Sequence record: LR756500.1
Direction: 5' to 3' (one strand)
Length of the DNA stretch: 64,000 bases
Shown here: piece after piece, positions 1 through 64,000 of the stretch
Numbering within the stretch: the first letter of the stretch is position 1
Layout: each line of letters starts with the position of its first letter
The notes under the pieces: generated by a model
Told to the model about the DNA's origin: nothing
The model's input: the letters and a program-made list of their open reading frames with translations, nothing else
Database searches by the model: none
Translations under genes and position numbers: made by a program

Positions 1-89
1 TTTAATACTGGAACACCTAATTTTGAAAATAAAAAAGCTACAGTACTTTTACCTGCACCTATACCACCTGTTAAACCTATTTTTGCCAT
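1..89 (-). CDS. coaE: Dephospho-CoA kinase-like P-loop kinase, N-terminal fragment (runs off window start; not in ORF track)
   Basis: Manual translation [29 protein letters not shown] matches the CoaE N-terminal Walker A pattern. Confidence 0.7.
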
Positions 90-111
90 ATTAAATCTAT
101 TTAAAAATTTG

Positions 112-185
112 AGCCTCCAGTAGGATTCGAACCCACGGCCCTCTCGGTACAAACGAGATGCTCCGACCAACTGAGCTATAGAGGC
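112..185 (-). tRNA. tRNA-Thr(UGU)
   Basis: Acceptor GCCTCTA/TGGAGGC, anticodon arm TCTCG-TTTGTAC-CGAGA, T loop TTCGAAT. Confidence 0.92.
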
Positions 186-187
186 AT

Positions 188-225
188 TGGAGCGGGCTCG
201 GCGATTCAACCGAGGATCATCCCGC
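188..225 (-). ncRNA. tRNA-Gly-like minihelix (acceptor + T arm + CCA only)
   Basis: GCGGG-ATGATC-CTCGG-TTGAATCG-CCGAG-CCCGC-T-CCA; no D or anticodon arm. Confidence 0.55.
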
Positions 226-237
226 ATATTTTATTAG

Positions 238-309
238 AGCGAGATATCAGAATTAAACTGACGACCTGAACATTGGCAATGTTCCGCTCTATCACTGAGC
301 TAATCTCGC
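238..309 (-). tRNA. tRNA-Gly(GCC)
   Basis: Anticodon arm GAACA-TTGCCAA-TGTTC; U73; atypical T loop TTTAATT. Confidence 0.9.
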
Positions 310-447
310 ATTGTGTAGTTTTTGTAATATCCCCTGAACTACTAACAGTGCTAACCTATGATTTAGAGAACAGTTGCGCATTATTAAGAGGCAGTTCATA
401 TCTTCGATCCATTATAGTGCACCATAAGAGGGCTAATTTCTAAATTG

Positions 448-519
448 TTGTCTCTCACTGAGTCGAACAGTGATTTTTAGATCCAAATTCTAATATAATA
501 ACCATTATATCAAGAGACA
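448..519 (-). tRNA. tRNA-Gln(UUG)
   Basis: Acceptor TGTCTCT/AGAGACA, anticodon arm TTAGA-ATTTGGA-TCTAA, T arm CACTG-TTCGACT-CAGTG. Confidence 0.85.
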
Positions 520-673
520 ATTTAAAATGCGTAATAAAATAAAACAACGTTTCAACATGTTTCAATTTTATTTTATTACGACTATATAACAATAAGCAGC
601 TGACTACTAATTTCAGCATGTCTCCGTTTAAATTATCACTAACCCTAGGTGTAGAGAACTTATTATTACATTG

Positions 674-753
674 TGGAATCGGAGGGATTCGAACCCCCAA
701 GTCTTTCGAGCCTGATCTACAGTCAGGTAGGCCACCAATTGCCCAACAATTCC
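674..753 (-). tRNA. tRNA-Tyr(GUA)
   Basis: Anticodon arm CCTGA-CTGTAGA-TCAGG, extended variable region, T loop TTCGAAT. Confidence 0.9.
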
Positions 754-2023
754 AATTTATACTAATTCACTTAAAATTTGCCATTTAAATTTATCTTCTT
801 CTAAATCAATTCTTTGCATTACTAATGCTCTCAATATTCCGTAACTATTAACTGAAATATTTTCTTTAAATTTATCCATTGCATCATTAATAGATAAAAA
901 ACTTATCTTAGGTTCTTTTCCTTCATTACGTTCTATCTTTGTTAAATTTTCAATTATTTTACATACATTATATTCATTTAATTCATAAGAAACTGATACA
1001 TAATTTGATATTAAATATAATTTTTTCATTTAGATAACTCTTTAAAATAATTATAAACTTTTTTAAATATATTAATTTTTTCTTTGATATCTTCTTTAAT
1101 ATTAACTTGGCTATAGCCTATTCCAATTTGATTATTAGCAGTTTGAATTGTTTCAGTAATTATAACTTCTTCATTTTCATTTTCATCTAAAGAGTTAATT
1201 TTTAATCTACCTTCCTCGTAATATGAATAATAATTTGATTTAATTTTTTCTATAATAAAATTTGAAGGTATTTTACTTTCATTTTCATAAAATATTTTAT
1301 TGCCTGTTTCAATATGTTCTAATATCATAGCCTATTTATTTTGATTATTAATTTTTAATTTTTCTAATAAATCTTCTGTATCTTTAAGAGTTTTAGCAAA
1401 ATGTTTTTCTTTGTTTAAAACTCCTTGCCTATTAGCTTCATGCTTATCTAAATTTAAATTATTCAATAAGTCAGATGCTATTGATTTAGCATTTAAAAGA
1501 TCATTTGCTTTATAAGTCTTTGAAGGAATATAGGTATCACTTTTATGAGATTCTCTTAAATCTATTAGATGACCACAATTATAACTAAAAGATATTTCTT
1601 TATTAATGGTTCCTTCTACATAACCATACCTTTTTGTCCATTTTATTCTAGGCTTTCTCATCTTTAACTATTTTAATTAATTCTCTTAAACTTTCTAATT
1701 CAGCCTCTTCATAAGAAGATAAATTTTTCCAAGGAGTACCTTTTATTGTCCAACTAGTAATTTCACTTTCAGTTCCTCTATTACCGACAACTTTTCTAAT
1801 AGGAATATGTAAATTATATTTTTCTCTAAACCATCTAAAAGCTTGTTGATATAATGGTGCTTTAATGTAAACTCCATTATAAAATGCTAATTTATAATCT
1901 TTTATATAAATAGATTTATCATCTAAAAAAAACTGCAAAACATTCTTCATCAAATCCTAATTCTTTAAGAGTTAACGTTTCTTCATAAGGTACAAATTCT
2001 TTATTCATAATTTTTAAGATTTG

Positions 2024-2106
2024 TCGAGTTACAAGGATTCGAACCTAAAACTAGATTAATTACTTCTAGTACCACCCTTAATCGTTTTTGGATAAAGGTT
2101 AACTCG
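2024..2106 (-). ncRNA. Atypical or degenerate tRNA-like element
   Basis: 7-bp acceptor CGAGTTA/TAACTCG, T arm with TTCGAAT, CTAGA/TCTAG stem with 9-nt loop, oversized D-like loop. Confidence 0.5.
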
Positions 2107-2110
2107 TTTG

Positions 2111-2183
2111 TCGGAGTAGCTGGCCACGACCCAACGATCTCCACATCCCAAATGTGGCGCGATACCAACTTCGCTATACTCCG
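2111..2183 (-). tRNA. tRNA-Pro(UGG)
   Basis: CGGAGTA acceptor, anticodon arm CCACA-TTTGGGA-TGTGG; atypical T loop GTCGTGG. Confidence 0.9.
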
Positions 2184-2203
2184 ATATTTTTTTATTTAAA
2201 TTG

Positions 2204-2286
2204 TACCGAAAGTGGGAGTCGAACCCACACGCCTTATAGGCAAATCCTCTTAAAAGATTCATGTATAACCATTTCATCACTTCGGC
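2204..2286 (-). tRNA. tRNA-Leu(UAA)
   Basis: Anticodon arm AATCT-TTTAAGA-GGATT, long variable arm, A73. Confidence 0.9.
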
Positions 2287-2402
2287 ATCTTCAAGAAGAA
2301 CCCTATTAACATTTAAATTATCTAATTAATATTCGTCTTCCATCTAATAATTTTTTATTTCCAATACGTCAAAGACCTTTGAATCATTTATAGATTCAGC
2401 TG

Positions 2403-2551
2403 TGAGAGAGGATGGATTTGAACCACCAAAGACTTTCGTCCGCTGATTTACTGTCAGTTGAGTTTACCAATACTCAGTTTTTCTGTAATAGCTTTAAGTT
2501 CTATTTTCATAGATATTGTAAAAGTTATAAATTGAATTTATTAACTCTCTC
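2403..2551 (-). tRNA. tRNA-Tyr(GUA)-like gene interrupted by ~65-nt element (about 2478-2542) between acceptor and D stem
   Basis: Acceptor halves GAGAGAG / CTCTCTC are 149 nt apart; loop CAGTAAA (A33), variable arm GAC-GAAA-GTC. Confidence 0.75.
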
Positions 2552-2677
2552 ATTATTTCAAATAACTTCGGCTGAGTGTTATGGATATCTTTCAATCCTT
2601 TGTTCCTCATTTAATCTTCTAAGTTGCCATTTAGAACCGTTGTGGAATCTAAGGGGTTCGAATCCCTTTTTTAAACT

Positions 2678-3507
2678 TTATTTTAATGAATTTAAATTTA
2701 TATATGTTTCTAATTTATTTTTATAATAAGAACCATATTTTAATTCCCATTCATTAATTTTTTCTTTTAATTCTTCAATATTAATACTGCATTTAAATCC
2801 TTTTGATATATTATCATTATGTCTTAATAATTTACAATTTGCTGGATGAGCTAATAACAAAGGATTAATTTTTTGTTTATATCCTTCTGATACTGATAGC
2901 ATATGATCTCTACTTATGCCATTCATATTATTTCCCCTATTTTTAGCTTTATACCATCCGTATTTTTTATTAAAGTAAAATCAAATTCTTCATTATAACT
3001 ATTTAAAGAAAATTTAAATAGTGCATTATTATAATATTTTTTATAATTATCTAAATGTTTTCTTTTATATGCTCTTACACATTCATCAGAACAGTATTTT
3101 CTCATTAAAAAGTGCTCTTTTTCACAATAAGGACATTTTTTAATTCTAGGAGTTTTTAAAAATTTATCGTTCCATTTTTTATAAGAACCTTTTGATGCCA
3201 AACCGCTAACAGCTCTAGCACAAAATATACAACAATAATATTTTTCTTTAAATTCTCTTTTATTATTTGATTTAACTTCAAATTCTGTATTACATCTTAA
3301 ATAATTATTACACTTAACAATTTTTGTAATAATATTTTTATCTAATTCTTTTTTTCTTTTCTTTAATGATTTAGAAATTTTTTCTGATTGGTTTTTATAA
3401 TCTTTATTTTTATTAATCATTATATTTCTACATGCATAAGAACAATATTTATTAGTTAATTTATATTTTTCTTTACCACATACAGGACAATTTTTTTCGA
3501 GTTCCAT
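2678..3507 (-). pseudogene. Zn-finger/HNH-type homing endonuclease-like gene split by a 1-nt frameshift in an A-run near 2965
   Basis: ORFs 2923..3507 and 2678..2926 join into ...LIKKYGWYKAKNRGNNMNGISRDH... if one A is added; CxxC motifs. Could be a sequencing error. Confidence 0.55.
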
Positions 3508-3558
3508 AAATATTTTATTTTATATATTAGTGGAGCTATCAGAATTTGAACTTATTAT

Positions 3559-3639
3559 TGGTGGAGGAAATGGGGTTCGAATCCCATGAAACCTCTTGAT
3601 TGCAAATCAAGTACTCTAGCCAGACTGAGCTATACCCCC
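3559..3639 (-). tRNA. tRNA-Ala(UGC)
   Basis: Anticodon arm CTTGA-TTTGCAA-TCAAG, G3:U70, encoded CCA. Confidence 0.9.
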
Positions 3640-3685
3640 CCTAATAAAAATTTAATTCACAGTATTCCAAAGAACATTTTTAAAA

Positions 3686-3717
3686 CAAAAAAAATCCGAT
3701 TTGATTAGAACCGGATT
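3686..3717 (-). terminator. Intrinsic terminator of attenuator 1
   Basis: AAATCCG...CGGATTT stem followed by a T-run on the minus strand. Confidence 0.75.
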
Positions 3718-3750
3718 TAATATTTTAGTTTATATTTATACAAACATATC

Positions 3751-3819
3751 TCATCCGGTAATAGGTGGTGTTCCTAAAGTTTGTGCTTGACCTAATGGAT
3801 ATGTAGATAATGTTTTCAT
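3751..3819 (-). CDS. Leader peptide 1, MKTLSTYPLGQAQTLGTPPITG (22 aa)
   Basis: Manually translated; lies between promoter 3857-3885 and terminator; codons match the downstream tRNA cluster. Confidence 0.75.
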   Translation of the reverse strand: MKTLSTYPLGQAQTLGTPPITG

Positions 3820-3856
3820 TTTTTTATATATAAAACCTTTTTTGTGTAATTTGATT

Positions 3857-3885
3857 ATTATATGCATTTTTTCTAAAATGTTTCG
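3857..3885 (-). promoter_or_regulatory. CGAAAC-N17-TATAAT promoter (also at 25512-25540, 33125-33153, 38561-38589, 46540-46568, 62277-62305; N18 at 46604-46633, 47689-47718, 57014-57043)
   Basis: Same two hexamers with 17-18 nt spacing found by eye in at least nine intergenic regions. Confidence 0.7.
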
Positions 3886-4498
3886 AATAATTATTATTAT
3901 ATGTAAATATAATTAAAAAGAAATTAAAATAAAAATTTTTATAAAAATTAGTTAATTATATTCGATAATTGTTCTTGTTGTTGGTTTAACTTCATGCCAT
4001 ATTTGTTTTGCATTTACCATATCTTGTTTAATCCATGGAGAATCTCCTAATACGGCTTTAAAATATTTACCGCTAGATATTTCTTTAATAACATATTCAT
4101 GTTGAGTTGAATTTTTTGATTGATCGCTATCTATTATTTTTTCGCTTACTATTGTATAAAGTTTAATTTCATTTTTTGTATCATAAATACCTTCCTCATA
4201 CATTATAGATCGTATTTGTTCTTCCGTAAATGTTCTAGTTTCCATATTTAATTAATTTATGTTATACTTAATAGATTATGTAATTCCATTTGTAATTCTC
4301 GTCTACCCATTTGTTTTAAATAATAACCCATTTTTTCATATATTTCAATATCTGATAGATTTTGACCGTCTATAGCAAATCTTTGATTATTAATACCATC
4401 AAATACTACATAATCTTTATCTAATAAATCTTTAAATGAAGTTTTAGCATTAAAATTTAGACCAAGACTTACTCCTAATTTTATTATTTCGTTTGTTT

Positions 4499-5275
4499 TC
4501 ATTCGTACAATATTATTCCTTTATTTGAATCTAATATGGGATGATTTTCATTATCAAAAGCCCAGAAAGGAGCATGACTTAATAATTTACCATTTTCTTC
4601 TCCTGTAAAATTATGATTACAATTATGTAATAATCGTATTCTTTTTTCACTTGCATTTTTACACTGTTGTAAATATACATGAGAAATATATGTACCAACT
4701 ACTTCATCATTTTCTCCAATAATAATACTTAATTCGCCTTTAAAATCTTTATATGTTTCCATTATTTGTTTCATTTCAATATTACCAGATGGAGCACATA
4801 ATAATATTTTTTTAATTTCTTTATATCTATTAGCCATATAAGCAGCTACTGCTCCACCTGCAGAAGTACCAATTAAATAAATATTTGGATCTTTTTCTCC
4901 ACATATTTCAATAGAATTGTTTATACAATATTCAATAACTTCATGAGTTTTTGAAATTATATGAGAAGGATATAAATTTCTATTTAATGTATTATACATA
5001 GATCTCGGAACACTATTATTCATTCTAACAAATGAACCTAATTCTTTTGATACTATATAATCACCTAGTTTAATATATTTATTTTCATAACCTTCAGCAG
5101 TGCCACCGTAGCCTGGAATATTAATTATTATATTCTTTGAATTACATTCATGAATAAATATTTCAGAATTATTTAATTTTATCTGCATTTTCTTTAGAAT
5201 ATAAATATATTTGTTTATGTTCAAACCAAAATTGAGCCCATTGTTCTTTAGCTTCTTTTTTATTAAGTCCTTCAA
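4499..5275 (-). CDS. Alpha/beta hydrolase (true start probably internal)
   Basis: PGYGG oxyanion motif, GTSAGG nucleophile elbow, downstream D and H (GENDEVV, HNCNHNF). Confidence 0.65.
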   Translation of the reverse strand: MKDLIKKKLKNNGLNFGLNINKYIYILKKMQIKLNNSEIFIHECNSKNIIINIPGYGGTAEGYENKYIKLGDYIVSKELGSFVRMNNSVPRSMYNTLNRNLYPSHIISKTHEVIEYCINNSIEICGEKDPNIYLIGTSAGGAVAAYMANRYKEIKKILLCAPSGNIEMKQIMETYKDFKGELSIIIGENDEVVGTYISHVYLQQCKNASEKRIRLLHNCNHNFTGEENGKLLSHAPFWAFDNENHPILDSNKGIILYE

Positions 5276-5826
5276 TTAAAAATTTTTTAAGTCTTTTTTT
5301 CCATTTGCGAGGTTTTATTTTAAAAGTTTTCATTTAATAATAAAATTGCAGAATTATTATAATAGCCATCTCCTGTAAGTTTATAATTTTTATTATTGTA
5401 AGTAAATATTATCCAATAATCCCATTGATATCCATTACTATCAAAATTAATTAATATCTTGTCTAATGTATTAATGTAAGATATAATATCATTAGGTCTA
5501 ACATATAATAATTCTATTGTTTTTACTTTGCCTGATAAAACAGATTGAATATCTTCTTCCATCCATTTTATTACCTGTTTTTCAACATCTTTTTTATTCA
5601 TTATTTATTATTAAATAGTTCAATATCTTCATATCTAAAAGATTGACCACACAATGTACATCTATCTTGATCTATAATTTTAAATGTATTTACATCTCTT
5701 TGCATAAATAATATTCCCTCTTCACATTCTGGGCAAATAGATTTATAAATAGATTCATTACTATATCTTTTTAAATTCATGTATTTAATAATCTTTATAG
5801 GATTATTGATATTTATTGCAATTAAA

Positions 5827-6915
5827 TTATTCATATTTTAAAGATTTAATAAGTTTAGGATTTAATAAAATATATTGTAATAATTTTATTAAATCATCAA
5901 CATCATTTTTATGAACAGTTTCAACTGTAGTGTGCATATATCTCATCGCTAATTTTAATAAAGCAGTCGGTATTCCATGTGGATAAGCATATGAATCTGC
6001 ATTTGTTCCAGATCCTCTACCACTCGCAGTTAATTGATAAGGTATTTTATTTTCCTTTGCTGTATCAATTATTAATTTTAATAAATTCTTTTGAATTGAT
6101 GGAGCATTCATAATAACTAAACCTTTGCCCGCTGATACTGTACCTTGTTTACTTTTATTATATGCTGGGCTTTCAGTATCATGAGTTACATCTATGACTA
6201 TAGCTATATCAGGTTTAATTTTTTCAACAACCATTTGAGCGCCATGTAATCCTACTTCTTCCTGTACAGCATTAACTATAATTAATTCAAAAGGTAATTG
6301 AATTTTATTTTCATATAATTTTTTAATTAATTGTGAATTAACAAATCCTCCTATTTTATCATCTAGAGATCTACCACAATAATAATCTCCTAAATCCATA
6401 TAGCCATCAGACATTGTAATAGGAGTTCCAATTGTTATTCCTAATTTTTCAACATCTTCTTTTTTAGAAACTCCTATGTCTATAAAAATATTTTCTATTT
6501 TTAATTCGAATTTATCTTCTTGAACATGAATAGCAGGGTGACCAAAAACACCTTTAACTTTTCCATTGTCTCCCCATATATCAACTCTGGCTGATGGTGT
6601 AATTGTGATGTCAGAACCACCTAAACGTCCAACTTTTATAAATCCTTCATTTGTAATATCAAATACAAAAAAACCTATTTCATCACAATGAGCATCTAAT
6701 AAAACAGTTTTTATTTCTGATGTTTCTTTTAATGTTTTTAATGCTAAATTAGAAATATAATAAGCATATGCATTACCATAATTATCTATTTCAACTTTGT
6801 CAGCATATTTTTTAACATAATCTATCCATACTTTTTGACCTCCTAATAATAATTCGTATCCACTAGGAGATGGTGTATTAATATATTTTTTAAGAAATTC
6901 TTTTCTGTTTTTCAT
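5827..6915 (-). CDS. M42 family metallo-aminopeptidase (FrvX/YsdC-like)
   Basis: SPSGYE, AHCDEIG, LDDK, VQEEVGL, DVT, HT metal-binding motifs. Confidence 0.85.
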   Translation of the reverse strand: MKNRKEFLKKYINTPSPSGYELLLGGQKVWIDYVKKYADKVEIDNYGNAYAYYISNLALKTLKETSEIKTVLLDAHCDEIGFFVFDITNEGFIKVGRLGGSDITITPSARVDIWGDNGKVKGVFGHPAIHVQEDKFELKIENIFIDIGVSKKEDVEKLGITIGTPITMSDGYMDLGDYYCGRSLDDKIGGFVNSQLIKKLYENKIQLPFELIIVNAVQEEVGLHGAQMVVEKIKPDIAIVIDVTHDTESPAYNKSKQGTVSAGKGLVIMNAPSIQKNLLKLIIDTAKENKIPYQLTASGRGSGTNADSYAYPHGIPTALLKLAMRYMHTTVETVHKNDVDDLIKLLQYILLNPKLIKSLKYE

Positions 6916-7806
6916 ATTTTAATCGTTTAGCTTCATATTGTAATTTTTTAATACAACTATATTCATGCTTTAATATTTTTATTTCATTAAGCATAACTTT
7001 ATCGCAATATGAACATTTATAGGCTTTAACTATTATCATTTTTATATTAAAGCATTTAAAATTGTTAATTTATTATTAATTGTAAAATTTATCATTAAAA
7101 AGGAATTATTTTTAATTTTATTAATATCAATAATTTTTTCTATATAAGTAAAATTTTCATTTAATAAAACTTTTTCATTATTAAAAATATCAATATAACT
7201 AATATTTATATTTTTAATTCCATATATTTTTACTTTTATTTTTTTATTATATAAATTAATAACTTCTAAATATGTTTCTATGTTTATTAATTCATTTTTA
7301 TTTAAATCAATATTAAAAACATATGTTCTATAAATACCATTTTTATCTAATGTATTTAATATGATCTCAGTATTAGTTGTATCATTAAAAACATGAGTTA
7401 CTTTTGAATCATAATAAATAGATGATTCAAGTATCCAACGACAATATTCAAAATCATGATTTAAATTAATTTCAGTTATAATTAATTCATTTTTGTTAAT
7501 TTGATATTTAATAGATATATTTGCTAATAATGTAAAATTTATAACAAATAATAAGAATAGTAGAAAAATATTTTTCATATTAATTTTTTATAAATATAAT
7601 AAAAAAGTTAATAAAAAAAAAATTAAATCCACTTAATTGCTTTTTGAAGAAAATTTGGTTTTTCTTTTATTTTTCTAGCCAATTTTAATTGTTTGTCCAA
7701 TGGGATATTATTAATTATAGAAAGGATTAATTCTTGTATTTCTATAATTTCTTTTTTAGAATTACCATTAATTTCAATTTCAATTTTTTGAATCATAATT
7801 TAAATA

Positions 7807-8412
7807 TTAAATTGATTTAACTTCTTGTTTAAGTTTATTAATTTTATCTTTATTAATAGCTCCTTTTTTATTTATAGCAGGAGTTATATTTCCTTTTTTT
7901 GCTAATAAATCAGCTTGTACTTTAGCTAAATCTTCTTGCTTTTTATAATCTCTTAATTTATTTAATTCACTATTTTTAAGTGCACTTAATTCTTTTCTTA
8001 AAGATTCTTTTCTATTTAAATCTGTCTCATCTCTTAATAGAAATTCAATTTTTTTCTTTCTTTTTCTTATTGTTAAAAGTGTAGCTAATCCTCCAATTAA
8101 GGCTGCACCTGCAATTGCATAAGGTATATTGCTTTTTTTAAATATTACATCTGCTACTTTTCCTGCATCAATACCTTTTTTATGCAATGCTGCAGCTCCT
8201 ACAACTCCTGCTCCTGCTCCTAATGCCCATCCTGCTCCTGAAGCTGCTCCTTTTCCATATTCTTGACTAGTTGTAGTTTCATCAATGCCATCATCAATAT
8301 TTATCACTAAATTATATAATGTTTCATAATCTAAATTATTACATTCCTGATTAATACGTTCTTGTTCATTCCAATATTGTTGCCATTCATTGTAAGTATC
8401 GCAATATTTCAT
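7807..8412 (-). CDS. Gly/Ala-rich putative membrane protein with basic tail
   Basis: GAGWALGAGAGVVGAAAL and AIAGAALIGGLATLL segments. Confidence 0.4.
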   Translation of the reverse strand: MKYCDTYNEWQQYWNEQERINQECNNLDYETLYNLVINIDDGIDETTTSQEYGKGAASGAGWALGAGAGVVGAAALHKKGIDAGKVADVIFKKSNIPYAIAGAALIGGLATLLTIRKRKKKIEFLLRDETDLNRKESLRKELSALKNSELNKLRDYKKQEDLAKVQADLLAKKGNITPAINKKGAINKDKINKLKQEVKSI

Positions 8413-8542
8413 AAGTTTAATTTATTTTTTTATATATTTTAAATCTTATTGCTTAATTTATTTTAATACATTTCACCGGCCCTTTAACTGTAAATTTTAT
8501 ATTGGGTTTATATAATAAAGTTTCGAATGCTTACTGTTATTT

Positions 8543-10228
8543 TTATTTTTTATTAATTAAAAAAACTTGTGTTCCATTATTAACAACAATTCCAGCATTA
8601 GAATTGAAAACTTGTGACATTTCATCTACTAAATCACATTCATATTTTGCAATAGGATAAAAATCTTTTGCTCTTAAAAAGGTTAAATTATCATCTTCTG
8701 GTAAAATAATATAGCCATTATCTTTATTATAACCGAAATTTCTAAGATTATCATATGAATCATCAGATAATATTGCATCAAGTCCGTTTATAACAAATAA
8801 TGAAAACCTTTCTTTATCATCCTCGATAAAATGTGCTATACCAACATTACCTTTTTGATAAATATCTTTAAGAGGCAATGGAAAACTAACAGTATTTAAA
8901 ATATCATGCGATTGATAATAAATAAAATTTTTGCCATTTATTCTTTGGATTAATCCATTTAAATTTGAATATCCTTTTCCATATGTTGGAATAAGAGTTG
9001 TTTGAATATAATTATTTAAAATACCATCTAAATTTATTTGATATCTATTATCATTTGTTATTACTATCAAAGTATTATCTATTTGATAGTGAGTAATTAT
9101 TTCAGTTGGTTGAAATCCTTGTATAAGAATATTTTGTTTACGATTTAAATCAATTTTATAAAGTAATTTATCAATAAATATTATCACATTTTTATCTGTG
9201 GGAAATATTCCTCTAAAACCCGAGGGCTTACTTAGTGTATAAACCGGTTTAGCATGTCCCTTATATGTAAGGTCATATATATGGATATTTGCATCCTCTA
9301 AGATGCATCCGAATACATTACTACATGCCATATATTCTATATTTCCTTTAAAAATTTCTTTCATGACAAGTTCGCCTTTTGTAATACTAGTAGGCTTATG
9401 TGTTTTAATTTTTGTAATTATTTTAGTAGTAGGATTTAAATTTAATAAAAAGCGTTCTCCTTCATTAAATATTCTTTCAAATTGATTTAATAAGTTTTGA
9501 TCTGTTATAGGTTCATAACATTTAGGTATTTTTAAATTTGGATCATTTTTAAGTATGCTTAATTTATAAATCATTCTATCTTGAATATCTTTATATTTTT
9601 GATGTATACCTTTATATGGATGTACAGTTGTAATTAAATTAAATATTACAACTGCTAATGAAAAATAATCAGCATTTTTAGAAATTTCTCCATTATGATA
9701 AAAATCTCTAATATCATGTAAAAGTCTTCCCGAGTGTTTATTACCAGGTGTTTCATAGCTATCAACGTCTATAAATGCTATATCGCCATTTTTATGAGCT
9801 AATATATTAAATCCACTAAAATCACCAATCACGATGTTTAAAGAATGAATATAATTTAAACATGTAATTAATTTTTGAGACACAGATAATTTCCAAGATT
9901 CTGTTAAATTATTTCTTTGACAATAATTACTATTAAATGCTGAATGTAAAGGAAAAAAATCTGATGGAACCATATCCATTATAAATCCAATAATATCTTT
10001 ACTTGCTTGATGCGATATTAATAAAGCTTTAGGTTTTATAAATTCTTTTGCATTAATAGCATTAAGACTATTAAATTTTTGATCAGTAATCGGTTCAATT
10101 CCTTGAAGATATAATTTTGCAACTAAACCATGTCCAATTTCAATAATGCGGCCTTCACCACCTCTAGATAATTCTTTCTTTTCATCTATAGTAATTTTTT
10201 TACTAGATGCTTTATCATATACTATCAT
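8543..10228 (-). CDS. Ser/Thr protein kinase-like protein (TerY-triad kinase)
   Basis: RGGEG glycine loop, VAKLY, GDFSGFNIL catalytic loop, IDVDS, DYFSLAV. Confidence 0.75.
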   Translation of the reverse strand: MIVYDKASSKKITIDEKKELSRGGEGRIIEIGHGLVAKLYLQGIEPITDQKFNSLNAINAKEFIKPKALLISHQASKDIIGFIMDMVPSDFFPLHSAFNSNYCQRNNLTESWKLSVSQKLITCLNYIHSLNIVIGDFSGFNILAHKNGDIAFIDVDSYETPGNKHSGRLLHDIRDFYHNGEISKNADYFSLAVVIFNLITTVHPYKGIHQKYKDIQDRMIYKLSILKNDPNLKIPKCYEPITDQNLLNQFERIFNEGERFLLNLNPTTKIITKIKTHKPTSITKGELVMKEIFKGNIEYMACSNVFGCILEDANIHIYDLTYKGHAKPVYTLSKPSGFRGIFPTDKNVIIFIDKLLYKIDLNRKQNILIQGFQPTEIITHYQIDNTLIVITNDNRYQINLDGILNNYIQTTLIPTYGKGYSNLNGLIQRINGKNFIYYQSHDILNTVSFPLPLKDIYQKGNVGIAHFIEDDKERFSLFVINGLDAILSDDSYDNLRNFGYNKDNGYIILPEDDNLTFLRAKDFYPIAKYECDLVDEMSQVFNSNAGIVVNNGTQVFLINKK

Positions 10229-10980
10229 AATTCAATAATTGATTGTGATACATCATTTTGTAATATTAATCTAACAATAGATAAATCATCACTGGGATAA
10301 ATATTTTCTTTATTTTCTAAAATATTAAATTTTCTGGATAACATTACATCTAAATTTTCAAATTTTCTATCTATTAATAAAAAATCTAATATTTTTTTCT
10401 TATCTTCATCACTTAAAAAATGTCCATTTCTTTTTAATTGATCAATTCCATCTGATGTTATTGATATATCATTATAATTTGAAAATTTAATTTCATGTTT
10501 TATTTTGAAGAAATTATTTTGTAAATGATATGAAATATAATCAGGCGCATTATCTATTGGATCAACTCTTAATATTTCTGTACCATTATGAAATATTGAT
10601 CCATCCCCAATAATTATTCCATGAGCATCATTTCTTTTAATATCAGCTACAACCAATACAATAGTTGATAATATTTCATTTTCATTTAAATGTAAAAATT
10701 GACAAGTTTCTTTTAATTTAAGTTTAAAAGATTCTATTAATGAATTAGCAATAGATGAAGTGGTATTATAATCATATAAAAATTTTGTATAAGCTTGAAA
10801 TTCAGTCAACATTAATTTTGTAAATAAGGTTGATGCAAAATATGATTTTGTTCCTCCTGAACATCCATCGAATACTGCAATAAATACCCAATCTTTATAT
10901 TCAAAATATGTAAAATCATCTTCACAATGTAATGAATGAGACTCGCCTTTTCTTAAAAGAGTTTTAATACTATAATCCAT
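10225..10980 (-). CDS. PP2C-like protein phosphatase
   Basis: CEDD, AVFDGCS, IGDG, TSDG, DDLS motifs. Confidence 0.75.
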   Translation of the reverse strand: MDYSIKTLLRKGESHSLHCEDDFTYFEYKDWVFIAVFDGCSGGTKSYFASTLFTKLMLTEFQAYTKFLYDYNTTSSIANSLIESFKLKLKETCQFLHLNENEILSTIVLVVADIKRNDAHGIIIGDGSIFHNGTEILRVDPIDNAPDYISYHLQNNFFKIKHEIKFSNYNDISITSDGIDQLKRNGHFLSDEDKKKILDFLLIDRKFENLDVMLSRKFNILENKENIYPSDDLSIVRLILQNDVSQSIIEL

Positions 10981-11018
10981 TTGTTTAAAAAATAAAAGGG
11001 GCTTTAAGCCCCTTATTA

Positions 11019-11714
11019 TTAAAAGTTTGGTACAGAAATTGCTCCACTAGATGAAGCACTTGATACTGAAGAACTGATCCAGTTAATCATTTTACGTATA
11101 TCCTTAGCAGTTTGACCTACTCTTGCTACAAATTCTTTAGGAATTCCCATATTAGCAGCAGCTGATTCAAAATTTACTGAATCATTAATACCAAATAATA
11201 CAGTTGTAAAATTTCTATTAGTCTTTTCTTCTGCTGCTAATTTAGCATGTATTGCTTTAACTTTAGCAGCATCACCGGTAAGTGATGAATTATCTTCACC
11301 ATCTGTTAAAATAAATACTAAAGTTTTGCAATTAACACCGGAATTTTCAAGTTGATTTCTATAATTTAATGCATTTGTTAATCCTTTTTCTACTGCAGTA
11401 TAAAGTGCAGTTCCATAACCACTACCTTTAAATGTATCTAATTTTACATTTGCAATAGGTTGAAATCCAGATTTAACATTTACACTATCATTAAATTCAA
11501 CAATAGATACTAATAAACTATCTGCTATATGAGATTTTTGCATTTCTTCGGTAAAATCTTTAAGAGCAGAATTTAAATCATTTTCATAATCTGATATTGA
11601 AGGTGATATATCAACAATAAATACTGCATTTATTGTTTCATCAGCATCAATTGCATCAGGATTAAAATTTCCAAATTGATTACCAAATTGTACGTCATTA
11701 TAAAGTTCGTCCAT
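11019..11714 (-). CDS. vWA domain protein (TerY-like)
   Basis: DISPS MIDAS motif, GTALY, FILTDG; adjacent to PP2C and kinase. Confidence 0.75.
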   Translation of the reverse strand: MDELYNDVQFGNQFGNFNPDAIDADETINAVFIVDISPSISDYENDLNSALKDFTEEMQKSHIADSLLVSIVEFNDSVNVKSGFQPIANVKLDTFKGSGYGTALYTAVEKGLTNALNYRNQLENSGVNCKTLVFILTDGEDNSSLTGDAAKVKAIHAKLAAEEKTNRNFTTVLFGINDSVNFESAAANMGIPKEFVARVGQTAKDIRKMINWISSSVSSASSSGAISVPNF

Positions 11715-11725
11715 TGTTATAATTA

Positions 11726-12559
11726 TTAAAGGTTAATATCTGTTAATTTAGCAAATCTTATACCCATTTGTCTAGCTTGAGCATAAATTGGATCTGCAAG
11801 TGTTTCAAATCCTGGTACTGGAGACATTCCATCTTCAAGAATAATAAACTTTGAAGCTAATTGAGGGAATTCCATTGCTTGTTTAAGAGTATTTGCTACA
11901 CAATGACTAGAAGCTTCTCCTGCAAAATAAATTTCATTATATTTTTCTAATGTGTTAATTAGATATTGATTAAGTTGAGTAGCAGGAGCATTTTGAACTG
12001 GAATATTTGCTCTAAATGCACCAAAATGTTCACTTAATGGGTGTTCACCTTTTTGAATAACTTGAAAAAATCTTCCTTGTCTTGCCCAATTTTTAACAGC
12101 TGTCATTAATTCATCTACTATAGCAGCTCCTGTTGATCCAACTATACAATGTTCAGGCCAAATACAATGTGGAAATTCTTTTTGTCTTTCTAATTCTTCA
12201 ACATATTTTAAAGATTCATGAGGCATATATCTTGGAGTCCATTCTCCAGAACGTATTTGTGAAGAACTAATACTTGTAAAATGACCTGGATTATTTCCAT
12301 CTTTATCTTGCCAATATGATGGATGAGATATATCAATTACTTGATGTGTATCTTGAGTTAATCCTATATAATTAATTTGTGATTTATTTCTATCAATAAA
12401 ATCAACAATTCTTTTTACATCATTTTCGGCACCTTTAACATAAAGAGCACCTTGTGGAAAAACAATATCATCTTTTGGATCATTTGTTACTTTAATTCTT
12501 CTTTCTGGTAAACAAAAATCATTTTGTATATCAATAAGTAATAATGCAGATTTTTTCAT
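11726..12559 (-). CDS. Nicotinamidase/isochorismatase-family cysteine hydrolase
   Basis: LLIDIQNDF, TQDTH, WPEHC, GEASSHCV. Confidence 0.75.
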   Translation of the reverse strand: MKKSALLLIDIQNDFCLPERRIKVTNDPKDDIVFPQGALYVKGAENDVKRIVDFIDRNKSQINYIGLTQDTHQVIDISHPSYWQDKDGNNPGHFTSISSSQIRSGEWTPRYMPHESLKYVEELERQKEFPHCIWPEHCIVGSTGAAIVDELMTAVKNWARQGRFFQVIQKGEHPLSEHFGAFRANIPVQNAPATQLNQYLINTLEKYNEIYFAGEASSHCVANTLKQAMEFPQLASKFIILEDGMSPVPGFETLADPIYAQARQMGIRFAKLTDINL

Positions 12560-12628
12560 ATTTAAAAATATTTTAGTTAATATTAATTTTAATGTGTAAA
12601 TATAATAAAAAAGTTATTAATAAAAAAA

Positions 12629-13533
12629 TTATTCAATCCAATAATCATATACTTCTTTAGTTACTCTTGCATAAAAACTGGGACGATACCATGTATCATT
12701 ATTTTTATGCCAAGATGCTATAGTTTCTCCAGCATGTAATGGATCAAATATAATTCCATTTTGTTTATAAATAGTTTGCATAATATTTCCATCTGCATCT
12801 AAATATGAAACATACCAATAACTATATTCAGATTTATTATTTTCAAAATTATCATTTTGAGTTTTAAGTATAATTAATTCTTCTTTTAATAATTTTAATT
12901 CATTTATAACAGATTCTAATTGTTCATATGATACAGCAGATTTATTAGTGTTATTTTCATCTGCCCAATTACACTCATCTTTTGTAATATTTTGAAATTT
13001 TTCATTTTTAACTTTATCATTACAACTTATTAAAAATAAAAAAGGACTTATTATAAGTCCTTTTATAAAATACTTTATCATTTTAATTTATTTATTAAAC
13101 TTTTAGATTGATTATCGATGTATTTAGTTTTTTGTTTCCAAATATCTATATTTTCATTTAATTTATTTCTTTCTTCTTCGGTAAAATTAATTTGATTATA
13201 ATCTTTACTTGCTTTAATATAATATTGTACAGGACCATCTTTTATCCAAATTTGAACTCCATTTTTATTTATAAAATCATATTGTGTCATTTTCCAATCA
13301 TCTGTATGTGTTAAAATATCTATACACAAAATATCAATAACTTTTTCAGGATCAAAATTATTAGTTTTTTCTTTATTAAAAATAAGTCCATCTTTATAAT
13401 TATCTTGTGTAATATATTCGCCAGGTTTATTATAATCATCTGTTGGTCTTATATAAAAATCACCTTTCGATGATTCATATCCACATGAAAATAATGTAAA
13501 TATTATAAATGTAAATAAAATTAGTTTTTTCAT
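12629..13533 (-). CDS. Two putative lipoproteins (12629..13081 and 13078..13533)
   Basis: Short basic-hydrophobic N-termini ending FLISC and LFSC. Confidence 0.5.
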
Positions 13534-13543
13534 ATTTTAAATT

Positions 13544-14383
13544 TTAATTGTTTGTAAAATCTGTTATTTTTATAGAATTAACTTTAAATCTATATTTTAA
13601 TTTTCTTAATATATTATTCAAAGTTATTCTAATAGTTTCGCCTGAAACATCCAATAATTTTCCTATTTCCCAATATGTTTTGCCTTCTTTACCATTTAAT
13701 CCATAATAATTAATTATTATAATTTTTTCACGTTCTGATAAAGCATTAATAACATTTAATAATAATAATTTGTTATCATTTAATATTAAATTATTATCTA
13801 CTGGAATATAATTAGTATCAATCAAAGTATCTAATACACATAAATTATCACTTGATGTTTCGTCATATAAATATGATGTATGCATAAAATTATATTGATA
13901 AAATTTAATATAATCATTTCTATCAATATTTAATAAATCTTCATCAGTTTTAATAGTTTCTTCAAGTTTTCTAATTTTTAAATAGATACTTGAAGGTATT
14001 CTAATATGATTAGAATGATTATGTAATGCGACGTGAATAGTATTTTTAATCCACCATACTGCATATGAAATAAATTTAAATCCTCTTGTTGGATCAAACT
14101 TTTTAGCAGCAATTATAAGTCCTAAATTACCTTCATTTATTAAATCTTCTAATGGCATTAAACCTTGATACATTTTTGCTACACTTATAACAAACCTTAA
14201 ATTATTTAATATTAATTGATCTATAGCATTTTGATCATTTTCCTTTTGATATTTTATAACTAAATCAGTTTCATCTTCTATAGATAATGATTTAAATTTT
14301 TTAATGTCATTAAAATATCTATTAATATTATCGTTTCTGTCTGTTATAACTGATTCTTTGCTTACCTTAAAAACTTTCATCAA
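13544..14383 (-). CDS. Sigma-70 family RNA polymerase sigma factor
   Basis: NLRFVISVAK, DLINEGNLGL, KFDPTRGFKFISYAVWWI (region 2); C-terminal HTH LSEREK...EIG...VSGETIR (region 4). Confidence 0.88.
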   Translation of the reverse strand: MMKVFKVSKESVITDRNDNINRYFNDIKKFKSLSIEDETDLVIKYQKENDQNAIDQLILNNLRFVISVAKMYQGLMPLEDLINEGNLGLIIAAKKFDPTRGFKFISYAVWWIKNTIHVALHNHSNHIRIPSSIYLKIRKLEETIKTDEDLLNIDRNDYIKFYQYNFMHTSYLYDETSSDNLCVLDTLIDTNYIPVDNNLILNDNKLLLLNVINALSEREKIIIINYYGLNGKEGKTYWEIGKLLDVSGETIRITLNNILRKLKYRFKVNSIKITDFTNN

Positions 14384-14710
14384 ATTAAAATTTTACATAA
14401 TGGAACTTCAACAAATCCTATTTTAACATACTTTATAGGTTTACTTATTACATTAGCTTCTAATAAAGCTTCAAGCATGCCTTCATTTTCAGAATAATTT
14501 TTTATGAATATTTCATCATCAGCAATATCCTCGTTAGGTAAATTTATAGTTACAGTTGCTATACATTCTGTACCTAGTTGCATACTATAATTAGGTTCTT
14601 TTAATGATTTAGCATTCATTAATTGTAATGCTAATCTTCCATTACTATATGATTTTTTAACGATATGACATTCATATTCATTAAAAGTTATAATATCATT
14701 TAACATTATT

Positions 14711-15811
14711 CTATTTTGTTAAAACATTAATTAAATTTTCTATTTTATTATGATACAATTTGTTGTAAAATAAATTACTATCAACAATATTTTTATCAAC
14801 AATAATAAAAAAAGAATTATTAAATATTACAATTAATTTATAATCTAAATTATTTAAAACGGCTTTAAATTTTAAAATATTTTTATTTCTTAATTCTTCA
14901 TTTTCTGCACCATAAGACCAAGATGATTTTATCTCTATTATATATTTATTAACTTTATAATCAGATCTATATTGTTTATTAATATTATAATTAAATCTTG
15001 GTCCTCTTTCAACAATGCTAATTAAATTATTATTATACATTAAATCTAAAAAATATTTTTCATAACTACCTTGATAATATAATAAATCATTAAAATATTT
15101 AATAGATGAATTTTTACCAGCTCCATTTTTAAATCCCCGTTCCCATGAATCTAATCCATCTAATCCAATTGTACTTTTCGTTTTAATCATTTTTTTTATT
15201 CTTAATGATTGAATACTTTCATTATTTATAAATCTATTTTTCATTGTATTATTGGATTTTCTAGCATATATAGTAGAAAGTTTTTCATTATTAATAAATG
15301 TTGTCATTTTAGTTTTAGCCGATTTTTCAGCTATAATATTATTTAAAGTTTTACCGTTTTCTAAAATTTTATTTCTTTTAATTTGATTAAAATTATATAT
15401 ATTTACTGCTAAAGATTTACCATTTTCTTGAATAGTATTCATTGCAATACTTATTCCTTTTCCAGATAATTGATTAGGAGTTAATCCATCTTTTATTATA
15501 AAAGTAGATTTATATTTTTTAATACAGTTTTTTGATCCACAATGTTTTTTATATCCCCCCTCGAAATTTACATATTTACAGTATTCATTACAATATAGAC
15601 ATAATTTATGTTCTTTAATATTGTTAATTATACAATATATTCTTTCAGATAAAGTACAATCTAAAAATAAAAAATTTGTACATATTAAAATATTTTTATA
15701 TTCAAGTAAATATTTATTATTTATAAACCATGATTTTTTAAGTCTTGATCCATTTAAACCTATTTTATTCTTATATAAAATAAAAAGATTATCTTTAATA
15801 AATTGTTTCAT
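14711..15811 (-). CDS. Putative free-standing homing endonuclease
   Basis: Repeated basic helices, CxxC, C-terminal YQGSYE...YRSDY...IEIKS PD-(D/E)xK-like motif. Confidence 0.5.
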   Translation of the reverse strand: MKQFIKDNLFILYKNKIGLNGSRLKKSWFINNKYLLEYKNILICTNFLFLDCTLSERIYCIINNIKEHKLCLYCNEYCKYVNFEGGYKKHCGSKNCIKKYKSTFIIKDGLTPNQLSGKGISIAMNTIQENGKSLAVNIYNFNQIKRNKILENGKTLNNIIAEKSAKTKMTTFINNEKLSTIYARKSNNTMKNRFINNESIQSLRIKKMIKTKSTIGLDGLDSWERGFKNGAGKNSSIKYFNDLLYYQGSYEKYFLDLMYNNNLISIVERGPRFNYNINKQYRSDYKVNKYIIEIKSSWSYGAENEELRNKNILKFKAVLNNLDYKLIVIFNNSFFIIVDKNIVDSNLFYNKLYHNKIENLINVLTK

Positions 15812-15813
15812 AT

Positions 15814-15847
15814 TGGAGATGTTTTAATATATATTAAAACATCTCCA
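15814..15847. repeat. Perfect 34-bp palindrome 2 nt upstream of the endonuclease start
   Basis: tggagatgttttaatat/atattaaaacatctcca. Confidence 0.9.
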
Positions 15848-15853
15848 TGTAAT

Positions 15854-16714
15854 TTACAAATTCCTAAATAATACTGGACGTTCTATAATTATAGGTATAT
15901 GCCGTTTAAATTCAGATTTAATATGTCTATTAATAACTAAATGATCTTTATAAATAGATTTTTCTTTATTTACAATATAATCGTAAAGTATTTTATCAGC
16001 TTCTTGATAACTAGATGCACCTATTTGTTCTAAATCACTGTTACTAATTCCTAGCCCATCAGTTGGAACAGCATTAATACATTCTTGAAGAGCTAATTTA
16101 ACTTTACCTTCTAATTCATTATCAACTATATATTGTGATAATTTATAAACTTCAGTTTTCCAAAGCATTTGTATTTGTGCATAATCTCCTTGGTCGCCAC
16201 AGATCGTCCAAAACCCTAATAAATATTCAGTGTAATTATCAGTTGACATTACCATACCTTTATTCTTAGATGCTAAATTATAAAGATAAATCATTCTTAA
16301 TCTAGCTTTAATATTTCCTAATCTTATTTTTTTACCATTTAATGTATTATCAACAATTGGATCAACAATGTCATCAAAGTATTCTATATCATCATAATCT
16401 TCAGATAAATCTAAATGGTTAAAATCAGTACAGAAATTTTTACCAATATTCATAGATCTATTTATTTCATCTACTTTATTAGTTTTAATTGTTAAACTTC
16501 GTCCTATAATAGGAATATTTAATTCATCACATATAGGTTTAGATATTGCTGCAATTAATGCACTATCAATTCCACCTGAAATTCCTAATACAATTGATTT
16601 TAAATTATTGTTTAATAAATATTGTTTTAATTCATTTCTTAAATTTGTAATTACTAAATTGCATTCCTCTTTAGTATTAAGTAATGATACTGGATCGTTA
16701 GAAATATATTTCAT
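15854..16714 (-). CDS. nadE: NH3-dependent NAD+ synthetase
   Basis: LGISGGIDS, GNIKARLRM, TDNYTE, GFWTICGD, PTDGL. Confidence 0.9.
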   Translation of the reverse strand: MKYISNDPVSLLNTKEECNLVITNLRNELKQYLLNNNLKSIVLGISGGIDSALIAAISKPICDELNIPIIGRSLTIKTNKVDEINRSMNIGKNFCTDFNHLDLSEDYDDIEYFDDIVDPIVDNTLNGKKIRLGNIKARLRMIYLYNLASKNKGMVMSTDNYTEYLLGFWTICGDQGDYAQIQMLWKTEVYKLSQYIVDNELEGKVKLALQECINAVPTDGLGISNSDLEQIGASSYQEADKILYDYIVNKEKSIYKDHLVINRHIKSEFKRHIPIIIERPVLFRNL

Positions 16715-16771
16715 ATAATAAAGTATTAATTATGTAAATATAATAATAAAGTTTGATAAATAAAAAAAATG

Positions 16772-16842
16772 TAGCCCTAATAGGAATCGAACCCATATCT
16801 TATCGTCCGTGGCGATATGTTCTATCTTTGAACTATAGAGCC
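16772..16842 (-). tRNA. tRNA-Arg(ACG)
   Basis: Anticodon arm TATCG-CCACGGA-CGATA. Confidence 0.88.
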
Positions 16843-17203
16843 ATAAAAAGCAAGAATTAATTCTTGCTTTTATTATATTTTTCTTTTCTTTTAGCTAAAA
16901 TTTTTTCCCTATTTTTTATATAATAATTTGCATTATATTCTTTTAATAATATTTTAAGTTTCTTTTCTTTTTTATTAAAAATTATTTTTAAATCTTTTGG
17001 ATTAAAAATATATGCAAATCCTTCTAACATAATACCTTTTTTTCCTTTTGTTGTAGACCAATTAGCATCTACTATTTTTTCAACTTTACGAGTAATTCCT
17101 ATTAATGATATATCATCATGACCTAATGTTTTAATTGTTGATTTTATTACTACACTTTTTCCTTTTTTAAATTTTTTCATTTTTATTTTATTAAAAATTA
17201 ACA

Positions 17204-17653
17204 TTAAAATATTTCAAATTTTATTCCAGATATTTTTAAAAGTTCATCTGTTTCTTTTGTATATCCTGATTTATCATACGGACGTTCATATATAACTCTA
17301 GTAATACCAGCAGCTATTAAATGTTTTAAACAATTATGACAAGGTTGATGAGTACAATATAAAGTAGTATTTGATGTTTCTTTTCCTTCTTTAGAAGCAA
17401 ATAAAATACTATTCATTTCAGCATGAACCTCAAATAAATTGGACCATTCATGATGATCTTCTCTGTTAAATTCACCTATAAACTTTTCATTACAATTAAT
17501 AAATCCAGGAGGTGAACCATTATATCCAGTTGATATTATTCTATTACTTTTAACTAAAACTGCACCTACATGATAACTTACACAATTAGACTGTTCTGAT
17601 ATTCTTTGAGCTATATCTAAGAACATCTTATCTATTTTTTTATGTTTATCCAT
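17204..17653 (-). CDS. dCMP deaminase
   Basis: VGAVLV, TGYNG, HAEMN, PCHNC zinc motifs. Confidence 0.9.
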   Translation of the reverse strand: MDKHKKIDKMFLDIAQRISEQSNCVSYHVGAVLVKSNRIISTGYNGSPPGFINCNEKFIGEFNREDHHEWSNLFEVHAEMNSILFASKEGKETSNTTLYCTHQPCHNCLKHLIAAGITRVIYERPYDKSGYTKETDELLKISGIKFEIF

Positions 17654-17658
17654 TTAAA

Positions 17659-18012
17659 TTATATAAAAAAATTAATTAAACTTTTTAAATTATTTATGTT
17701 GTCATTTTTATTAAAAAATGCGTCAAATGGATCATAATTTAAATGCTTGTATTTTTTACTTATTTTACTTGTTGTACTTGAACCTATTATAGATGTCGCA
17801 GGTCGATGTGTTTTAATTATTGTTGCTGCATCATATCCACTCATATTTGTAGTTTGAATATTCATTAAAATTACATCATATTTATTTTCAGCTGCTTTCA
17901 TTATAGCTTCAGAATTACTTTCAACATAATCTATAGAATATTTTTTATCTTTTAAAATTAATTCTATTAAAGTAGAAAAATTTTTATCTTCATCAGATAC
18001 CAGTATATTCAT
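17659..18012 (-). CDS. Stand-alone receiver domain, phospho-acceptor Asp apparently replaced by Asn
   Basis: NILVSDED ... YDVILMNIQTTNMSGYDA (canonical DLILMDIQMP). Confidence 0.55.
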   Translation of the reverse strand: MNILVSDEDKNFSTLIELILKDKKYSIDYVESNSEAIMKAAENKYDVILMNIQTTNMSGYDAATIIKTHRPATSIIGSSTTSKISKKYKHLNYDPFDAFFNKNDNINNLKSLINFFI

Positions 18013-18070
18013 GTCAATAATTTTTTATTTAATTATATATCATGCAATTAAATATACTAATATATCTTAA

Positions 18071-18484
18071 CTAATGTTTAACATAATATTTTCCATTTTC
18101 ACAATTTATACATAAATCAGGTTGTAATTTAAAACCAATATTTAAATGTATTTTTATTGATGGAATGTTATCATTATCAATATAAACCAAACCTTTTTTA
18201 TCTTTATAAAATTCTTTAACAGCTAAACCTCCATATCCTTTATTTTGATATTCTTTTGAAATTTTTAATGGAACTAATTTCCAATAATCAGAATATCCAG
18301 TTATACAACATAACTGTGGATTTAAAAATCCTATAATAATATCATCTAAAAAAATTATTTTAAGAGATCTTTTTAAATTAATATCAAGTTTCCAATGATT
18401 TAAAAATATTGTATGTTCTTTTAATATTAAAGTAACTTTTTTTCGTTGATCTATATTTAAATCATAATAAGGTTTTAAAATCAT
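18071..18484 (-). CDS. GNAT family acetyltransferase
   Basis: YQNKGYG acetyl-CoA motif; NIPSIKIHLNIGF. Confidence 0.5.
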   Translation of the reverse strand: MILKPYYDLNIDQRKKVTLILKEHTIFLNHWKLDINLKRSLKIIFLDDIIIGFLNPQLCCITGYSDYWKLVPLKISKEYQNKGYGGLAVKEFYKDKKGLVYIDNDNIPSIKIHLNIGFKLQPDLCINCENGKYYVKH

Positions 18485-19335
18485 AAATCTAAATCTAAAT
18501 CGGAATTAATAAAATTATTAAAGTCTAAATTATCTTCAATATCTATAAATAAACTTAATAATTTAAATATTATAAATATAGAAAAATAAGCTATTATTGG
18601 TAATACTAAAAAAATAAATGTTCCAAAAATCCAAACTATAAATGAAATTATTCCCCAATAAATTACAGTGGATCCTTCTAGCATATTTTTAGACGGATTT
18701 TGTCTATTTTCTATCGAACAATATTTTCCATAAATTAAATCAAATTTAGCATGAATTTCTTCACCTTTATAATTAAAGGGTAAATTAACGTTATAATTAG
18801 TCGGTAAACCAAAATATTTTCTTCTTAAATACATTAATACTTGGGTTAATGCTCCTAACATAAAATAAAAAAATACACAAAATAAAATATAGATAATTAT
18901 CATAATTTAAAATATTTAATTAAAAATTCGTTTATATCAATTATAGGTTCATTTTTCTCTATTTTTAATTTAGCAGAATCATAGAAATTTTTATATGCAT
19001 AGTCTGATAACATACAGTTATCATCAAATAATATTATAGCTAAGCTTATCATTAATATTAATAATATTAATGAAATATTACTTATTATAAATGGTAAAAA
19101 AAGATGAGATGCTCCACAAGCAAAAAGAATTAAAAATACTACAATTAACATTGATTCGCATATTAATAATGCACCAACTATATTTTTGTATATTTGTCCT
19201 TCTATTCTAGATAAAAAATGTTTCATATATTTAAATTTAATTTGTAAATATAATAATTAAGTTAATTAAAAAAAACATTAAATGCATATTTAGACCAAAA
19301 AATTGTGATAAATATAATAAAATAAAATTATTTAT

Positions 19336-19674
19336 ATGGAACATTTAATTAGATATGAAGATTTCATGGTTGAAAAAATTATGAATGAAGAAGAATTAGT
19401 AAAAGCTGATCAATCTCAAATTATGAAAAAGATTGCTAGAAGTTTTGATAATGATGATTTAAAATTATATTTACAAGGTATGATGTTAGATCTAGATATT
19501 ACAACTAGAAAAAAATATAAAAAACTTTTAGATGACGGTAAATATAGAGAATTAATTACTTTTTTAATTAAAGGAACTTCTGATCCATTAACAAGTAATA
19601 AACTATTAGCAATTAAAAAGGAATTTCTTACAAGTAAAGGTGAAAGTACAACTACTGAAGAACCTGAATTGTAA
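19336..19674 (+). CDS. Hypothetical protein, the only credible plus-strand gene
   Basis: Fills a gap between minus-strand genes; ATATATAAAAATAAA upstream, hairpin terminator near 19795-19825. Confidence 0.7.
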   Translation: MEHLIRYEDFMVEKIMNEEELVKADQSQIMKKIARSFDNDDLKLYLQGMMLDLDITTRKKYKKLLDDGKYRELITFLIKGTSDPLTSNKLLAIKKEFLTSKGESTTTEEPEL

Positions 19675-19896
19675 GATAATTGAGCTTAATTGGACTTCTG
19701 CTTTATGATGTCATTTATCTAAGCCTCAACCTTATCCTATCAAGAGAAACGACTAGATTATTACGAGTTACACATTGTATACAGTATTAACGACAAAAGC
19801 TTAATTTAACATTAAGCTTTTTTTATCTCCTGTTTTCTCTTTATGTGGTACCAATTTTCTCTATATAAAAATATAGCGACATCTTCTCTGATTATC

Positions 19897-20457
19897 TTAC
19901 ATTAATTGGGTAATATATTTAGATGGAACATTATCAGTTAAATAAACATCATTTAAAGTTTTATAAAAAACAATATTATCTTTAACCATTGATTTACAAT
20001 CAATTAATAAAATTACTCCACCATTTTTTTTATCATGTCTAGCTCCGGTTTCTAAAGCCTTTTGTATGTGTTCTTCTCCATATAAATGAACATGATGTCT
20101 TGTCATTTTATTAAGACCTTCTTTTTTAATTTGTGATAATAAACGAAATCCTGTTCCATGATACAATTTTGTAGGAGGTATAACCTTTTCAAAATCATTT
20201 TTAATATTAATAGAATGACCTTGATTAGCTTTAATCATAGTTTTATTTTCATTAAAACGAAATCTTTGTTTAGGACATGTTTCTACTATATTAATAATAT
20301 CATCTACGGTAAAATCTTCTCGCTCACTTGCCTTAGATATAATTTCATCAACGTTAGCCCATCCATATTCATCTAATTTAAGATCAATAGTTTCAGGTCT
20401 ATGCCTTAAAACATAAGTTAAAAATTTACTTATTTTATTTTTTTTGTTTGAATCCAT
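19897..20457 (-). CDS. kptA: RNA 2'-phosphotransferase Tpt1/KptA
   Basis: LRHRP, LDEYGWA, KQRF, ANQGHS, LYHGT, RHHVHL, VYLTD. Confidence 0.9.
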   Translation of the reverse strand: MDSNKKNKISKFLTYVLRHRPETIDLKLDEYGWANVDEIISKASEREDFTVDDIINIVETCPKQRFRFNENKTMIKANQGHSINIKNDFEKVIPPTKLYHGTGFRLLSQIKKEGLNKMTRHHVHLYGEEHIQKALETGARHDKKNGGVILLIDCKSMVKDNIVFYKTLNDVYLTDNVPSKYITQLM

Positions 20458-20954
20458 TATTCCTTTAGTTCTACATAATCTTCAATCGTAACGAATGACC
20501 AACTATCTTTACCCCATAAATGAAACTTTTCTAAAGTTTCTAATATACCTTCAGCTTTTTCTATTGACGTAAATATTCTAGCAGAAGTCATATTTAATTT
20601 GTTATTTATTCCATATCTAGTAACAGTATCACTTATTGAAACATGTCTAAATAATTGTCTATCTGTATCATAACCGATTATAATAAATTTTTTTTCCATA
20701 TAATGAAATATTTTTTATTATATATCGATACACTAAATAGTTTCATTTATGTAACACAAATACTATATTACCTTTTAGCTCAATCTTTGAATCTTTACTT
20801 GCATATGTTGTTGAAACATTAGTAGATCCTGATACATGTTGTGCAATACAATGTTTAACATTATATCCTGATTCTAATAATTTATTTAAATCCATAACAT
20901 CTGTATTTGATTCTGGATTTAAAATATATACTTTTTCCATATTTAAAATTTTAG

Positions 20955-21028
20955 TGGACCCTATAGGACTTGAACCTATAACCTCATCGTTATGAGCGAT
21001 TTGCGCTCACCAATTGCGCCAAAGGTCC
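20955..21028 (-). tRNA. tRNA(CAU), probably Ile2 (lysidine type)
   Basis: GGACCTT acceptor and GCTCATAAC loop typical of Ile2; Met not excluded. Confidence 0.75.
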
Positions 21029-21035
21029 GTTTTTA

Positions 21036-21476
21036 TTATTTGTAAAGTTTTAATTTTCCTGTTATATTATTAATTTCTTCTTCATCAGCTGGTCCTATTG
21101 CTACACATGTTTTAGTAGGAACTCCATTAAATATAGTATCACCAGCATCTGTAATAAGTACTGTAGGAAGTTTAGCATCTTTAGCTTTATAATAAATTAA
21201 TTCTAATTCTTCTTCAGAATTACATTCTAAAACAATTTTAGTAAATTTTTCTTCCAACCATTTATCTAATGAAGAATTAATTGCATATGGAATAGTTATA
21301 ATTTTTTCATTATAAATAAAAGTTGAACCATCCTTAACTTCTTTTCTAATTCTAATATCTTTTTCACTTAAAGATAATACAGCACCTAAAGAAGCATGAG
21401 ATACTTGAGCAGCTAATTTACCAGCCGGCATATTTAAATCTTTTCTTGCTACTATTACTTGTTTTGCTTTTGACAT
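21036..21476 (-). CDS. pth2: Peptidyl-tRNA hydrolase type 2
   Basis: KQVIVARKDL, GKLAAQVSHA, TKIVL, TDAGDT, TCVAIGP. Confidence 0.9.
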   Translation of the reverse strand: MSKAKQVIVARKDLNMPAGKLAAQVSHASLGAVLSLSEKDIRIRKEVKDGSTFIYNEKIITIPYAINSSLDKWLEEKFTKIVLECNSEEELELIYYKAKDAKLPTVLITDAGDTIFNGVPTKTCVAIGPADEEEINNITGKLKLYK

Positions 21477-21525
21477 TTTTATTTACTTTATTTGTGAACC
21501 AGAGAGGATTCCCTATCTTTATTAG

Positions 21526-21597
21526 TACTCCTACTGGGAATCGAACCCAGATTTAAAGATTAGAAATCTTTTATTGTATCCATTCAATTATAGGAGC
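21526..21597 (-). tRNA. tRNA-Arg(UCU)
   Basis: Anticodon arm AAAGA-TTTCTAA-TCTTT. Confidence 0.88.
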
Positions 21598-21659
21598 ATT
21601 TTAATAATTTATATTTGTGAAAAATAAGTTAATTACTCTATCAATAAATTAAATAACTT

Positions 21660-22090
21660 ATAATACCTAGAAATTGAAACCGTTCAAAAATTGAATACTC
21701 AAAAGTATTCTACCGTTTATTTGAATAAAAATTCGGCAAAAAAGGTCATGATTCCGAGATTAAAGTGCAGAAATACATCCGAATTAGCACTTAACTTGAT
21801 GAGGTACAAGTTAAACCCATGTGATATAGCTCATTTGCAAAGCTGTACTGACGTCTTTTCATATGGAAAACCCGTATGAAATACATAGTAACTGACATCT
21901 TAAATATTTTATAATCTATATAATTCATAATATCAAAGAACGGTTTCAACTTCATCATCGGTATCCCACTAAGTAGGGAAACTTTTTAACTTTTCGACAG
22001 TTAACATCGTTTACATGTTTCGCTAGTAACCTACGACACACTGATGCGTTCAGTAGAGACGCCATTAATTAACCTTAATGGGAAGGTTAT
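21660..22090 (-). ncRNA. Candidate large structured ncRNA of unknown family
   Basis: No credible ORF, raised GC, many hairpins, 16-bp long-range helix 21670-21685 / 21938-21953. Confidence 0.5.
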
Positions 22091-22675
22091 AATAAATTAA
22101 TATTATGTGTAAATATAATAATTAAGTTTTACAAATTAAAATATTTATGATCTTTTTTCAAAATAATTTTAAATGAAAATTTAATTAAATATTTATAAAA
22201 AATGAAAAGGGTTATTATCATTTAAATCATCAGTATAAAGATTTTTATCATCAACTTTAACATTTTCTTCAATATTTAAATCCTCTTCTGAAAATTCATC
22301 TTCTTTTATATTTTCATCAATATGATATAAACCGATAATACAATCTTCTCTCTTTCTTCTATATGATTCAAAATAATCAGAATCTACAGGTATACATTTA
22401 TGAATTATATCTTCAGTTATAAGTGTATAACTTGATTCATCATAAACTACACCAGGATCTCCAAAATAATAACCTACTTTACCTTTTTCTTTATATTGCA
22501 AAACTCTGGGACCTGTTCTTCCCATTCCATCTGCATCATACACATATAAAGCATCTTTTATTAAAATATATTCTGCACTTACGAATTTAAATTGAATTTC
22601 ATTATAAACTTCAGGATAAAATTTCTTTAAATATTCAGATTGAAATTTTAATTTTTTTCTAATATTTCAGTATGA

Positions 22676-23203
22676 CTACTCATTATATTTTTTATTAAAA
22701 AGTTTTGTTGCTATTTTTAAACCTTCATTTTTATAATCAATATCTTTTCCTGATTTATAAACTCCAAATAGTCTCCATCTTTCATAATTAATCATATAAT
22801 TTAATCTTTTTTTACTTAGATATTTATATAAAGTATTTAAATTTAAAATGTTATTTCTTTTAAAGATTTTAATACATTCTATTTCATTAAAAGTAAATTC
22901 AAAATGATCATATATCTTTTTAATAGATTTAACATTAATATTAAAAAAATTATTATAAGGTTTTTTATCTTTATTTAATTGAGTTTCCTGATAAATTTTT
23001 ATTTTTTCTTTATTTTTATCTCTCCATTTCTCTTGATAATTTAAATCATGTTCACGTTTATCTTTAATTGTATATCTTAAAGCTCTTTGTTCATGACCAC
23101 ATTTTATACATTTACATTGTATACTTGATTTATATTTATACATTGAAAAAGTAGTAAAACCATGCACTTTACATTCTTTTTGTATTTCTCCTATTTTCAT
23201 CAT
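22676..23203 (-). CDS. Zn-ribbon/endonuclease-like protein (start trimmed to MMKIGE because the called N-terminus overlaps tRNA-Asp)
   Basis: CKVHG...CKCIKC motifs. Confidence 0.4.
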   Translation of the reverse strand: MMKIGEIQKECKVHGFTTFSMYKYKSSIQCKCIKCGHEQRALRYTIKDKREHDLNYQEKWRDKNKEKIKIYQETQLNKDKKPYNNFFNINVKSIKKIYDHFEFTFNEIECIKIFKRNNILNLNTLYKYLSKKRLNYMINYERWRLFGVYKSGKDIDYKNEGLKIATKLFNKKYNE

Positions 23204-23214
23204 TAAAAAATTTG

Positions 23215-23291
23215 CGGACTTAATCAGATTCGAACTGACCTGTTTTTCCTGAGTGACAGTCAGGTGGCCACACCAAGCAACCCCTAAGTCC
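23215..23291 (-). tRNA. tRNA-Asp(GUC)
   Basis: Anticodon arm CCTGA-CTGTCAC-TCAGG, G73. Confidence 0.9.
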
Positions 23292-23292
23292 A

Positions 23293-24186
23293 TTATGCTA
23301 TAAATACCTTTTCATTATTTTTAAATACTAATTTTCTTCCTTTAATCCAACCTTTATTTATCCATTCATAAACTTCTTCTTTTTTTACTCTTATAGATTT
23401 CTTCTCTTCTAAATTATGTATCCAACACTTTCCATACTGACTATTTCTTGAACCTAATTGAGATATTTTATTTGCTTTACTTATTTTTTCTCGATGCTCT
23501 TTAGCTAATTTACGTCCTATTTGAATTCCAACTAATTCACCTGATAAATATCTTGGATCATCTACATTTACCCAAAATTTATTTCCGTCTTTATCTTTTA
23601 CACTTGTTTTATGTTTCATTATTCCAACTAATTCACTACTTAAAACTCTAGAATCATTTAAACGACATCTAATAATANNNNNNNNNNNNNNNNNNNNNAA
23701 AGAAAAATATTTACTTTGATATTGATATTCACCTGATTTTAATTTTATATTATTTACATCACATTTAAAAGAATTTCCTTCTTTATCTATAACATTGACT
23801 TTTCCTATACTTATAGGGAAATATTCATTATTATATCTTGAATCACTTTTTAACATTAATGTTTTATTATTTTTTTTATCTTTAACTAATACCAATCCTT
23901 TAGTATTCCAACCATAACCACCTAACATAATATTATAAACATCTTTTCTTTTAACAAACTCTTCATTTACTAACTCAGCCTCTTTAGCAAACATCTCTTC
24001 AAATGTATCAAAATTATAAAGAACTATACGTTCAAAATTGTCTATTCCATACTTCTTAAATGCCTTATGCAAATAAGTACCTGATCCCATATAACCATCT
24101 TCCAACTTATCCGTCTGATGACAGCCTATATAAATTTTATTGTTAATTTTATTAATAATTTCATAAACTATATTATACTTACTCAT
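23293..24186 (-). CDS. GIY-YIG (Seg-like) homing endonuclease; contains a 21-N gap at 23678-23698
   Basis: NIVYEIINKINNKIYIGCH, YMGSG, YNIMLGG, repeated VKDK motifs. Confidence 0.8.
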   Translation of the reverse strand: MSKYNIVYEIINKINNKIYIGCHQTDKLEDGYMGSGTYLHKAFKKYGIDNFERIVLYNFDTFEEMFAKEAELVNEEFVKRKDVYNIMLGGYGWNTKGLVLVKDKKNNKTLMLKSDSRYNNEYFPISIGKVNVIDKEGNSFKCDVNNIKLKSGEYQYQSKYFSXXXXXXXXIIRCRLNDSRVLSSELVGIMKHKTSVKDKDGNKFWVNVDDPRYLSGELVGIQIGRKLAKEHREKISKANKISQLGSRNSQYGKCWIHNLEEKKSIRVKKEEVYEWINKGWIKGRKLVFKNNEKVFIA

Positions 24187-24243
24187 ACCAATGATATATT
24201 TTATTTTATATATCATTAATAGTTCGAGTAAATTATTCGAGGA

Positions 24244-24381
24244 TGGCCGAGAGGGGATTCGAACCCCTGATGTTATCGTGACAAGATAAGACTTTATCCA
24301 TTTATTCTGTAATAACTTTGAGTCCTATTGAGTAGGTAATTTATAAGTTATCTGTGAACTTATTACTAAGCTACTCGGCCA
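24244..24381 (-). tRNA. tRNA-Asp(GUC)-like gene interrupted by ~66-nt element (about 24301-24366) in the D loop
   Basis: GGCCGAG-TA-GCTT-AG|insert|TGGATA-AAGT-C-TTATC-TTGTCAC-GATAA; A73. Confidence 0.8.
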
Positions 24382-24450
24382 TTTTATCGTCTTTCCGATT
24401 GTCATTACATTTTTCCATCTTACGACTTACAGTATAATACTGGTACCATT

Positions 24451-25149
24451 TTAAATATTATATTCCTTTTTAAATTCTATTTTTTGTTTTCTATTTTGAA
24501 AATCTTTTAATATATTTAAATTTATTAAATCTTCATCTATTAAAATTTTTAATTTACAGGGAAAATTATTCCATTTTGCTAAATCTTTTAATGTAACGTA
24601 TCCTTTAATTTCAATATAAATTTTTTCATCTAATAAAAAGAAATCAGGTCTATATCTTCGAGTTTTTCCTTCATATTCATATTCAAATGTAATATAAGGC
24701 CTTTCCCATTTAATATTATTTTCATCTAAATATTTAGCATAAAGATATTCCCATTTTACTTGTAATTTTATTCCATTATATTCATAATAATTTTTTTTAG
24801 AAAAAGATGTATGCCATTCTCCATTTTTTATTCTTTCATTTATTTTATCAGATATTTTTTGTTTATGTTCTTTTGTTAATTCTGTATTTTTAGAATGATG
24901 TTTAAATAATCCTTCTTTTAAATGTTTCGTTAATGTTTCACCACATCTTTTAACTCTTTCATCAGTATCTTTAGTTAAACCTTTATTCCAAATTATTCTA
25001 CCTTTTTTATATCCGGCATTAGGATCATGATTTCTACCTTCTCCATGCATTTTCCAAATATGTGATCCTATTCCATAAATTGAATATTCTTTATTACATA
25101 TTAAACATTTACATTTTCCGTTATCTAATTTTACATATTGTTTATCCAT
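24451..25149 (-). CDS. Homing endonuclease (zinc finger, WNKGLT repeat, PD-(D/E)xK C-terminus)
   Basis: CxxC-H, WNKGLTK, YRPDF...YIEIKG. Confidence 0.65.
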   Translation of the reverse strand: MDKQYVKLDNGKCKCLICNKEYSIYGIGSHIWKMHGEGRNHDPNAGYKKGRIIWNKGLTKDTDERVKRCGETLTKHLKEGLFKHHSKNTELTKEHKQKISDKINERIKNGEWHTSFSKKNYYEYNGIKLQVKWEYLYAKYLDENNIKWERPYITFEYEYEGKTRRYRPDFFLLDEKIYIEIKGYVTLKDLAKWNNFPCKLKILIDEDLINLNILKDFQNRKQKIEFKKEYNI

Positions 25150-25213
25150 GATATATTTATTTTATATATCATGTTAACTCTTGTGCTCTAGCAAATGTAA
25201 TTTATTAAAATTG

Positions 25214-25285
25214 CTGGGATGAAGGGAATCGAACCCCTATCGATGCGTTAACAGCGCACAGCTCGGACCATTGAGCTACATCCCA
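25214..25285 (-). tRNA. tRNA-Asn(GUU)
   Basis: Anticodon arm GTGCG-CTGTTAA-CGCAT, G73. Confidence 0.92.
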
Positions 25286-25369
25286 ATATTTATTTTCAAT
25301 GAACTAATATGTAAATATAATAAAAAAGTAATTAATAAAAAAATCCAGCATGTCAAAGAACCATTTAAA

Positions 25370-25398
25370 CGAAAAAATCCAACTTGTTAGGTTGGATT
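25370..25398 (-). terminator. Intrinsic terminator of attenuator 2
   Basis: AATCCAAC-CTAACAA-GTTGGATT then T-run; boxA-like GTTCTTTGAC at 25352-25361. Confidence 0.75.
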
Positions 25399-25424
25399 CT
25401 TTAATATTATTTATATTGTTAACA

Positions 25425-25496
25425 TTAAGCCCAACTCGATTGGATGATATTATTATCATCTCTTCTATTGTCTATTATGTTAACTAAATTAATCAT
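25425..25496 (-). CDS. Leader peptide 2, MINLVNIIDNRRDDNNIIQSSWA (23 aa)
   Basis: Manually translated; between promoter 25512-25540 and terminator. Confidence 0.75.
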   Translation of the reverse strand: MINLVNIIDNRRDDNNIIQSSWA

Positions 25497-27416
25497 GTTC
25501 AAAAATTTATTATTATATGCAAATATAATAAAATGTTTCGCTTTGGTAATAAATTTATTTTTAGATATCATTTAAATTAGATTTACCTTCGCAGTTATCA
25601 GATTTAGCAACCATATTATCTCTTTTATCAATTATAGATTTAATTGATTCTTCTAATTTAAGACATTCAAATCCTTTTGATCCGCAACCTACATATTTAC
25701 AACAATTTTTACCTTGTCCTATTTTACAAACCTCTTTTATATGATTATTCATTTTTAATAATTTTAAGTTGTTGTTCAATATAATTAGCTATTTCAATAC
25801 ATTCTTCATCTTGTATCCAATAAAAATCTATTCCATTAATAGTTACTGAAAAATCAGAATCAGTTGGATCAAGAACTACATTTGTTAAACTTACAACTGG
25901 ATTGTGTCTTTCTTTATCTTGCTTTTCCCATCGTTCTTCAAATTTACTAATAACAGAAGGAACTTTGCTTATTTTATTTAATTTTTTTAATGCCTCTGAT
26001 TGATTTTCTTTTGGTTTTATAGGCCAATGATTATCATAATTAAAAAATTCGGTTGATTTTCTAGTAAGTCCATGAGTTATTTTTAATTCTAAACCACTCC
26101 AATCTGTAATTTTATTATAATTTTTTAAAATAAAAATTTTAGCACTATTAGCAACTATAACTAATGCACTAGTATATTTACTATATGTTTCATAAAAATC
26201 TTTATCAGTCCAAAATTCTGTAGATTTATAAGCATTCTCAAAATCTTCTTCTGATGTAAAACACGGAACAAATGAAGGTGAAAAATTACTCATTAATTTT
26301 ATTCGCTAAATTAGTCATTAAATTATTCATTTCATTTGTTGGTTCTTTACTACCATTTTTAAGTGCTTCTAATTCTTCATCAAATATAATAAATGGATCT
26401 TTTGTTATAGATGGAAATCCATTTGCTATTCCTTCTGCATCGAGTTCATTTATATTTAATAAAAAATCTTCAATAATTAATGGACATCCTTCATACTGTA
26501 AAATAGGATAAAAAGAAGCTTCTATATAAACAGTATCTCTACGTAAAACTTTTAAATCTTTAAAAGATTCATGATTATTTATTTGTTTAGTTATTTCTTC
26601 TTGTTGATCAGACCATGATGTAGGACCATCTTTTAATAAAAGTTTAATAACTTTATATTCTTCATCCATCCATACATATCTAAGTCTTCCTAACAATGGA
26701 TATTTTTTTTCAGGATCATGAGGTTGAGCCCAATTTATACAGGCTAATAAATATTTTCCTAGAGGATGTGGTTTAACAACCATATTAAACATTGACATAA
26801 TAATTTATTTTAAATTTATTAAACTGTATGTAGTATTATCAGAATTTAAAAAATATCCACTATTAAAAAGTTTAAGAATATTTTCTTTTTTAATATCTAT
26901 TATAATATTATGATCATTATATTTATACATTTTATAATAAATAGAATCTATATCATATATTAAAAATAGCTGTCTATCATTTTTAATTAAACATAAAAAT
27001 GTTCCAACTGGAATATTATACTGTGTATAAGTTACTAGTTCATTATTTTCATTAAACGATTCACCTAAAAATCTTATATTAGATTTATGTAATTCTTTAG
27101 CAGTTGGACCGCAAGATATAAATAAAACACCAACTAAAAGTATTAAAATATATTTATTCATAATTAAAATATCTAATGTTTCGTTTATAATGAATTTTTT
27201 TAACCATTTTTGATAATAAAAGATATTGTATAATATTTTTATAATTTTTATAATGAGCATTACCATCAAACATATAATGACTATTATTTAAGCATTTTTT
27301 ATTTTTGTCTATAATTCGTTTTACATCTCTCTGTATTATACCTTCAGGATTTTTTTTAATCTCCTCATACACAATCATAGCTGCTTCAAAATTTTCTTTT
27401 CTTAATTTTGGTATCA

Positions 27417-27773
27417 TCAATTAAGTTTTTCTATTTCTCGATTAATCATCATTCTTGATACTGGTTCATATGCTCTTAATAAAACATAATGAAATATTCC
27501 AGATATACAAATTATAGCAAAACATACTATTATATAATCAATTATACTAATAAATGTAATTGGTAAAATATTAACCTTATCATAAATAAATATTGATGAA
27601 ATAATTAATATCCAATGACTTAAACACCATGGACAGTGAATTAATTCTTCTATTTTAGGATGTATTTTAGACAATAATTCTCTTAACCATTTAAAAATAC
27701 TAGTAAAAGTAATTGTAAAAGATATTGCTGATAAACAACATGCAATAATAAAAATATTTGATAATGTATCCAT
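27417..27773 (-). CDS. DUF1360-like membrane protein
   Basis: LRELL...ELIHCPWCLSHW plus transmembrane segments. Confidence 0.45.
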   Translation of the reverse strand: MDTLSNIFIIACCLSAISFTITFTSIFKWLRELLSKIHPKIEELIHCPWCLSHWILIISSIFIYDKVNILPITFISIIDYIIVCFAIICISGIFHYVLLRAYEPVSRMMINREIEKLN

Positions 27774-28015
27774 ATTAACGTAAAGTTTTATCTCCTCTTT
27801 CTATACTTTTTATATAATCTCCGCTTTGTAATAAAGAATCATAAGGAACAATTCTTTCAACTTTAGTTTCATAACAGCCACAACCACAACAAGATTTATA
27901 TAAAAGAACTACAGTACGATGTGTTTTTTGTTCTTTAATTTTATCATATTCATCAAGAACAGATGATGAATTGTTTTTACCCTTTTGATCTTTTTTTACT
28001 TGTAATTGTTCCATA

Positions 28016-29146
28016 TTAAAAATTATGTTGATTTATTAATGTATTTACAGCTTCTTTTATATCACTAAGTATTATTCCTTTAGTTGTAGTATCGTCTTTA
28101 ATATATCTAGATAATGAATTTTTAGTTGCAAATTTTACAATTGATTGAGCCATAGCACCATCTATTTTATCTTTTAATTTAGATTCAAAAATAAGTTTAC
28201 TACCAGTAGTAGATAATTTATTAATTGTATCTATACATAAAACTTTATTTAAATGAATATTTAAAATATCGGAAAAATCACTTTCAATTGGTCGTTTTAT
28301 ATTTAATCTTAAATCTATTCTACCATCTCTTAATATTGCGGGATCAAGTGATCTTTCTAAATTAGTTGATAAAACAATTAACGGTTTTATTTTATTTAAT
28401 CCATCCATTTCAGCTAAAAATGAAGGAACAACAGAAAAACTTTTATATAAACTATCACTTCTATGACTTAATAAAGCTTCAGCTTCATCTATAAAAATTA
28501 CACCTTGTTTACCGGTTTTTTCTGTATATTTTCTAGATCTTTTAAAAATATTAGATACAATTTTTTCAGATTCACCTACATATTTATCTAAAATATCTCC
28601 ACCTTTAATTGATATAAATGCATCTTTATTAACGTTTTTTTCTTTTAAAATTGTATATCCTATAGCTTTTGCTATTAATGTTTTTCCGCAGCCTGAAGGT
28701 CCATATAATAAAATACCATTAAGTGGTTCTAATCCAAACTTTTTAACTAAATCAGGATGTTTTAATGGAATTTCAATTGCATCTCTAACAAGTTGTATTT
28801 GATCTTTTAATCCACCTATTTCTTCCCATTTAATAAGAGAAATATTTTCTTCTGGAATAAATTTATTAAGAGATTCTGGAATAACTTCAACAATAGTATC
28901 TTTAAGTATCATTACTTCGGTACCTTCTTTAATAGATAATTTTTGTTTAGAATCTATAGATTCTAAAATTGCTGGAATAATACTTTCGCCTGATCCAGTA
29001 TCTACCCTATAAAAATTTATACCTCCTACTATATAAGATTTAGAAGTTATAGTTCCAATACTTCTCGATTCTTTTTTTAAAGTATCAAGTATTTCTTCAT
29101 ACTTTTTAATTTTTTCTTCTAATTTCTTTATAACTTCAACACTCAT
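28016..29146 (-). CDS. AAA+ ATPase (ARC/PAN/Cdc48-like)
   Basis: N-terminal coiled coil, WEEIGGL, GPSGCGKT, IFIDEAE, DPAILRDGRID. Confidence 0.85.
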   Translation of the reverse strand: MSVEVIKKLEEKIKKYEEILDTLKKESRSIGTITSKSYIVGGINFYRVDTGSGESIIPAILESIDSKQKLSIKEGTEVMILKDTIVEVIPESLNKFIPEENISLIKWEEIGGLKDQIQLVRDAIEIPLKHPDLVKKFGLEPLNGILLYGPSGCGKTLIAKAIGYTILKEKNVNKDAFISIKGGDILDKYVGESEKIVSNIFKRSRKYTEKTGKQGVIFIDEAEALLSHRSDSLYKSFSVVPSFLAEMDGLNKIKPLIVLSTNLERSLDPAILRDGRIDLRLNIKRPIESDFSDILNIHLNKVLCIDTINKLSTTGSKLIFESKLKDKIDGAMAQSIVKFATKNSLSRYIKDDTTTKGIILSDIKEAVNTLINQHNF

Positions 29147-29220
29147 ATAAATTTATTTTTGTAAATATAATAAAAAAGAATTAAAATAAAAAAGGAATTA
29201 AAAATTTTAATTCCTTTTTG

Positions 29221-29293
29221 TAGCGAGAGAAGGATTCGAACCTTCGACCTTATGGGTATGATTCATATGCTCTGCCAACTAAGCTACCTCGCC
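29221..29293 (-). tRNA. tRNA-Met(CAU), elongator-type
   Basis: GGCGAGG acceptor, loop ATCATAC. Confidence 0.82.
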
Positions 29294-30095
29294 ATATTAA
29301 AAAAGAGTTATTACTAACTCTTTAATATTATGATAACGCTGGATTTTCATCAAATAATAATTTGTATAATTCAACACCTTCTTCATGTGCTAAAGTAGCT
29401 TCTTTTACTGCAAGACTTGCAGTAAGAATTTCGTTAAAATTTGTACCATTTTTAGCATTTTCAATAGTTTTCTTGAAATTTGCATTTGTAGCTCTTACTA
29501 CATTTTTTCTTTTAATAATTACGCTTTCGGCATCAATTCTTAATTCATCAAATGCGCCTTTTGCTGCCTCTTTTGCAATTGTGTCTTTGTCTTTACTCCA
29601 TAAAGAAATTAAGTCAAATTTTTCTACTGTTTTTTCTACTGTTTTTTCCATAATTTTCAATTTTATTGTTAAACTTAAATTTATAATTTATATCTTAATA
29701 TCATTAATCTTCTATATATTGATTTTTGATTTGAAATTATTGTCCATTCTCTAAAAAACTTAGGATCAACTTCAATTTCATCACCAACATTTTTAATATC
29801 CTTTACAGAAAATCCACATAATGATGTTAAAGATCCATCTTCTTTTAAACGTATAGGTACTTTAATATCAGTTAATTTAATTTTAATTAAATTATTTTTA
29901 ATATTATCAACATCTATAACCTTTGCTATTATAATCTTTCCTAAATCTGTAAAATTATATTCTATAGAATTTTTATAAGGAATTATCATATCTCCTACTC
30001 CAAATTTTTCCATTTTTATTTCTATTATGTAAATATAATAATAAAGTTTTAATTATATTTTAAAATTATTATTCATCAGTTCCCATATTTTAATT

Positions 30096-30803
30096 TTAAT
30101 TAAATACTACTTTATCAGCTGTTACAGATCCATTAATCTTTTGACATTTAACATTTTCTGCATCAACATCTCCTTCAATATTATTACAAATAACATTATT
30201 AGATTCAACATTACCTGCTATATCATGAGCAGTAACTTTATCTGCTTCGACATATCCTTCGACATTATTGCATGTAACATTATCTGCAGTAACATCTCCT
30301 CCTATATCCTTACATGTAATATTATTTGTTTCAATACTACCTTCAATATTAATACAAGTTAAATTTGTTGAATGTACATCTCCTTGACAATTTCCATGTA
30401 TAGTTGCATTAGTACATTCTAAATCTGCAATATCACCTATAAACTTTATTTCTACTATTCCTTTTAAATTATCTTTAATTAATTCATTATCAACATATAT
30501 TTTGTTATCAATAACTTTTATACTTGATCCTTCTATATTTTCAAAAACTTCTCCATTTATTATTATAGAATTTTTAATTTTAGAACTATTTTGAACATAC
30601 ATTAATTTATTTAAAATGTCATTAAAATCATCAGTACATTTTATTTTAATAATTTTTTCAGGTTTTCTAAATATTATTTTAAAAAAATGTCCAAATTCTT
30701 TAATTTCTTCAAAATTTATTTTAGTATCAAAAATATATTCATATATTTTCCATATTATTACTAAAACTAATATAACAACTAATATAACAATTATTGTAAT
30801 CAT
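30096..30803 (-). CDS. Membrane-anchored beta-helix repeat protein
   Basis: N-terminal transmembrane segment; 15-residue G(D/N)V.A..V.C..I repeats. Confidence 0.5.
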   Translation of the reverse strand: MITIIVILVVILVLVIIWKIYEYIFDTKINFEEIKEFGHFFKIIFRKPEKIIKIKCTDDFNDILNKLMYVQNSSKIKNSIIINGEVFENIEGSSIKVIDNKIYVDNELIKDNLKGIVEIKFIGDIADLECTNATIHGNCQGDVHSTNLTCINIEGSIETNNITCKDIGGDVTADNVTCNNVEGYVEADKVTAHDIAGNVESNNVICNNIEGDVDAENVKCQKINGSVTADKVVFN

Positions 30804-30829
30804 AATTAATAAATTTAAAAGTTAAAAAT

Positions 30830-31050
30830 AAAGAGGTGATCAAACCTCTTTGTTTAAAGTGATACAAGGGATCAATCTCTTACACTTTCCTTCGTAAAGT
30901 GAATGGTTACTAAGTCATTAACTACATAGTATTTTTGCTATCGTGAAAAATACAACAACGCTATTAATATAGTTCAATAGTAAACTGGGATATACTTAAC
31001 GACGAATTCCCAATGACGCATTTGTTATAGTACAAATGTTAAACTGTACA
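30830..31050 (-). ncRNA. Candidate structured ncRNA 3' of tRNA-Phe, ending in a terminator
   Basis: Consecutive hairpins, closing AAGAGGT/ACCTCTT plus T-rich tail; no ORF. Confidence 0.4.
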
Positions 31051-31059
31051 TCTTAAAAG

Positions 31060-31132
31060 TGGAACAACGTGGAATCGAACCACGATTGTTAGATTTTCAG
31101 TCTAATACCTTTACCACATTGGTTATTGTTCC
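31060..31132 (-). tRNA. tRNA-Phe(GAA)
   Basis: Anticodon arm TTAGA-CTGAAAA-TCTAA. Confidence 0.9.
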
Positions 31133-31195
31133 TTTAAAAATATAAGATAATAGTTATCTATTACTTAATATATTTGTTGCAGAGTTGAATTGTCA

Positions 31196-31792
31196 TTATC
31201 TTTTTCTTTTTCTACCTACTCTAGGCAAAGTATCTAATTTATCAATTAGTTCTAGATTAAGTTTTTTAATATCTTCTGTCAAAGAACCACTTACTGTTTT
31301 ATAATAATCAGATTTAATCCATTCTTCGTAAGGAGTATTTCCTCTTATTCTATTACATTTTCTGCAGCATGATACTAAGTTATCTGGATGCGATTCTCCT
31401 TCACTCTCCCATGTTATAATATGATCAACTGTTAAAGGAACATTATCAACTCCACAATATCTACATTTATAATTATCTCTTCTATAAACTTGCCAAGATA
31501 CTATGCTTTCAATATTTCTTTGAGATTTTCTCAAAATAACATTTTGTCCTTTTCTAATTCCAGATACTTCAACATTATCTAATTGAAATAATATTTTATG
31601 CCACGTATTTATATCCGGTCTTATTACTTTAATATCATTTGAAGTTATTTCTTCATCTGGTAATTTTACAATAAAACATTCACCTTCAGGAGAACTTAAA
31701 GCTATTCCACTTATAGTATTATAAATACCTAATTTTTTAATTTCGTTTTCATTCATCATTTTAAAAATTAAATTATCTTCCTCACTCTTCAA
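31196..31792 (-). CDS. HNH endonuclease domain protein
   Basis: VYRRDNYKCRYCG, LTVDHII, NLVSCCRKCN. Confidence 0.75.
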   Translation of the reverse strand: MKSEEDNLIFKMMNENEIKKLGIYNTISGIALSSPEGECFIVKLPDEEITSNDIKVIRPDINTWHKILFQLDNVEVSGIRKGQNVILRKSQRNIESIVSWQVYRRDNYKCRYCGVDNVPLTVDHIITWESEGESHPDNLVSCCRKCNRIRGNTPYEEWIKSDYYKTVSGSLTEDIKKLNLELIDKLDTLPRVGRKRKR

Positions 31793-31985
31793 TTTTATTT
31801 CTTAAACTTATCATAACAGAATTACCAAAGGAAGTAAGTTTATTTGTCCAACCTAACTCAATAAATCCAATAGTTTCTAAATCCTTTAAATAATTTATAT
31901 CAGGCGAAGTAAGATATTCATTACCAGTTCCTATTGATTTTAAAGTATTATATAATATTTTTTTTCCATTCAATAAAAAGTTTAG

Positions 31986-32057
31986 TTGCGGGGGCAGGAT
32001 TCGAACCTGCGACACACGGCTTATGAGGCCGTTGAGCTACCACTGCTCTACCCAGCA
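31986..32057 (-). tRNA. tRNA-Met(CAU), initiator-like D arm
   Basis: GAGCAGTGGTAGCTC D arm, ACGGC-CTCATAA-GCCGT; lacks the full GGG/CCC initiator stem. Confidence 0.75.
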
Positions 32058-32065
32058 ATTTAAAT

Positions 32066-32141
32066 TGGTTGGTCCGGTAGAAATTGCATCTACGGCCCAT
32101 AAATTAAAAGTTTATTGCTCTACTATCTGAGCTACGGACCA
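32066..32141 (-). tRNA. tRNA-Lys(UUU)
   Basis: ATAAA-CTTTTAA-TTTAT, encoded CCA; atypical T loop TGCAATT and D loop without GG. Confidence 0.85.
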
Positions 32142-32511
32142 ATTTATTTTTTATGACTATCTGGAATTATATTATATGCTTTCATTTCAAAAGGATATAA
32201 CCCTATAAACTCCATTTCATTAGGAATACATTTTTGAATTTCAATTGCTTCATCATCATTATGGCATGCTGCTAAACATACTAATCTTATTGCTTCTGTT
32301 ATATCATCTTCTGATTTAACAATATCACTTAAATGTTTACCTAATAAAGTTTTTACAATTTCTTTTGCTTTAATTAATTCCATTTTCAAAATTTCAAATA
32401 ACATGTAAATTTAATAAATTAGTTTTAATTTAAAAAATTTAGTTTAAAAATATACCGGTTTAATGTAAGGAAGGGGTCTAAATAATAAAGATAACCGGTA
32501 TATTTTTAGAG

Positions 32512-32921
32512 TGGAGCTGCAGGGGTTTGAACCCTGGTCCGTCGAAAGAACTATTAAAATTTCTACATGCTTAGTAACTTTTATCTTTTAATTATTTTAA
32601 TGGTAAGTTACATCCTAATAAAATACTTAGTTGTTATTTTTCGATTAAATATTTCAACTTATATTTAACTTATTTAAGTTCAGTTATGCCATAAAATTAA
32701 AGTACTTAAAACACTTTAAAGTATGACAGCAAATTTAAATACCTAGTATTCAATTTTGCAAGAGTGACTATTAAACAGTACTACCCGTTAAGCTGCCATT
32801 CTCATTTCAGCATTGTTGCCATTTATTATTTGTTATTCATTTCTGTTTAAAGAGAAAAATAAACAAATTCTCTGCATGCTTAATTAACAATTTACTAACA
32901 CGTCAATTCCATGTCAGCCCC
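32512..32921 (-). ncRNA. ssrA: tmRNA; tag ORF 32788-32820 reads (A)GNNAEMRMAA*
   Basis: GGGGCTG/CAGCTCC acceptor with G3:U70, GGAATTGAC 5' motif, T arm, tag ending AA-stop. Confidence 0.92.
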
Positions 32922-32980
32922 CATATTTTCAAAGAACATTATTTAAACTAATATGTAAATATAATAAATTAGTTTAAAAT

Positions 32981-33013
32981 AAAAAAACCCAATTCAAAAA
33001 ATGAATTGGGTTT
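32981..33013 (-). terminator. Intrinsic terminator of attenuator 4
   Basis: AAACCCAATTCA-TTTTT-TGAATTGGGTTT then T-run. Confidence 0.8.
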
Positions 33014-33041
33014 AATTTTAAATTATAGTCTAAGACCCAAT

Positions 33042-33104
33042 TCAGCCGAGTGAAGATTTTCCACTAAACTTTGCTATCATATGCATATCGAATCTTTGAA
33101 GCAT
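33042..33104 (-). CDS. Leader peptide 4, MLQRFDMHMIAKFSGKSSLG (20 aa)
   Basis: Manually translated; the stop codon begins TGAATTGGGT, a perfect 10-nt complement of the terminator 5' arm. Confidence 0.7.
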   Translation of the reverse strand: MLQRFDMHMIAKFSGKSSLG

Positions 33105-36100
33105 TTTTATTTTTTAAATTTATTATTATATACAAAAAATTAAAAATGTTTCGATATTTTATTCAAATACCTCATACTCTGAATTTTTTGTTTTAAATTT
33201 GCAATAGATCATATGATTATCTTTATCATATTTTTCTTCTATTATTTCGGTTACTTCCGTTGTTAACCAATAATCTTTAGTACTATAAGATCTTGCTGTT
33301 AGAGATCCTACTAAAAAAGAACATCCAACTACAGGTTTACCATTTCCAATAACTTCCTTTAATGTGCCATCTTCATTCCATTTAATAGCTTCGGCTCTGC
33401 TGCCAGAGTCACCTTGTCCGTCTTTTATTCTTCTTAATGTAGGCATTATTATTTATTTTAAAGTATCTGCAATAGCTATACTATCAGTTACTGTTACTGC
33501 AGGTATAGTAATTAATGTTGAATCAGTTGCTAATGAATCAATTGATGTTGTTACTGAACCTTCTGGTATACCACAAGATGATACCATTAAAATCATTGCT
33601 AAAATTAAAAATGTAAATTTCATTGTTTTTATTTTTTTATTATTTCTTATTATAGTATATTTATAAGATTATAATCATTAAAGGTTATACTATTAACCAT
33701 TATCAATTATCTCTTTAAATTGAGAATTACTGATTACTTAACTTAATATATATTAGTTTTAATTTTTAAAATTGTACTTGATCAACTATATTTTGATAAT
33801 TTTCATCTTTTTGCATATTCCATAATTTATTTTGTTGTTCTTCGGTAAAAAATCAAAATGGATAACAATGTACAGATAAAAATGCTATATCAATATTTTT
33901 AACATTTAATTGATCTGCAATATACTTAACATACATTAAATTTAAAATCCAACCACCAGGTCTATCAGATGTTGTAATTAATAAAAACATTGCAGCTGGA
34001 GTAAATTCTAAATTTAATTTAAAAACCTTTATTCTAGTAGAAATTATTTTATACGGAAATAAATCTTTTAAAGCGTTTAATAAAGATTCAGATGTTTCAC
34101 TCTCTTTATTAAGAGTAGAATTAATTATTATTTTCATTTGATCATCTGTTCCCTTTAATCTAGGTTGATCATTTTTTAAAAATGTATCAAAAATTTCTTT
34201 AATTCTTTTCATATTTTTATATTAAACCTTTTTCTGTAATATCATAGGGTATTACGGTATCTATTTCACTTTGTGTTTCTAAAAATTGTATTACAGTTAG
34301 TAATTCTTGACCTCTATCAATATTATCCCAAACACCACAAGATTCAATATTAGACGTAGCTTCTATAGCACTAAAATAATTAAATTCAAATATACCATTT
34401 CCACTTCCTTTAAAATCATTTGCCTTTTTTAAGATTTTTGGCGGTTTAAGTTGACATTTATTTGGATCAAAAATATCTATTCCAATGGTATCAAGTAATG
34501 TAATAAGATTTTTTATTAATTTTGGAAAATGATTTTTAATATATTTCCAACTATTTTCAGTATTATTAATATAACGCTTAATATCTGGATCATATAATAT
34601 CATGCTAGAATATAACATATTATCATATACCCTTACATTTTTAAATGGTTCATTATTAACAAGTATAACCATATCAAAATCATCTATAATATGTTTTAAA
34701 GCATTTACAGATAAGCTATATTGTTTATACATTAGTGCACTAAGAGAATATAAAAGATTTTGCACTAAATTAAATTCTTTAGTCCATTCGTTGTGTTTAG
34801 CTAAAAGCTCAGATTCTTTTAACATTTCTAATGGTTCTAAAAGAACCCCTAGTTTATTATCATTTAATACGTCAACTAATGAATTTAATGATTTAGAAAT
34901 CATATTCATTTGGGTTCTAGCATTATCATATATCGTAATTTCAGGATTATGAAATTTTGACATAGATTTAGGTTTTAATGTTTGTATATTTTCTACATGC
35001 ATATTAAATAGATTAAGATATATCCGATGACACGTGTTAAATTAAAAAATTGGTAATATGGTAATATTAAATAATAAAAAAGATTTAAACGGTATCACGG
35101 TTTAAATCTTGTATGCATTATTTTTTCCTTTCCCATAACCCTAAATTTTTATTATCCTCTGTTGTTTCTACAATTGGAAAAGACTTAGATTTAATTGTTG
35201 TTGTTCTTCCAATTTTAATAAAATATTTTTTAGTAGGATCAGGCTTATAAACTTTATCATATGGTTCATACTGTTCAATTTCTTCATAATTCATTCCAGT
35301 ATTATCATGATAATAAAACCATCTTCCACTTTGAAATAAAAATAAAGAAACTATAAAAATAGATATAAAATATGAAGGTAAAACTAATTTACTAATATCA
35401 AATTTTCTTTTATTTTTCATAACTCATAAAATTAAAAAGTATCACTATTCCATCCATTTTCTGTATACCATCTATTAGATACATTTAAATCAGTAGATCT
35501 AAGAGCTGACCAAATAGCTCCTAATCCTGCTCCTAAAATTAAAGAAATACCTAATGAAGGTAAAAAAGGCATGCCAATAATACCTAATATTGGTAATATT
35601 ACTAAATGTGCTATAATAATGCTATTAACAATCCAATGATTTAAAGAAGTTGCTCTTGTAAAACCTTTTATTCTTCTTGTAATTGTAAAATCATTACCCC
35701 ATGAAAATACATGTATAAATTTATCAGATTCTTGTAATGAATAAGGATTGCCATCTACTTTATAAAAAAGCATAGGATCTTTAGGAGCCTTTTGTAATTT
35801 AAAATTTTCTCTTGGAGCAAGAATAAAAAAATTTGCAGCATCACCACTCCATGTATCTCCATTTAAACCTACTCTTTTTCCGTATTTTTTAGCAAAACCT
35901 TTAATACGAGCCGGCACTTCAGGAGAAACGTTTCCTTCGTAATGATTAGTTTGTAAAAAGCGAAGATCATATTTAATAGCTAAATTTTTAATTTCTTTAA
36001 CTGTAAATACTTCTTCATTGTATTCAGTTTCTATTTTTTTACGTTCTAAATCTATTCCTCTAGCAGCTTCAACTTTTTTTACATTTTTATCTAGTCCTAA

Positions 36101-36304
36101 TTTATTAAGAATTAATCTATCTTCAGCTGCATTATTTTCTAATAAAGCTTTTACTTCTGATACTATTAATTCACCTATTTCTTCTTCTGAATGAATTCTT
36201 TCATTTTGAAGTTCTTTTTTAAGATTTACTTGCATAATTTTTATTTAATCAATATTTGTAAATATAATAATTTAGATTATATTAAAAAATATGGGTAATA
36301 AATT

Positions 36305-36730
36305 TTAGTTTATTACCCACTTTTCTTTAAATTGTTTTTCAGTATAATCAAAATATTTTTCTATATTATTTTTATTAATAGCTTTAACAACTTTTCCATA
36401 TACAGCAGTTGTCCAACCATTTATATGTCCTTTATTGTTAGCAATTAAATATCCTTTTGTTTCATTTACTTGTATACATAGATGAGAATCTATATATTTT
36501 CCACGTATCTTACAAAAAAGAATATCTCCTTTTTTATAACTCTTTTGTTTAATAAAAAATGTAAGTGAAGGATTATCTAATTTAGGTAACATGCTATTAC
36601 CATAACATTTCATACTGCCATATCCAAACTTATATAAATTATATCTTAATCTTTCATACTTGTTTGTTTTAATTAATTGTTCGTCAAATTCTTCTTTTAT
36701 TTTTTCTTCTTCTTTTGTTTCTTCGTTCAT
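36305..36730 (-). CDS. S24/S26 peptidase-like protein
   Basis: CYGNSMLP serine motif, KKGDILF. Confidence 0.45.
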   Translation of the reverse strand: MNEETKEEEKIKEEFDEQLIKTNKYERLRYNLYKFGYGSMKCYGNSMLPKLDNPSLTFFIKQKSYKKGDILFCKIRGKYIDSHLCIQVNETKGYLIANNKGHINGWTTAVYGKVVKAINKNNIEKYFDYTEKQFKEKWVIN

Positions 36731-37305
36731 GTTGTTATTTCTTCATAATTTTTTATATTTGCTTTTAAAAGAGTATCTGGAAATATTGTTTTTCCTAAAT
36801 AAAAATCTTCATAAGCAATTCTCATTTTATTAGCACATTCGAAAGGATATACTCCTCCTGTTCCTGTTCCTAATCCAGGACATACTATAGTTCTTAATTG
36901 TGGATTTTGTTTAGCTAAAATAAATATAGCTTTTGCTGCTAAAAATATATTAGGAGTGTTAGATAATAAACTAGGGACTCTCATTGTAGGTGCAGAAATT
37001 AGAGTAGGAAATAAAGGATATTTTGTACTTATAGTTGTTGCTTGACCTACTAATAATTCTCCATTAAATTCATTTTTTATTTTATTTTGAAGTTCATATT
37101 GAATATGCCATCCCATTTTTAAAGAATATAATAAATCTATTCCTCCATCCATAAATCCAAATGAATTAGCTGGACTAACTATAGCATCTCCTGTAAAATT
37201 AAATATATCACCTTTATATACTTCAAAATTAGAATATAATTTAAATTCTTTTTCCCATGCTTTAACTAGAACATCTTTAGTATCTACTAAAATAAATTTT
37301 GTCAT
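36727..37305 (-). CDS. Macrodomain (ADP-ribose binding/hydrolase)
   Basis: GDIF, AIVSPANSFGFMDGGID, APTMRVP, PGLGTGTG. Confidence 0.88.
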   Translation of the reverse strand: MTKFILVDTKDVLVKAWEKEFKLYSNFEVYKGDIFNFTGDAIVSPANSFGFMDGGIDLLYSLKMGWHIQYELQNKIKNEFNGELLVGQATTISTKYPLFPTLISAPTMRVPSLLSNTPNIFLAAKAIFILAKQNPQLRTIVCPGLGTGTGGVYPFECANKMRIAYEDFYLGKTIFPDTLLKANIKNYEEITT

Positions 37306-37664
37306 TTTATTAAAAGTTTTTCTTCAATTCTTTTTTGAACTATTTCTCTATCTTTTTTAGTTTCTTTATAATCATTCATAAGTTCATTTGGTAAATTATC
37401 CCATGAAGAACCATAATAACTTACGTTAAATCCTCTATCTATACATTCTTGATATAATTTTTCATATCTATTTTTAAGATATAATAATTTATCATAAAAA
37501 AATTTAACGTGACCTGTACCTAATTTAAATTCTTTAGGCTGTCCATTTAAAGAATAAGTACCTTTACTAATATAATTAGGAATTCTTTTAATTTCTCTAT
37601 GCTCTGCAATAAGATGTTTATTATTTAATTCTTTAGGTAATATTGCAACATTTATTCTAGTCAT
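37302..37664 (-). CDS. denV: Pyrimidine dimer DNA glycosylase (T4 endonuclease V-like)
   Basis: MTRIN, HLIAEHREIKRI, FKLGTGHVKFFYDKL. Confidence 0.88.
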   Translation of the reverse strand: MTRINVAILPKELNNKHLIAEHREIKRIPNYISKGTYSLNGQPKEFKLGTGHVKFFYDKLLYLKNRYEKLYQECIDRGFNVSYYGSSWDNLPNELMNDYKETKKDREIVQKRIEEKLLIK

Positions 37665-37934
37665 ATGATCAAATGTTTTAAAAATAAATATTATAAGTAG
37701 GCCCTAACCCTACATAATCGTCCTGACTTCCACAGTATAGAACATCTCGAAGTAAATCTTTCATTAGTAATCATATTTATCGTATGTGCCCCTATTACTA
37801 AATGATTAACGTTGAATGTTAATTACAGTTGCTTAATCCATCATAATATCCAGTTATAAATTTGGCAAAATTTTATACTGTTTGAGATTTTTTTATTATA
37901 TTGCCATAATGAAAATCAATAAAAACATTAACAG

Positions 37935-38017
37935 AGGAAGGAGTGGGATTCGAACCCACGGTACCGTAGTACGTCAGTTTTCAGGACTGAATTCATAAAC
38001 CTCTCGAACACCCTTCC
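37935..38017 (-). tRNA. tRNA-Ser(UGA)
   Basis: TCAGT-CCTGAAA-ACTGA, long variable arm GTAC-TACG-GTAC. Confidence 0.88.
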
Positions 38018-38198
38018 AGTATATTTTAATTCAAATAAATATCTTGTTCTACACAATAATTATTGAACTCAAAAGCCATCATATATAATTTATCAAAAAT
38101 TTTATCATTATTAGTTTGTTTTAATTGACTAATAAAAAAATTAGCGATTTTTTGATAAATTTTTATTTTTATTTTTTTTATCATTTAATTAAAATTTG

Positions 38199-38286
38199 CA
38201 GAGAGAGCGGGATTTGAACCCGCGGATCAATTACTCGATCATCACCTTAGCAGGGTGACCTATTAAACCAGCTCTAGCACCTCTCT
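38199..38286 (-). tRNA. tRNA-Ser(GCU)
   Basis: TCACC-CTGCTAA-GGTGA, long variable arm, G73. Confidence 0.9.
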
Positions 38287-38291
38287 AATTT

Positions 38292-38543
38292 TTACGAATA
38301 TAATAAACTTGAAGATGAATCTGAATTTAAACTCGAATTTTCACTCAGATCAAGCGGTGTCATATGTTGATGTCCTTTAAGAGTCCATAAAACTAAACCT
38401 TTAGTAATTTTGATATAACCTTCACTCATAAGTTGATTAACTCTATTCTGACCATATATAGCATGTAAATTTGCTATAGTATTGCTCATATTGAATTCAC
38501 CATTCTTAATTGTATTCATTATTGAAATGTCTATCGATTTCAT
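38292..38543 (-). CDS. Small protein with Ser-rich C-terminus directly upstream of two tRNA-Ser genes
   Basis: Ends LSENSSLNSDSSSSLLYS; promoter at 38561-38589. Confidence 0.6.
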   Translation of the reverse strand: MKSIDISIMNTIKNGEFNMSNTIANLHAIYGQNRVNQLMSEGYIKITKGLVLWTLKGHQHMTPLDLSENSSLNSDSSSSLLYS

Positions 38544-39205
38544 TTGAACTTTTATTTTTTATTATATACAAAAAATTAATTTTGTTTCGAATTATTTATT
38601 TGCATAATGATTTTTATGCCATTTATATAAATTTTGATTTAAATAATGTTGAGCTAATTTATCATTTGGACAATTAATCTTATACCATTCACTTAATTCT
38701 TCTATAGTTGCAATTATAGGATAATTAATAATAACACGCATATTTCGCACTTCAACTCTATGCTTATGATAAAACCATTCCCAATTTTCTTTAGAATTAT
38801 TTAATTCGTATTGTGTTTGTGTTATATTATAAAATGAAGTGTTTAATAATAAAACACTTCCTAATTTAACTGTAGATTTTTCACTATTTTTATAAGCATT
38901 TAACCAATGCTTGCAAAAAGCAATAGCTAAATCTTTTTTATATTTCTTTTTTCTTTTTCTACTAAGTTTAAATTTTTGATATGGCTTTTGATATTGCGAA
39001 TTCACATCTTTGTTTTGATCTATACCAATTTTCACTTTTAATTAAATTAATTTTCTGTTCATTATCTAATGCAGACCAAGATATAGAATTAGGTTCTAAA
39101 ATATATGTAAAAGTATTTGTTCTTATATAATAAATTAAAACTTTTTGTCTTTTAGATGCTGCATCTAATTGCATTATTATATTTGTTATGTCTAAATCTT
39201 TCATA

Positions 39206-39778
39206 TTAATCAGTTGATCCAATATCACGTATTTTCTTTATAAATTTTGGAGCAGAATTTAAAGATACTTTAAATGTTTCTCCTGTATACTGTAATAGAA
39301 ATTCAACATATGAATCTGTTTTATCAATTATTAATGCCCAGGAATTACTATTAATTTTTAGATTACAATCTCGACCTACATCTAAATTTGATGTAATATA
39401 TTCTCTATCTTGATCTGGAACAATATCTTCAAATCGTTTTATTATTTTATATGCATTATTTTTTAATACATTAAATATTCTAATATTATATGTAGAATGT
39501 AACATAAAAAATACATAAGTTGAATCTGTCTCATCTATTATTAATATTTCTACGCCACTCCTTAATATACAACATTTTCCAACATCTATATTCTTTTTAA
39601 TAAATTCTTCATCTAATTCTCTTTGCTTAATAGCAGATAATGTTTCATCATTATTAACCATTTCAGATTCTTTAGAAGACTCAGAATAAGTTTCATTATC
39701 ATTAGTTATAACAGGTTCTTTTTTAGAACTACATGATAAAAATAAAATCGAAATTAAAATTAATGTTAAATATTTCAT
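39206..39778 (-). CDS. Putative lipoprotein
   Basis: MKYLTLILISILFLSC lipobox. Confidence 0.55.
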   Translation of the reverse strand: MKYLTLILISILFLSCSSKKEPVITNDNETYSESSKESEMVNNDETLSAIKQRELDEEFIKKNIDVGKCCILRSGVEILIIDETDSTYVFFMLHSTYNIRIFNVLKNNAYKIIKRFEDIVPDQDREYITSNLDVGRDCNLKINSNSWALIIDKTDSYVEFLLQYTGETFKVSLNSAPKFIKKIRDIGSTD

Positions 39779-40836
39779 AATTACAATTTTTAAAAAGATA
39801 GCAAAGAATCGGTAACTACCCGATAAAGTTGTTAAAGTTTAACCTGATTTATAACAGTATAAAGTTATTAGTTATTTATTCTTCAGTATCTTTTAGATTT
39901 TTAAATATTTTATTTGCTTCTTTCGAATTAATTACTGCTAATAATAATTTATTAGTTTGTAGTGCTAATTTAAAAACAGAATTTGATGCTTTATATTTAT
40001 ATAAAATATAAGATTCATATGAATTTAAAAATTGTTCTACGTTACCATCAAATATTTTAGCTATATGTTCTTGTGTAGGAGCTTCTAGTTTGGTTAAACG
40101 TTTACAATATAATTTATATTCATATTGTGCATCAGTTAATATTGATATTAAAACATTATTAAATCCTAATTTTTTAGCAACTGATTTAAGATGAGCAACT
40201 AACATTCCAGTCTTTTGATTACTATTTAATTTTTGATATATCTTATATTTATTTTCTTTCATTGGAAAACCATACAATAAAAGACTAAAATTAAACGATA
40301 AATCTCTAATTAAATTAGCATTGCCTATTTTTTGAAAATCTTTACTCATCTGGTAATTTATTATAATATATTAGTATTATTGTATACCATAAATAACCAG
40401 GTATAAATGATAATTTAAATTCTTTTTTAGTTACTACTTGTTTATTATAATGCTTATATGCATAAAATGAATACAGTTCTAAATAATAAATAAGCAATGC
40501 AAAAAATAAAATAATCGTTAATACTACTAAAAATATTTCCATGATTAATCGGGTATTTTATTATAACTACTTAGTATTGAATTATACCACCAATAAAAAG
40601 GTATTAAAGACATTTTAGCTTCTTTTTTATTTTTAAATCCATTTATTAGTTCATATTCTCCCCAGTATTTATCATATTCTTGAAAAAATCTTATTACATA
40701 AAGAATATAATAAATGATTAAAACAAATGTAATTAATATTAATACAACACATAATTAATAATTTTAATAAATTTAATAATAAAGTTTATAATTAAAAAAT
40801 AAAGGTGCAAATATTTTATAAATGCACCTTTATTAA

Positions 40837-41874
40837 TTAGATTGTAAATTCTTTAGCTTTATGCCATTTAGAATTTTTTACCCATCCATTGTTAGCAATA
40901 AGTGAAAAATAAATTATAGCTTTATCTTCAGATATTATTTGACCTAAAAATTGAGTATTCTTAACATGAATTCTTACATTATTATTAGTAGTTTCATCTA
41001 CTTCTGAAACAAATTCTTCATCAATAAGATCTCTAACAATTTCAGCAACTTTATCTTTTTGAGATAATTCAGTTTTAGTTAATTCTTTTTCTAATTGATC
41101 AAAAGTTGTTATACCGGTAATTGATAATTTAGTTCTAATTTTTTCAACAGATGCATTATCTACTTTTCCAGTTTGTTGATTTTCAATAGCTAAAGATCCA
41201 TAACAACCTCTAATAAGTTGAGACCAGATAGATTTCCAATAATCATAATTAGGAGCTCTTTCTATTCCTACTACAGTTCCATTAATAAGAATTATAGCAC
41301 CTACTTGTTTAGGAACTGTTTCAAATTCTGCAGCAAATTCCTCTAATTCTTTTTCAAATTTTTTAAAGAAAAATTCTAAATGACCTCGATTTTCATATCC
41401 ATTTTGTACAGATTTAGTTCTTGTATTAAATTCTATAATGGCTGGCCACATTTTATTATAGGATCTTTCCTTTCTTACTGCATGCGATTTTTCACGTAAT
41501 GAAAATGGCATAATAACAAACTCATGATTATCCATAGGAATATGGCCCGCTTGTGTTTGTTGAACACATGCTGCAGTATCATATGTTTTAGTCATTTTTT
41601 TACAAATTATTCCTGCATGCATCATTCCATGATCTTGAGCTGCATGTTTTGTCATATATGTAGCATTAGATGGAATAATCATTTTTTTATCACTATCATT
41701 TTGAAAATTCATAGAACCATAACTATTAGTTCCAAATTTTCCAGCTTGTTTAGGAGATACATAATCATTAAACTCTATATCTGATAATAGAGGAATAACT
41801 TGCATAGCTCCAACTGTTTGTAAATTTCCCGTGACAGTTCCCTTAAGAAGTTCTCTTACTGTTAATTTTGACAT
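40837..41874 (-). CDS. Hypothetical protein, ARPP-1/DUF6569-like (tentative)
   Basis: General resemblance from memory (GAMQVIPLL, QVGAIILING); paired with the vWA gene. Confidence 0.35.
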   Translation of the reverse strand: MSKLTVRELLKGTVTGNLQTVGAMQVIPLLSDIEFNDYVSPKQAGKFGTNSYGSMNFQNDSDKKMIIPSNATYMTKHAAQDHGMMHAGIICKKMTKTYDTAACVQQTQAGHIPMDNHEFVIMPFSLREKSHAVRKERSYNKMWPAIIEFNTRTKSVQNGYENRGHLEFFFKKFEKELEEFAAEFETVPKQVGAIILINGTVVGIERAPNYDYWKSIWSQLIRGCYGSLAIENQQTGKVDNASVEKIRTKLSITGITTFDQLEKELTKTELSQKDKVAEIVRDLIDEEFVSEVDETTNNNVRIHVKNTQFLGQIISEDKAIIYFSLIANNGWVKNSKWHKAKEFTI

Positions 41875-41882
41875 AATTTTTC

Positions 41883-43448
41883 TTATTTTTTAGTAGGTTT
41901 AAGTTTAGGAAGTGTTAAGTTAAATAGTCCAATAATGCCATCTTGTAAATTAGATTCTAACATTGCTTTAATCATTCCTAGTCCTAATGAACTAGGTTTA
42001 TTAGCAGGTATTACTGATAATTTATCACTTAATCTTTTAATTCCAGATGATTCAGCGCTCATTACTGGAGTTACTTGATATACTGGTATATTACATCCCA
42101 TATTTCTTACTGCATGCAATACTTCGTTTACTCTACCAGCTGGAGCATTTTCATATCCATCAGATATAATAAATATTGCATTAGGTTCTTCTTTAAATAA
42201 TTGAACAAGCGGTTTTGCTAAATTTGTTTCTCCTAATGGATAGATAAGATCATTTTTATCTAAACCTCCGGCATAAACTACTTTACTTTTCTTAGCTGTT
42301 GCTTGTAGCATATCTCTTATTGCTAATGTTATTGCAATAGGTCTTAATTCTTGGGTTGAATCACCTCTTGAAGAATTTGATCCATCAACAAGTATTCCAA
42401 TATTTTCATAAGATAAAGGAGCCTTTTTAGCAGCATCTTCAGCTTTAGCTTTTAATGCTATTTTTACTTCAGGACTCATTCCTGTTTTATATGCATGAAT
42501 ATAAAGGTCAACCACCTCTTGTTTTGAAGGATCCCAAGCAATACTTATTCCAGCCTGCTTAGCTCTTGTTTGAACCTTCATTTTTTCTTTTTCAGTAAAA
42601 TTATCTTTAGCAACTTCTATAACTTTTTCTTTAGTTACATTTTTATGATAAATACTTCTTATACCTTCAAGTACTTCTGGGGGTAATTTTTTACCTTTTG
42701 TAATATTGGTTTTAGCTTCATTATAAGATTTAAGTGTTTCTATATTTAAATCTTTTTCATTTCCTAAAATAAAACTTAAGCATTCATATACGTATTCATT
42801 AGTATTTGAAACAATATATTTATGAACATTTTTAATCATAATAGTTTGCTCTTTAGCATCCCATGTATTTGATTTTCTTTTAAGAATAGAAGCAATAATA
42901 CTTGATGTTCTTTTTCCCCAGGCATGCTCTAATGCTGAACGAAGTTTTCTTCTATATTTAATTGACCAATAATCTAAACTTTTAGAATTAATTATTGTTC
43001 TTAAAATAATATTTCTTGTTCTAGAATTATTAATTCTTTTTTCTTTAATTTCTTCATAAAGTTTTAGCATCCTTTGAGGAGGAAGTTGATTTAACAAATA
43101 AATAACAATATTTGTTTCAATATCTAATGGAAGCATTGACGATTCTCTATTATCTTTTTCTGATAATAATTTTTCAACACCTACCATTTTAGAATAATCT
43201 GTTAATCCATCTAAAAGTAATGTAGCACCATATAAACCTCTATTTATAGTAAATAAATTTCGGTGAATTGCATTAACTGCATCTCTTTGTTCATCCTTTG
43301 TGTTATAAGCAGTTGCTCGATCTGTTGATGTATTTGCTACATCAATAAAACTAAGAAACGTTTTTATAACAACATCTTCATTTAAACCAGAGAAGTTTTG
43401 CAGATTAATATCTGTACCTGCAACTTGAATTGATCTAGTTTCTGTCAT
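41883..43448 (-). CDS. Helical N-terminus plus C-terminal vWA domain (TROVE/Ro-like architecture, tentative)
   Basis: ILVDGSNS, GETNL, FIISDGYEN. Confidence 0.45.
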   Translation of the reverse strand: MTETRSIQVAGTDINLQNFSGLNEDVVIKTFLSFIDVANTSTDRATAYNTKDEQRDAVNAIHRNLFTINRGLYGATLLLDGLTDYSKMVGVEKLLSEKDNRESSMLPLDIETNIVIYLLNQLPPQRMLKLYEEIKEKRINNSRTRNIILRTIINSKSLDYWSIKYRRKLRSALEHAWGKRTSSIIASILKRKSNTWDAKEQTIMIKNVHKYIVSNTNEYVYECLSFILGNEKDLNIETLKSYNEAKTNITKGKKLPPEVLEGIRSIYHKNVTKEKVIEVAKDNFTEKEKMKVQTRAKQAGISIAWDPSKQEVVDLYIHAYKTGMSPEVKIALKAKAEDAAKKAPLSYENIGILVDGSNSSRGDSTQELRPIAITLAIRDMLQATAKKSKVVYAGGLDKNDLIYPLGETNLAKPLVQLFKEEPNAIFIISDGYENAPAGRVNEVLHAVRNMGCNIPVYQVTPVMSAESSGIKRLSDKLSVIPANKPSSLGLGMIKAMLESNLQDGIIGLFNLTLPKLKPTKK

Positions 43449-44362
43449 AATATAAAATTTATTTGTTTAATTGATTTATTTGTAAATATAATAATTTTGT
43501 AATTAAATAGGTATTTAATTATCATTTAATTTATAAATAGTTATTATAACCATTTATAAATTCTATTACTCATTTGTTCTAAAATGTGTTTTCTATCTTT
43601 ATCTAAAATTTCAATTTCATTTAATATTTCAGTTAAACTATTTTGAAGAATAATTTTAACATTAGCTTGTTCAAATTTATGTTGTGTTTTACTAAAAATA
43701 TTAAACTCACCTGTTAATAAATCTTTAACAACTATTTGATATTCATTTACTGCTATAATTTCAAAATAGTTTAATCCATTTGTAGTTATTTTATTTTCAA
43801 TTTCAAACATAAATTTATTTAGATATTATATCGAATTCATCTCCAAGTTTATTAATTGTATTTGCTAATATTTTAACTAATGATTTTATCCATTCATTAG
43901 ATTGTCGTTCTAAAATTTCATCTTGTTCTTTATCGGTTAAATCTTCAAAAACAACATTTTCCCATTTACTTGTTTCTATATTTTTACTTCTAAAAAAGCA
44001 ACCTGATAATTTTCTTTGTGTTTTAGGCATTTTTATTTTTTGAAATTTTTATTATAACTTTTTCATTTAAATCATTTACATGTTCTAAACTTTTTATATT
44101 TAATTTTTTTAAATCTTCAATGTTTTTTATTCCTATTAATTCATTATAAGCATTAATTTGATCTTCTGATAATGAATTAACAAAATCGATTGATTTTGTT
44201 ATATGTAATGAAAAATTATAATCTTCTTCTGTTAATATATTTTCACCACATAATGGACATGTTTTATTAATCCAATTAATATAGTCTTCATGTTTAATTG
44301 TTTCATCTTTCCAATCACAATTAGGATTATCACATTGTAATCCTTCATTTATTACTTCTATA

Positions 44363-44845
44363 TTATTTTTCATTTTTTCTTTTCCATTTTTTAAAAGGAT
44401 TTCTAGCTAATTCCGCATTATAGTATTTTTTAGTATAACTAACTTCTTTTTCAATCCAAATAGGTTTTTCAAATTCTTCATTTTCAGATGTTAATTCAAT
44501 TTCAGCCATAATTAATCCCTCATTATCATCTTCGAAAAAATCAATTTCCCATTTCTTATCTTTATACATTAAAACAGATCTTGTTTTTTTAATTTTATTT
44601 TTACAAAATTTTTCGTATAGTTCAGAACCTTGTTTAAAAGGAATTTCATATTCAATTTCTTCTCGAGATATTCCTTTTACTTTACTTTTAATTGTCATTA
44701 ATCCAAGACTGCTATCTATTAATCTAACTCTAATAGAACACTCTGAATTTTTAGATAAATAACCTTGTTTTATTTTATATGATATATCAAAAGATACATT
44801 ATTAATAAGATCTTTGTTAACTAAAAATTTTCTTTCTATTTCCAT
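44363..44845 (-). CDS. CYTH domain protein
   Basis: MEIERKFLV, QGYL, RVR, TIK, EIEYEI, KTR, WEID, AEIEL. Confidence 0.88.
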   Translation of the reverse strand: MEIERKFLVNKDLINNVSFDISYKIKQGYLSKNSECSIRVRLIDSSLGLMTIKSKVKGISREEIEYEIPFKQGSELYEKFCKNKIKKTRSVLMYKDKKWEIDFFEDDNEGLIMAEIELTSENEEFEKPIWIEKEVSYTKKYYNAELARNPFKKWKRKNEK

Positions 44846-44919
44846 ACGTGTGTTTAAACAATTAAACCGAACTCACATAGAATTTGGTTTAATAATGGAG
44901 ATAATTCAACAATTATTTT

Positions 44920-44995
44920 TGGTTGAATGTATCGGATTTGAACCGAAGACCCTCTGCTTTTAAGGCGGATGCTCTACCAACTGAGCTAATATTCT
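44920..44995 (-). tRNA. tRNA-like gene with UAA anticodon in a class I (Lys-like) body, flanked by the permuted element
   Basis: TCCGC-CTTAAAA-GCAGA, 5-nt variable loop, two acceptor mismatches, encoded CCA. Confidence 0.65.
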
Positions 44996-45078
44996 GTAAT
45001 AATTATTAGTTCTCCATTATTTTTTATTAATTAAAATATTTATATGCAATATTAATAATAATGTTTAAATAATAAAAA

Positions 45079-45885
45079 TTACCAATATTTATAAATATCT
45101 CCATCAATTCCATCAACATGTATTTTTAGATTATATGCTTCTTCTAAAGACATTATTATTTTTTGCATATCTGCATCATAAAATCCTGCACAAGCAATAC
45201 TTCCACATTCTACAATTTTCCACCTATATTCACTAAGACATATATCTATAGTAAATGCTTTAGCCAATTGAAATATTTTAATCATTTGTTTAACATATTC
45301 AATTGCATCATTATCAACTATATCATCATAAGCAATATATGTTCCTCTTCTATAAGTACTTTGTGTAACTATTTTTCCATCTATTATCCAAAATCTTATT
45401 TCTTGAGTAATATTTTTAACAGTTGCTACTTGTAATAAAGTTTCATTTGTTATAGTCGTTTTAGGTAGTAAATTATTTTTAAAATTTGTCCATTCTTCAT
45501 ATGTAAATACTCTTCCAGTAAATACTTTACTATCTAATGTTGGTCTAATAAAATGTTTATCAGAAATCCATTCAAAATCATTTCCAAATTTAACTATTCT
45601 AGAATCATAATTAAGTAAATTTTCTTTATAATGTTTAGAATAAACATCATAATCATGATTTTTAGTTATTAGAGTGCCTGGAAACCAATTATATTGTTTT
45701 GATAATCTAGCTAGTTTTAAAGATCCAAATATAAAAACATCTTCACGATCAGTATTAAAATCTAATGTTTCTTTATCATTACTAACATTTATTAATTCAT
45801 AAGATATATTAAATCTATCTAATGTTTTAATAAGTTTATCATAACCTTCTTCTCTAAATAAATTTTTTTGTATAATATAATACAT
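45079..45885 (-). CDS. ATP-grasp domain protein (DUF4343-like)
   Basis: FIRP...KVFTG, EIRFWIIDG, FTIDI, KIVEC, AGFY. Confidence 0.65.
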   Translation of the reverse strand: MYYIIQKNLFREEGYDKLIKTLDRFNISYELINVSNDKETLDFNTDREDVFIFGSLKLARLSKQYNWFPGTLITKNHDYDVYSKHYKENLLNYDSRIVKFGNDFEWISDKHFIRPTLDSKVFTGRVFTYEEWTNFKNNLLPKTTITNETLLQVATVKNITQEIRFWIIDGKIVTQSTYRRGTYIAYDDIVDNDAIEYVKQMIKIFQLAKAFTIDICLSEYRWKIVECGSIACAGFYDADMQKIIMSLEEAYNLKIHVDGIDGDIYKYW

Positions 45886-45973
45886 TTATAGTTAAATATT
45901 ATTTTTTGAATTTTATATATCTAAATAATATAAAAAAACCTATATAAATAAATTATATAGGTTTTTTTGGGGC

Positions 45974-46114
45974 TGGAGGGAGTAGGAATTGAACCTACAA
46001 TATCAAAACCCTAAATTTTGCGTGTTTACCGTTTTTCTGTAATGACTTTGAGTTCACCTTTAAAAGATGGTATTGTAAAAGACATAATTGAATTTTTATT
46101 TTCACCATCCCTCC
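45974..46114 (-). tRNA. tRNA(UAG), Leu-like with short variable loop, interrupted by ~69-nt element (about 46032-46100) in the D loop
   Basis: GGAGGGA-TG-GTG-AA|insert|CGGTAAA-CAC-G-CAAAA-TTTAGGG-TTTTG. Confidence 0.8.
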
Positions 46115-46369
46115 ATGTAATGTTTGTAAAAATTGAGTTAATTAATAAGATAAGTTTTTGTATATTTTTTATAACGCTTACAAGCTTTAAGTAATTTAAA
46201 TAGTTACTACTATGTTGTTTTGAACCTTATCAAAACTTCTAACAAACAATGTTTATTAGACTCGCTTTTTATTTGATAAATTATTATCAATTTTTCTGAA
46301 CTATCTTAGAGTTCTCAATTTTAATCATAATGTTAAAGAACGTATTTTACTTTTTAAAGTAAATGTATT

Positions 46370-46506
46370 TGGCGGGGGAATTCGGGATCGAACCGAAACT
46401 GAATGTTTTCAACACATTTGCTCTACCAATTAAGCTTTTATACTGTAATAACTTAGAGTTTCTTTTCAGACTAATTTTAAAGTTATAGATGTAAATCTAT
46501 TCCCCC
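46370..46506 (-). tRNA. tRNA(UGA) in a class I body, interrupted by ~62-nt element (about 46436-46497) after position 9
   Basis: GGGGGAA-TA|insert|GCTT-AATTGGTA-GAGC-A-AATGT-GTTGAAA-ACATT; G73 plus CCA. Confidence 0.78.
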
Positions 46507-46672
46507 ATATTTTATTTTTAAAATGTTAATGAACGTTTAATTATATAAAATAAATTAAAAAAGTTTCGAAATTAATAAAAATTATTTAATTTATTTTATA
46601 ATTATTATATGTAAATATAAATATAAAGTTTCGCATTTAAAATTTTTTCCTGTAAAAATTAAAAAATATTTT

Positions 46673-47662
46673 TTATTGCACATTAAATCCTATATTTCCT
46701 TTAGTTCCTAATTGACCATTTGCTTTTAACTTTCCATTCATCATTGATTTTATTTCATTAACAGCATCTTTAAAATCATATCCTAAAACAAATACAGATA
46801 AAAGAAGTTCTTTTAAATGATCTAAAGTAAATCCTTCGGATACTTTAACCCATTCATTTAAATTAATATTTTTTAATTCTTCTATACTTAATTTTTTTTC
46901 TATATAATATTTTCGTACTTCTTTAGAAGGTAATCCTATTTCATATCTTCTATCAAATCTTGAAGGTCTATTAGCTATTCTTTCTTCTAATTTTTCTTGA
47001 TAGTTTGTAGTTGCAATAGTTATAATATTATCTAACTTATTACTTCCATCTAATATTTGTAAAAGTTTTGTTAACAACGCTTTATCAACATTAATAAAAT
47101 TATCGATATCTTCTAATATAAGAATAATTTTTCTATCTGGTTCTATTTCTCGTAAAGGAACCATTATTTTATTAAAGTCGTATATGTGATCAGGTTGAGT
47201 TATATTGATTATAATACCTTTATGATCGTTAATTAAATTTTCACTTACTAATTGAATTAAAGAAGTTTTTCCACAACCTGGATGTCCATATAATATAATT
47301 CCACGTTTATAAATAAATGAATGATTATTATATTTGTTTTGACTTGTCCAGAATTTTTTAATATCTTCTAAAATCAATTCAAAATTATTATCTGGCAATC
47401 TAAGTATTTCTTCTGTTATAATATTTCTTTTTCTTAAGAAGAATTCATCTCTTCTAGGATCATATTCTAACTCATAAAATCCGCTTGGTAATTTTTCTTC
47501 GGTTTTTCCAGTTGGATAAAAAGCATTTCCTATTACACTCCATTGTACAACACCACTTTTATATTCAACACCATCATCATCAATATTAATTTCAGAAATA
47601 TTAATGTCTTCTTCATCTCCTAAAATATCACTTAAAGATATTCTTTTATTTTTGCTGCCCAT
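46673..47662 (-). CDS. AAA+ ATPase
   Basis: GHPGCGKT, LILEDID, TTNY, NRPSRFD. Confidence 0.85.
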   Translation of the reverse strand: MGSKNKRISLSDILGDEEDINISEINIDDDGVEYKSGVVQWSVIGNAFYPTGKTEEKLPSGFYELEYDPRRDEFFLRKRNIITEEILRLPDNNFELILEDIKKFWTSQNKYNNHSFIYKRGIILYGHPGCGKTSLIQLVSENLINDHKGIIINITQPDHIYDFNKIMVPLREIEPDRKIILILEDIDNFINVDKALLTKLLQILDGSNKLDNIITIATTNYQEKLEERIANRPSRFDRRYEIGLPSKEVRKYYIEKKLSIEELKNINLNEWVKVSEGFTLDHLKELLLSVFVLGYDFKDAVNEIKSMMNGKLKANGQLGTKGNIGFNVQ

Positions 47663-47710
47663 CCCATATAATTTAAAATTTAACAGTAATTATATGGGAT
47701 GGGCAGCAAA
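47651..47710. repeat. Perfect 23-bp inverted repeat covering the AAA+ ATPase start codon
   Basis: tttgctgcccatcccatataatt / aattatatgggatgggcagcaaa with a 14-nt loop. Confidence 0.92.
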
Positions 47711-47721
47711 TAGTTTCGTAA

Positions 47722-48591
47722 TTATATAGTAATAATATTTAAAATCCTATTAGTTTCTAGTGCAATTTTAGCTGTGTCTTGACCTCTAAATGATTCAGTA
47801 TAGCAATTATAAGCGTTTAAAGCAGATACTTGAAAATCATCCTTTTTATTATAAAGAATTAATTCAGGTCTAAATAAATAAGTATTCATTGAACTACTTA
47901 TAGTATCTAATTTATCGGTTTCAGATGAAATTAAATTTTGAGCTAATTTTCTAGCTAATGATATTTTCGATGTTTGCATTTCTTTTTTGCTTTCATCATA
48001 TATAAGACCTTTAACTATATCATGAAATGATACCATTTTTCCATTAAGATTAGATATAATTTCTAATTGTTTATCAATTATAATTCCAAATCTTTTTAAT
48101 TTATCACTAAATGATTCTATTTTTTTAGAAAGTGAATTATGAAAATGTTTTGATTTAATTGAAGCATTTTCTCCTGGAACAGCAGCAACCATTCCATTAG
48201 CACAAACTAATCTTAATAAACCAATATTAATTTGAAGAGATTTCATTCTATTTGATGAATTAAGTAAACTTAGCATTTTAAAATATTTTTCTCCATTAAC
48301 ATCTACTTCATCCCCAAATATTCTTAATTCTTGAATTCCTCTATTTATATCCATACGATATCTTACAGGTTTAAAATAATTATCTATTTTACTAACAATA
48401 CTTTTTGTGAAATCTGGAAAATCAAATGCATAATATCTAGTCGAAACTTCTTGTTCATGTACAAGTTTATCATAATAAAATGTAGAAACTAAATTATTTT
48501 TTTTATCAATTCTAAGATGATCTAAATTTTCAAAAATCTTTTTTTCATCAAAAGGTACTGCTGTCTTAATATAATCTGTAGCGAAACTCAT
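47722..48591 (-). CDS. DUF932-like protein
   Basis: LLNSSN...LQINIGLLRLVCANG. Confidence 0.5.
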   Translation of the reverse strand: MSFATDYIKTAVPFDEKKIFENLDHLRIDKKNNLVSTFYYDKLVHEQEVSTRYYAFDFPDFTKSIVSKIDNYFKPVRYRMDINRGIQELRIFGDEVDVNGEKYFKMLSLLNSSNRMKSLQINIGLLRLVCANGMVAAVPGENASIKSKHFHNSLSKKIESFSDKLKRFGIIIDKQLEIISNLNGKMVSFHDIVKGLIYDESKKEMQTSKISLARKLAQNLISSETDKLDTISSSMNTYLFRPELILYNKKDDFQVSALNAYNCYTESFRGQDTAKIALETNRILNIITI

Positions 48592-48652
48592 AACTAAATT
48601 TTTTAAATTTCTAATAAGTAAATATAATAAAAATGTTTTAATTAAAAATTTG

Positions 48653-48720
48653 TAGGACTAGTGGGAGCTGAACCCACGTTATCGGTTTTAGAGACCGATT
48701 TCTAACCACTAGATAGTCCC
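48653..48720 (-). tRNA. Amber suppressor tRNA(CUA) with tRNA-Pyl-like geometry
   Basis: GGGACTA / TCTA-GTGGT-TAGA / ATCGGT-CTCTAAA-ACCGAT / AAC / GTGGG-TTCAGCT-CCCAC / TAGTCCT-A; 68 nt. Confidence 0.8.
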
Positions 48721-48725
48721 CTTTG

Positions 48726-48909
48726 TGATTGTAGAAGGACTCGAACCAACAACCCCTCACTTTCAAATTACTGACAAAAATACTATTAAGCGTCCCTAAA
48801 TTCATTTTGTTTTTATTCTATTTATTATAAATATATCATCCACTTATGCGCTATAAGCTTATATACACCTACAATAAAAATAAGACTCTAACCATTGAGC
48901 TATACAACC
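48726..48909 (-). tRNA. tRNA gene with ~112-nt insertion in the anticodon loop; anticodon unresolved
   Basis: Acceptor GGTTGTA/TACAATC, intact D and T arms, stem CTTAT/GTGAG separated by about 48764-48875. Confidence 0.7.
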
Positions 48910-48946
48910 ATGTAAATATAATTAAAAAGATCGAAATATAAAAGGC

Positions 48947-49381
48947 TTATAAGCCTTTTATATTTTTATAGAATGTTCCTTTTTCATCTTTATAATCTTG
49001 TAATGCTAAATCTGCAGCATCTTTTAACTTTAGCCATTCTTTACGAAGCTTTTGAATTCTTTCATGCTGCTCAGATACTAATTTAACTCTTTCATCTGAT
49101 TTTAAAATCTCTTTAGCAACAAAATGAAATAATCTATTTATACTACCTAAACTATTAACAAATCTACATTTATTTAAAAATCTTTTAAGCCTTTTTCTAT
49201 CACATATTCCTAAATCAGTTATATGACTTTCTTTTACTTCTTGTAAAAGATCTTGTTTACCTTTAAAGGTATATACCTTTTTATCATCAATAATTGTGTT
49301 ATTTTGTAATTTTTCAATTTCATTTATTGTATTATAATATTCATTGAACAAATTTGCGTTGTGATCTACTATTTTTTCCAT
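48947..49381 (-). CDS. Hypothetical protein in the amber module
   Basis: ORF track; C-terminal coiled coil; no family recognised. Confidence 0.6.
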   Translation of the reverse strand: MEKIVDHNANLFNEYYNTINEIEKLQNNTIIDDKKVYTFKGKQDLLQEVKESHITDLGICDRKRLKRFLNKCRFVNSLGSINRLFHFVAKEILKSDERVKLVSEQHERIQKLRKEWLKLKDAADLALQDYKDEKGTFYKNIKGL

Positions 49382-49435
49382 TGTTTTAAATTTTTTATTT
49401 TAAGTTGTTTTATTTTTGTTGGGTTTGTAATTAAT

Positions 49436-49483
49436 TTAAAACAAATACGTAGGACCTCTAATTGTAATTTTAATCTATTTCAT
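49436..49483 (-). CDS. Short amber-containing peptide MK*IKITIRGPTYLF (not in ORF track)
   Basis: ATG AAA TAG ATT ... AGA GGT CCT ... TAA; start context 15/16 identical to the upstream gene. Confidence 0.55.
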
Positions 49484-49495
49484 AACTTTAATTTT

Positions 49496-49837
49496 TTAAA
49501 TTTCACGAAGCATAAGTGGTAAACTTGAACATATTCTTTTAGACTCAATTCCTGGCTCAACAGCAATTGCAGTAAGTTGATTGCCTATATCAGGTTCTCT
49601 AAATTCTGTATAAGCCAACTTAGAATGCATAAATTTAGAAATATACTTTTCTAATTCGCATTCATTTTTAACAGATAATAAACAAAGATAATTTGAATTT
49701 TTATTCCAACATTTAGAAATTTCTGGATATTGATGTTGAAAATCTATAGCAGCATGTGTAGCCTGAACTGCCTGATAACCAGGCTTTAAATCTTCCCTAG
49801 TAATAATAATTAGTTTATGATTATTAATCTACTTCAT
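49496..49837 (-). CDS. Pth2-fold protein with in-frame TAG at codon 3 (113 codons; not in ORF track)
   Basis: MK*INNHKLIIITREDLKPGYQAVQATHAA...LSVKNECEL...EFREPDIGNQLTAIAVEP. Confidence 0.75.
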
Positions 49838-49893
49838 AACAAAATTTATTTAATTATTATATGCAAATATAATAAAAATGTTTCAAATAAAAA

Positions 49894-50316
49894 TTATTTT
49901 TTTAATTTATTTTTAACTATTATTTTTAATAATTCATAATTTAAATCATTTGGATGTAATTCCATACAATTTTTCATAAAAAAACCAAAATATGATTGTT
50001 CTCCATATATATGTTTATTAAATTCTTCATTATTATTTTTAATAACGTTATTTACTAAATTAATAGTTTCTTCTTCTGATAAATATTTTGGAAGATATTT
50101 TTCAATTATACAAATTTCATTTATTGCTTGTATGGTTCCTATTGTTTCTAGATTACTTATTAATGTTCTTAGAATAAAGTTAACTTCATAATCTTTTAAT
50201 ATTTTATTAAATTGTCTATGAAACTCTCCAATAATTACTTTTAATATACTAATATATTCCTTATCTTTATTTTTGATAGCTATTTTTAAGTCATTTTTAA
50301 TTTTATTTTGAAGCAT
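49894..50316 (-). CDS. GatB/YqeY domain protein
   Basis: KIKNDLKIAIKNKDK...ILKVIIGE...EKYLPKYLSEEE. Confidence 0.65.
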   Translation of the reverse strand: MLQNKIKNDLKIAIKNKDKEYISILKVIIGEFHRQFNKILKDYEVNFILRTLISNLETIGTIQAINEICIIEKYLPKYLSEEETINLVNNVIKNNNEEFNKHIYGEQSYFGFFMKNCMELHPNDLNYELLKIIVKNKLKK

Positions 50317-50568
50317 AATGAATGATCTTATTTATTTATTTATTAAAAATAAAGTATCTGTCTTTTATTATTTTGTGGAAATATTTCCAATAATTTTTTT
50401 CTTTTATATTCTAATTCTAAAATATGATATCTTTCTAGTATTTTATCATATGCTTCTTTATCATTGTATTTTTTAAAAAATAATTCTAAATACTTTTTAG
50501 AATTATTTAATTGTGATAATGTTTTACAATTATTAACAGTACTAAAACATTTTTCGTATAATTTTACA

Positions 50569-50783
50569 CTAATTAACAATTTCATTATTTATTATTTTAA
50601 TAATTTTAGAAGAAACTAATTTATATTTATTCATAATTTCTTTAATTCTTTTTTTGGAATATCATAATGATCTGAGTGAAACTAACATTTTTTTACATTT
50701 AATTTCATTGTCATTAAATGTAAATTAAGCACGGAATACGGAATACAAATTAAATGCCTGCTATTATCACAGATAAATTCCAT
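50569..50783 (-). pseudogene. DUF4031-like small gene with an in-frame TAG and a frameshift
   Basis: MEFICDNSRHLICIPYSVLNLH...KKC*FHSDHYDIPKK then out of frame in a 7-A run. Confidence 0.45.
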
Positions 50784-50793
50784 CTTTAATTAT

Positions 50794-51336
50794 TTAAGAT
50801 ATATCAATAATTAAATCTAATATTTCTTCTGCAGAATCTTCTATACTTAAAATATCAGTTCTTAATTCAAGATCTGGATCTTCTGGAGCTTCATATGGAG
50901 AATCTATTCCTGTAAAATCTTTTATTTTACCAGCTCTAACTTTTTTATAAAGTCCTTTAACATCTCTTCTTTCACATAATTCAATTGGAGCATTAACATA
51001 AATTTCTATAAAATTTTCTAAACCTATAATTTCTTTAGCTAAATCTCTAATTTCCTTAGTAGGACTAATAAAAGAAACTATTACATTTCTATTATTTAAT
51101 ATAAATAATTTTGCAATTTCGGCAACTCTTCTAATATTTTCTTTTCTATCATTATTAGTAAATCCTAAATCTTTATTTATACCAAGTCTTAAATCATCTC
51201 CATCAAGAATTATAATACCTGAATATTCTTTTTTTACCTGCTTTGCTATTGTTGTTTTACCAGCTCCAGATAATCCAGTTAACCAATATACTTTTTTCAT
51301 TGTTTTTAATTTATATATCGTATACTTCAGCGACAC
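50794..51336 (-). CDS. cysC: Adenylyl-sulfate kinase
   Basis: WLTGLSGAGKTT, LDGDDLR, DRKENIRR, RDVKGLY, FTGIDSPYEAP. Confidence 0.92.
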   Translation of the reverse strand: MSLKYTIYKLKTMKKVYWLTGLSGAGKTTIAKQVKKEYSGIIILDGDDLRLGINKDLGFTNNDRKENIRRVAEIAKLFILNNRNVIVSFISPTKEIRDLAKEIIGLENFIEIYVNAPIELCERRDVKGLYKKVRAGKIKDFTGIDSPYEAPEDPDLELRTDILSIEDSAEEILDLIIDIS

Positions 51337-51744
51337 CGTGATCTACTATTACAACCATAGTTTCTGTTAAATTTTCTTTTAATTTTAAAGCAGCTTCTTT
51401 ATCAATAATATCAAGAACTTTTTGCATGTATTCTCTTAATGCTAAACCTCTTGCAAATGGAATTTCACCTCTATCTCTAATATCTTGCCAATTAAAATTA
51501 GGCATTAATGCATTAGCTATATCTAATCCAAATGGAGCATCAACATTAATAATAACTATAACTACATCATTATTTGTTAAATGTCTTTCATTAATTCTAT
51601 TTCTAAAATGTACAATTCTATCTATATTGAGATGAAATGTATTTATACAATTACTTTTTTCAACTGCTTTAATTACAGAAACTGCTTCAGGATCAATTAA
51701 AACAATTTCGCCATTAATATTTTCTATTCGTGGTAAATTTTCCA

Positions 51745-52221
51745 TTATTTTATAAAATCATTACGTAATTGTGTTAATACTTTTCCTAATAAATTTTGAC
51801 CTGGCCATTTATTTTCTGGAATATTTACAGCATCTTCTTCTAATAATCCAATACCCCATATTTTATCATAAGGACTTGCTTCTACTAAAGTTCTAGTTTC
51901 AGTAGCAATTAATTGTTTTAATAGGTTTGGATTTTGTTCAAATTTTTCTTTATTAACATCATACATAAAATTATATGATATTTTACTCCATTTATCAGTA
52001 TCAAATCCTTTAACTTTTCTTCCTAATTTTTTATTTAAACTCGGATTAGGTTCATTTAAAATTTCATTTGCTGTTTTAGAATCATTAAAATAATTTGCTT
52101 TTTCCCACATAAAAGCTTGTTCACTATTTGAAAATTCTAAACTTTTATAATTAAATTTAACAGAATACCAATTGGAATATATTCCATTCCAAAAAAATAC
52201 ATACTTATCAGTTGTTATCAT
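51745..52221 (-). CDS. NADAR (YbiA-like) family protein
   Basis: YSNWY, SEQAFMWEKA, KKLGR, KFEQN, EASPYDKIWG, GQNLLGKVL. Confidence 0.9.
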   Translation of the reverse strand: MITTDKYVFFWNGIYSNWYSVKFNYKSLEFSNSEQAFMWEKANYFNDSKTANEILNEPNPSLNKKLGRKVKGFDTDKWSKISYNFMYDVNKEKFEQNPNLLKQLIATETRTLVEASPYDKIWGIGLLEEDAVNIPENKWPGQNLLGKVLTQLRNDFIK

Positions 52222-52243
52222 TTCTAAAAATATTAAAAATTAG

Positions 52244-52314
52244 AGGGCCTAGAGGGATTCAAACCCCCGTAGTCAGCTTTGCAGGCTGCGACCTAATCAC
52301 TCGGACATAGGCCC
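52244..52314 (-). tRNA. tRNA-Cys(GCA)
   Basis: CAGC-CTGCAAA-GCTG, U73. Confidence 0.88.
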
Positions 52315-52321
52315 ATATCGT

Positions 52322-53278
52322 TTATCTATTAAAAAACTCTTTTTCGTTATAATACAACATACTTAATCTAGTAGCAAATGTTTTATCAGATGTACTATCT
52401 CCTATCATTATACATTGTTTAGGATCTAACATATATTTATATATTAGATCTATACCCATTCCACTTTGAGGTTTTCTACAATAACAAATTTCCTTAGGTA
52501 TACTATGAGGACAATATTTATAATCATCAATAATATTATTCATTAAAGAATTTGTTTCTTTAATTATATCTTCAACGTTATCTATAAAGTGACCTTTATT
52601 AACTCCTGATTGATTAGTTACTGCTAAAATTAAAAATCCTCTATTTTTATATTTTTGTAAAATGCTTACGGTATTTTCTAAAATATATTGATCATTTAAG
52701 TTAATTGGATATTTTTCTCCACTAACTGTTTTTCTAACAGTACCATCTAAATCAATTAATAATGCTTTATTTTTTAAATTAGTATCCCAAATTCTTTCAA
52801 ATTCTGTAATTACTAATTCATTATAATCTGTAACTTTAGGCTTTTTAAATTCTTTTGAATACTTAAATATTGCTGGAAGAACCCAAACATTTGGATTATT
52901 TTTAAATATAATAGGAATAGTATCTGTATAATTATGAAAGCTTCCTGTAATTTTTTTAATTCTAATATAAGAATTAATTAATGCATCTTCTTTAGAAGTA
53001 TTCATTAAATGAAATCCTATTGTGTGTTTATGATATTTACAATTATCTATAAATAAATATCTTGTATTTTCATTAGGAAGAGTTGCATCAATTACTATTT
53101 TCTTAACACCGTCTTTTATATGTTTTTCATGAAGTGCAGCTAAATCTATCATAGAAATATTTAAGCTATCTCTATTTAAAATTAAATATCCTAATTTTTC
53201 GTATTCTTTTGAAATACTAGATTTTCCACTTGCTGGATATCCTCCAATTAAAACAGTATCAGTATTACAAAGTTTCAT
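52322..53278 (-). CDS. Polynucleotide kinase/3'-phosphatase (P-loop kinase + HAD domain)
   Basis: GYPASGKS, VIDAT, LIDLDGT, TNQSG, CRKP, IGD. Confidence 0.75.
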   Translation of the reverse strand: MKLCNTDTVLIGGYPASGKSSISKEYEKLGYLILNRDSLNISMIDLAALHEKHIKDGVKKIVIDATLPNENTRYLFIDNCKYHKHTIGFHLMNTSKEDALINSYIRIKKITGSFHNYTDTIPIIFKNNPNVWVLPAIFKYSKEFKKPKVTDYNELVITEFERIWDTNLKNKALLIDLDGTVRKTVSGEKYPINLNDQYILENTVSILQKYKNRGFLILAVTNQSGVNKGHFIDNVEDIIKETNSLMNNIIDDYKYCPHSIPKEICYCRKPQSGMGIDLIYKYMLDPKQCIMIGDSTSDKTFATRLSMLYYNEKEFFNR

Positions 53279-53428
53279 ATTTCTTTATATTTTTTGAATA
53301 GTTCATCATATAATGCTTCATCTAACTTTTTCATTTTAGTAAACAATTTACCAATTCCTGATTCAGCTTTTGTTTTAGTACCATTCTTAATAGCATTCAT
53401 TAAGCCGATAATCTTTTGTTCAAGTTCT

Positions 53429-53680
53429 TTAATATGCTTCATATAATTCAACAATATGTCCAATTTCTTTAAATTGCTTAGCTATTTCATTAGCTTCATT
53501 TATATCTTTTCTAAAAGATACTGTAATAGGTTCATTAGTATAATAAAGCTCATCATATATTTTTTTACATTCATATAATGAAAAATCAGTATTATCTTTT
53601 ATTAACCTAATTGTAAATAAAGGTCTTTTACCTTTTGTTAATAAGCTTACATTATATTTAATTTCCTCGTCTTCTTTCAT
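53429..53680 (-). CDS. Ribosomal protein L7/L12 C-terminal-domain-like protein (tentative)
   Basis: IRLIKDNTDFSLYECKKIYD...EANEIAKQFKEIG resembles the L7/L12 CTD pattern. Confidence 0.4.
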   Translation of the reverse strand: MKEDEEIKYNVSLLTKGKRPLFTIRLIKDNTDFSLYECKKIYDELYYTNEPITVSFRKDINEANEIAKQFKEIGHIVELYEAY

Positions 53681-54279
53681 ATTCTATATATAAATAATAT
53701 GATATTATCGTAAATAAAACCCAAAATAAAACATGATACAGATGTATCATAGTAGGTAAAAACGGCAAAGAAAGTGTTTGTAAAATTACTTCACTTACAC
53801 CAATTACTAACCACTTATTAAAAATACCTTTCTTCTTCCAAAAGTTTTTTAATTTATTCCAATAATAATTAAATTCTTTAATCATATTGTAAATATAATA
53901 ATAATGTTTAACAAATAAAAATGTAATACTTTAAAGAGTGTAGTGAAGCTGCAGCTTCTGTGGGTACTACACATTTTATCCACTTTTATTAAAATCTCAT
54001 AGGTTAACAACCAATCATTTGAGAGTTTAATATGTTATTTGAATTCTTTTTTTCCCTTTACATGAATCAAGAGAGCACTGTAAATTATAATTTTCAGTTT
54101 TTAAATAAAAATTTTCTTTTTTAATTATTTCTAAATTTATTTCTTGTTCATCATTAATTTCATTATTATTTTCATCTGGAATAAACCATATAATAATTAT
54201 AATCATTATCATACCAATAAATGTAATATAGTCTTGTATTAAAATTTTATTCATAATCTATTTATATATTGTAGCCGGG

Positions 54280-55098
54280 TTAATATCTTATTGTAAATAA
54301 AGAATAATCTATTTTATAATCTTTATAATATTCTTTAAATATTGGTAAATTTTCTAATTTTAAATTATCTAAATTTTTAAATTCATTTTTTTCTATTAAT
54401 CTTAAATCTATATTATTATATTCTAATACTTTATTCATTTTATAAATATCTCTATCTTTCATCCAGCCTTTTACTTCGATATAAATGTTAAAGTCAGGTA
54501 AATAAAAATCTGATGTATAAAACCTATTATTTAAATATTTTAATCTTTTTCTTTCCCAATAGATATTATTACTAGTTAACCATTCTGCAACTTTCTTTTC
54601 CCAGGTCCCTTGTACTTTAATATTAAATTTACCATTAAATACTTCATACCATAAAGTATGATGATCACCGTTATTTTCTAAAAATTTTATTCTACCTCTA
54701 CTTATAGATTCTTTATGTTTTTCAGTTAATGATATACCTATTCTCCGTTTAGTTGCACCTATAGATAATTTATTTCTATATTCTTTAGCCTTTTCTTTTC
54801 CTAATGCTTCTTCTAAAGTTCTTCCCTTTCTCCAAATCCATCCGTTAGTTGTAATACATCTTTTAATAGGTTCTTTCCCATTTCTATGAATTAAACAAAA
54901 TGAAAAATGTCCATTTAATGATTGTGCTTTTTCAAACTCTTTACCACATTCACATATATAAATATTTTTATCAACTATAAAATACTTACTTTTTTTCTTA
55001 ATAGCCTTTAAAATTATATCAAACTTATCACATTTAAATCCATATGTTGATAATCCTCTTTGTGTTTTAAATTCTTTTCCACAATTACACTTAAACAT
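54280..55098 (-). CDS. Homing endonuclease (two C2H2-like fingers, NUMOD3-like, PD-(D/E)xK)
   Basis: CNCGKEF, CECGKEF, VQGTWE, YTSDF...YIEVKG. Confidence 0.65.
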   Translation of the reverse strand: MFKCNCGKEFKTQRGLSTYGFKCDKFDIILKAIKKKSKYFIVDKNIYICECGKEFEKAQSLNGHFSFCLIHRNGKEPIKRCITTNGWIWRKGRTLEEALGKEKAKEYRNKLSIGATKRRIGISLTEKHKESISRGRIKFLENNGDHHTLWYEVFNGKFNIKVQGTWEKKVAEWLTSNNIYWERKRLKYLNNRFYTSDFYLPDFNIYIEVKGWMKDRDIYKMNKVLEYNNIDLRLIEKNEFKNLDNLKLENLPIFKEYYKDYKIDYSLFTIRY

Positions 55099-55160
55099 AA
55101 TGATATTTTTATTTTATATATCATTATATCTAGTCTAAACCAATTACCATTATGACCTTG

Positions 55161-55242
55161 TAACGAAGGAGAGATTCGAACTCTCACGCAATTAAGCATC
55201 AGTTCCTAAGACTGACGGGTCTTACCGTTCCCCCACTTCGTC
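55161..55242 (-). tRNA. tRNA-Leu(UAG)
   Basis: TCAGT-CTTAGGA-ACTGA, long variable arm, A73. Confidence 0.9.
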
Positions 55243-56367
55243 ATTTATATTTAAAACATTATACGGTCATCATCGGGTTCATATCGTGATTTATCAAATA
55301 ATACATGTATTGGACTATTACCATCACTTTGTATTTTAACCGTATAACCGGTTTGCTCTTTAATTCTATTAAACATCTTTTCCATTGCAGCTGGCATATC
55401 TTTAGTTGCTATACCTTCTATTTGATCACCAAATGAAATAGGCTGAACATTTCTAACTATTGGAAAACTCCATTCAAAATCCATAATTTTATTTTTTAAA
55501 TTGTATCAATTTCTGGTGAACCATCATTCATTGTTATAAAATAATAATCTCTCGCAAACATTAATGTACTTGGATCTTCAACCATTTTATTTATCTTTCT
55601 TACTGCATCGAGAATAATCTTTGGTACATTTGAAATTCTTTTATCATTAAAATTAATTACACTTATATTTGGATAATTCTTTTTAATATAATGTTTGTGT
55701 ATATCAGGATATGATAAACTTGAAAGATAATCTATATCCCATAGTTTACCTTGATTTTTTTCAGATAGACCTATAAGCTTTCCTGATCTCCATATTCCAA
55801 ATGCATTATTTCCTAAAATTAAAATACTTAAATAAACATTCTTTATATTATTTGAACTCATAATTTTATTTTTTAACTCTATAACATATTCCTTCTAAAA
55901 TATATTTATCTTCTTTATCTATTCTAATTTTAGGAGCAGGAAGATCTTCATATTTACTATAAATAGCTTCTAATACACCACCATCACATTTTTTATTTTT
56001 ACATTTAGGACCATTATAATTTCTTTCGAATGATGTCCACATTTCACTTCCACATTTACTGCATATAGCAGATAGTCCTATATCATATATTCTTCCACTC
56101 ATGACTTACAAATACTTAGATTACTTTCAAATACAAATGAATTTTGTTCAATTGCTTTTCTAATATATCTCATAAAAAGAATCGCTTTATCTTCATTTGA
56201 AAAAGTTGCATCTCCAATATCTTGAATAGGTACTGGAAATAAATATTTTTTATTATCAACATTTACATTATAATATAAATGTCCTGCTCTATAATATGAA
56301 AAATAAACTTTATTGTCTTTTATAATTTCTTTTATATTTGGTAACATAACTTTTTTTATTTAGTTTG

Positions 56368-56444
56368 TCCGCTAAGATGGATTTGAACCAGCATGTAACC
56401 AATTAACCTTTCAACCGGGTATCAGCCGGAGGGTATATTAGCGG
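56368..56444 (-). tRNA. tRNA-Ile(GAU)-like RNA with non-canonical arm order
   Basis: CCGCTAA/TTAGCGG acceptor, CCGG-CTGATAC-CCGG arm only 8 nt from the acceptor, D-loop-like AATTGGTTA placed 3' of it. Confidence 0.6.
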
Positions 56445-56455
56445 TTTATAATTTG

Positions 56456-56526
56456 CAGATCTACAAAGATTCGAACTCTGAAAGACGGGTCTGGAATCCG
56501 TCGTGTTACCATTACACTATAGACCT
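56456..56526 (-). tRNA. tRNA-Trp(CCA)
   Basis: ACGGA-TTCCAGA-CCCGT, G73. Confidence 0.85.
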
Positions 56527-56537
56527 ATTTAAATTCG

Positions 56538-56613
56538 TGGGAACTGAGAGATTTGAACTCCCGGCCTTAATTTTGTAAGAATTCTGCTCTAAACCAAACT
56601 GAGCTAAGCTCCC
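56538..56613 (-). tRNA. tRNA-Val(UAC)
   Basis: Loop CTTACAA, GGGAGCT acceptor, A73. Confidence 0.88.
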
Positions 56614-56632
56614 ATTTACACCTAAACTTTTG

Positions 56633-56716
56633 TACTACGTATGGGATTCGAACCCATGAGTTGTTTCCAACACAACAGTGAAAGTGTTGCGACCTAAACC
56701 TCTAGTCGAACGTAGC
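56633..56716 (-). tRNA. tRNA-Glu(UUC) with long variable arm
   Basis: CAACA-CTTTCAC-TGTTG then GTTG-GAAA-CAAC. Confidence 0.85.
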
Positions 56717-56738
56717 ATTTAAATTTGGGTGGAAGATG

Positions 56739-56822
56739 GGTACCTGATAGGATTCGAACCTACGATGTTTCTAATGTATAGAGCCACAATCTATTGCCTT
56801 CGGCCGCTAGGCTACAGATACC
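56739..56822 (-). tRNA. tRNA-His(GUG) with 14-nt variable region
   Basis: G-1:C73, ATAGA-TTGTGGC-TCTAT. Confidence 0.88.
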
Positions 56823-56845
56823 ATATTAAATATTTCAAAGAACAA

Positions 56846-56880
56846 AATAAAAAGGTTCAAATCTTGCGATTTGAACCTTT
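56846..56880 (-). terminator. Intrinsic terminator of attenuator 3
   Basis: AAAGGTTCAAATC-GCAA-GATTTGAACCTTT then T-rich; boxA-like GTTCTTTGAA at 56834-56843. Confidence 0.85.
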
Positions 56881-56910
56881 AAATATAGAATTATATAGTT
56901 AATGCACAAA

Positions 56911-56985
56911 TCACATAATATTAATGTTCACCTCTTCTAGAAGATGTTCCCAAATATGAATGATATGTACAGAAATTGCTTTCAT
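56911..56985 (-). CDS. Leader peptide 3, MKAISVHIIHIWEHLLEEVNINIM (24 aa)
   Basis: Manually translated; between promoter 57014-57043 and terminator. Confidence 0.78.
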   Translation of the reverse strand: MKAISVHIIHIWEHLLEEVNINIM

Positions 56986-57070
56986 TTGTTTATATATTAA
57001 AATTTTATTTGTAATTATATGCAAATATATATAAAAAGTTTCGCATTTACAAATTTATTTTAAATTATTT

Positions 57071-58135
57071 TTAACTTATTTTATTTTGAAGTTCTTGTAT
57101 ACCTTTTTTATCTTTAATTTTATTACCAATATATTCAAATTGTCCTCTCCATTCATCACTTGAACTGTATGATTCTTTTTCTGTAAGAATTTTTTTATGT
57201 TGTAAATAAATTAAAATCGCATCTGCTAATTCAAAAAGTTGTTGATATTTTAATTTGCCTTTGTATTTTCCGATAAATTGATTAGTTTTAACATTATTGT
57301 ATTTTGTATTACCATTAAGTATTTTAGCAATTGAAGTACTACTATGTGAAGAAGGCAATTCATATATAAGTGTAAGTATATCATTTATGATTTCTTTTTC
57401 ATTAATTGAAAGTTCCGTTTTATCAAAAATATATAATGATAGAAATTTTTGATAATTATTCCATGAATCATTGGAATGATTATATACCGTATTCAAATCA
57501 TAATTATCATAAGTATCAATTTTATTTAAATCAAACGATTCATAACATTGTTCTTTAATAAAAAATATTTTATCAATTTCGTCTTGTGTATGAATTTGTG
57601 TATGTGGTAAGTGTAGTCTATATAACATAGCATTAGTATCTAAGTTATTATCCTTTTGGAATTTTGCCCAAAAATCATAAAAATCTTGTTCCTTTTTAAT
57701 GTAATAATTTACGCTATCATCATAATGATATTTATAACCAGAACCATTAGGATTGTTTATATCTAATTTATATTTTGTTATGCTTGCTATAGCATCAGGG
57801 TTATCTAAAAAATGAGCTCTTGATATTTTATAAAAATCTATTCTATTGAAATCATACGTATGTCCAGGTGACCATGTTATTAATTCAATATTATTTTTCC
57901 AGAAAAATTGTAATCTTGCTGCTAATTTTCTTTTTTGTAAAGTTTCATATAAATTATTATCGAATTTAAAAAGATGTAATGGAACTTCTTTTCCATATTT
58001 ATCTAAAACTATAATAAGTGGAATTTTATTGTGTATAAATATTTTAGAAATTTTATACATTTGATCTCTATGAAAATATAAAGATTGTTGTGATGCTTTT
58101 AAGCTATCACCAGGCATAAGATATTCTCTATTCAT
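57071..58135 (-). CDS. Hypothetical protein with possible C-terminal RQC-like winged helix
   Basis: SSTSIAKILNG...FIGKYK. Confidence 0.3.
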   Translation of the reverse strand: MNREYLMPGDSLKASQQSLYFHRDQMYKISKIFIHNKIPLIIVLDKYGKEVPLHLFKFDNNLYETLQKRKLAARLQFFWKNNIELITWSPGHTYDFNRIDFYKISRAHFLDNPDAIASITKYKLDINNPNGSGYKYHYDDSVNYYIKKEQDFYDFWAKFQKDNNLDTNAMLYRLHLPHTQIHTQDEIDKIFFIKEQCYESFDLNKIDTYDNYDLNTVYNHSNDSWNNYQKFLSLYIFDKTELSINEKEIINDILTLIYELPSSHSSTSIAKILNGNTKYNNVKTNQFIGKYKGKLKYQQLFELADAILIYLQHKKILTEKESYSSSDEWRGQFEYIGNKIKDKKGIQELQNKIS

Positions 58136-58490
58136 TTAATAAAATATAAAAAAAGAACATAACTATATTAACTATATTATGTTCTTTTTAATTAATAAAA
58201 ATATTATTTACTTTCATCAAAATATTCTTTATGAATTTTTTTCTGAAGCTCAATAGAAGCTTTAACTTCTTCAATTTCTTTGTGAATTTCTCTTATTGAA
58301 GCGAAATTTAGAGTTTGATGTTGAAATGCAGTGTTTAAAGCTCTTTTCTTAATAACAATTTCTTGTTCTAAAGAAGATACTTCTTTGTTTGATGCTGCAA
58401 TAGCTTCTTCTAATCTTAGAGAAGCATCTTGATTTGCTGTTTCTTTATCGTCAGCGCTGATTAGTTTAAGGTACTTGTTCATAATAATAA

Positions 58491-59750
58491 TTATTTGGTT
58501 AATAAATTAAAAAATATATCAATTAAATGTTTTTCAAATTTTAAAGTTTTTTGTTTTGCATCACTTCTTATTAATTCTTGTTCTTTTATAAGAAGTTTGA
58601 AAAATTCCGTTTTTCTTAAATCAAATGCTTGTTCAGAAAGATAAATAGTTCTTTTAATATTATGAGATAGCAGCCCATTGTTATTAATTAAACCTTTAAT
58701 AGAAGCATTTAAGAAATATCCCTTTTTAGCTAGAAATAATCTAGCTTTTTCTACTTCATTTAGTTCTTTAGGTAAAAGTTCTCTTTCTTCACAACCTTCC
58801 GAGTTTTCAGCTAATCTACCTGCAACATGATTTATTCCACTAATTGTTTTAATGTTTTCAACCATTCCTTTAGGTAAAGATATAACTTCCTTTTTTGTTG
58901 ATTTAATAGATACCTTATAAGTATCTTTAAATTCAGATTCAACTATTCTTTTATTGCTTAAAACTTTTTTCCAAGAATCATTATAAGTATAAGCTCCAAA
59001 CCAATCCCATCTAAGATTTGCTTCATAAGTTTTTTCGATTTCATTACATACAGTAATTACTAAATCTTCTGGAAGAGATCCCGCAATTATTCTCACTATC
59101 TTATCATCCATATCCCAAGTATCTTTTACAATACGAGATTCATTTATTTTAAGATTATCTATATCATAATGAAAAATAGATGGAGCATTATATTCATAGC
59201 ATTTAATTCCTTTTCTGTAAATAATTAATTTATCTCCTCCTTTAAAAAGTTTAAATCCATTTCCTGTATATAATAAATCTTTTCGTTCAAATGAAAAATA
59301 ATAATCCCATTTATTAATAACTTCTTTTATAGATGGAATGATATCAATAAAAATACAAGTCTTATTATCTTCAGAATTAACTTCTTCAACAATTTCCCAT
59401 ATAGGATTTTCTTCATCTAAAGCATTACAATAAATTTCACGTATTACCATCCAAGGTTCCCATATAGTACCTCCCATATCAACACAAAAAGAAGTTTCTT
59501 TTCCATCTATAACAATAAATTCTGCATCTTCACCTCTAAATTTATGTGATGTTATACTAAAAAGTATTTCTCTATGACCAGAAAATGCATGAAATTTTAT
59601 TTTATTTCTCATTAACCAAGCAATAGCATAATTAAGACCACTTCCATATTCTCCTATTTTAGTGTCATCATTTTTCTTAGTAGAAAATCCTATTTTTTCA
59701 AAAGCTTTAGGTTCTATTTTACCTTTATTTGAAATTTTTAAGAATGCCAT
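58491..59750 (-). CDS. GHKL/Hsp90-like ATPase domain protein
   Basis: ISNKG, IGFSTK...IGEYGSGL, REIYCNALDE. Confidence 0.6.
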   Translation of the reverse strand: MAFLKISNKGKIEPKAFEKIGFSTKKNDDTKIGEYGSGLNYAIAWLMRNKIKFHAFSGHREILFSITSHKFRGEDAEFIVIDGKETSFCVDMGGTIWEPWMVIREIYCNALDEENPIWEIVEEVNSEDNKTCIFIDIIPSIKEVINKWDYYFSFERKDLLYTGNGFKLFKGGDKLIIYRKGIKCYEYNAPSIFHYDIDNLKINESRIVKDTWDMDDKIVRIIAGSLPEDLVITVCNEIEKTYEANLRWDWFGAYTYNDSWKKVLSNKRIVESEFKDTYKVSIKSTKKEVISLPKGMVENIKTISGINHVAGRLAENSEGCEERELLPKELNEVEKARLFLAKKGYFLNASIKGLINNNGLLSHNIKRTIYLSEQAFDLRKTEFFKLLIKEQELIRSDAKQKTLKFEKHLIDIFFNLLTK

Positions 59751-60659
59751 TTAAATTATATTTAATGAATTAATTATGTAAATATAATAAAAAAGAGTTT
59801 AATTAAAAACAAAAAGAGCATAATTAAAAATTACACTCCTTATTAATTTAAAATATTTTGTTTATTTATTTTCAGTTGTTCCTTTTGCAGATTCTTTAAT
59901 TTCCTCAAATTGCTTTTGTACTTCAGCATAAGGTATTTGTTGTAAATCAAATGCTATAATATGTATAACCTTTAATTCATTATCTATAGTATTTGTAAAT
60001 GATGAATCAATTATAGAAGTAGATAAATATGTTTGAATTTGATTATCCATATTTGCATACATTTTATAATGTTCTTTATTTGAAGATAAATTTTCATCCA
60101 TTTTTAATCCTAATGGAATTATTTTACTAAATAATAAAATACCAGTACATATCAAAAATGTTGCTAATAAATTATCTGAAGAATCTCCCCATCCTTTTTT
60201 AGAAATAATTAAACCTAAAATTAAACAAACTATCATAAATATAGTTTGTAAAATTATAAAATAATATAAATTAGCTATAAAAAAATCTATAGTTTTATCG
60301 TGTGAATCTGCTCTTTTTCTTATAATTTTTAGTTGATTAAATATTCTATTTAATGTATATTTATCTTCATTTTTTTTAGGATTAACAATATATCTAGCAT
60401 TAGATACTTTATCATAAATGACTACAGTTTTTTCAGAATTAATAGAAGTATCCTTTAGGGTTAAAATATTTTTATCACCAGATAATTTATCTGATTTAGT
60501 TTCAGCCATTCTAATAGTAATAAAATGAAATATAAATAACATTAATATTAATATAATGGCTGAAACTAAAACAAATCTTTTTTTAATAAAATTTATAACC
60601 TTTACATAATTCATAGAATTAACTATATTAAATTATATATTGATCATAAACCCTTTTAA

Positions 60660-61280
60660 TTAGTCATTTAATAAACTAGATTTAGATTTATATAATTTTT
60701 CTTTACTCATACCTCTATAATTAGATGTACCTTTACTTATAGTGGCATAAGCGTTATTTGTTCCATCTGCAGTAGCTGCAAAACACATAGAATTACTTGT
60801 TGACATTCCCATAGATTGTCCAGCTTGCATAGCATCTTGATTTGCTGCTAAAAATATAAATTCCCAATCACCTTTTCTTTTCTCTTCAATAAGTTTAAAA
60901 ATATTTTCTCTTGTGAATTCTCTACTTGCATTTTCTTCTCCATCTGTAAGAATAACACATAGATATCTATCTGCTTCTATTTGCATTGATTCAACTTGGT
61001 GTACTCCTTTTCCAATTGCATCATATAATGCAGTTGAACCTCTAGGTACAAAAGTTTTGTCATTTAATTCTTCTATATTTTTGATATCTTCACCATGAGC
61101 AATAAGATCATATTCAGTATCAAATAAAGCTATGCTCATCATACATTTTCCTTCAATATTTTTTTGATCATTTAAAAATGTATTAAATCCACCTATAGCA
61201 TCATTTTTTATAGTTGACATAGATCCTGATCTATCTATAATTGCTAATATAACTGTTCCGTCAAATTTTTCTTTTTTCAT
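60660..61280 (-). CDS. vWA domain protein
   Basis: IIDRSGSM, PRGSTALYDAIG, ILTDGEENAS, WEFIFLAAN. Confidence 0.82.
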   Translation of the reverse strand: MKKEKFDGTVILAIIDRSGSMSTIKNDAIGGFNTFLNDQKNIEGKCMMSIALFDTEYDLIAHGEDIKNIEELNDKTFVPRGSTALYDAIGKGVHQVESMQIEADRYLCVILTDGEENASREFTRENIFKLIEEKRKGDWEFIFLAANQDAMQAGQSMGMSTSNSMCFAATADGTNNAYATISKGTSNYRGMSKEKLYKSKSSLLND

Positions 61281-63330
61281 AATTATTTTTATTTAAATTT
61301 AATTGTTAAATATTCTCACTTTGTTGATTAAGTTGTTAAGGCTTTTAATCTAATTTTTCTCCACATGTTGGACAAAATTTCCATGTCGATTTTTTAATTC
61401 TTGATCTACATTCTGGACAATATTGTCTATTATCAGTTGGAAAAATAACAGTTTTTTGAGATTCAGGAAGAATCTTATATTCAACAAATGATGAACAATA
61501 AGAATTAAATTCAATATCTATTTGATCAAAATATTGACTTGAAGTTTTACCTTTAGATATTCTACCAGTTTCTTTTGTCGCAGACATTTTAGAACATTTA
61601 ACTGATCTTTTATTTTCATTTAAAAATCCTTTAGTTTGTTCTTGATTAGAATTTACATTAATATTGATATCTAAGCTATCTGTTGTAGTAGAATATTGTC
61701 CACTAGTATTTGTAACTCCTGTTGAATAAAAACATGTATTAATATTTTGAGTTCCATTTGTATACGTACCAGGAAACCAATAATCTTTGTCAAAAGATAA
61801 TGTTAAATTTTGATTTTTAACTTTTTCATCATAAAATTCTATACGTAAAATACCATTTTTTGCAATAGCATGATTAGTTGATTGATTATTTTCAACTTCA
61901 TACGTTTCAAAAAGAAATTTACGATTCTGATCTAAATATCTATCTAACCAAACTCGTTCACCTGGTTTTAAAACAAGTAAATTCTTTGACATAGAATTAC
62001 CATTAAAGATAATTTTAATACCGATAGTATTTTGTTTTGGATTATAGAGTTCTAATTCAAACTCATCTTTGTCTCTTAAAAAGACATTATTATCGTTTGC
62101 CTGGGAACGATAAACCCTTTGTCTGTTTTTGCCTATGGCCACGTGAGCCTCTGGCGTTCCATAAAATAATTGTACCATTTTTAATCTCTATTTTTATTTT
62201 TGCTAATTTTTTTGTCGCTCTTAAACGACTCTAAGCTTATTAAACTCAAAACTAACAAAGTGAGACCTTAACATTAATTATATGAAAATAAAATTAAAAG
62301 TTTCGATTTAATTATCGAAAAATCCGAAATCACTTGAATTTTTTAAATGTTCATATTTATCTTTAAACCAGTTTGGAAAAAATTTCCAATTTTTATCATT
62401 TATATTGTTTATAAATTTTAAATTTTTAGATAAAATATCATCTAAATCTTTCCAAATATTTTTATTTTTATTTATTAATTTAGTATCAAATTCTAATGTA
62501 TCTTTTTCAAACATTGTATAATTTTTTCCTAAATCAAAAATTTTACGTATTTTATCTCCATCTTTATGATATTCTAATAAAGCAAAAAATAATCTACCTA
62601 AACTATTAAATTCTTCTGAATTTCCTACACCATTAGAATCTTCTATATCACCAGAATATAAAGCAGGATTACTAGTATTACTTGCTTCACATACAACATA
62701 TCTTATAGGAATATTTATTAAAAAATTATCATTAAATATATCATTTAAATTATCAACTCCACTAATATTATAATACTGATATCCTTTAAGAGATGGTAAA
62801 ATAGCAATTATAATTCTATAATCATCATTTTTTAAAAAAATTGGTGATACATCTGTTATATCACCTTCTTCCTTTAAATATTTAGTTGACCAATATTCTA
62901 ATTCAATACTTATAATATTAATATCATTACCGTGTTTAGATTCATAATTTTTAACTAAATGTTGAAATATTTCAATAACTATATCACCTTTAGCATTGTT
63001 ATATAAAATTTTACTAATTTCAGGGTATGGATTTCCATATGATTTACCTTCATTTAAAAAACTAATATAATCTTTAATAAATTTCATTAATTATTTTATT
63101 TTATATATTTTCTTTTTTAGCTCTTAAAATTTTTGGTATAAATTCTTCATTAATATTTTTGCAATCTGCACATCTAAAACCTGGTATAGGTAAATTTTCC
63201 TTTTTACCTGTTCCTGATTGTAAAATAGATGCAATTTTAATTATATAAATTTGTTCAAATACATCACTACCACATTTTGAACAAACTGCATTAGGCATAT
63301 TTGGAATTTCATTTTTAATTGTTAATTGAT

Positions 63331-64000
63331 TCATGACATTAAATTTTTTAATCTGTTATTAAAGTGATCTGGAAAATTTTCTCTATTATTTAATATATTC
63401 ATTATAGTACCATCTATAAAATAAGTTATAGCCCAATCGTCTTTTGTTCTAATTGATCTACCCACGCCCTGAAAAATACTGATTTCTGTTTTCCAAGAAT
63501 ACCATTCATTTGATTTTTTTAATTTTGCTTTAACTAATGGATCTGATAATGATGGATATGGAACTTTAAAAAATATTTGAAATCTACTTATATCATCTTT
63601 TAAATCTAAACCTTCTAAAAGAGATGGTCCTATAAGTATTAAACCTTCTTTGTTATTTTTAAAAGTATTTAATATTTGTAATTTTTCTTGAGTATTAACG
63701 TAACTAATTAATCTATTTTTGTATTTTGAATTTTTTAAAATATAATTCATGAATTCATAAGATCCAGTATGAATAATACCTGAATTATTTTTATGTTTTT
63801 TCTCAATAATATAATCCATTACTTTTAATACATACGGAAGATTTTTTTCTTTTTCTTTATATGATAATTTATATTTAGGTAAATAGAAAATAGGTGATTT
63901 ATCATAATTAAAATCACTAGGTATTCTCATAAATTTAACTTTATCTAAAGCTATAACATTTGCATATCTCTGAGGTGTTCCAATAGTAGCACTCATAAAA
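63331..64000 (-). CDS. DinG/XPD-like helicase, C-terminal part (gene starts beyond the window)
   Basis: MSATIG, EGLDLKDD, KVPYP, QGVGRSIRTKDDWA. Confidence 0.82.
   Translation of the reverse strand, partial: FMSATIGTPQRYANVIALDKVKFMRIPSDFNYDKSPIFYLPKYKLSYKEKEKNLPYVLKVMDYIIEKKHKNNSGIIHTGSYEFMNYILKNSKYKNRLISYVNTQEKLQILNTFKNNKEGLILIGPSLLEGLDLKDDISRFQIFFKVPYPSLSDPLVKAKLKKSNEWYSWKTEISIFQGVGRSIRTKDDWAITYFIDGTIMNILNNRENFPDHFNNRLKNLMS

What the first reader, a model, noticed from the sequence alone, without database searches (positions are those of the whole stretch)
48653..48720. Amber suppressor tRNA with tRNA-Pyl-like architecture
68 nt with a 6-bp anticodon stem, CUCUAAA loop, 3-nt variable loop, 5-nt D loop and 0-1 nt acceptor-D connector. 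These are the established hallmarks of tRNA-Pyl, but no PylRS or pylBCD is in the window and the host is probably Bacteroidota. The charging enzyme and amino acid are unknown.
Basis: partly seen in the sequence, partly recalled or inferred. Interest (0 to 1): 0.75.

Follow-up and report, generated by a model that had tools for sequence, protein, structure and literature searches.

The report
Shrunken amber-suppressor tRNA in huge phage
A 462-kb groundwater phage of Bacteroidetes carries a real but unusually compact tRNA gene that reads the UAG stop codon; its shape recalls pyrrolysine tRNA, but it is a glutamate-type tRNA that lost part of one arm, in a phage that does not itself use UAG as a sense codon.

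Summary
At window 48653-48720 (minus strand) lies a 68-nt tRNA gene with anticodon CUA. Its lowest-energy fold has a 6-bp anticodon stem, a 3-nt variable loop, a 4-bp D stem with a 5-nt D loop, and no connector. It is not a tRNA-Pyl. It keeps GG in the D loop and UUC in the T loop. It has A73 and G1.U72 instead of G73 and G1:C72. No PylS or PylD is found in the phage genome, and no PylS in 401 Bacteroidota genomes. The window belongs to the published huge phage LR756500.1 (Rifle groundwater, Bacteroidetes host by CRISPR spacer). That phage uses the standard code: TAG ends 27 of 556 crude genes and is never read in frame. The D loop, connector, variable loop, G1 and A73 match a Bacteroidetes tRNA-Glu. 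Full-size relatives of this tRNA sit in TAG-recoded phages where TAG aligns with conserved Glu. One other compact relative (L245) keeps the mini D arm through a two-sided pair change. Best reading: a tRNA-Glu-derived amber suppressor with a truncated D arm, probably charged by a host synthetase (Glu or Gln). It would cause UAG read-through that this TAG-poor phage tolerates. Expression and charging are untested.

The parts
48653..48720 (-). tRNA(CUA) gene, 68 nt including discriminator A (48653). Acceptor 5' strand 48714-48720; compact D arm 48699-48713; anticodon stem-loop 48682-48698; anticodon CUA 48689-48691; variable region 48678-48681; T arm 48661-48677; acceptor 3' strand 48654-48660. 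No encoded CCA.
   Evidence: ARAGORN, Rfam 43.7 bits, MFE fold, covariance model R1, stem-pair check.
48912..48924 (-). One-mismatch copy (TAATTATATTTAC) of the phage's repeated promoter-like motif TTATTATATTTAC. It sits 3 nt upstream of the tRNA-like gene that directly precedes the CUA tRNA, and is the likely start of a two-RNA transcript (inferred).
   Evidence: 22 copies in the window against 3.3 expected, 21 of them on the minus strand. The motif precedes ORFs, tRNA-Asn and the tmRNA.
48725..48909 (-). tRNA-like gene 4 nt upstream of the CUA tRNA. It has a good acceptor stem and D arm, a 112-nt insert where the anticodon loop should be, and a T stem with two U.U mismatches. ARAGORN's intron mode calls it tRNA-Stop(UUA). 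The anticodon depends on unknown splice sites, and Rfam does not detect the gene.
   Evidence: ARAGORN -i; fold, in which the insert forms a long hairpin, z = -2.7; Rfam E-value scan negative.
48934..48965 (-). Terminator-like hairpin plus T run that closes the upstream gene (48947-49381), so the tRNA pair forms its own unit.
48618..48630 (-). Exact copy of the promoter-like motif directly after the CUA tRNA, serving the next gene (47722-48591). It marks the 3' limit of the tRNA unit.

Best explanation
This is a phage-encoded amber suppressor tRNA derived from a tRNA-Glu-type ancestor that lost the 5' strand of its D stem. What remains re-pairs into a 4-bp, 5-nt-loop mini D arm, and this gives the tRNA-Pyl-like (better: mt-tRNA-Ser(UCN)-like) outline.

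Inferred steps:
- It is transcribed together with the preceding tRNA-like gene from a phage promoter motif.
- It is trimmed and given CCA by cellular enzymes.
- It is charged by a host synthetase. Most likely this is GluRS, as in its full-size relatives; otherwise GlnRS, which commonly accepts CUA anticodons.
- It competes with RF1 at UAG.

The phage uses the standard code and ends only about 5% of its genes with TAG, with short in-frame tails behind them. It can therefore tolerate read-through. The benefit would be perturbation of host termination during take-over, or this is the 'suppressor acquired, code not yet changed' stage proposed for low-GC phages.

Shown: gene, fold, relatives, genetic code, absence of the Pyl machinery. 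Inferred: expression, charging, suppression, benefit.
For: Real gene with constrained structure:
- tRNA calls.
- All 17 pairs of the acceptor, anticodon and T stems are standard pairs in this tRNA and in three relatives.
- Differences between them are almost all two-sided. Ours against L245: 4 in the anticodon stem and 2 in the T stem. Ours against L287: 3 and 2 (alifold).

Compact D arm is conserved:
- L245:6687-6759, from a 92-kb phage contig, has U + GCUA/UAGC + loop GUGGU.
- The outer pair is G-C where ours has U-A.

tRNA-Glu origin:
- A Rifle Bacteroidetes MAG has tRNA-Glu(UUC) with U8C9, D loop UAGUGGUUAG (identical 10-mer), variable loop AAAC, G1 and A73.
- Its tRNA-Gln differs in all of these.
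- tRNA-Glu is the best D-region match for ours, L245 and L101.

Full-size relatives work in recoded phages:
- L101 and L287 share G1.U72, A73, UC, CUAGUGGUUAG and a NAAC variable loop.
- They sit in TAG-recoded phages.
- There TAG aligns with Glu. Counts are E 8-22 against Q 0-3 per locus, while control loci give Q 7-17 against E 1-5.
- Near-invariant Glu columns carry TAG in DUF5662 and in a SpoIID/NlpC protein.

The phage uses the standard code:
- Coding density is 0.9 or more under table 11 in blocks where one strand carries nearly all the genes, with no gain from TAG recoding.
- Stops are TAA 456, TGA 73, TAG 27.
- The median tail behind a TAG stop is 7 codons, as for TAA.
- There are only 6 TAG-bridged ORF pairs in the genome.

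Expression signal: the promoter-like motif lies 3 nt upstream of the tRNA pair.

Literature:
- Suppressor tRNAs in standard-code, low-GC relatives are proposed as the step before recoding (bioRxiv 10.1101/2021.08.26.457843).
- The cultivated standard-code megaphage G also carries a suppressor tRNA (PMC12484599).
Against: - No RNA data exist: there are no RNA runs among the holders, and laying reads was uninformative.
- The T loop has G at position 58, where A58 is nearly universal.
- The D-helix that E. coli GluRS uses for identity (established knowledge, Sekine et al. 1996, recalled from memory) is the very part that is missing, so charging with Glu is uncertain.
- Only one compact relative was found in IMG/VR, JGI metagenomes and GTDB genomes, using a strict 18-base pattern.
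- Kinship with L101 and L287 rests on short shared blocks, not on a tree.
- Both compact copies sit in standard-code phages, so neither has a demonstrated decoding task.
- No RF2 gene accompanies the tRNA.
Confidence: 0.55

Rival explanations
1. It is a decaying relic. A tRNA-Glu-type suppressor inherited from a recoded ancestor or acquired by transfer has lost part of its D arm and no longer works in translation. The tRNA-Pyl-like fold is a by-product of the deletion.
For: - Rfam aligns it as a normal tRNA with a 3-nt deletion in the D stem.
- G58 stands in the T loop.
- The phage has no in-frame TAG to decode.
- Its neighbour is a tRNA-like gene with a 112-nt insert and a mismatched T stem.
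- A truncated tRNA-like piece lies at 46379-46439.
- Several other tRNAs of this phage have odd T loops.
Against: - All stems are intact.
- The mini D arm is shared with L245 and differs by a two-sided change at its outer pair, which argues for selection on the compact form.
- A promoter-like motif stands in front of the unit.
- Compact D arms also occur on sense-codon tRNAs of other phages: L012 tRNA-Met with anticodon at position 30, and G001 tRNA-Trp at position 31.
Confidence: 0.25
2. It is a functional RNA that does not decode. It could be a tRNA-shaped decoy or sponge for a host tRNA-targeting defence or modification enzyme, or a processing or regulatory element of the tRNA belt.
For: - tRNA-repair-type genes lie nearby: a kinase plus HAD phosphatase at 52322-53278, and a GatB/YqeY-like tRNA-binding domain protein at 49894-50316.
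- No decoding need is visible in the phage.
Against: - The anticodon loop is a textbook 7-nt loop, C32 U33 CUA A37 A38, identical to that of working suppressors in recoded phages.
- Nothing specific points to a decoy role.
Confidence: 0.08
3. It is a true tRNA-Pyl, or the partner of an unknown PylRS-like enzyme, and inserts pyrrolysine or another non-canonical residue at UAG.
For: The outline matches: CUA anticodon, a possible 6-bp anticodon stem, a 3-nt variable loop, a 5-nt D loop and a 0-1 nt connector.
Against: - No PylS C-terminal domain at E <= 10 in the 429-kb record or in the complete 462-kb genome.
- No PylD.
- No PylS at E <= 1e-10 in 401 Bacteroidota genomes, while the Methanosarcina control rings.
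- A73 and G1.U72 replace G73 and G1:C72.
- GG and UUC are present, and position 58 is G.
- The 6-bp stem and 3-nt loop are not conserved in relatives.
- No in-frame TAG in phage genes.
Confidence: 0.02

Closest known systems
Phage-encoded amber suppressor tRNAs (tRNA-Sup-CUA) of stop-codon-recoded phages such as crAss-like, Lak and Agate phages
   Same: A phage-borne CUA tRNA in a low-GC phage of Bacteroidetes, presumably charged by a host synthetase. It lies in a tRNA-rich region.
   Different: - The carrier uses the standard code, has no in-frame TAG and has no RF2.
- The tRNA is Glu-type rather than the Gln-type reported so far: U1 in the Q-type loci examined here, G1 in this one.
- Its D arm is truncated.
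tRNA-Pyl (pylT) of Methanosarcinaceae and Desulfitobacterium
   Same: CUA anticodon; loop CUCUAAA; a possible 6-bp anticodon stem; a 3-nt variable loop; a 5-nt D loop; at most one connector nucleotide.
   Different: - It keeps G18G19-like GG and a U54-U55-C56-like UUC.
- It has A73 and G1.U72.
- It has G58.
- No PylRS or PylD is found in the phage, and no PylRS in the host phylum sampled.
- The features are not conserved in relatives.
Mammalian mitochondrial tRNA-Ser(UCN) (type I mt-tRNA)
   Same: The same compact outline while retaining the GG and T-Psi-C elbow motifs (PMC7609411). It is the better structural analogue.
   Different: Unrelated origin, different anticodon and amino acid; organellar translation.
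Bacteroidetes tRNA-Glu(UUC)
   Same: U8C9, the D loop UAGUGGUUAG, a 4-nt NAAC variable loop, G1 and A73.
   Different: The anticodon is CUA, not UUC. D-stem nucleotides 10-12 and one 3' partner are missing. The first pair is G1.U72 instead of G1-C72.

Membership tests
tRNA-Pyl | CUA anticodon in a 7-nt loop with U33 and A37 | tested here: met
   Loop CUCUAAA.
tRNA-Pyl | 6-bp anticodon stem and 3-nt variable loop | tested here: inconclusive
   Possible here through A22-U40. The extra pair is absent in the relatives L245 (A.C), L101 and L287, whose variable regions are 4-5 nt. It can equally be read as a 26-44 pair plus a 4-nt variable region.
tRNA-Pyl | Small 5-nt D loop and at most one nucleotide between acceptor and D stems | tested here: met
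   MFE fold. The same mini arm occurs in L245, with the outer pair changed on both sides.
tRNA-Pyl | Absence of G18G19 in the D loop and of T54-Psi55-C56 in the T loop | tested here: not met
   The D loop is GUGGU and the T loop is UUCAGCU. Definition from PMC1851642.
tRNA-Pyl | PylRS identity elements G73 and G1:C72 | tested here: not met
   A73 and G1.U72. G73A gives about 100-fold loss in D. hafniense.
tRNA-Pyl | Co-occurrence with pylS (and pylBCD) in the genome or host | tested here: not met
   No PylS in the 429-kb or 462-kb genome. No PylD. No PylS in 401 Bacteroidota genomes. PylB, PylC and PylSn were not searched.
Suppressor tRNA of a stop-codon-recoded phage (code-15-type module) | In-frame TAG codons in phage genes, especially late genes | tested here: not met
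Suppressor tRNA of a stop-codon-recoded phage (code-15-type module) | Phage-encoded CUA tRNA | tested here: met
Suppressor tRNA of a stop-codon-recoded phage (code-15-type module) | Accompanying release factor 2 or dedicated synthetase (present in some such phages) | tested here: not met
   No RF1/RF2, no GlnRS/GluRS-like gene and no LysRS-like gene in the 429-kb record.
tRNA-Glu lineage | D loop, connector, variable loop, G1 and A73 as in host-phylum tRNA-Glu | tested here: met
tRNA-Glu lineage | Intact D helix 10-13:22-25 (a GluRS identity region in E. coli, recalled from memory) and a YUC anticodon | tested here: not met
   The 5' D-stem strand is missing. The anticodon is CUA.
tRNA-Glu lineage | Aminoacylation with glutamate | not testable with these tools
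   Indirect only: TAG aligns with Glu in phages that carry the full-size relatives.

The most novel reading that the evidence does not exclude
The compact CUA tRNA is an active member of a so far undescribed family of tRNA-Glu-derived amber suppressors. Its full-size relatives implement a TAG-to-glutamate code in a clade of phages, whereas only TAG-to-Gln has been reported. The mini-D-arm form in standard-code huge phages would be a deliberately weakened or re-targeted version used to manipulate host termination. It would also be a natural compact suppressor scaffold that needs no PylRS.
Probability: 0.3. Interest if true: 0.75.

Novelty: new variant of a known kind. Interest (0 to 1): 0.5.

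Why it matters
Phage suppressor tRNAs are the levers by which phages switch genetic code, and why standard-code phages carry them is an open question. This case adds three things.

- It shows that a tRNA-Pyl-like outline can arise by a simple D-arm deletion in an ordinary tRNA lineage. Automatic 'tRNA-Pyl' labels and shape alone should therefore not be read as evidence for pyrrolysine.
- It links a huge standard-code phage to a Glu-type suppressor lineage, not the usual Gln type.
- The comparison set points to phages that appear to read TAG as glutamate. If confirmed, that would be a new phage code and would affect how such genomes are annotated: current pipelines translate these TAGs as Q.

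A naturally compact suppressor that retains the elbow motifs may also interest people who engineer tRNAs.

Tried and rejected
- **Loose DNA pattern.** CTCTAAA-N14-TTCAGCT in IMG/VR gave 120 matches, none tRNA-like.
- **Acceptor plus D-arm pattern.** GGACTA-N1-3-CTAGTGGTNAG gave 26 stretches: L245 plus 25 coding sequences.
- **Neighbour-protein search.** The search for related loci with the neighbouring AAA ATPase found no relatives.
- **Strict D-arm pattern.** In metagenome contigs it returned only the phage's own contig plus three non-tRNA chance matches. In GTDB genomes it returned nothing.
- **Whole-tRNA similarity to the phage's own tRNAs and to host tRNAs.** Not diagnostic. It is driven by the common CGGU/ACCG anticodon stem and the GUGGG T stem, so the top hits were Ser, Trp and Cys.
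- **Model R1 in the Bacteroidetes MAG.** It passed only tRNA-Cys.
- **D-region lengths from the model-based alignment A3.** Unreliable, because the model clips acceptor stems. ARAGORN anticodon positions were used instead.
- **My variable-loop script.** It mis-scored long-arm tRNAs, so its counts were dropped.
- **Q residues in close DUF5662 homologues.** I first read these as evidence for Gln. One such protein (P0008) proved to be a TAG=Q translation by the gene caller, so only distant homologues and NCBI homologues were used.
- **Read-through candidates in this phage.** The two TAG stops with tails of about 100 codons are simply followed by the next gene, with ATG two codons after the stop.
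- **Sequencing runs.** There are no RNA runs, and Logan contigs were too fragmentary.
- **Literature.** The first paper search was mis-set and returned only general phage papers. 'tRNAPyl-like' occurs in no held paper.
- **Masked bases.** The run of N at 23678-23698 was left untouched.

Full report
**What is there**

ARAGORN finds 25 tRNA genes and a tmRNA in the window, all on the minus strand. One is a 69-nt call with anticodon CTA at 48652-48720. ARAGORN labels every CUA tRNA 'Pyl', so the label carries no information. Rfam's tRNA model scores the same place at 43.7 bits against a gathering score of 29.

The minimum-free-energy fold is -23.1 kcal/mol, with z = -3.2 against shuffles.
- acceptor GGGACUA/UAGUCCU with a G1.U72 wobble;
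- no connector;
- D stem UCUA/UAGA with loop GUGGU;
- one A;
- anticodon stem AUCGGU/ACCGAU with loop CUCUAAA;
- variable loop AAC;
- T stem GUGGG/CCCAC with loop UUCAGCU;
- discriminator A.

Rfam's alignment describes the same letters differently, as an ordinary tRNA with three nucleotides missing from the 5' strand of the D stem.

**Where it is**

The window is G000:324729-388728 of a 429-kb IMG/VR record, which is JGI contig Ga0209518_1000007. A window protein matches GenBank LR756500.1 (462,018 bp) at 100%. That record is GWB1_PHAGE_COMPLETE_CIR-CU-CL_25_34 from Rifle groundwater, described by Al-Shayeb et al. 2020 (PMC7162821, supplementary file 4).

The same supplementary table lists a CRISPR spacer from GWF2_Bacteroidetes_35_48 that matches the phage with one mismatch. 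Runs that hold the sequence are groundwater metagenomes.

The 31 kb present only in the complete genome hold no tRNA. The 361 nt around the tRNA are identical in the curated record.

**The phage's genetic code**

In every 20-kb block where one strand carries nearly all the genes, stop-to-stop ORFs of 80 aa or more cover about 0.8-0.96 of that strand under table 11. Reading TAG or TGA as sense adds almost nothing.

A crude set of 556 genes ends with TAA 456 times, TGA 73 times and TAG 27 times. In-frame tails behind TAG stops have a median of 7 codons, as behind TAA. The two long tails are simply the next gene, with ATG two codons after the stop. Only six TAG-bridged ORF pairs exist in 429 kb.

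The phage therefore uses the standard code and has no visible need for a UAG decoder.

**Is it a tRNA-Pyl?**

The defining list in PMC1851642 and PMC7609411 has two groups of features.
- Features compatible with this gene: a 6-bp anticodon stem, a 3-nt variable loop, one connector nucleotide, a 5-nt D loop.
- Features that fail here: absence of G18G19 and of T54-Psi55-C56 (GG and UUC are both present), and the identity elements G73 and G1:C72 (A73 and G1.U72 here). Position 58 is G, whereas A58 changes are strongly deleterious for D. hafniense tRNA-Pyl.

The Pyl machinery is also missing.
- No PylS C-terminal domain is found even at E <= 10, in the 429-kb record or in the 462-kb record. The same search rings in all control genomes.
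- There is no PylD.
- Using a Rifle Bacteroidetes MAG as centre, no PylS was found at E <= 1e-10 in 401 Bacteroidota genomes, while Methanosarcina acetivorans rings.
- The phage also lacks GlnRS/GluRS-like, LysRS-like and RF1/RF2-like genes.

Membership in tRNA-Pyl is rejected. [quoted passage not shown] That is the better structural analogue.

**Relatives**

A scan for the anticodon arm CGGTCTCTAAAACCG returned more than 100 phage CUA tRNAs. In those, the anticodon begins at position 32-40, never at 30 or 31.

The D-arm pattern CTAGTGGTTAG-N8-CTCTAAA found a single relative in IMG/VR. In JGI metagenomes it found only the phage's own contig, and in GTDB genomes nothing. The relative is L245:6687-6759, on a 92-kb contig that also uses the standard code. 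It reads:

GGACUAA U GCUA GUGGU UAGC AA CUUCU CUCUAAA AGAAG CGUCU AAGGG UUCGAUU CCCUU UUAGUCC U CCA

The two are each other's best match among 48 tRNAs. They share the 4-bp, 5-nt-loop mini D arm, whose outer pair is G-C in L245 and U-A here. They differ by four two-sided changes in the anticodon stem and two in the T stem. This argues that the compact form is maintained by selection.

A covariance model of the window tRNA scored L101:11387-11458 best, at 57.5 bits. The looser pattern with N9-11 added L287:5556-5630. Both are full-size tRNAs of the form:

GGCGGUR UC UUC UAGUGGUUAGGAA A ... NAAC ... UACCGCU A CCA

They share G1.U72, A73, U8C9, CUAGUGGUUAG and the NAAC variable loop with the window tRNA; L287's UAAC is identical to ours. 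The window tRNA looks like this type without UUC (positions 10-12) and without one G of the 3' strand.

Compact D arms are not tied to CUA. L012 has a tRNA-Met(CAU) with its anticodon at position 30, and the L245 contig has a tRNA-Trp with its anticodon at position 31.

**Which amino acid?**

Two lines point to the Glu/Gln pair, and more to Glu.

1. *Comparison with host-phylum tRNAs.* The Rifle Bacteroidetes MAG RIFCSPLOWO2_12_FULL_37_12 has this tRNA-Glu(UUC):

   GGCCCGU UC GUA UAGUGGUUAG UAC A UCACC CUUUCAC GGUGU AAAC ... A

   It has the identical 10-nt D loop, the same UC connector, a NAAC variable loop, G1 and A73. Its tRNA-Gln has U1, a UG connector and a different D loop. In D-region alignments tRNA-Glu ranks first for the window tRNA (narrowly), for L245, and for L101 (clearly).

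2. *TAG in the phages that carry L101 and L287.* These phages are TAG-recoded: an ORF of 1242 aa appears with 10 in-frame TAGs, and coverage rises from 0.77 to 0.97.
   - In an all-against-all comparison of TAG=X ORFs from about 120 loci, residues opposite TAG are mostly E. The counts are E22/Q3 of 38 for L284, E9/Q2 of 24 for L287, E8/Q0 of 14 for L101, and E20/Q1 of 54 for L099.
   - Control loci give mostly Q: Q17/E1 for L037, Q15/E5 for L092, Q13/E4 for L111, Q10/E3 for L049.
   - In DUF5662, 7 of 11 informative TAG columns are E-dominant in distant homologues, and three of them are E in 22 of 22.
   - In a SpoIID/NlpC protein, E is the top residue in 10 of 14 TAG columns, with 26/27, 25/27 and 22/26 in three of them, and no column has a Q majority.
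   - One close homologue (P0008) had been translated with TAG=Q by the gene caller, so Q in such proteins is not evidence.

These full-size relatives therefore probably insert Glu.

Whether the truncated window tRNA is still a GluRS substrate is open. The missing part is the D helix that E. coli GluRS uses for identity (recalled from memory). CUA anticodons are also commonly accepted by GlnRS, which is the assumption made for known phage suppressors.

**Expression signals**

The sequence just 3' of the tRNA recurs more than 20 times in the genome. Its core, TTATTATATTTAC, occurs 22 times in the window with at most one mismatch, against 3.3 expected, and 21 of these copies lie on the coding strand. 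It precedes ORFs, tRNA-Asn and the tmRNA.

A one-mismatch copy lies at 48912-48924, 3 nt upstream of a tRNA-like gene at 48725-48909. That gene ends 4 nt before the CUA tRNA. A terminator-like hairpin at 48965-48934 closes the gene upstream. The two RNAs thus look like one small transcription unit. This is inference; there are no RNA data.

**Most likely mechanism and rivals**

The best-supported reading (confidence 0.55) is a Glu-type amber suppressor with a truncated D arm. It would be transcribed from a phage promoter, matured and charged by host enzymes with Glu or Gln, and it would cause UAG read-through. A phage in which only 5% of genes end in TAG, with short tails behind them, can tolerate that.

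This fits the route proposed by Borges et al.: low GC content, then TAG depletion, then acquisition of a suppressor, then recoding. It could also serve host take-over.

The rivals are:
- a decaying relic (0.25);
- a non-decoding tRNA-shaped RNA (0.08);
- a true tRNA-Pyl (0.02).

**Verdict**

The tRNA-Pyl interpretation is rejected as membership, though the resemblance in shape is accepted. The feature is a new variant of a known kind, namely phage suppressor tRNAs. The apparent TAG-to-Glu reading in related phages is the most interesting by-product, and it lies outside the window.

Noticed in passing
L101:4159-4665 and 7325-11053; L284:3001-3468 and 4490-6028; L287:3701-5243; L099: A group of TAG-recoded phage contigs appears to read TAG as glutamate rather than glutamine. 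They include IMGVR_UViG_3300021399_000108 and _000301, and ENA WILK20-1 scaffold_209. TAG sits at near-invariant Glu columns in two protein families, and codons opposite TAG in orthologues are mostly GAA or GAG. Control loci analysed the same way give Gln. Their suppressor tRNAs are tRNA-Glu-like. I found no report of this in the papers searched. Gene callers translate these TAGs as Q.
   Followed up: partly
window 48725-48909 (-): A tRNA-like gene directly upstream of the CUA tRNA carries a 112-nt insert in the anticodon region. ARAGORN's intron mode calls it tRNA-Stop(UUA), an ochre reader. The T stem has two U.U mismatches, the insert folds into a long hairpin, and Rfam does not see the gene. 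An ochre suppressor would be remarkable in a phage that ends 82% of its genes with TAA. The anticodon cannot be fixed without knowing the splice sites.
   Followed up: partly
window, 22 sites, e.g. 48618-48630, 32955-32967, 25311-25323 (-): A strongly over-represented motif, TTATTATATTTAC, is preceded by an A/T-rich block (consensus about ATTTTTAATTAAAACTTTTTTATTATATTTAC). It lies almost only on the coding strand, 10-45 nt before start codons, tRNA-Asn and the tmRNA. It is probably a phage-specific promoter.
   Followed up: partly
window 111-56821 (-); tmRNA 32509-32921: All tRNA genes of the 429-kb record lie in one 58-kb belt on one strand. Isoacceptors for most amino acids are present, together with a tmRNA whose tag is GNNAEMRMAA. 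No canonical tRNA-Ile is called; there are three CAU tRNAs and an ARAGORN intron-mode Ile(UAU) call at genome 348969-349109. Rfam adds a tRNA-Cys(GCA) at 52244-52314 and a truncated tRNA-like piece at 46379-46439, both missed by ARAGORN.
   Followed up: partly
window 56632-56716, 56738-56821, 3559-3639 (-): Several sense tRNAs are oddly long. tRNA-Glu is 85 nt, with an extra hairpin (GUUG GAAA CAAC) in the variable region. tRNA-His is 84 nt and tRNA-Ala is 81 nt. Several T loops depart from UUCRANY, for example in the Pro, Lys and Gly(GCC) tRNAs.
   Followed up: no
window 49894-50316, 50794-51336, 51745-52221, 52322-53278 (-): Genes next to the tRNA pair include a stand-alone GatB/YqeY-like tRNA-binding domain protein (phrog_1460, E 2e-13), an adenylyl-sulfate kinase (TIGR00455, E 2e-61), a NADAR-family protein, and a kinase plus HAD-phosphatase protein resembling polynucleotide kinase/phosphatase. 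A link between the YqeY-like protein and charging of the Glu/Gln-type suppressor is conceivable but untested.
   Followed up: no
L012:4683-4754; L245:4624-4693: Compact D arms (one connector, a 3-5 bp stem, a 3-5 nt loop) also occur on sense-codon tRNAs of other phages: a tRNA-Met(CAU) with its anticodon at position 30 and a tRNA-Trp(CCA) with its anticodon at position 31. Miniaturised D arms seem to be a recurrent trait of phage tRNAs.
   Followed up: partly
L029:55-122, L030:5179-5246, L054:2779-2846, L105:766-833: A CUA tRNA-like gene is shared by several large phage contigs. It has an 8-9 bp acceptor stem containing a G.U pair and a very short D region. ARAGORN finds no gene in L029. It recalls the 'allo-tRNA' shapes described from metagenomes (recalled from memory).
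   Followed up: no
L283:972-32019 (LR756500.1 166471-197518): The curated complete genome has about 31 kb that the IMG/VR and JGI contig lacks. This stretch is made largely of paralogues (78-84% identical) of genes elsewhere in the genome, which probably broke the automatic assembly.
   Followed up: partly
genome 176-208 kb (outside the window): Nine of the 27 TAG-terminated genes cluster in a 32-kb region with mixed strand orientation and lower coding density. This may be a module of different origin or timing.
   Followed up: no

Follow-up and report, generated by a model that had tools for sequence, protein, structure and literature searches.

The region analysed, hereafter the window, is a 64,000-nt stretch at positions 324729-388728 of a single-contig virus record of 429,198 bp, with 24% G+C and rated 96% complete, which is identical over the tested stretch to GenBank LR756500.1 ('uncultured phage') and occurs in groundwater metagenome runs. 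All tRNA genes are on the minus strand. At the end of a His-Glu-Val-Trp tRNA array, and 10 nt after tRNA-Trp, lies a 77-nt element with a 7-bp acceptor stem, a T arm and an anticodon arm with GAU (Table 1). Only 8 nt separate its acceptor stem from the anticodon arm, whereas 22 nt, containing AAUUGGUUA, lie between the anticodon stem and the T stem. These features agree in each point with the original prediction of a tRNA-Ile(GAU) with swapped arm order, in which ACC and GGU can extend the anticodon helix.

Table 1. Features of the rewired tRNA-Ile(GAU) element, of other elements in the window, and of the rewired tRNAs of Streptomyces phage Mildred21
Feature	Position	Strand	Description
Acceptor stem, 5' strand	56438-56444	-	CCGCUAA, RNA positions 1-7; pairs with 56369-56375
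Connector	56436-56437	-	U8 A9
D-stem equivalent, positions 22-25	56432-56435	-	UACC, directly after U8 A9 and before the anticodon arm; pairs with GGUU at 56405-56408
C26 and anticodon arm	56414-56431	-	C26; U27.U43 mismatch; 4-bp stem CCGG/CCGG; loop CUGAUAC; anticodon GAU at 56421-56423, flanked by U33 and A37
Linker	56409-56413	-	U44 and GAAA
D-stem equivalent, positions 10-13	56405-56408	-	GGUU, after the anticodon arm
D-loop equivalent	56393-56404	-	AAUUGGUUACA (A14, A15, G18 G19, U20, A21), followed by U48
T arm	56376-56392	-	GCUGG UUCAAAU CCAUC; one C.U mismatch in the stem
Acceptor stem, 3' strand, and discriminator	56368-56375	-	UUAGCGG and A73; CCA not encoded
tRNA array	56455-56821	-	His, Glu, Val, Trp
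tRNA-Glu	56632-56716	-	85 nt; long variable arm that forms a hairpin, GUUG-GAAA-CAAC
tRNA-His	56738-56821	-	84 nt; variable region of about 14 nt
Terminator-like hairpin	56851-56880	-	Precedes the array
tRNA-Cys(GCA)	52244-52314	-	Found by Rfam (46.6 bits), missed by ARAGORN
tRNA with anticodon CUA	48652-48720	-	Amber suppressor, labelled Pyl by ARAGORN; D-stem positions do not pair in the Rfam alignment
Hairpin	47631-47722		Near-perfect, about 25 bp; draws spurious microRNA-family hits on both strands
tRNA-like element	46379-46439	-	38.7 bits in Rfam over model positions 6-65 only; clean D, anticodon (loop GUUGAAA) and T arms; flanks cannot form an acceptor stem; not called by ARAGORN
tmRNA	32509-32921	-	Phage-encoded; tag peptide GNNAEMRMAA
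tRNA-like element	2024-2106	-	Directly 3' of tRNA-Pro; 7-bp acceptor (CGAGUUA/UAACUCG), T loop UUCGAAU, interior with an ACCUU...AAGGGU helix and a 6-bp hairpin with a 9-nt loop; 16 bits in Rfam tRNA, 14 bits with the family model
Four rewired tRNAs of Mildred21 (NC_042008.1)	73703-73779, 94857-94933, 91367-91442 and 86379-86453		Ile(GAU) and Arg(ACG), unannotated; Arg(UCG), annotated tRNA-Phe(gaa); divergent Arg(UCU), annotated tRNA-OTHER

Detection by standard tRNA searches
ARAGORN did not call the element either in the window or in the whole genome, and a search with Rfam at its gathering score found nothing at the site. When Rfam was run by E-value, the tRNA model scored 22.5 bits, below the gathering score of 29, and the element was aligned as a tRNA lacking a D arm, with 4 nt in its place and an 18-nt insertion before the T arm. 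Thus, the expectation that tRNA finders may miss this gene was confirmed. No other GAU tRNA exists in the window or in the genome, which encodes tRNAs for all other 19 amino acids, counting tRNA-Cys, found only by Rfam. Long variable regions, as observed in tRNA-Glu and tRNA-His of the adjacent array, are not expected in these isotypes. With respect to the CUA tRNA, only 17 of 311 long ORFs end in TAG, against 266 in TAA.

The element belongs to a widespread family
A sensitive BLAST search against deposited phages matched the element in Streptomyces phages with 83% identity over 59 nt, at an unannotated site. The copy of phage Mildred21 reads UGGGGCG UA UACCCU CUGU CUGAUAA ACAG UUGAAAGGUUAAGUGGUCACAU GUGGG UUCAACU CCCAC CGUCCCA A, so that all three ordinary stems differ with compensation while both odd linkers are the same; this copy scores 30.3 bits with the Rfam tRNA model. 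Pattern scans of IMG/VR recovered many more members. An initial pattern, CCGGCTGATACCCGG, was too unspecific. A pattern that fixed only the 5' linker and the anticodon loop returned about 45 distinct true members, and all but one degenerate copy carried Y-N-GAAAGGUUA on the 3' side, despite the fact that this side was free. The counts obtained from these scans, which were limited to about 120 loci, are samples and not totals.

An alignment of 88 distinct members gave 90.5% paired cells against 60.6% in shuffles, with a covariation score of 0.78 against 0.18 in shuffles (0 of 500 reach it) and 0.10-0.13 when partners were slid. Double compensatory changes occur in 7 of 7 acceptor pairs, where 99.7% of cells are paired, in 4 of 4 anticodon-stem pairs and in 4 of 5 T-stem pairs, G53-C61 being invariant. 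A covariance model built from this alignment scored the window copy 91.5 bits, while no canonical tRNA of the genome scored above 26.5. U8 A9 is invariant in the alignment, C26, U27 and U43 are nearly invariant, and N44 varies freely. It must be taken into account that the invariance of UA, CU, GAAA, A14 and UUC is partly built into the retrieval patterns; however, GAAA and GGUUA were recovered with patterns that did not fix them, and U8 A9 was also recovered by a descriptor scan that fixed no linker sequence. This same scan found more divergent subtypes of the short-5'-linker architecture, with other linkers (GAGAAAGCUAAUGG; UCAUUAACAAGGUAAUUGG; ...AACUGUAAUUGG... with a GUUGAAAAU tail), whose anticodons are again Ile, Arg or CAU.

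Members occur in hundreds of viral contigs, with IMG/VR contigs ranging from a few kb to more than 450 kb, in about 80 Streptomyces phage records, in Microbacterium phages of about 190 kb and in a crAss-like phage, whose copy has anticodon UAU and D stem UCCC/GGGU. Among 185,579 bacterial and archaeal species genomes there were only 15 pattern hits, of which 12 are true members, all on contigs of metagenome-assembled genomes; the four of these inspected with ARAGORN carry phage-like tRNA arrays. The hits in Nostoc, Lyngbya and Formimonas are chance matches. The class looks phage-specific.

A D stem formed around the anticodon arm
The 5' linker UACC sits exactly where positions 10-13 would be, and its complement GGU(U) lies after the anticodon arm, directly before an A-R-N-N-G-G sequence that looks like a D loop. 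Since both strands were invariant in the first alignment, partly because the patterns fixed them, we searched with a non-consensus base fixed on the 5' strand and the 3' strand left free, and considered the distinct sequences with intact acceptor, anticodon and T stems. At position 23, C was found with G at position 12 in 73 sequences, U with A in 5 and G with C in 4 (82/82 paired). At position 24, U was found with A at position 11 in 69 and with G in 2, G with C in 4 and A with U in 3 (78/78 paired). At position 25, G was found with C at position 10 in 8, U with A in 7 and with G in 1, and A with U in 5 (21/21 paired). Thus, the partner was complementary in 181 of 181 distinct sequences. Over all fetched loci, the 77-nt class has 259 distinct sequences with 17 strand combinations, and none has a broken pair at these three positions, whereas the outer 22-13 position is U.U in 255. 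A set of 61 sequences stratified by D-stem type gave the same picture, with a covariation score of 0.91 against 0.21.

The segment following this helix behaves as a D loop. Position 15 covaries with position 48, just before the T stem (A-U 116, G-C 43, few others), which is the Levitt pair of ordinary tRNAs. Moreover, A14 and G18 G19 are kept, and an invariant A precedes position 48.

Single-sequence folding of the window copy gave as minimum-energy structure an alternative hairpin (CCGGUUGA/UUAAUUGG) at -22.3 kcal/mol, against -17.6 kcal/mol for the rewired cloverleaf. This was not treated as decisive, because N44 varies without compensation and the family covariation supports the cloverleaf-like fold. 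RNAalifold did not find by itself the register 11-39, 12-38, 13-37 (RNA positions) and proposed 13-38, 14-37, 15-36 instead. This register was rejected, since it cannot account for the covariation of positions 23, 24 and 25 with 12, 11 and 10, and in the UCCG/CGGU variants it would put G opposite G.

Isotypes and identity elements
Only isoleucine-type and arginine-type anticodons were found, in scans whose patterns left the anticodon free or nearly free. In the 77-nt class they are UAU (134), GAU (74), ACG (21), UCU (19), CAU (5), CCU (4), UCG (1) and GCG (1). A metagenome-wide pattern with G or U at anticodon position 35, for which there was no positive control, gave 10 hits, none of them tRNA-like.

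The bacterial identity sets are A20, C35, U/G36 and A/G/U73 for Arg, and A73, U12-A23, U20 and the anticodon loop for Ile (PMC9976931), and in this family these elements follow the anticodon. The base after G18 G19 is U in 127 of 130 Ile-type members and A in 45 of 49 Arg-type members, and the discriminator is A in 130 of 130 Ile-type members, whereas in Arg-type members it is G (27), A (14) or U (8). This is what selection for charging by IleRS and ArgRS predicts, and it also argues that the D loop is displayed where these enzymes expect it. The window copy has G34 A35 U36 A37, A73, U12-A23 and U20; C4-G69 is also present, and A38 is C in this copy.

In the window genome, Ile is 10.1% and AUU 5.0% of codons in long ORFs, AUU being the sixth commonest codon. 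The phage has no IleRS-family gene (PF00133), so a host enzyme would have to charge the tRNA. In Mildred21, Arg(ACG), Arg(UCG) and the divergent Arg(UCU) exist only in rewired form, whereas a canonical tRNA-Ile(GAU) coexists with the rewired one, which is there redundant for decoding. In phage EGole (MK494112.1) the Ile copy is annotated tRNA-Leu. Members sit in tRNA arrays, and some encode CCA. Regarding expression, no RNA run with the window locus was found, and the runs labelled RNA that contain the Mildred21 locus are probably DNA; they showed only related phages carrying the same element with other flanks, and so say nothing on transcription.

Discussion
According to these data it is likely that the element is a phage-encoded tRNA-Ile(GAU) of a non-cloverleaf class that appears to be undescribed. 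In standard numbering the order is 1-7, U8, A9, [22-25], C26, [27-43], N44, GAAA, [10-13], [14-21], 48, T arm, 66-72, 73, so that block 10-21 (5' strand of the D stem plus the D loop) and block 22-47 (3' strand of the D stem, anticodon arm and variable nucleotides) have changed places. Covariation at all three pairs proves that the D stem still forms (A23-U12, C24-G11, C25-G10), but it now encloses the anticodon arm, and D stem and anticodon stem form one long helix interrupted by C26/N44 and a GAAA bulge. The comparative data are decisive for the structural part of the original prediction, which did not foresee that the element is one member of a large class covering Ile and Arg. The proposal that it is functional is supported only indirectly, by the identity elements, by its location in a tRNA array and by the fact that it fills the single gap in the tRNA set of the phage, in the absence of expression or charging data.

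It is inferred that the RNA can adopt the usual L shape with the usual core layers. The three new junctions (9 to 22, 47 to 10 and 21 to 48) join nucleotides that lie close together in a canonical tRNA core; for example, A21 lies in the 8-14 layer and position 48 in the adjacent 15-48 layer. The D stem and anticodon stem can stack as in any tRNA, with C26/N44 and U27.U43 at the joint. This model is reasoned from established tRNA core geometry and was not computed, but an L shape with a normal elbow is plausible. We further infer that the RNA is processed like its neighbours in the array, receives CCA from a nucleotidyltransferase, is charged by the host IleRS through G34 A35 U36 A37, A73, U12-A23 and U20, and reads AUU and AUC, which are 5.3% of the codons of the phage.

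A non-decoding role cannot be excluded, although we consider it unlikely. The RNA could be a decoy or sponge for a host tRNA-targeting defence (anticodon nucleases, tRNA-acetylating toxins) or for a tRNA-modifying enzyme specific to Ile and Arg tRNAs, or a regulatory tRNA mimic. The so far unexplained restriction to Ile and Arg anticodons among about 400 distinct members would fit such a role, as would the coexistence with a canonical tRNA-Ile(GAU) in Mildred21, a phage that also carries RNA ligase, polynucleotide kinase, a Ro-like protein and a CCA-adding enzyme, which points to conflict over tRNAs. However, a decoy for an anticodon nuclease would not need A73, A20 or U20, a perfect acceptor stem or the 15-48 pair to follow the synthetase rules, yet they do; moreover, the rewired form is the only GAU tRNA of an otherwise complete set in the window genome and the only form of three arginine isoacceptors in Mildred21.

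The remaining alternatives are very improbable. A tRNA without a D arm and with a long unpaired variable loop is suggested by the Rfam alignment and by the failure of RNAalifold to find the rewired register, but it is contradicted by the covariation of the three D-stem pairs, which show every Watson-Crick combination. A decayed pseudogene or a chance match in AT-rich DNA could be suspected from the low Rfam score, the silence of ARAGORN, the mismatch in the T stem and the differing minimum-energy fold; nevertheless, the architecture is conserved across phages of Actinomycetota hosts, crAss-like phages and groundwater huge phages, with compensatory changes in every helix. Finally, the gene might be a rearranged precursor turned into a canonical cloverleaf by cleavage and religation, since permuted tRNA genes appear to exist in a red alga and some host phages encode RNA ligase and polynucleotide kinase. 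However, the 5' and 3' ends are already in the normal place, so circular permutation cannot restore the order, and two precise internal cuts and two ligations would be needed. No bulge-helix-bulge or intron-like motif was seen by inspection, and the junction nucleotides (A9, GAAA, CA before position 48) are conserved as if part of the mature RNA.

It is rather more probable than not that phages of many lineages use a natural topological isomer of tRNA, with the D-stem strands swapped around the anticodon arm, as working isoleucine and arginine adaptors on bacterial ribosomes. These would be the first non-cloverleaf tRNAs of bacterial-type translation, and phage tRNA repertoires would be systematically under-counted. 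The restriction to Ile and Arg may reflect escape from, or exploitation of, a host factor that reads the D-arm region of just these tRNAs, and its explanation may lead to an unknown host-phage conflict over these tRNAs. Such a class, present in cultivable Streptomyces and Microbacterium phages, would show which parts of tRNA connectivity RNase P, the CCA enzyme, IleRS and ArgRS, EF-Tu and the ribosome really require, and would offer a ready-made scaffold for orthogonal tRNAs. Rfam has no family for it, deposited phage genomes leave these genes blank or mislabel them, which changes conclusions about which codons phages supply for themselves, and no description was found in the literature searched, including two reviews of non-canonical tRNAs but not subscription-only papers.

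Compared with canonical bacterial and phage tRNA-Ile(GAU) (RF00005), the element shares the 7-bp acceptor stem, the T arm with UUCRANY, the 7-nt anticodon loop with U33 and A37, A73, the bases U8, A14, R15 and Y48, G18 G19 and A21, the U12-A23 pair and the location in a tRNA array. It differs in that the D stem is not a local hairpin, no separate variable loop joins position 43 to 49, a GAAA bulge is added and the anticodon stem has 4 Watson-Crick pairs plus U.U. D-armless mitochondrial tRNAs (mammalian mt tRNA-Ser(AGY), nematode and mite tRNAs) also have only a short connector between the acceptor and anticodon helices and an extended anticodon-side helix, and are missed by standard finders. 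However, those tRNAs have lost the D loop and its contacts and need adapted factors, whereas here a full D loop with GG, the 15-48 pair and a 3-bp D stem are kept in another order, in a setting of bacterial-type translation. In the permuted and split tRNA genes of Cyanidioschyzon merolae and Nanoarchaeum the order of segments also differs from that of the cloverleaf, but there the ends are permuted or the halves are separate and processing restores a canonical tRNA, while here the swap is internal and the mature RNA itself should have the new topology. Type II tRNAs with a long variable arm, and allo-tRNAs with 8/4 or 9/3 acceptor and T stems (PMC5389517), natural non-standard tRNAs found partly in phages, likewise have a long segment between the anticodon stem and the T stem. 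In these, the extra segment forms its own hairpin and a normal D arm is present, whereas in the element described here the segment supplies one D-stem strand and the D loop, and the acceptor/T geometry is the standard 7/5.
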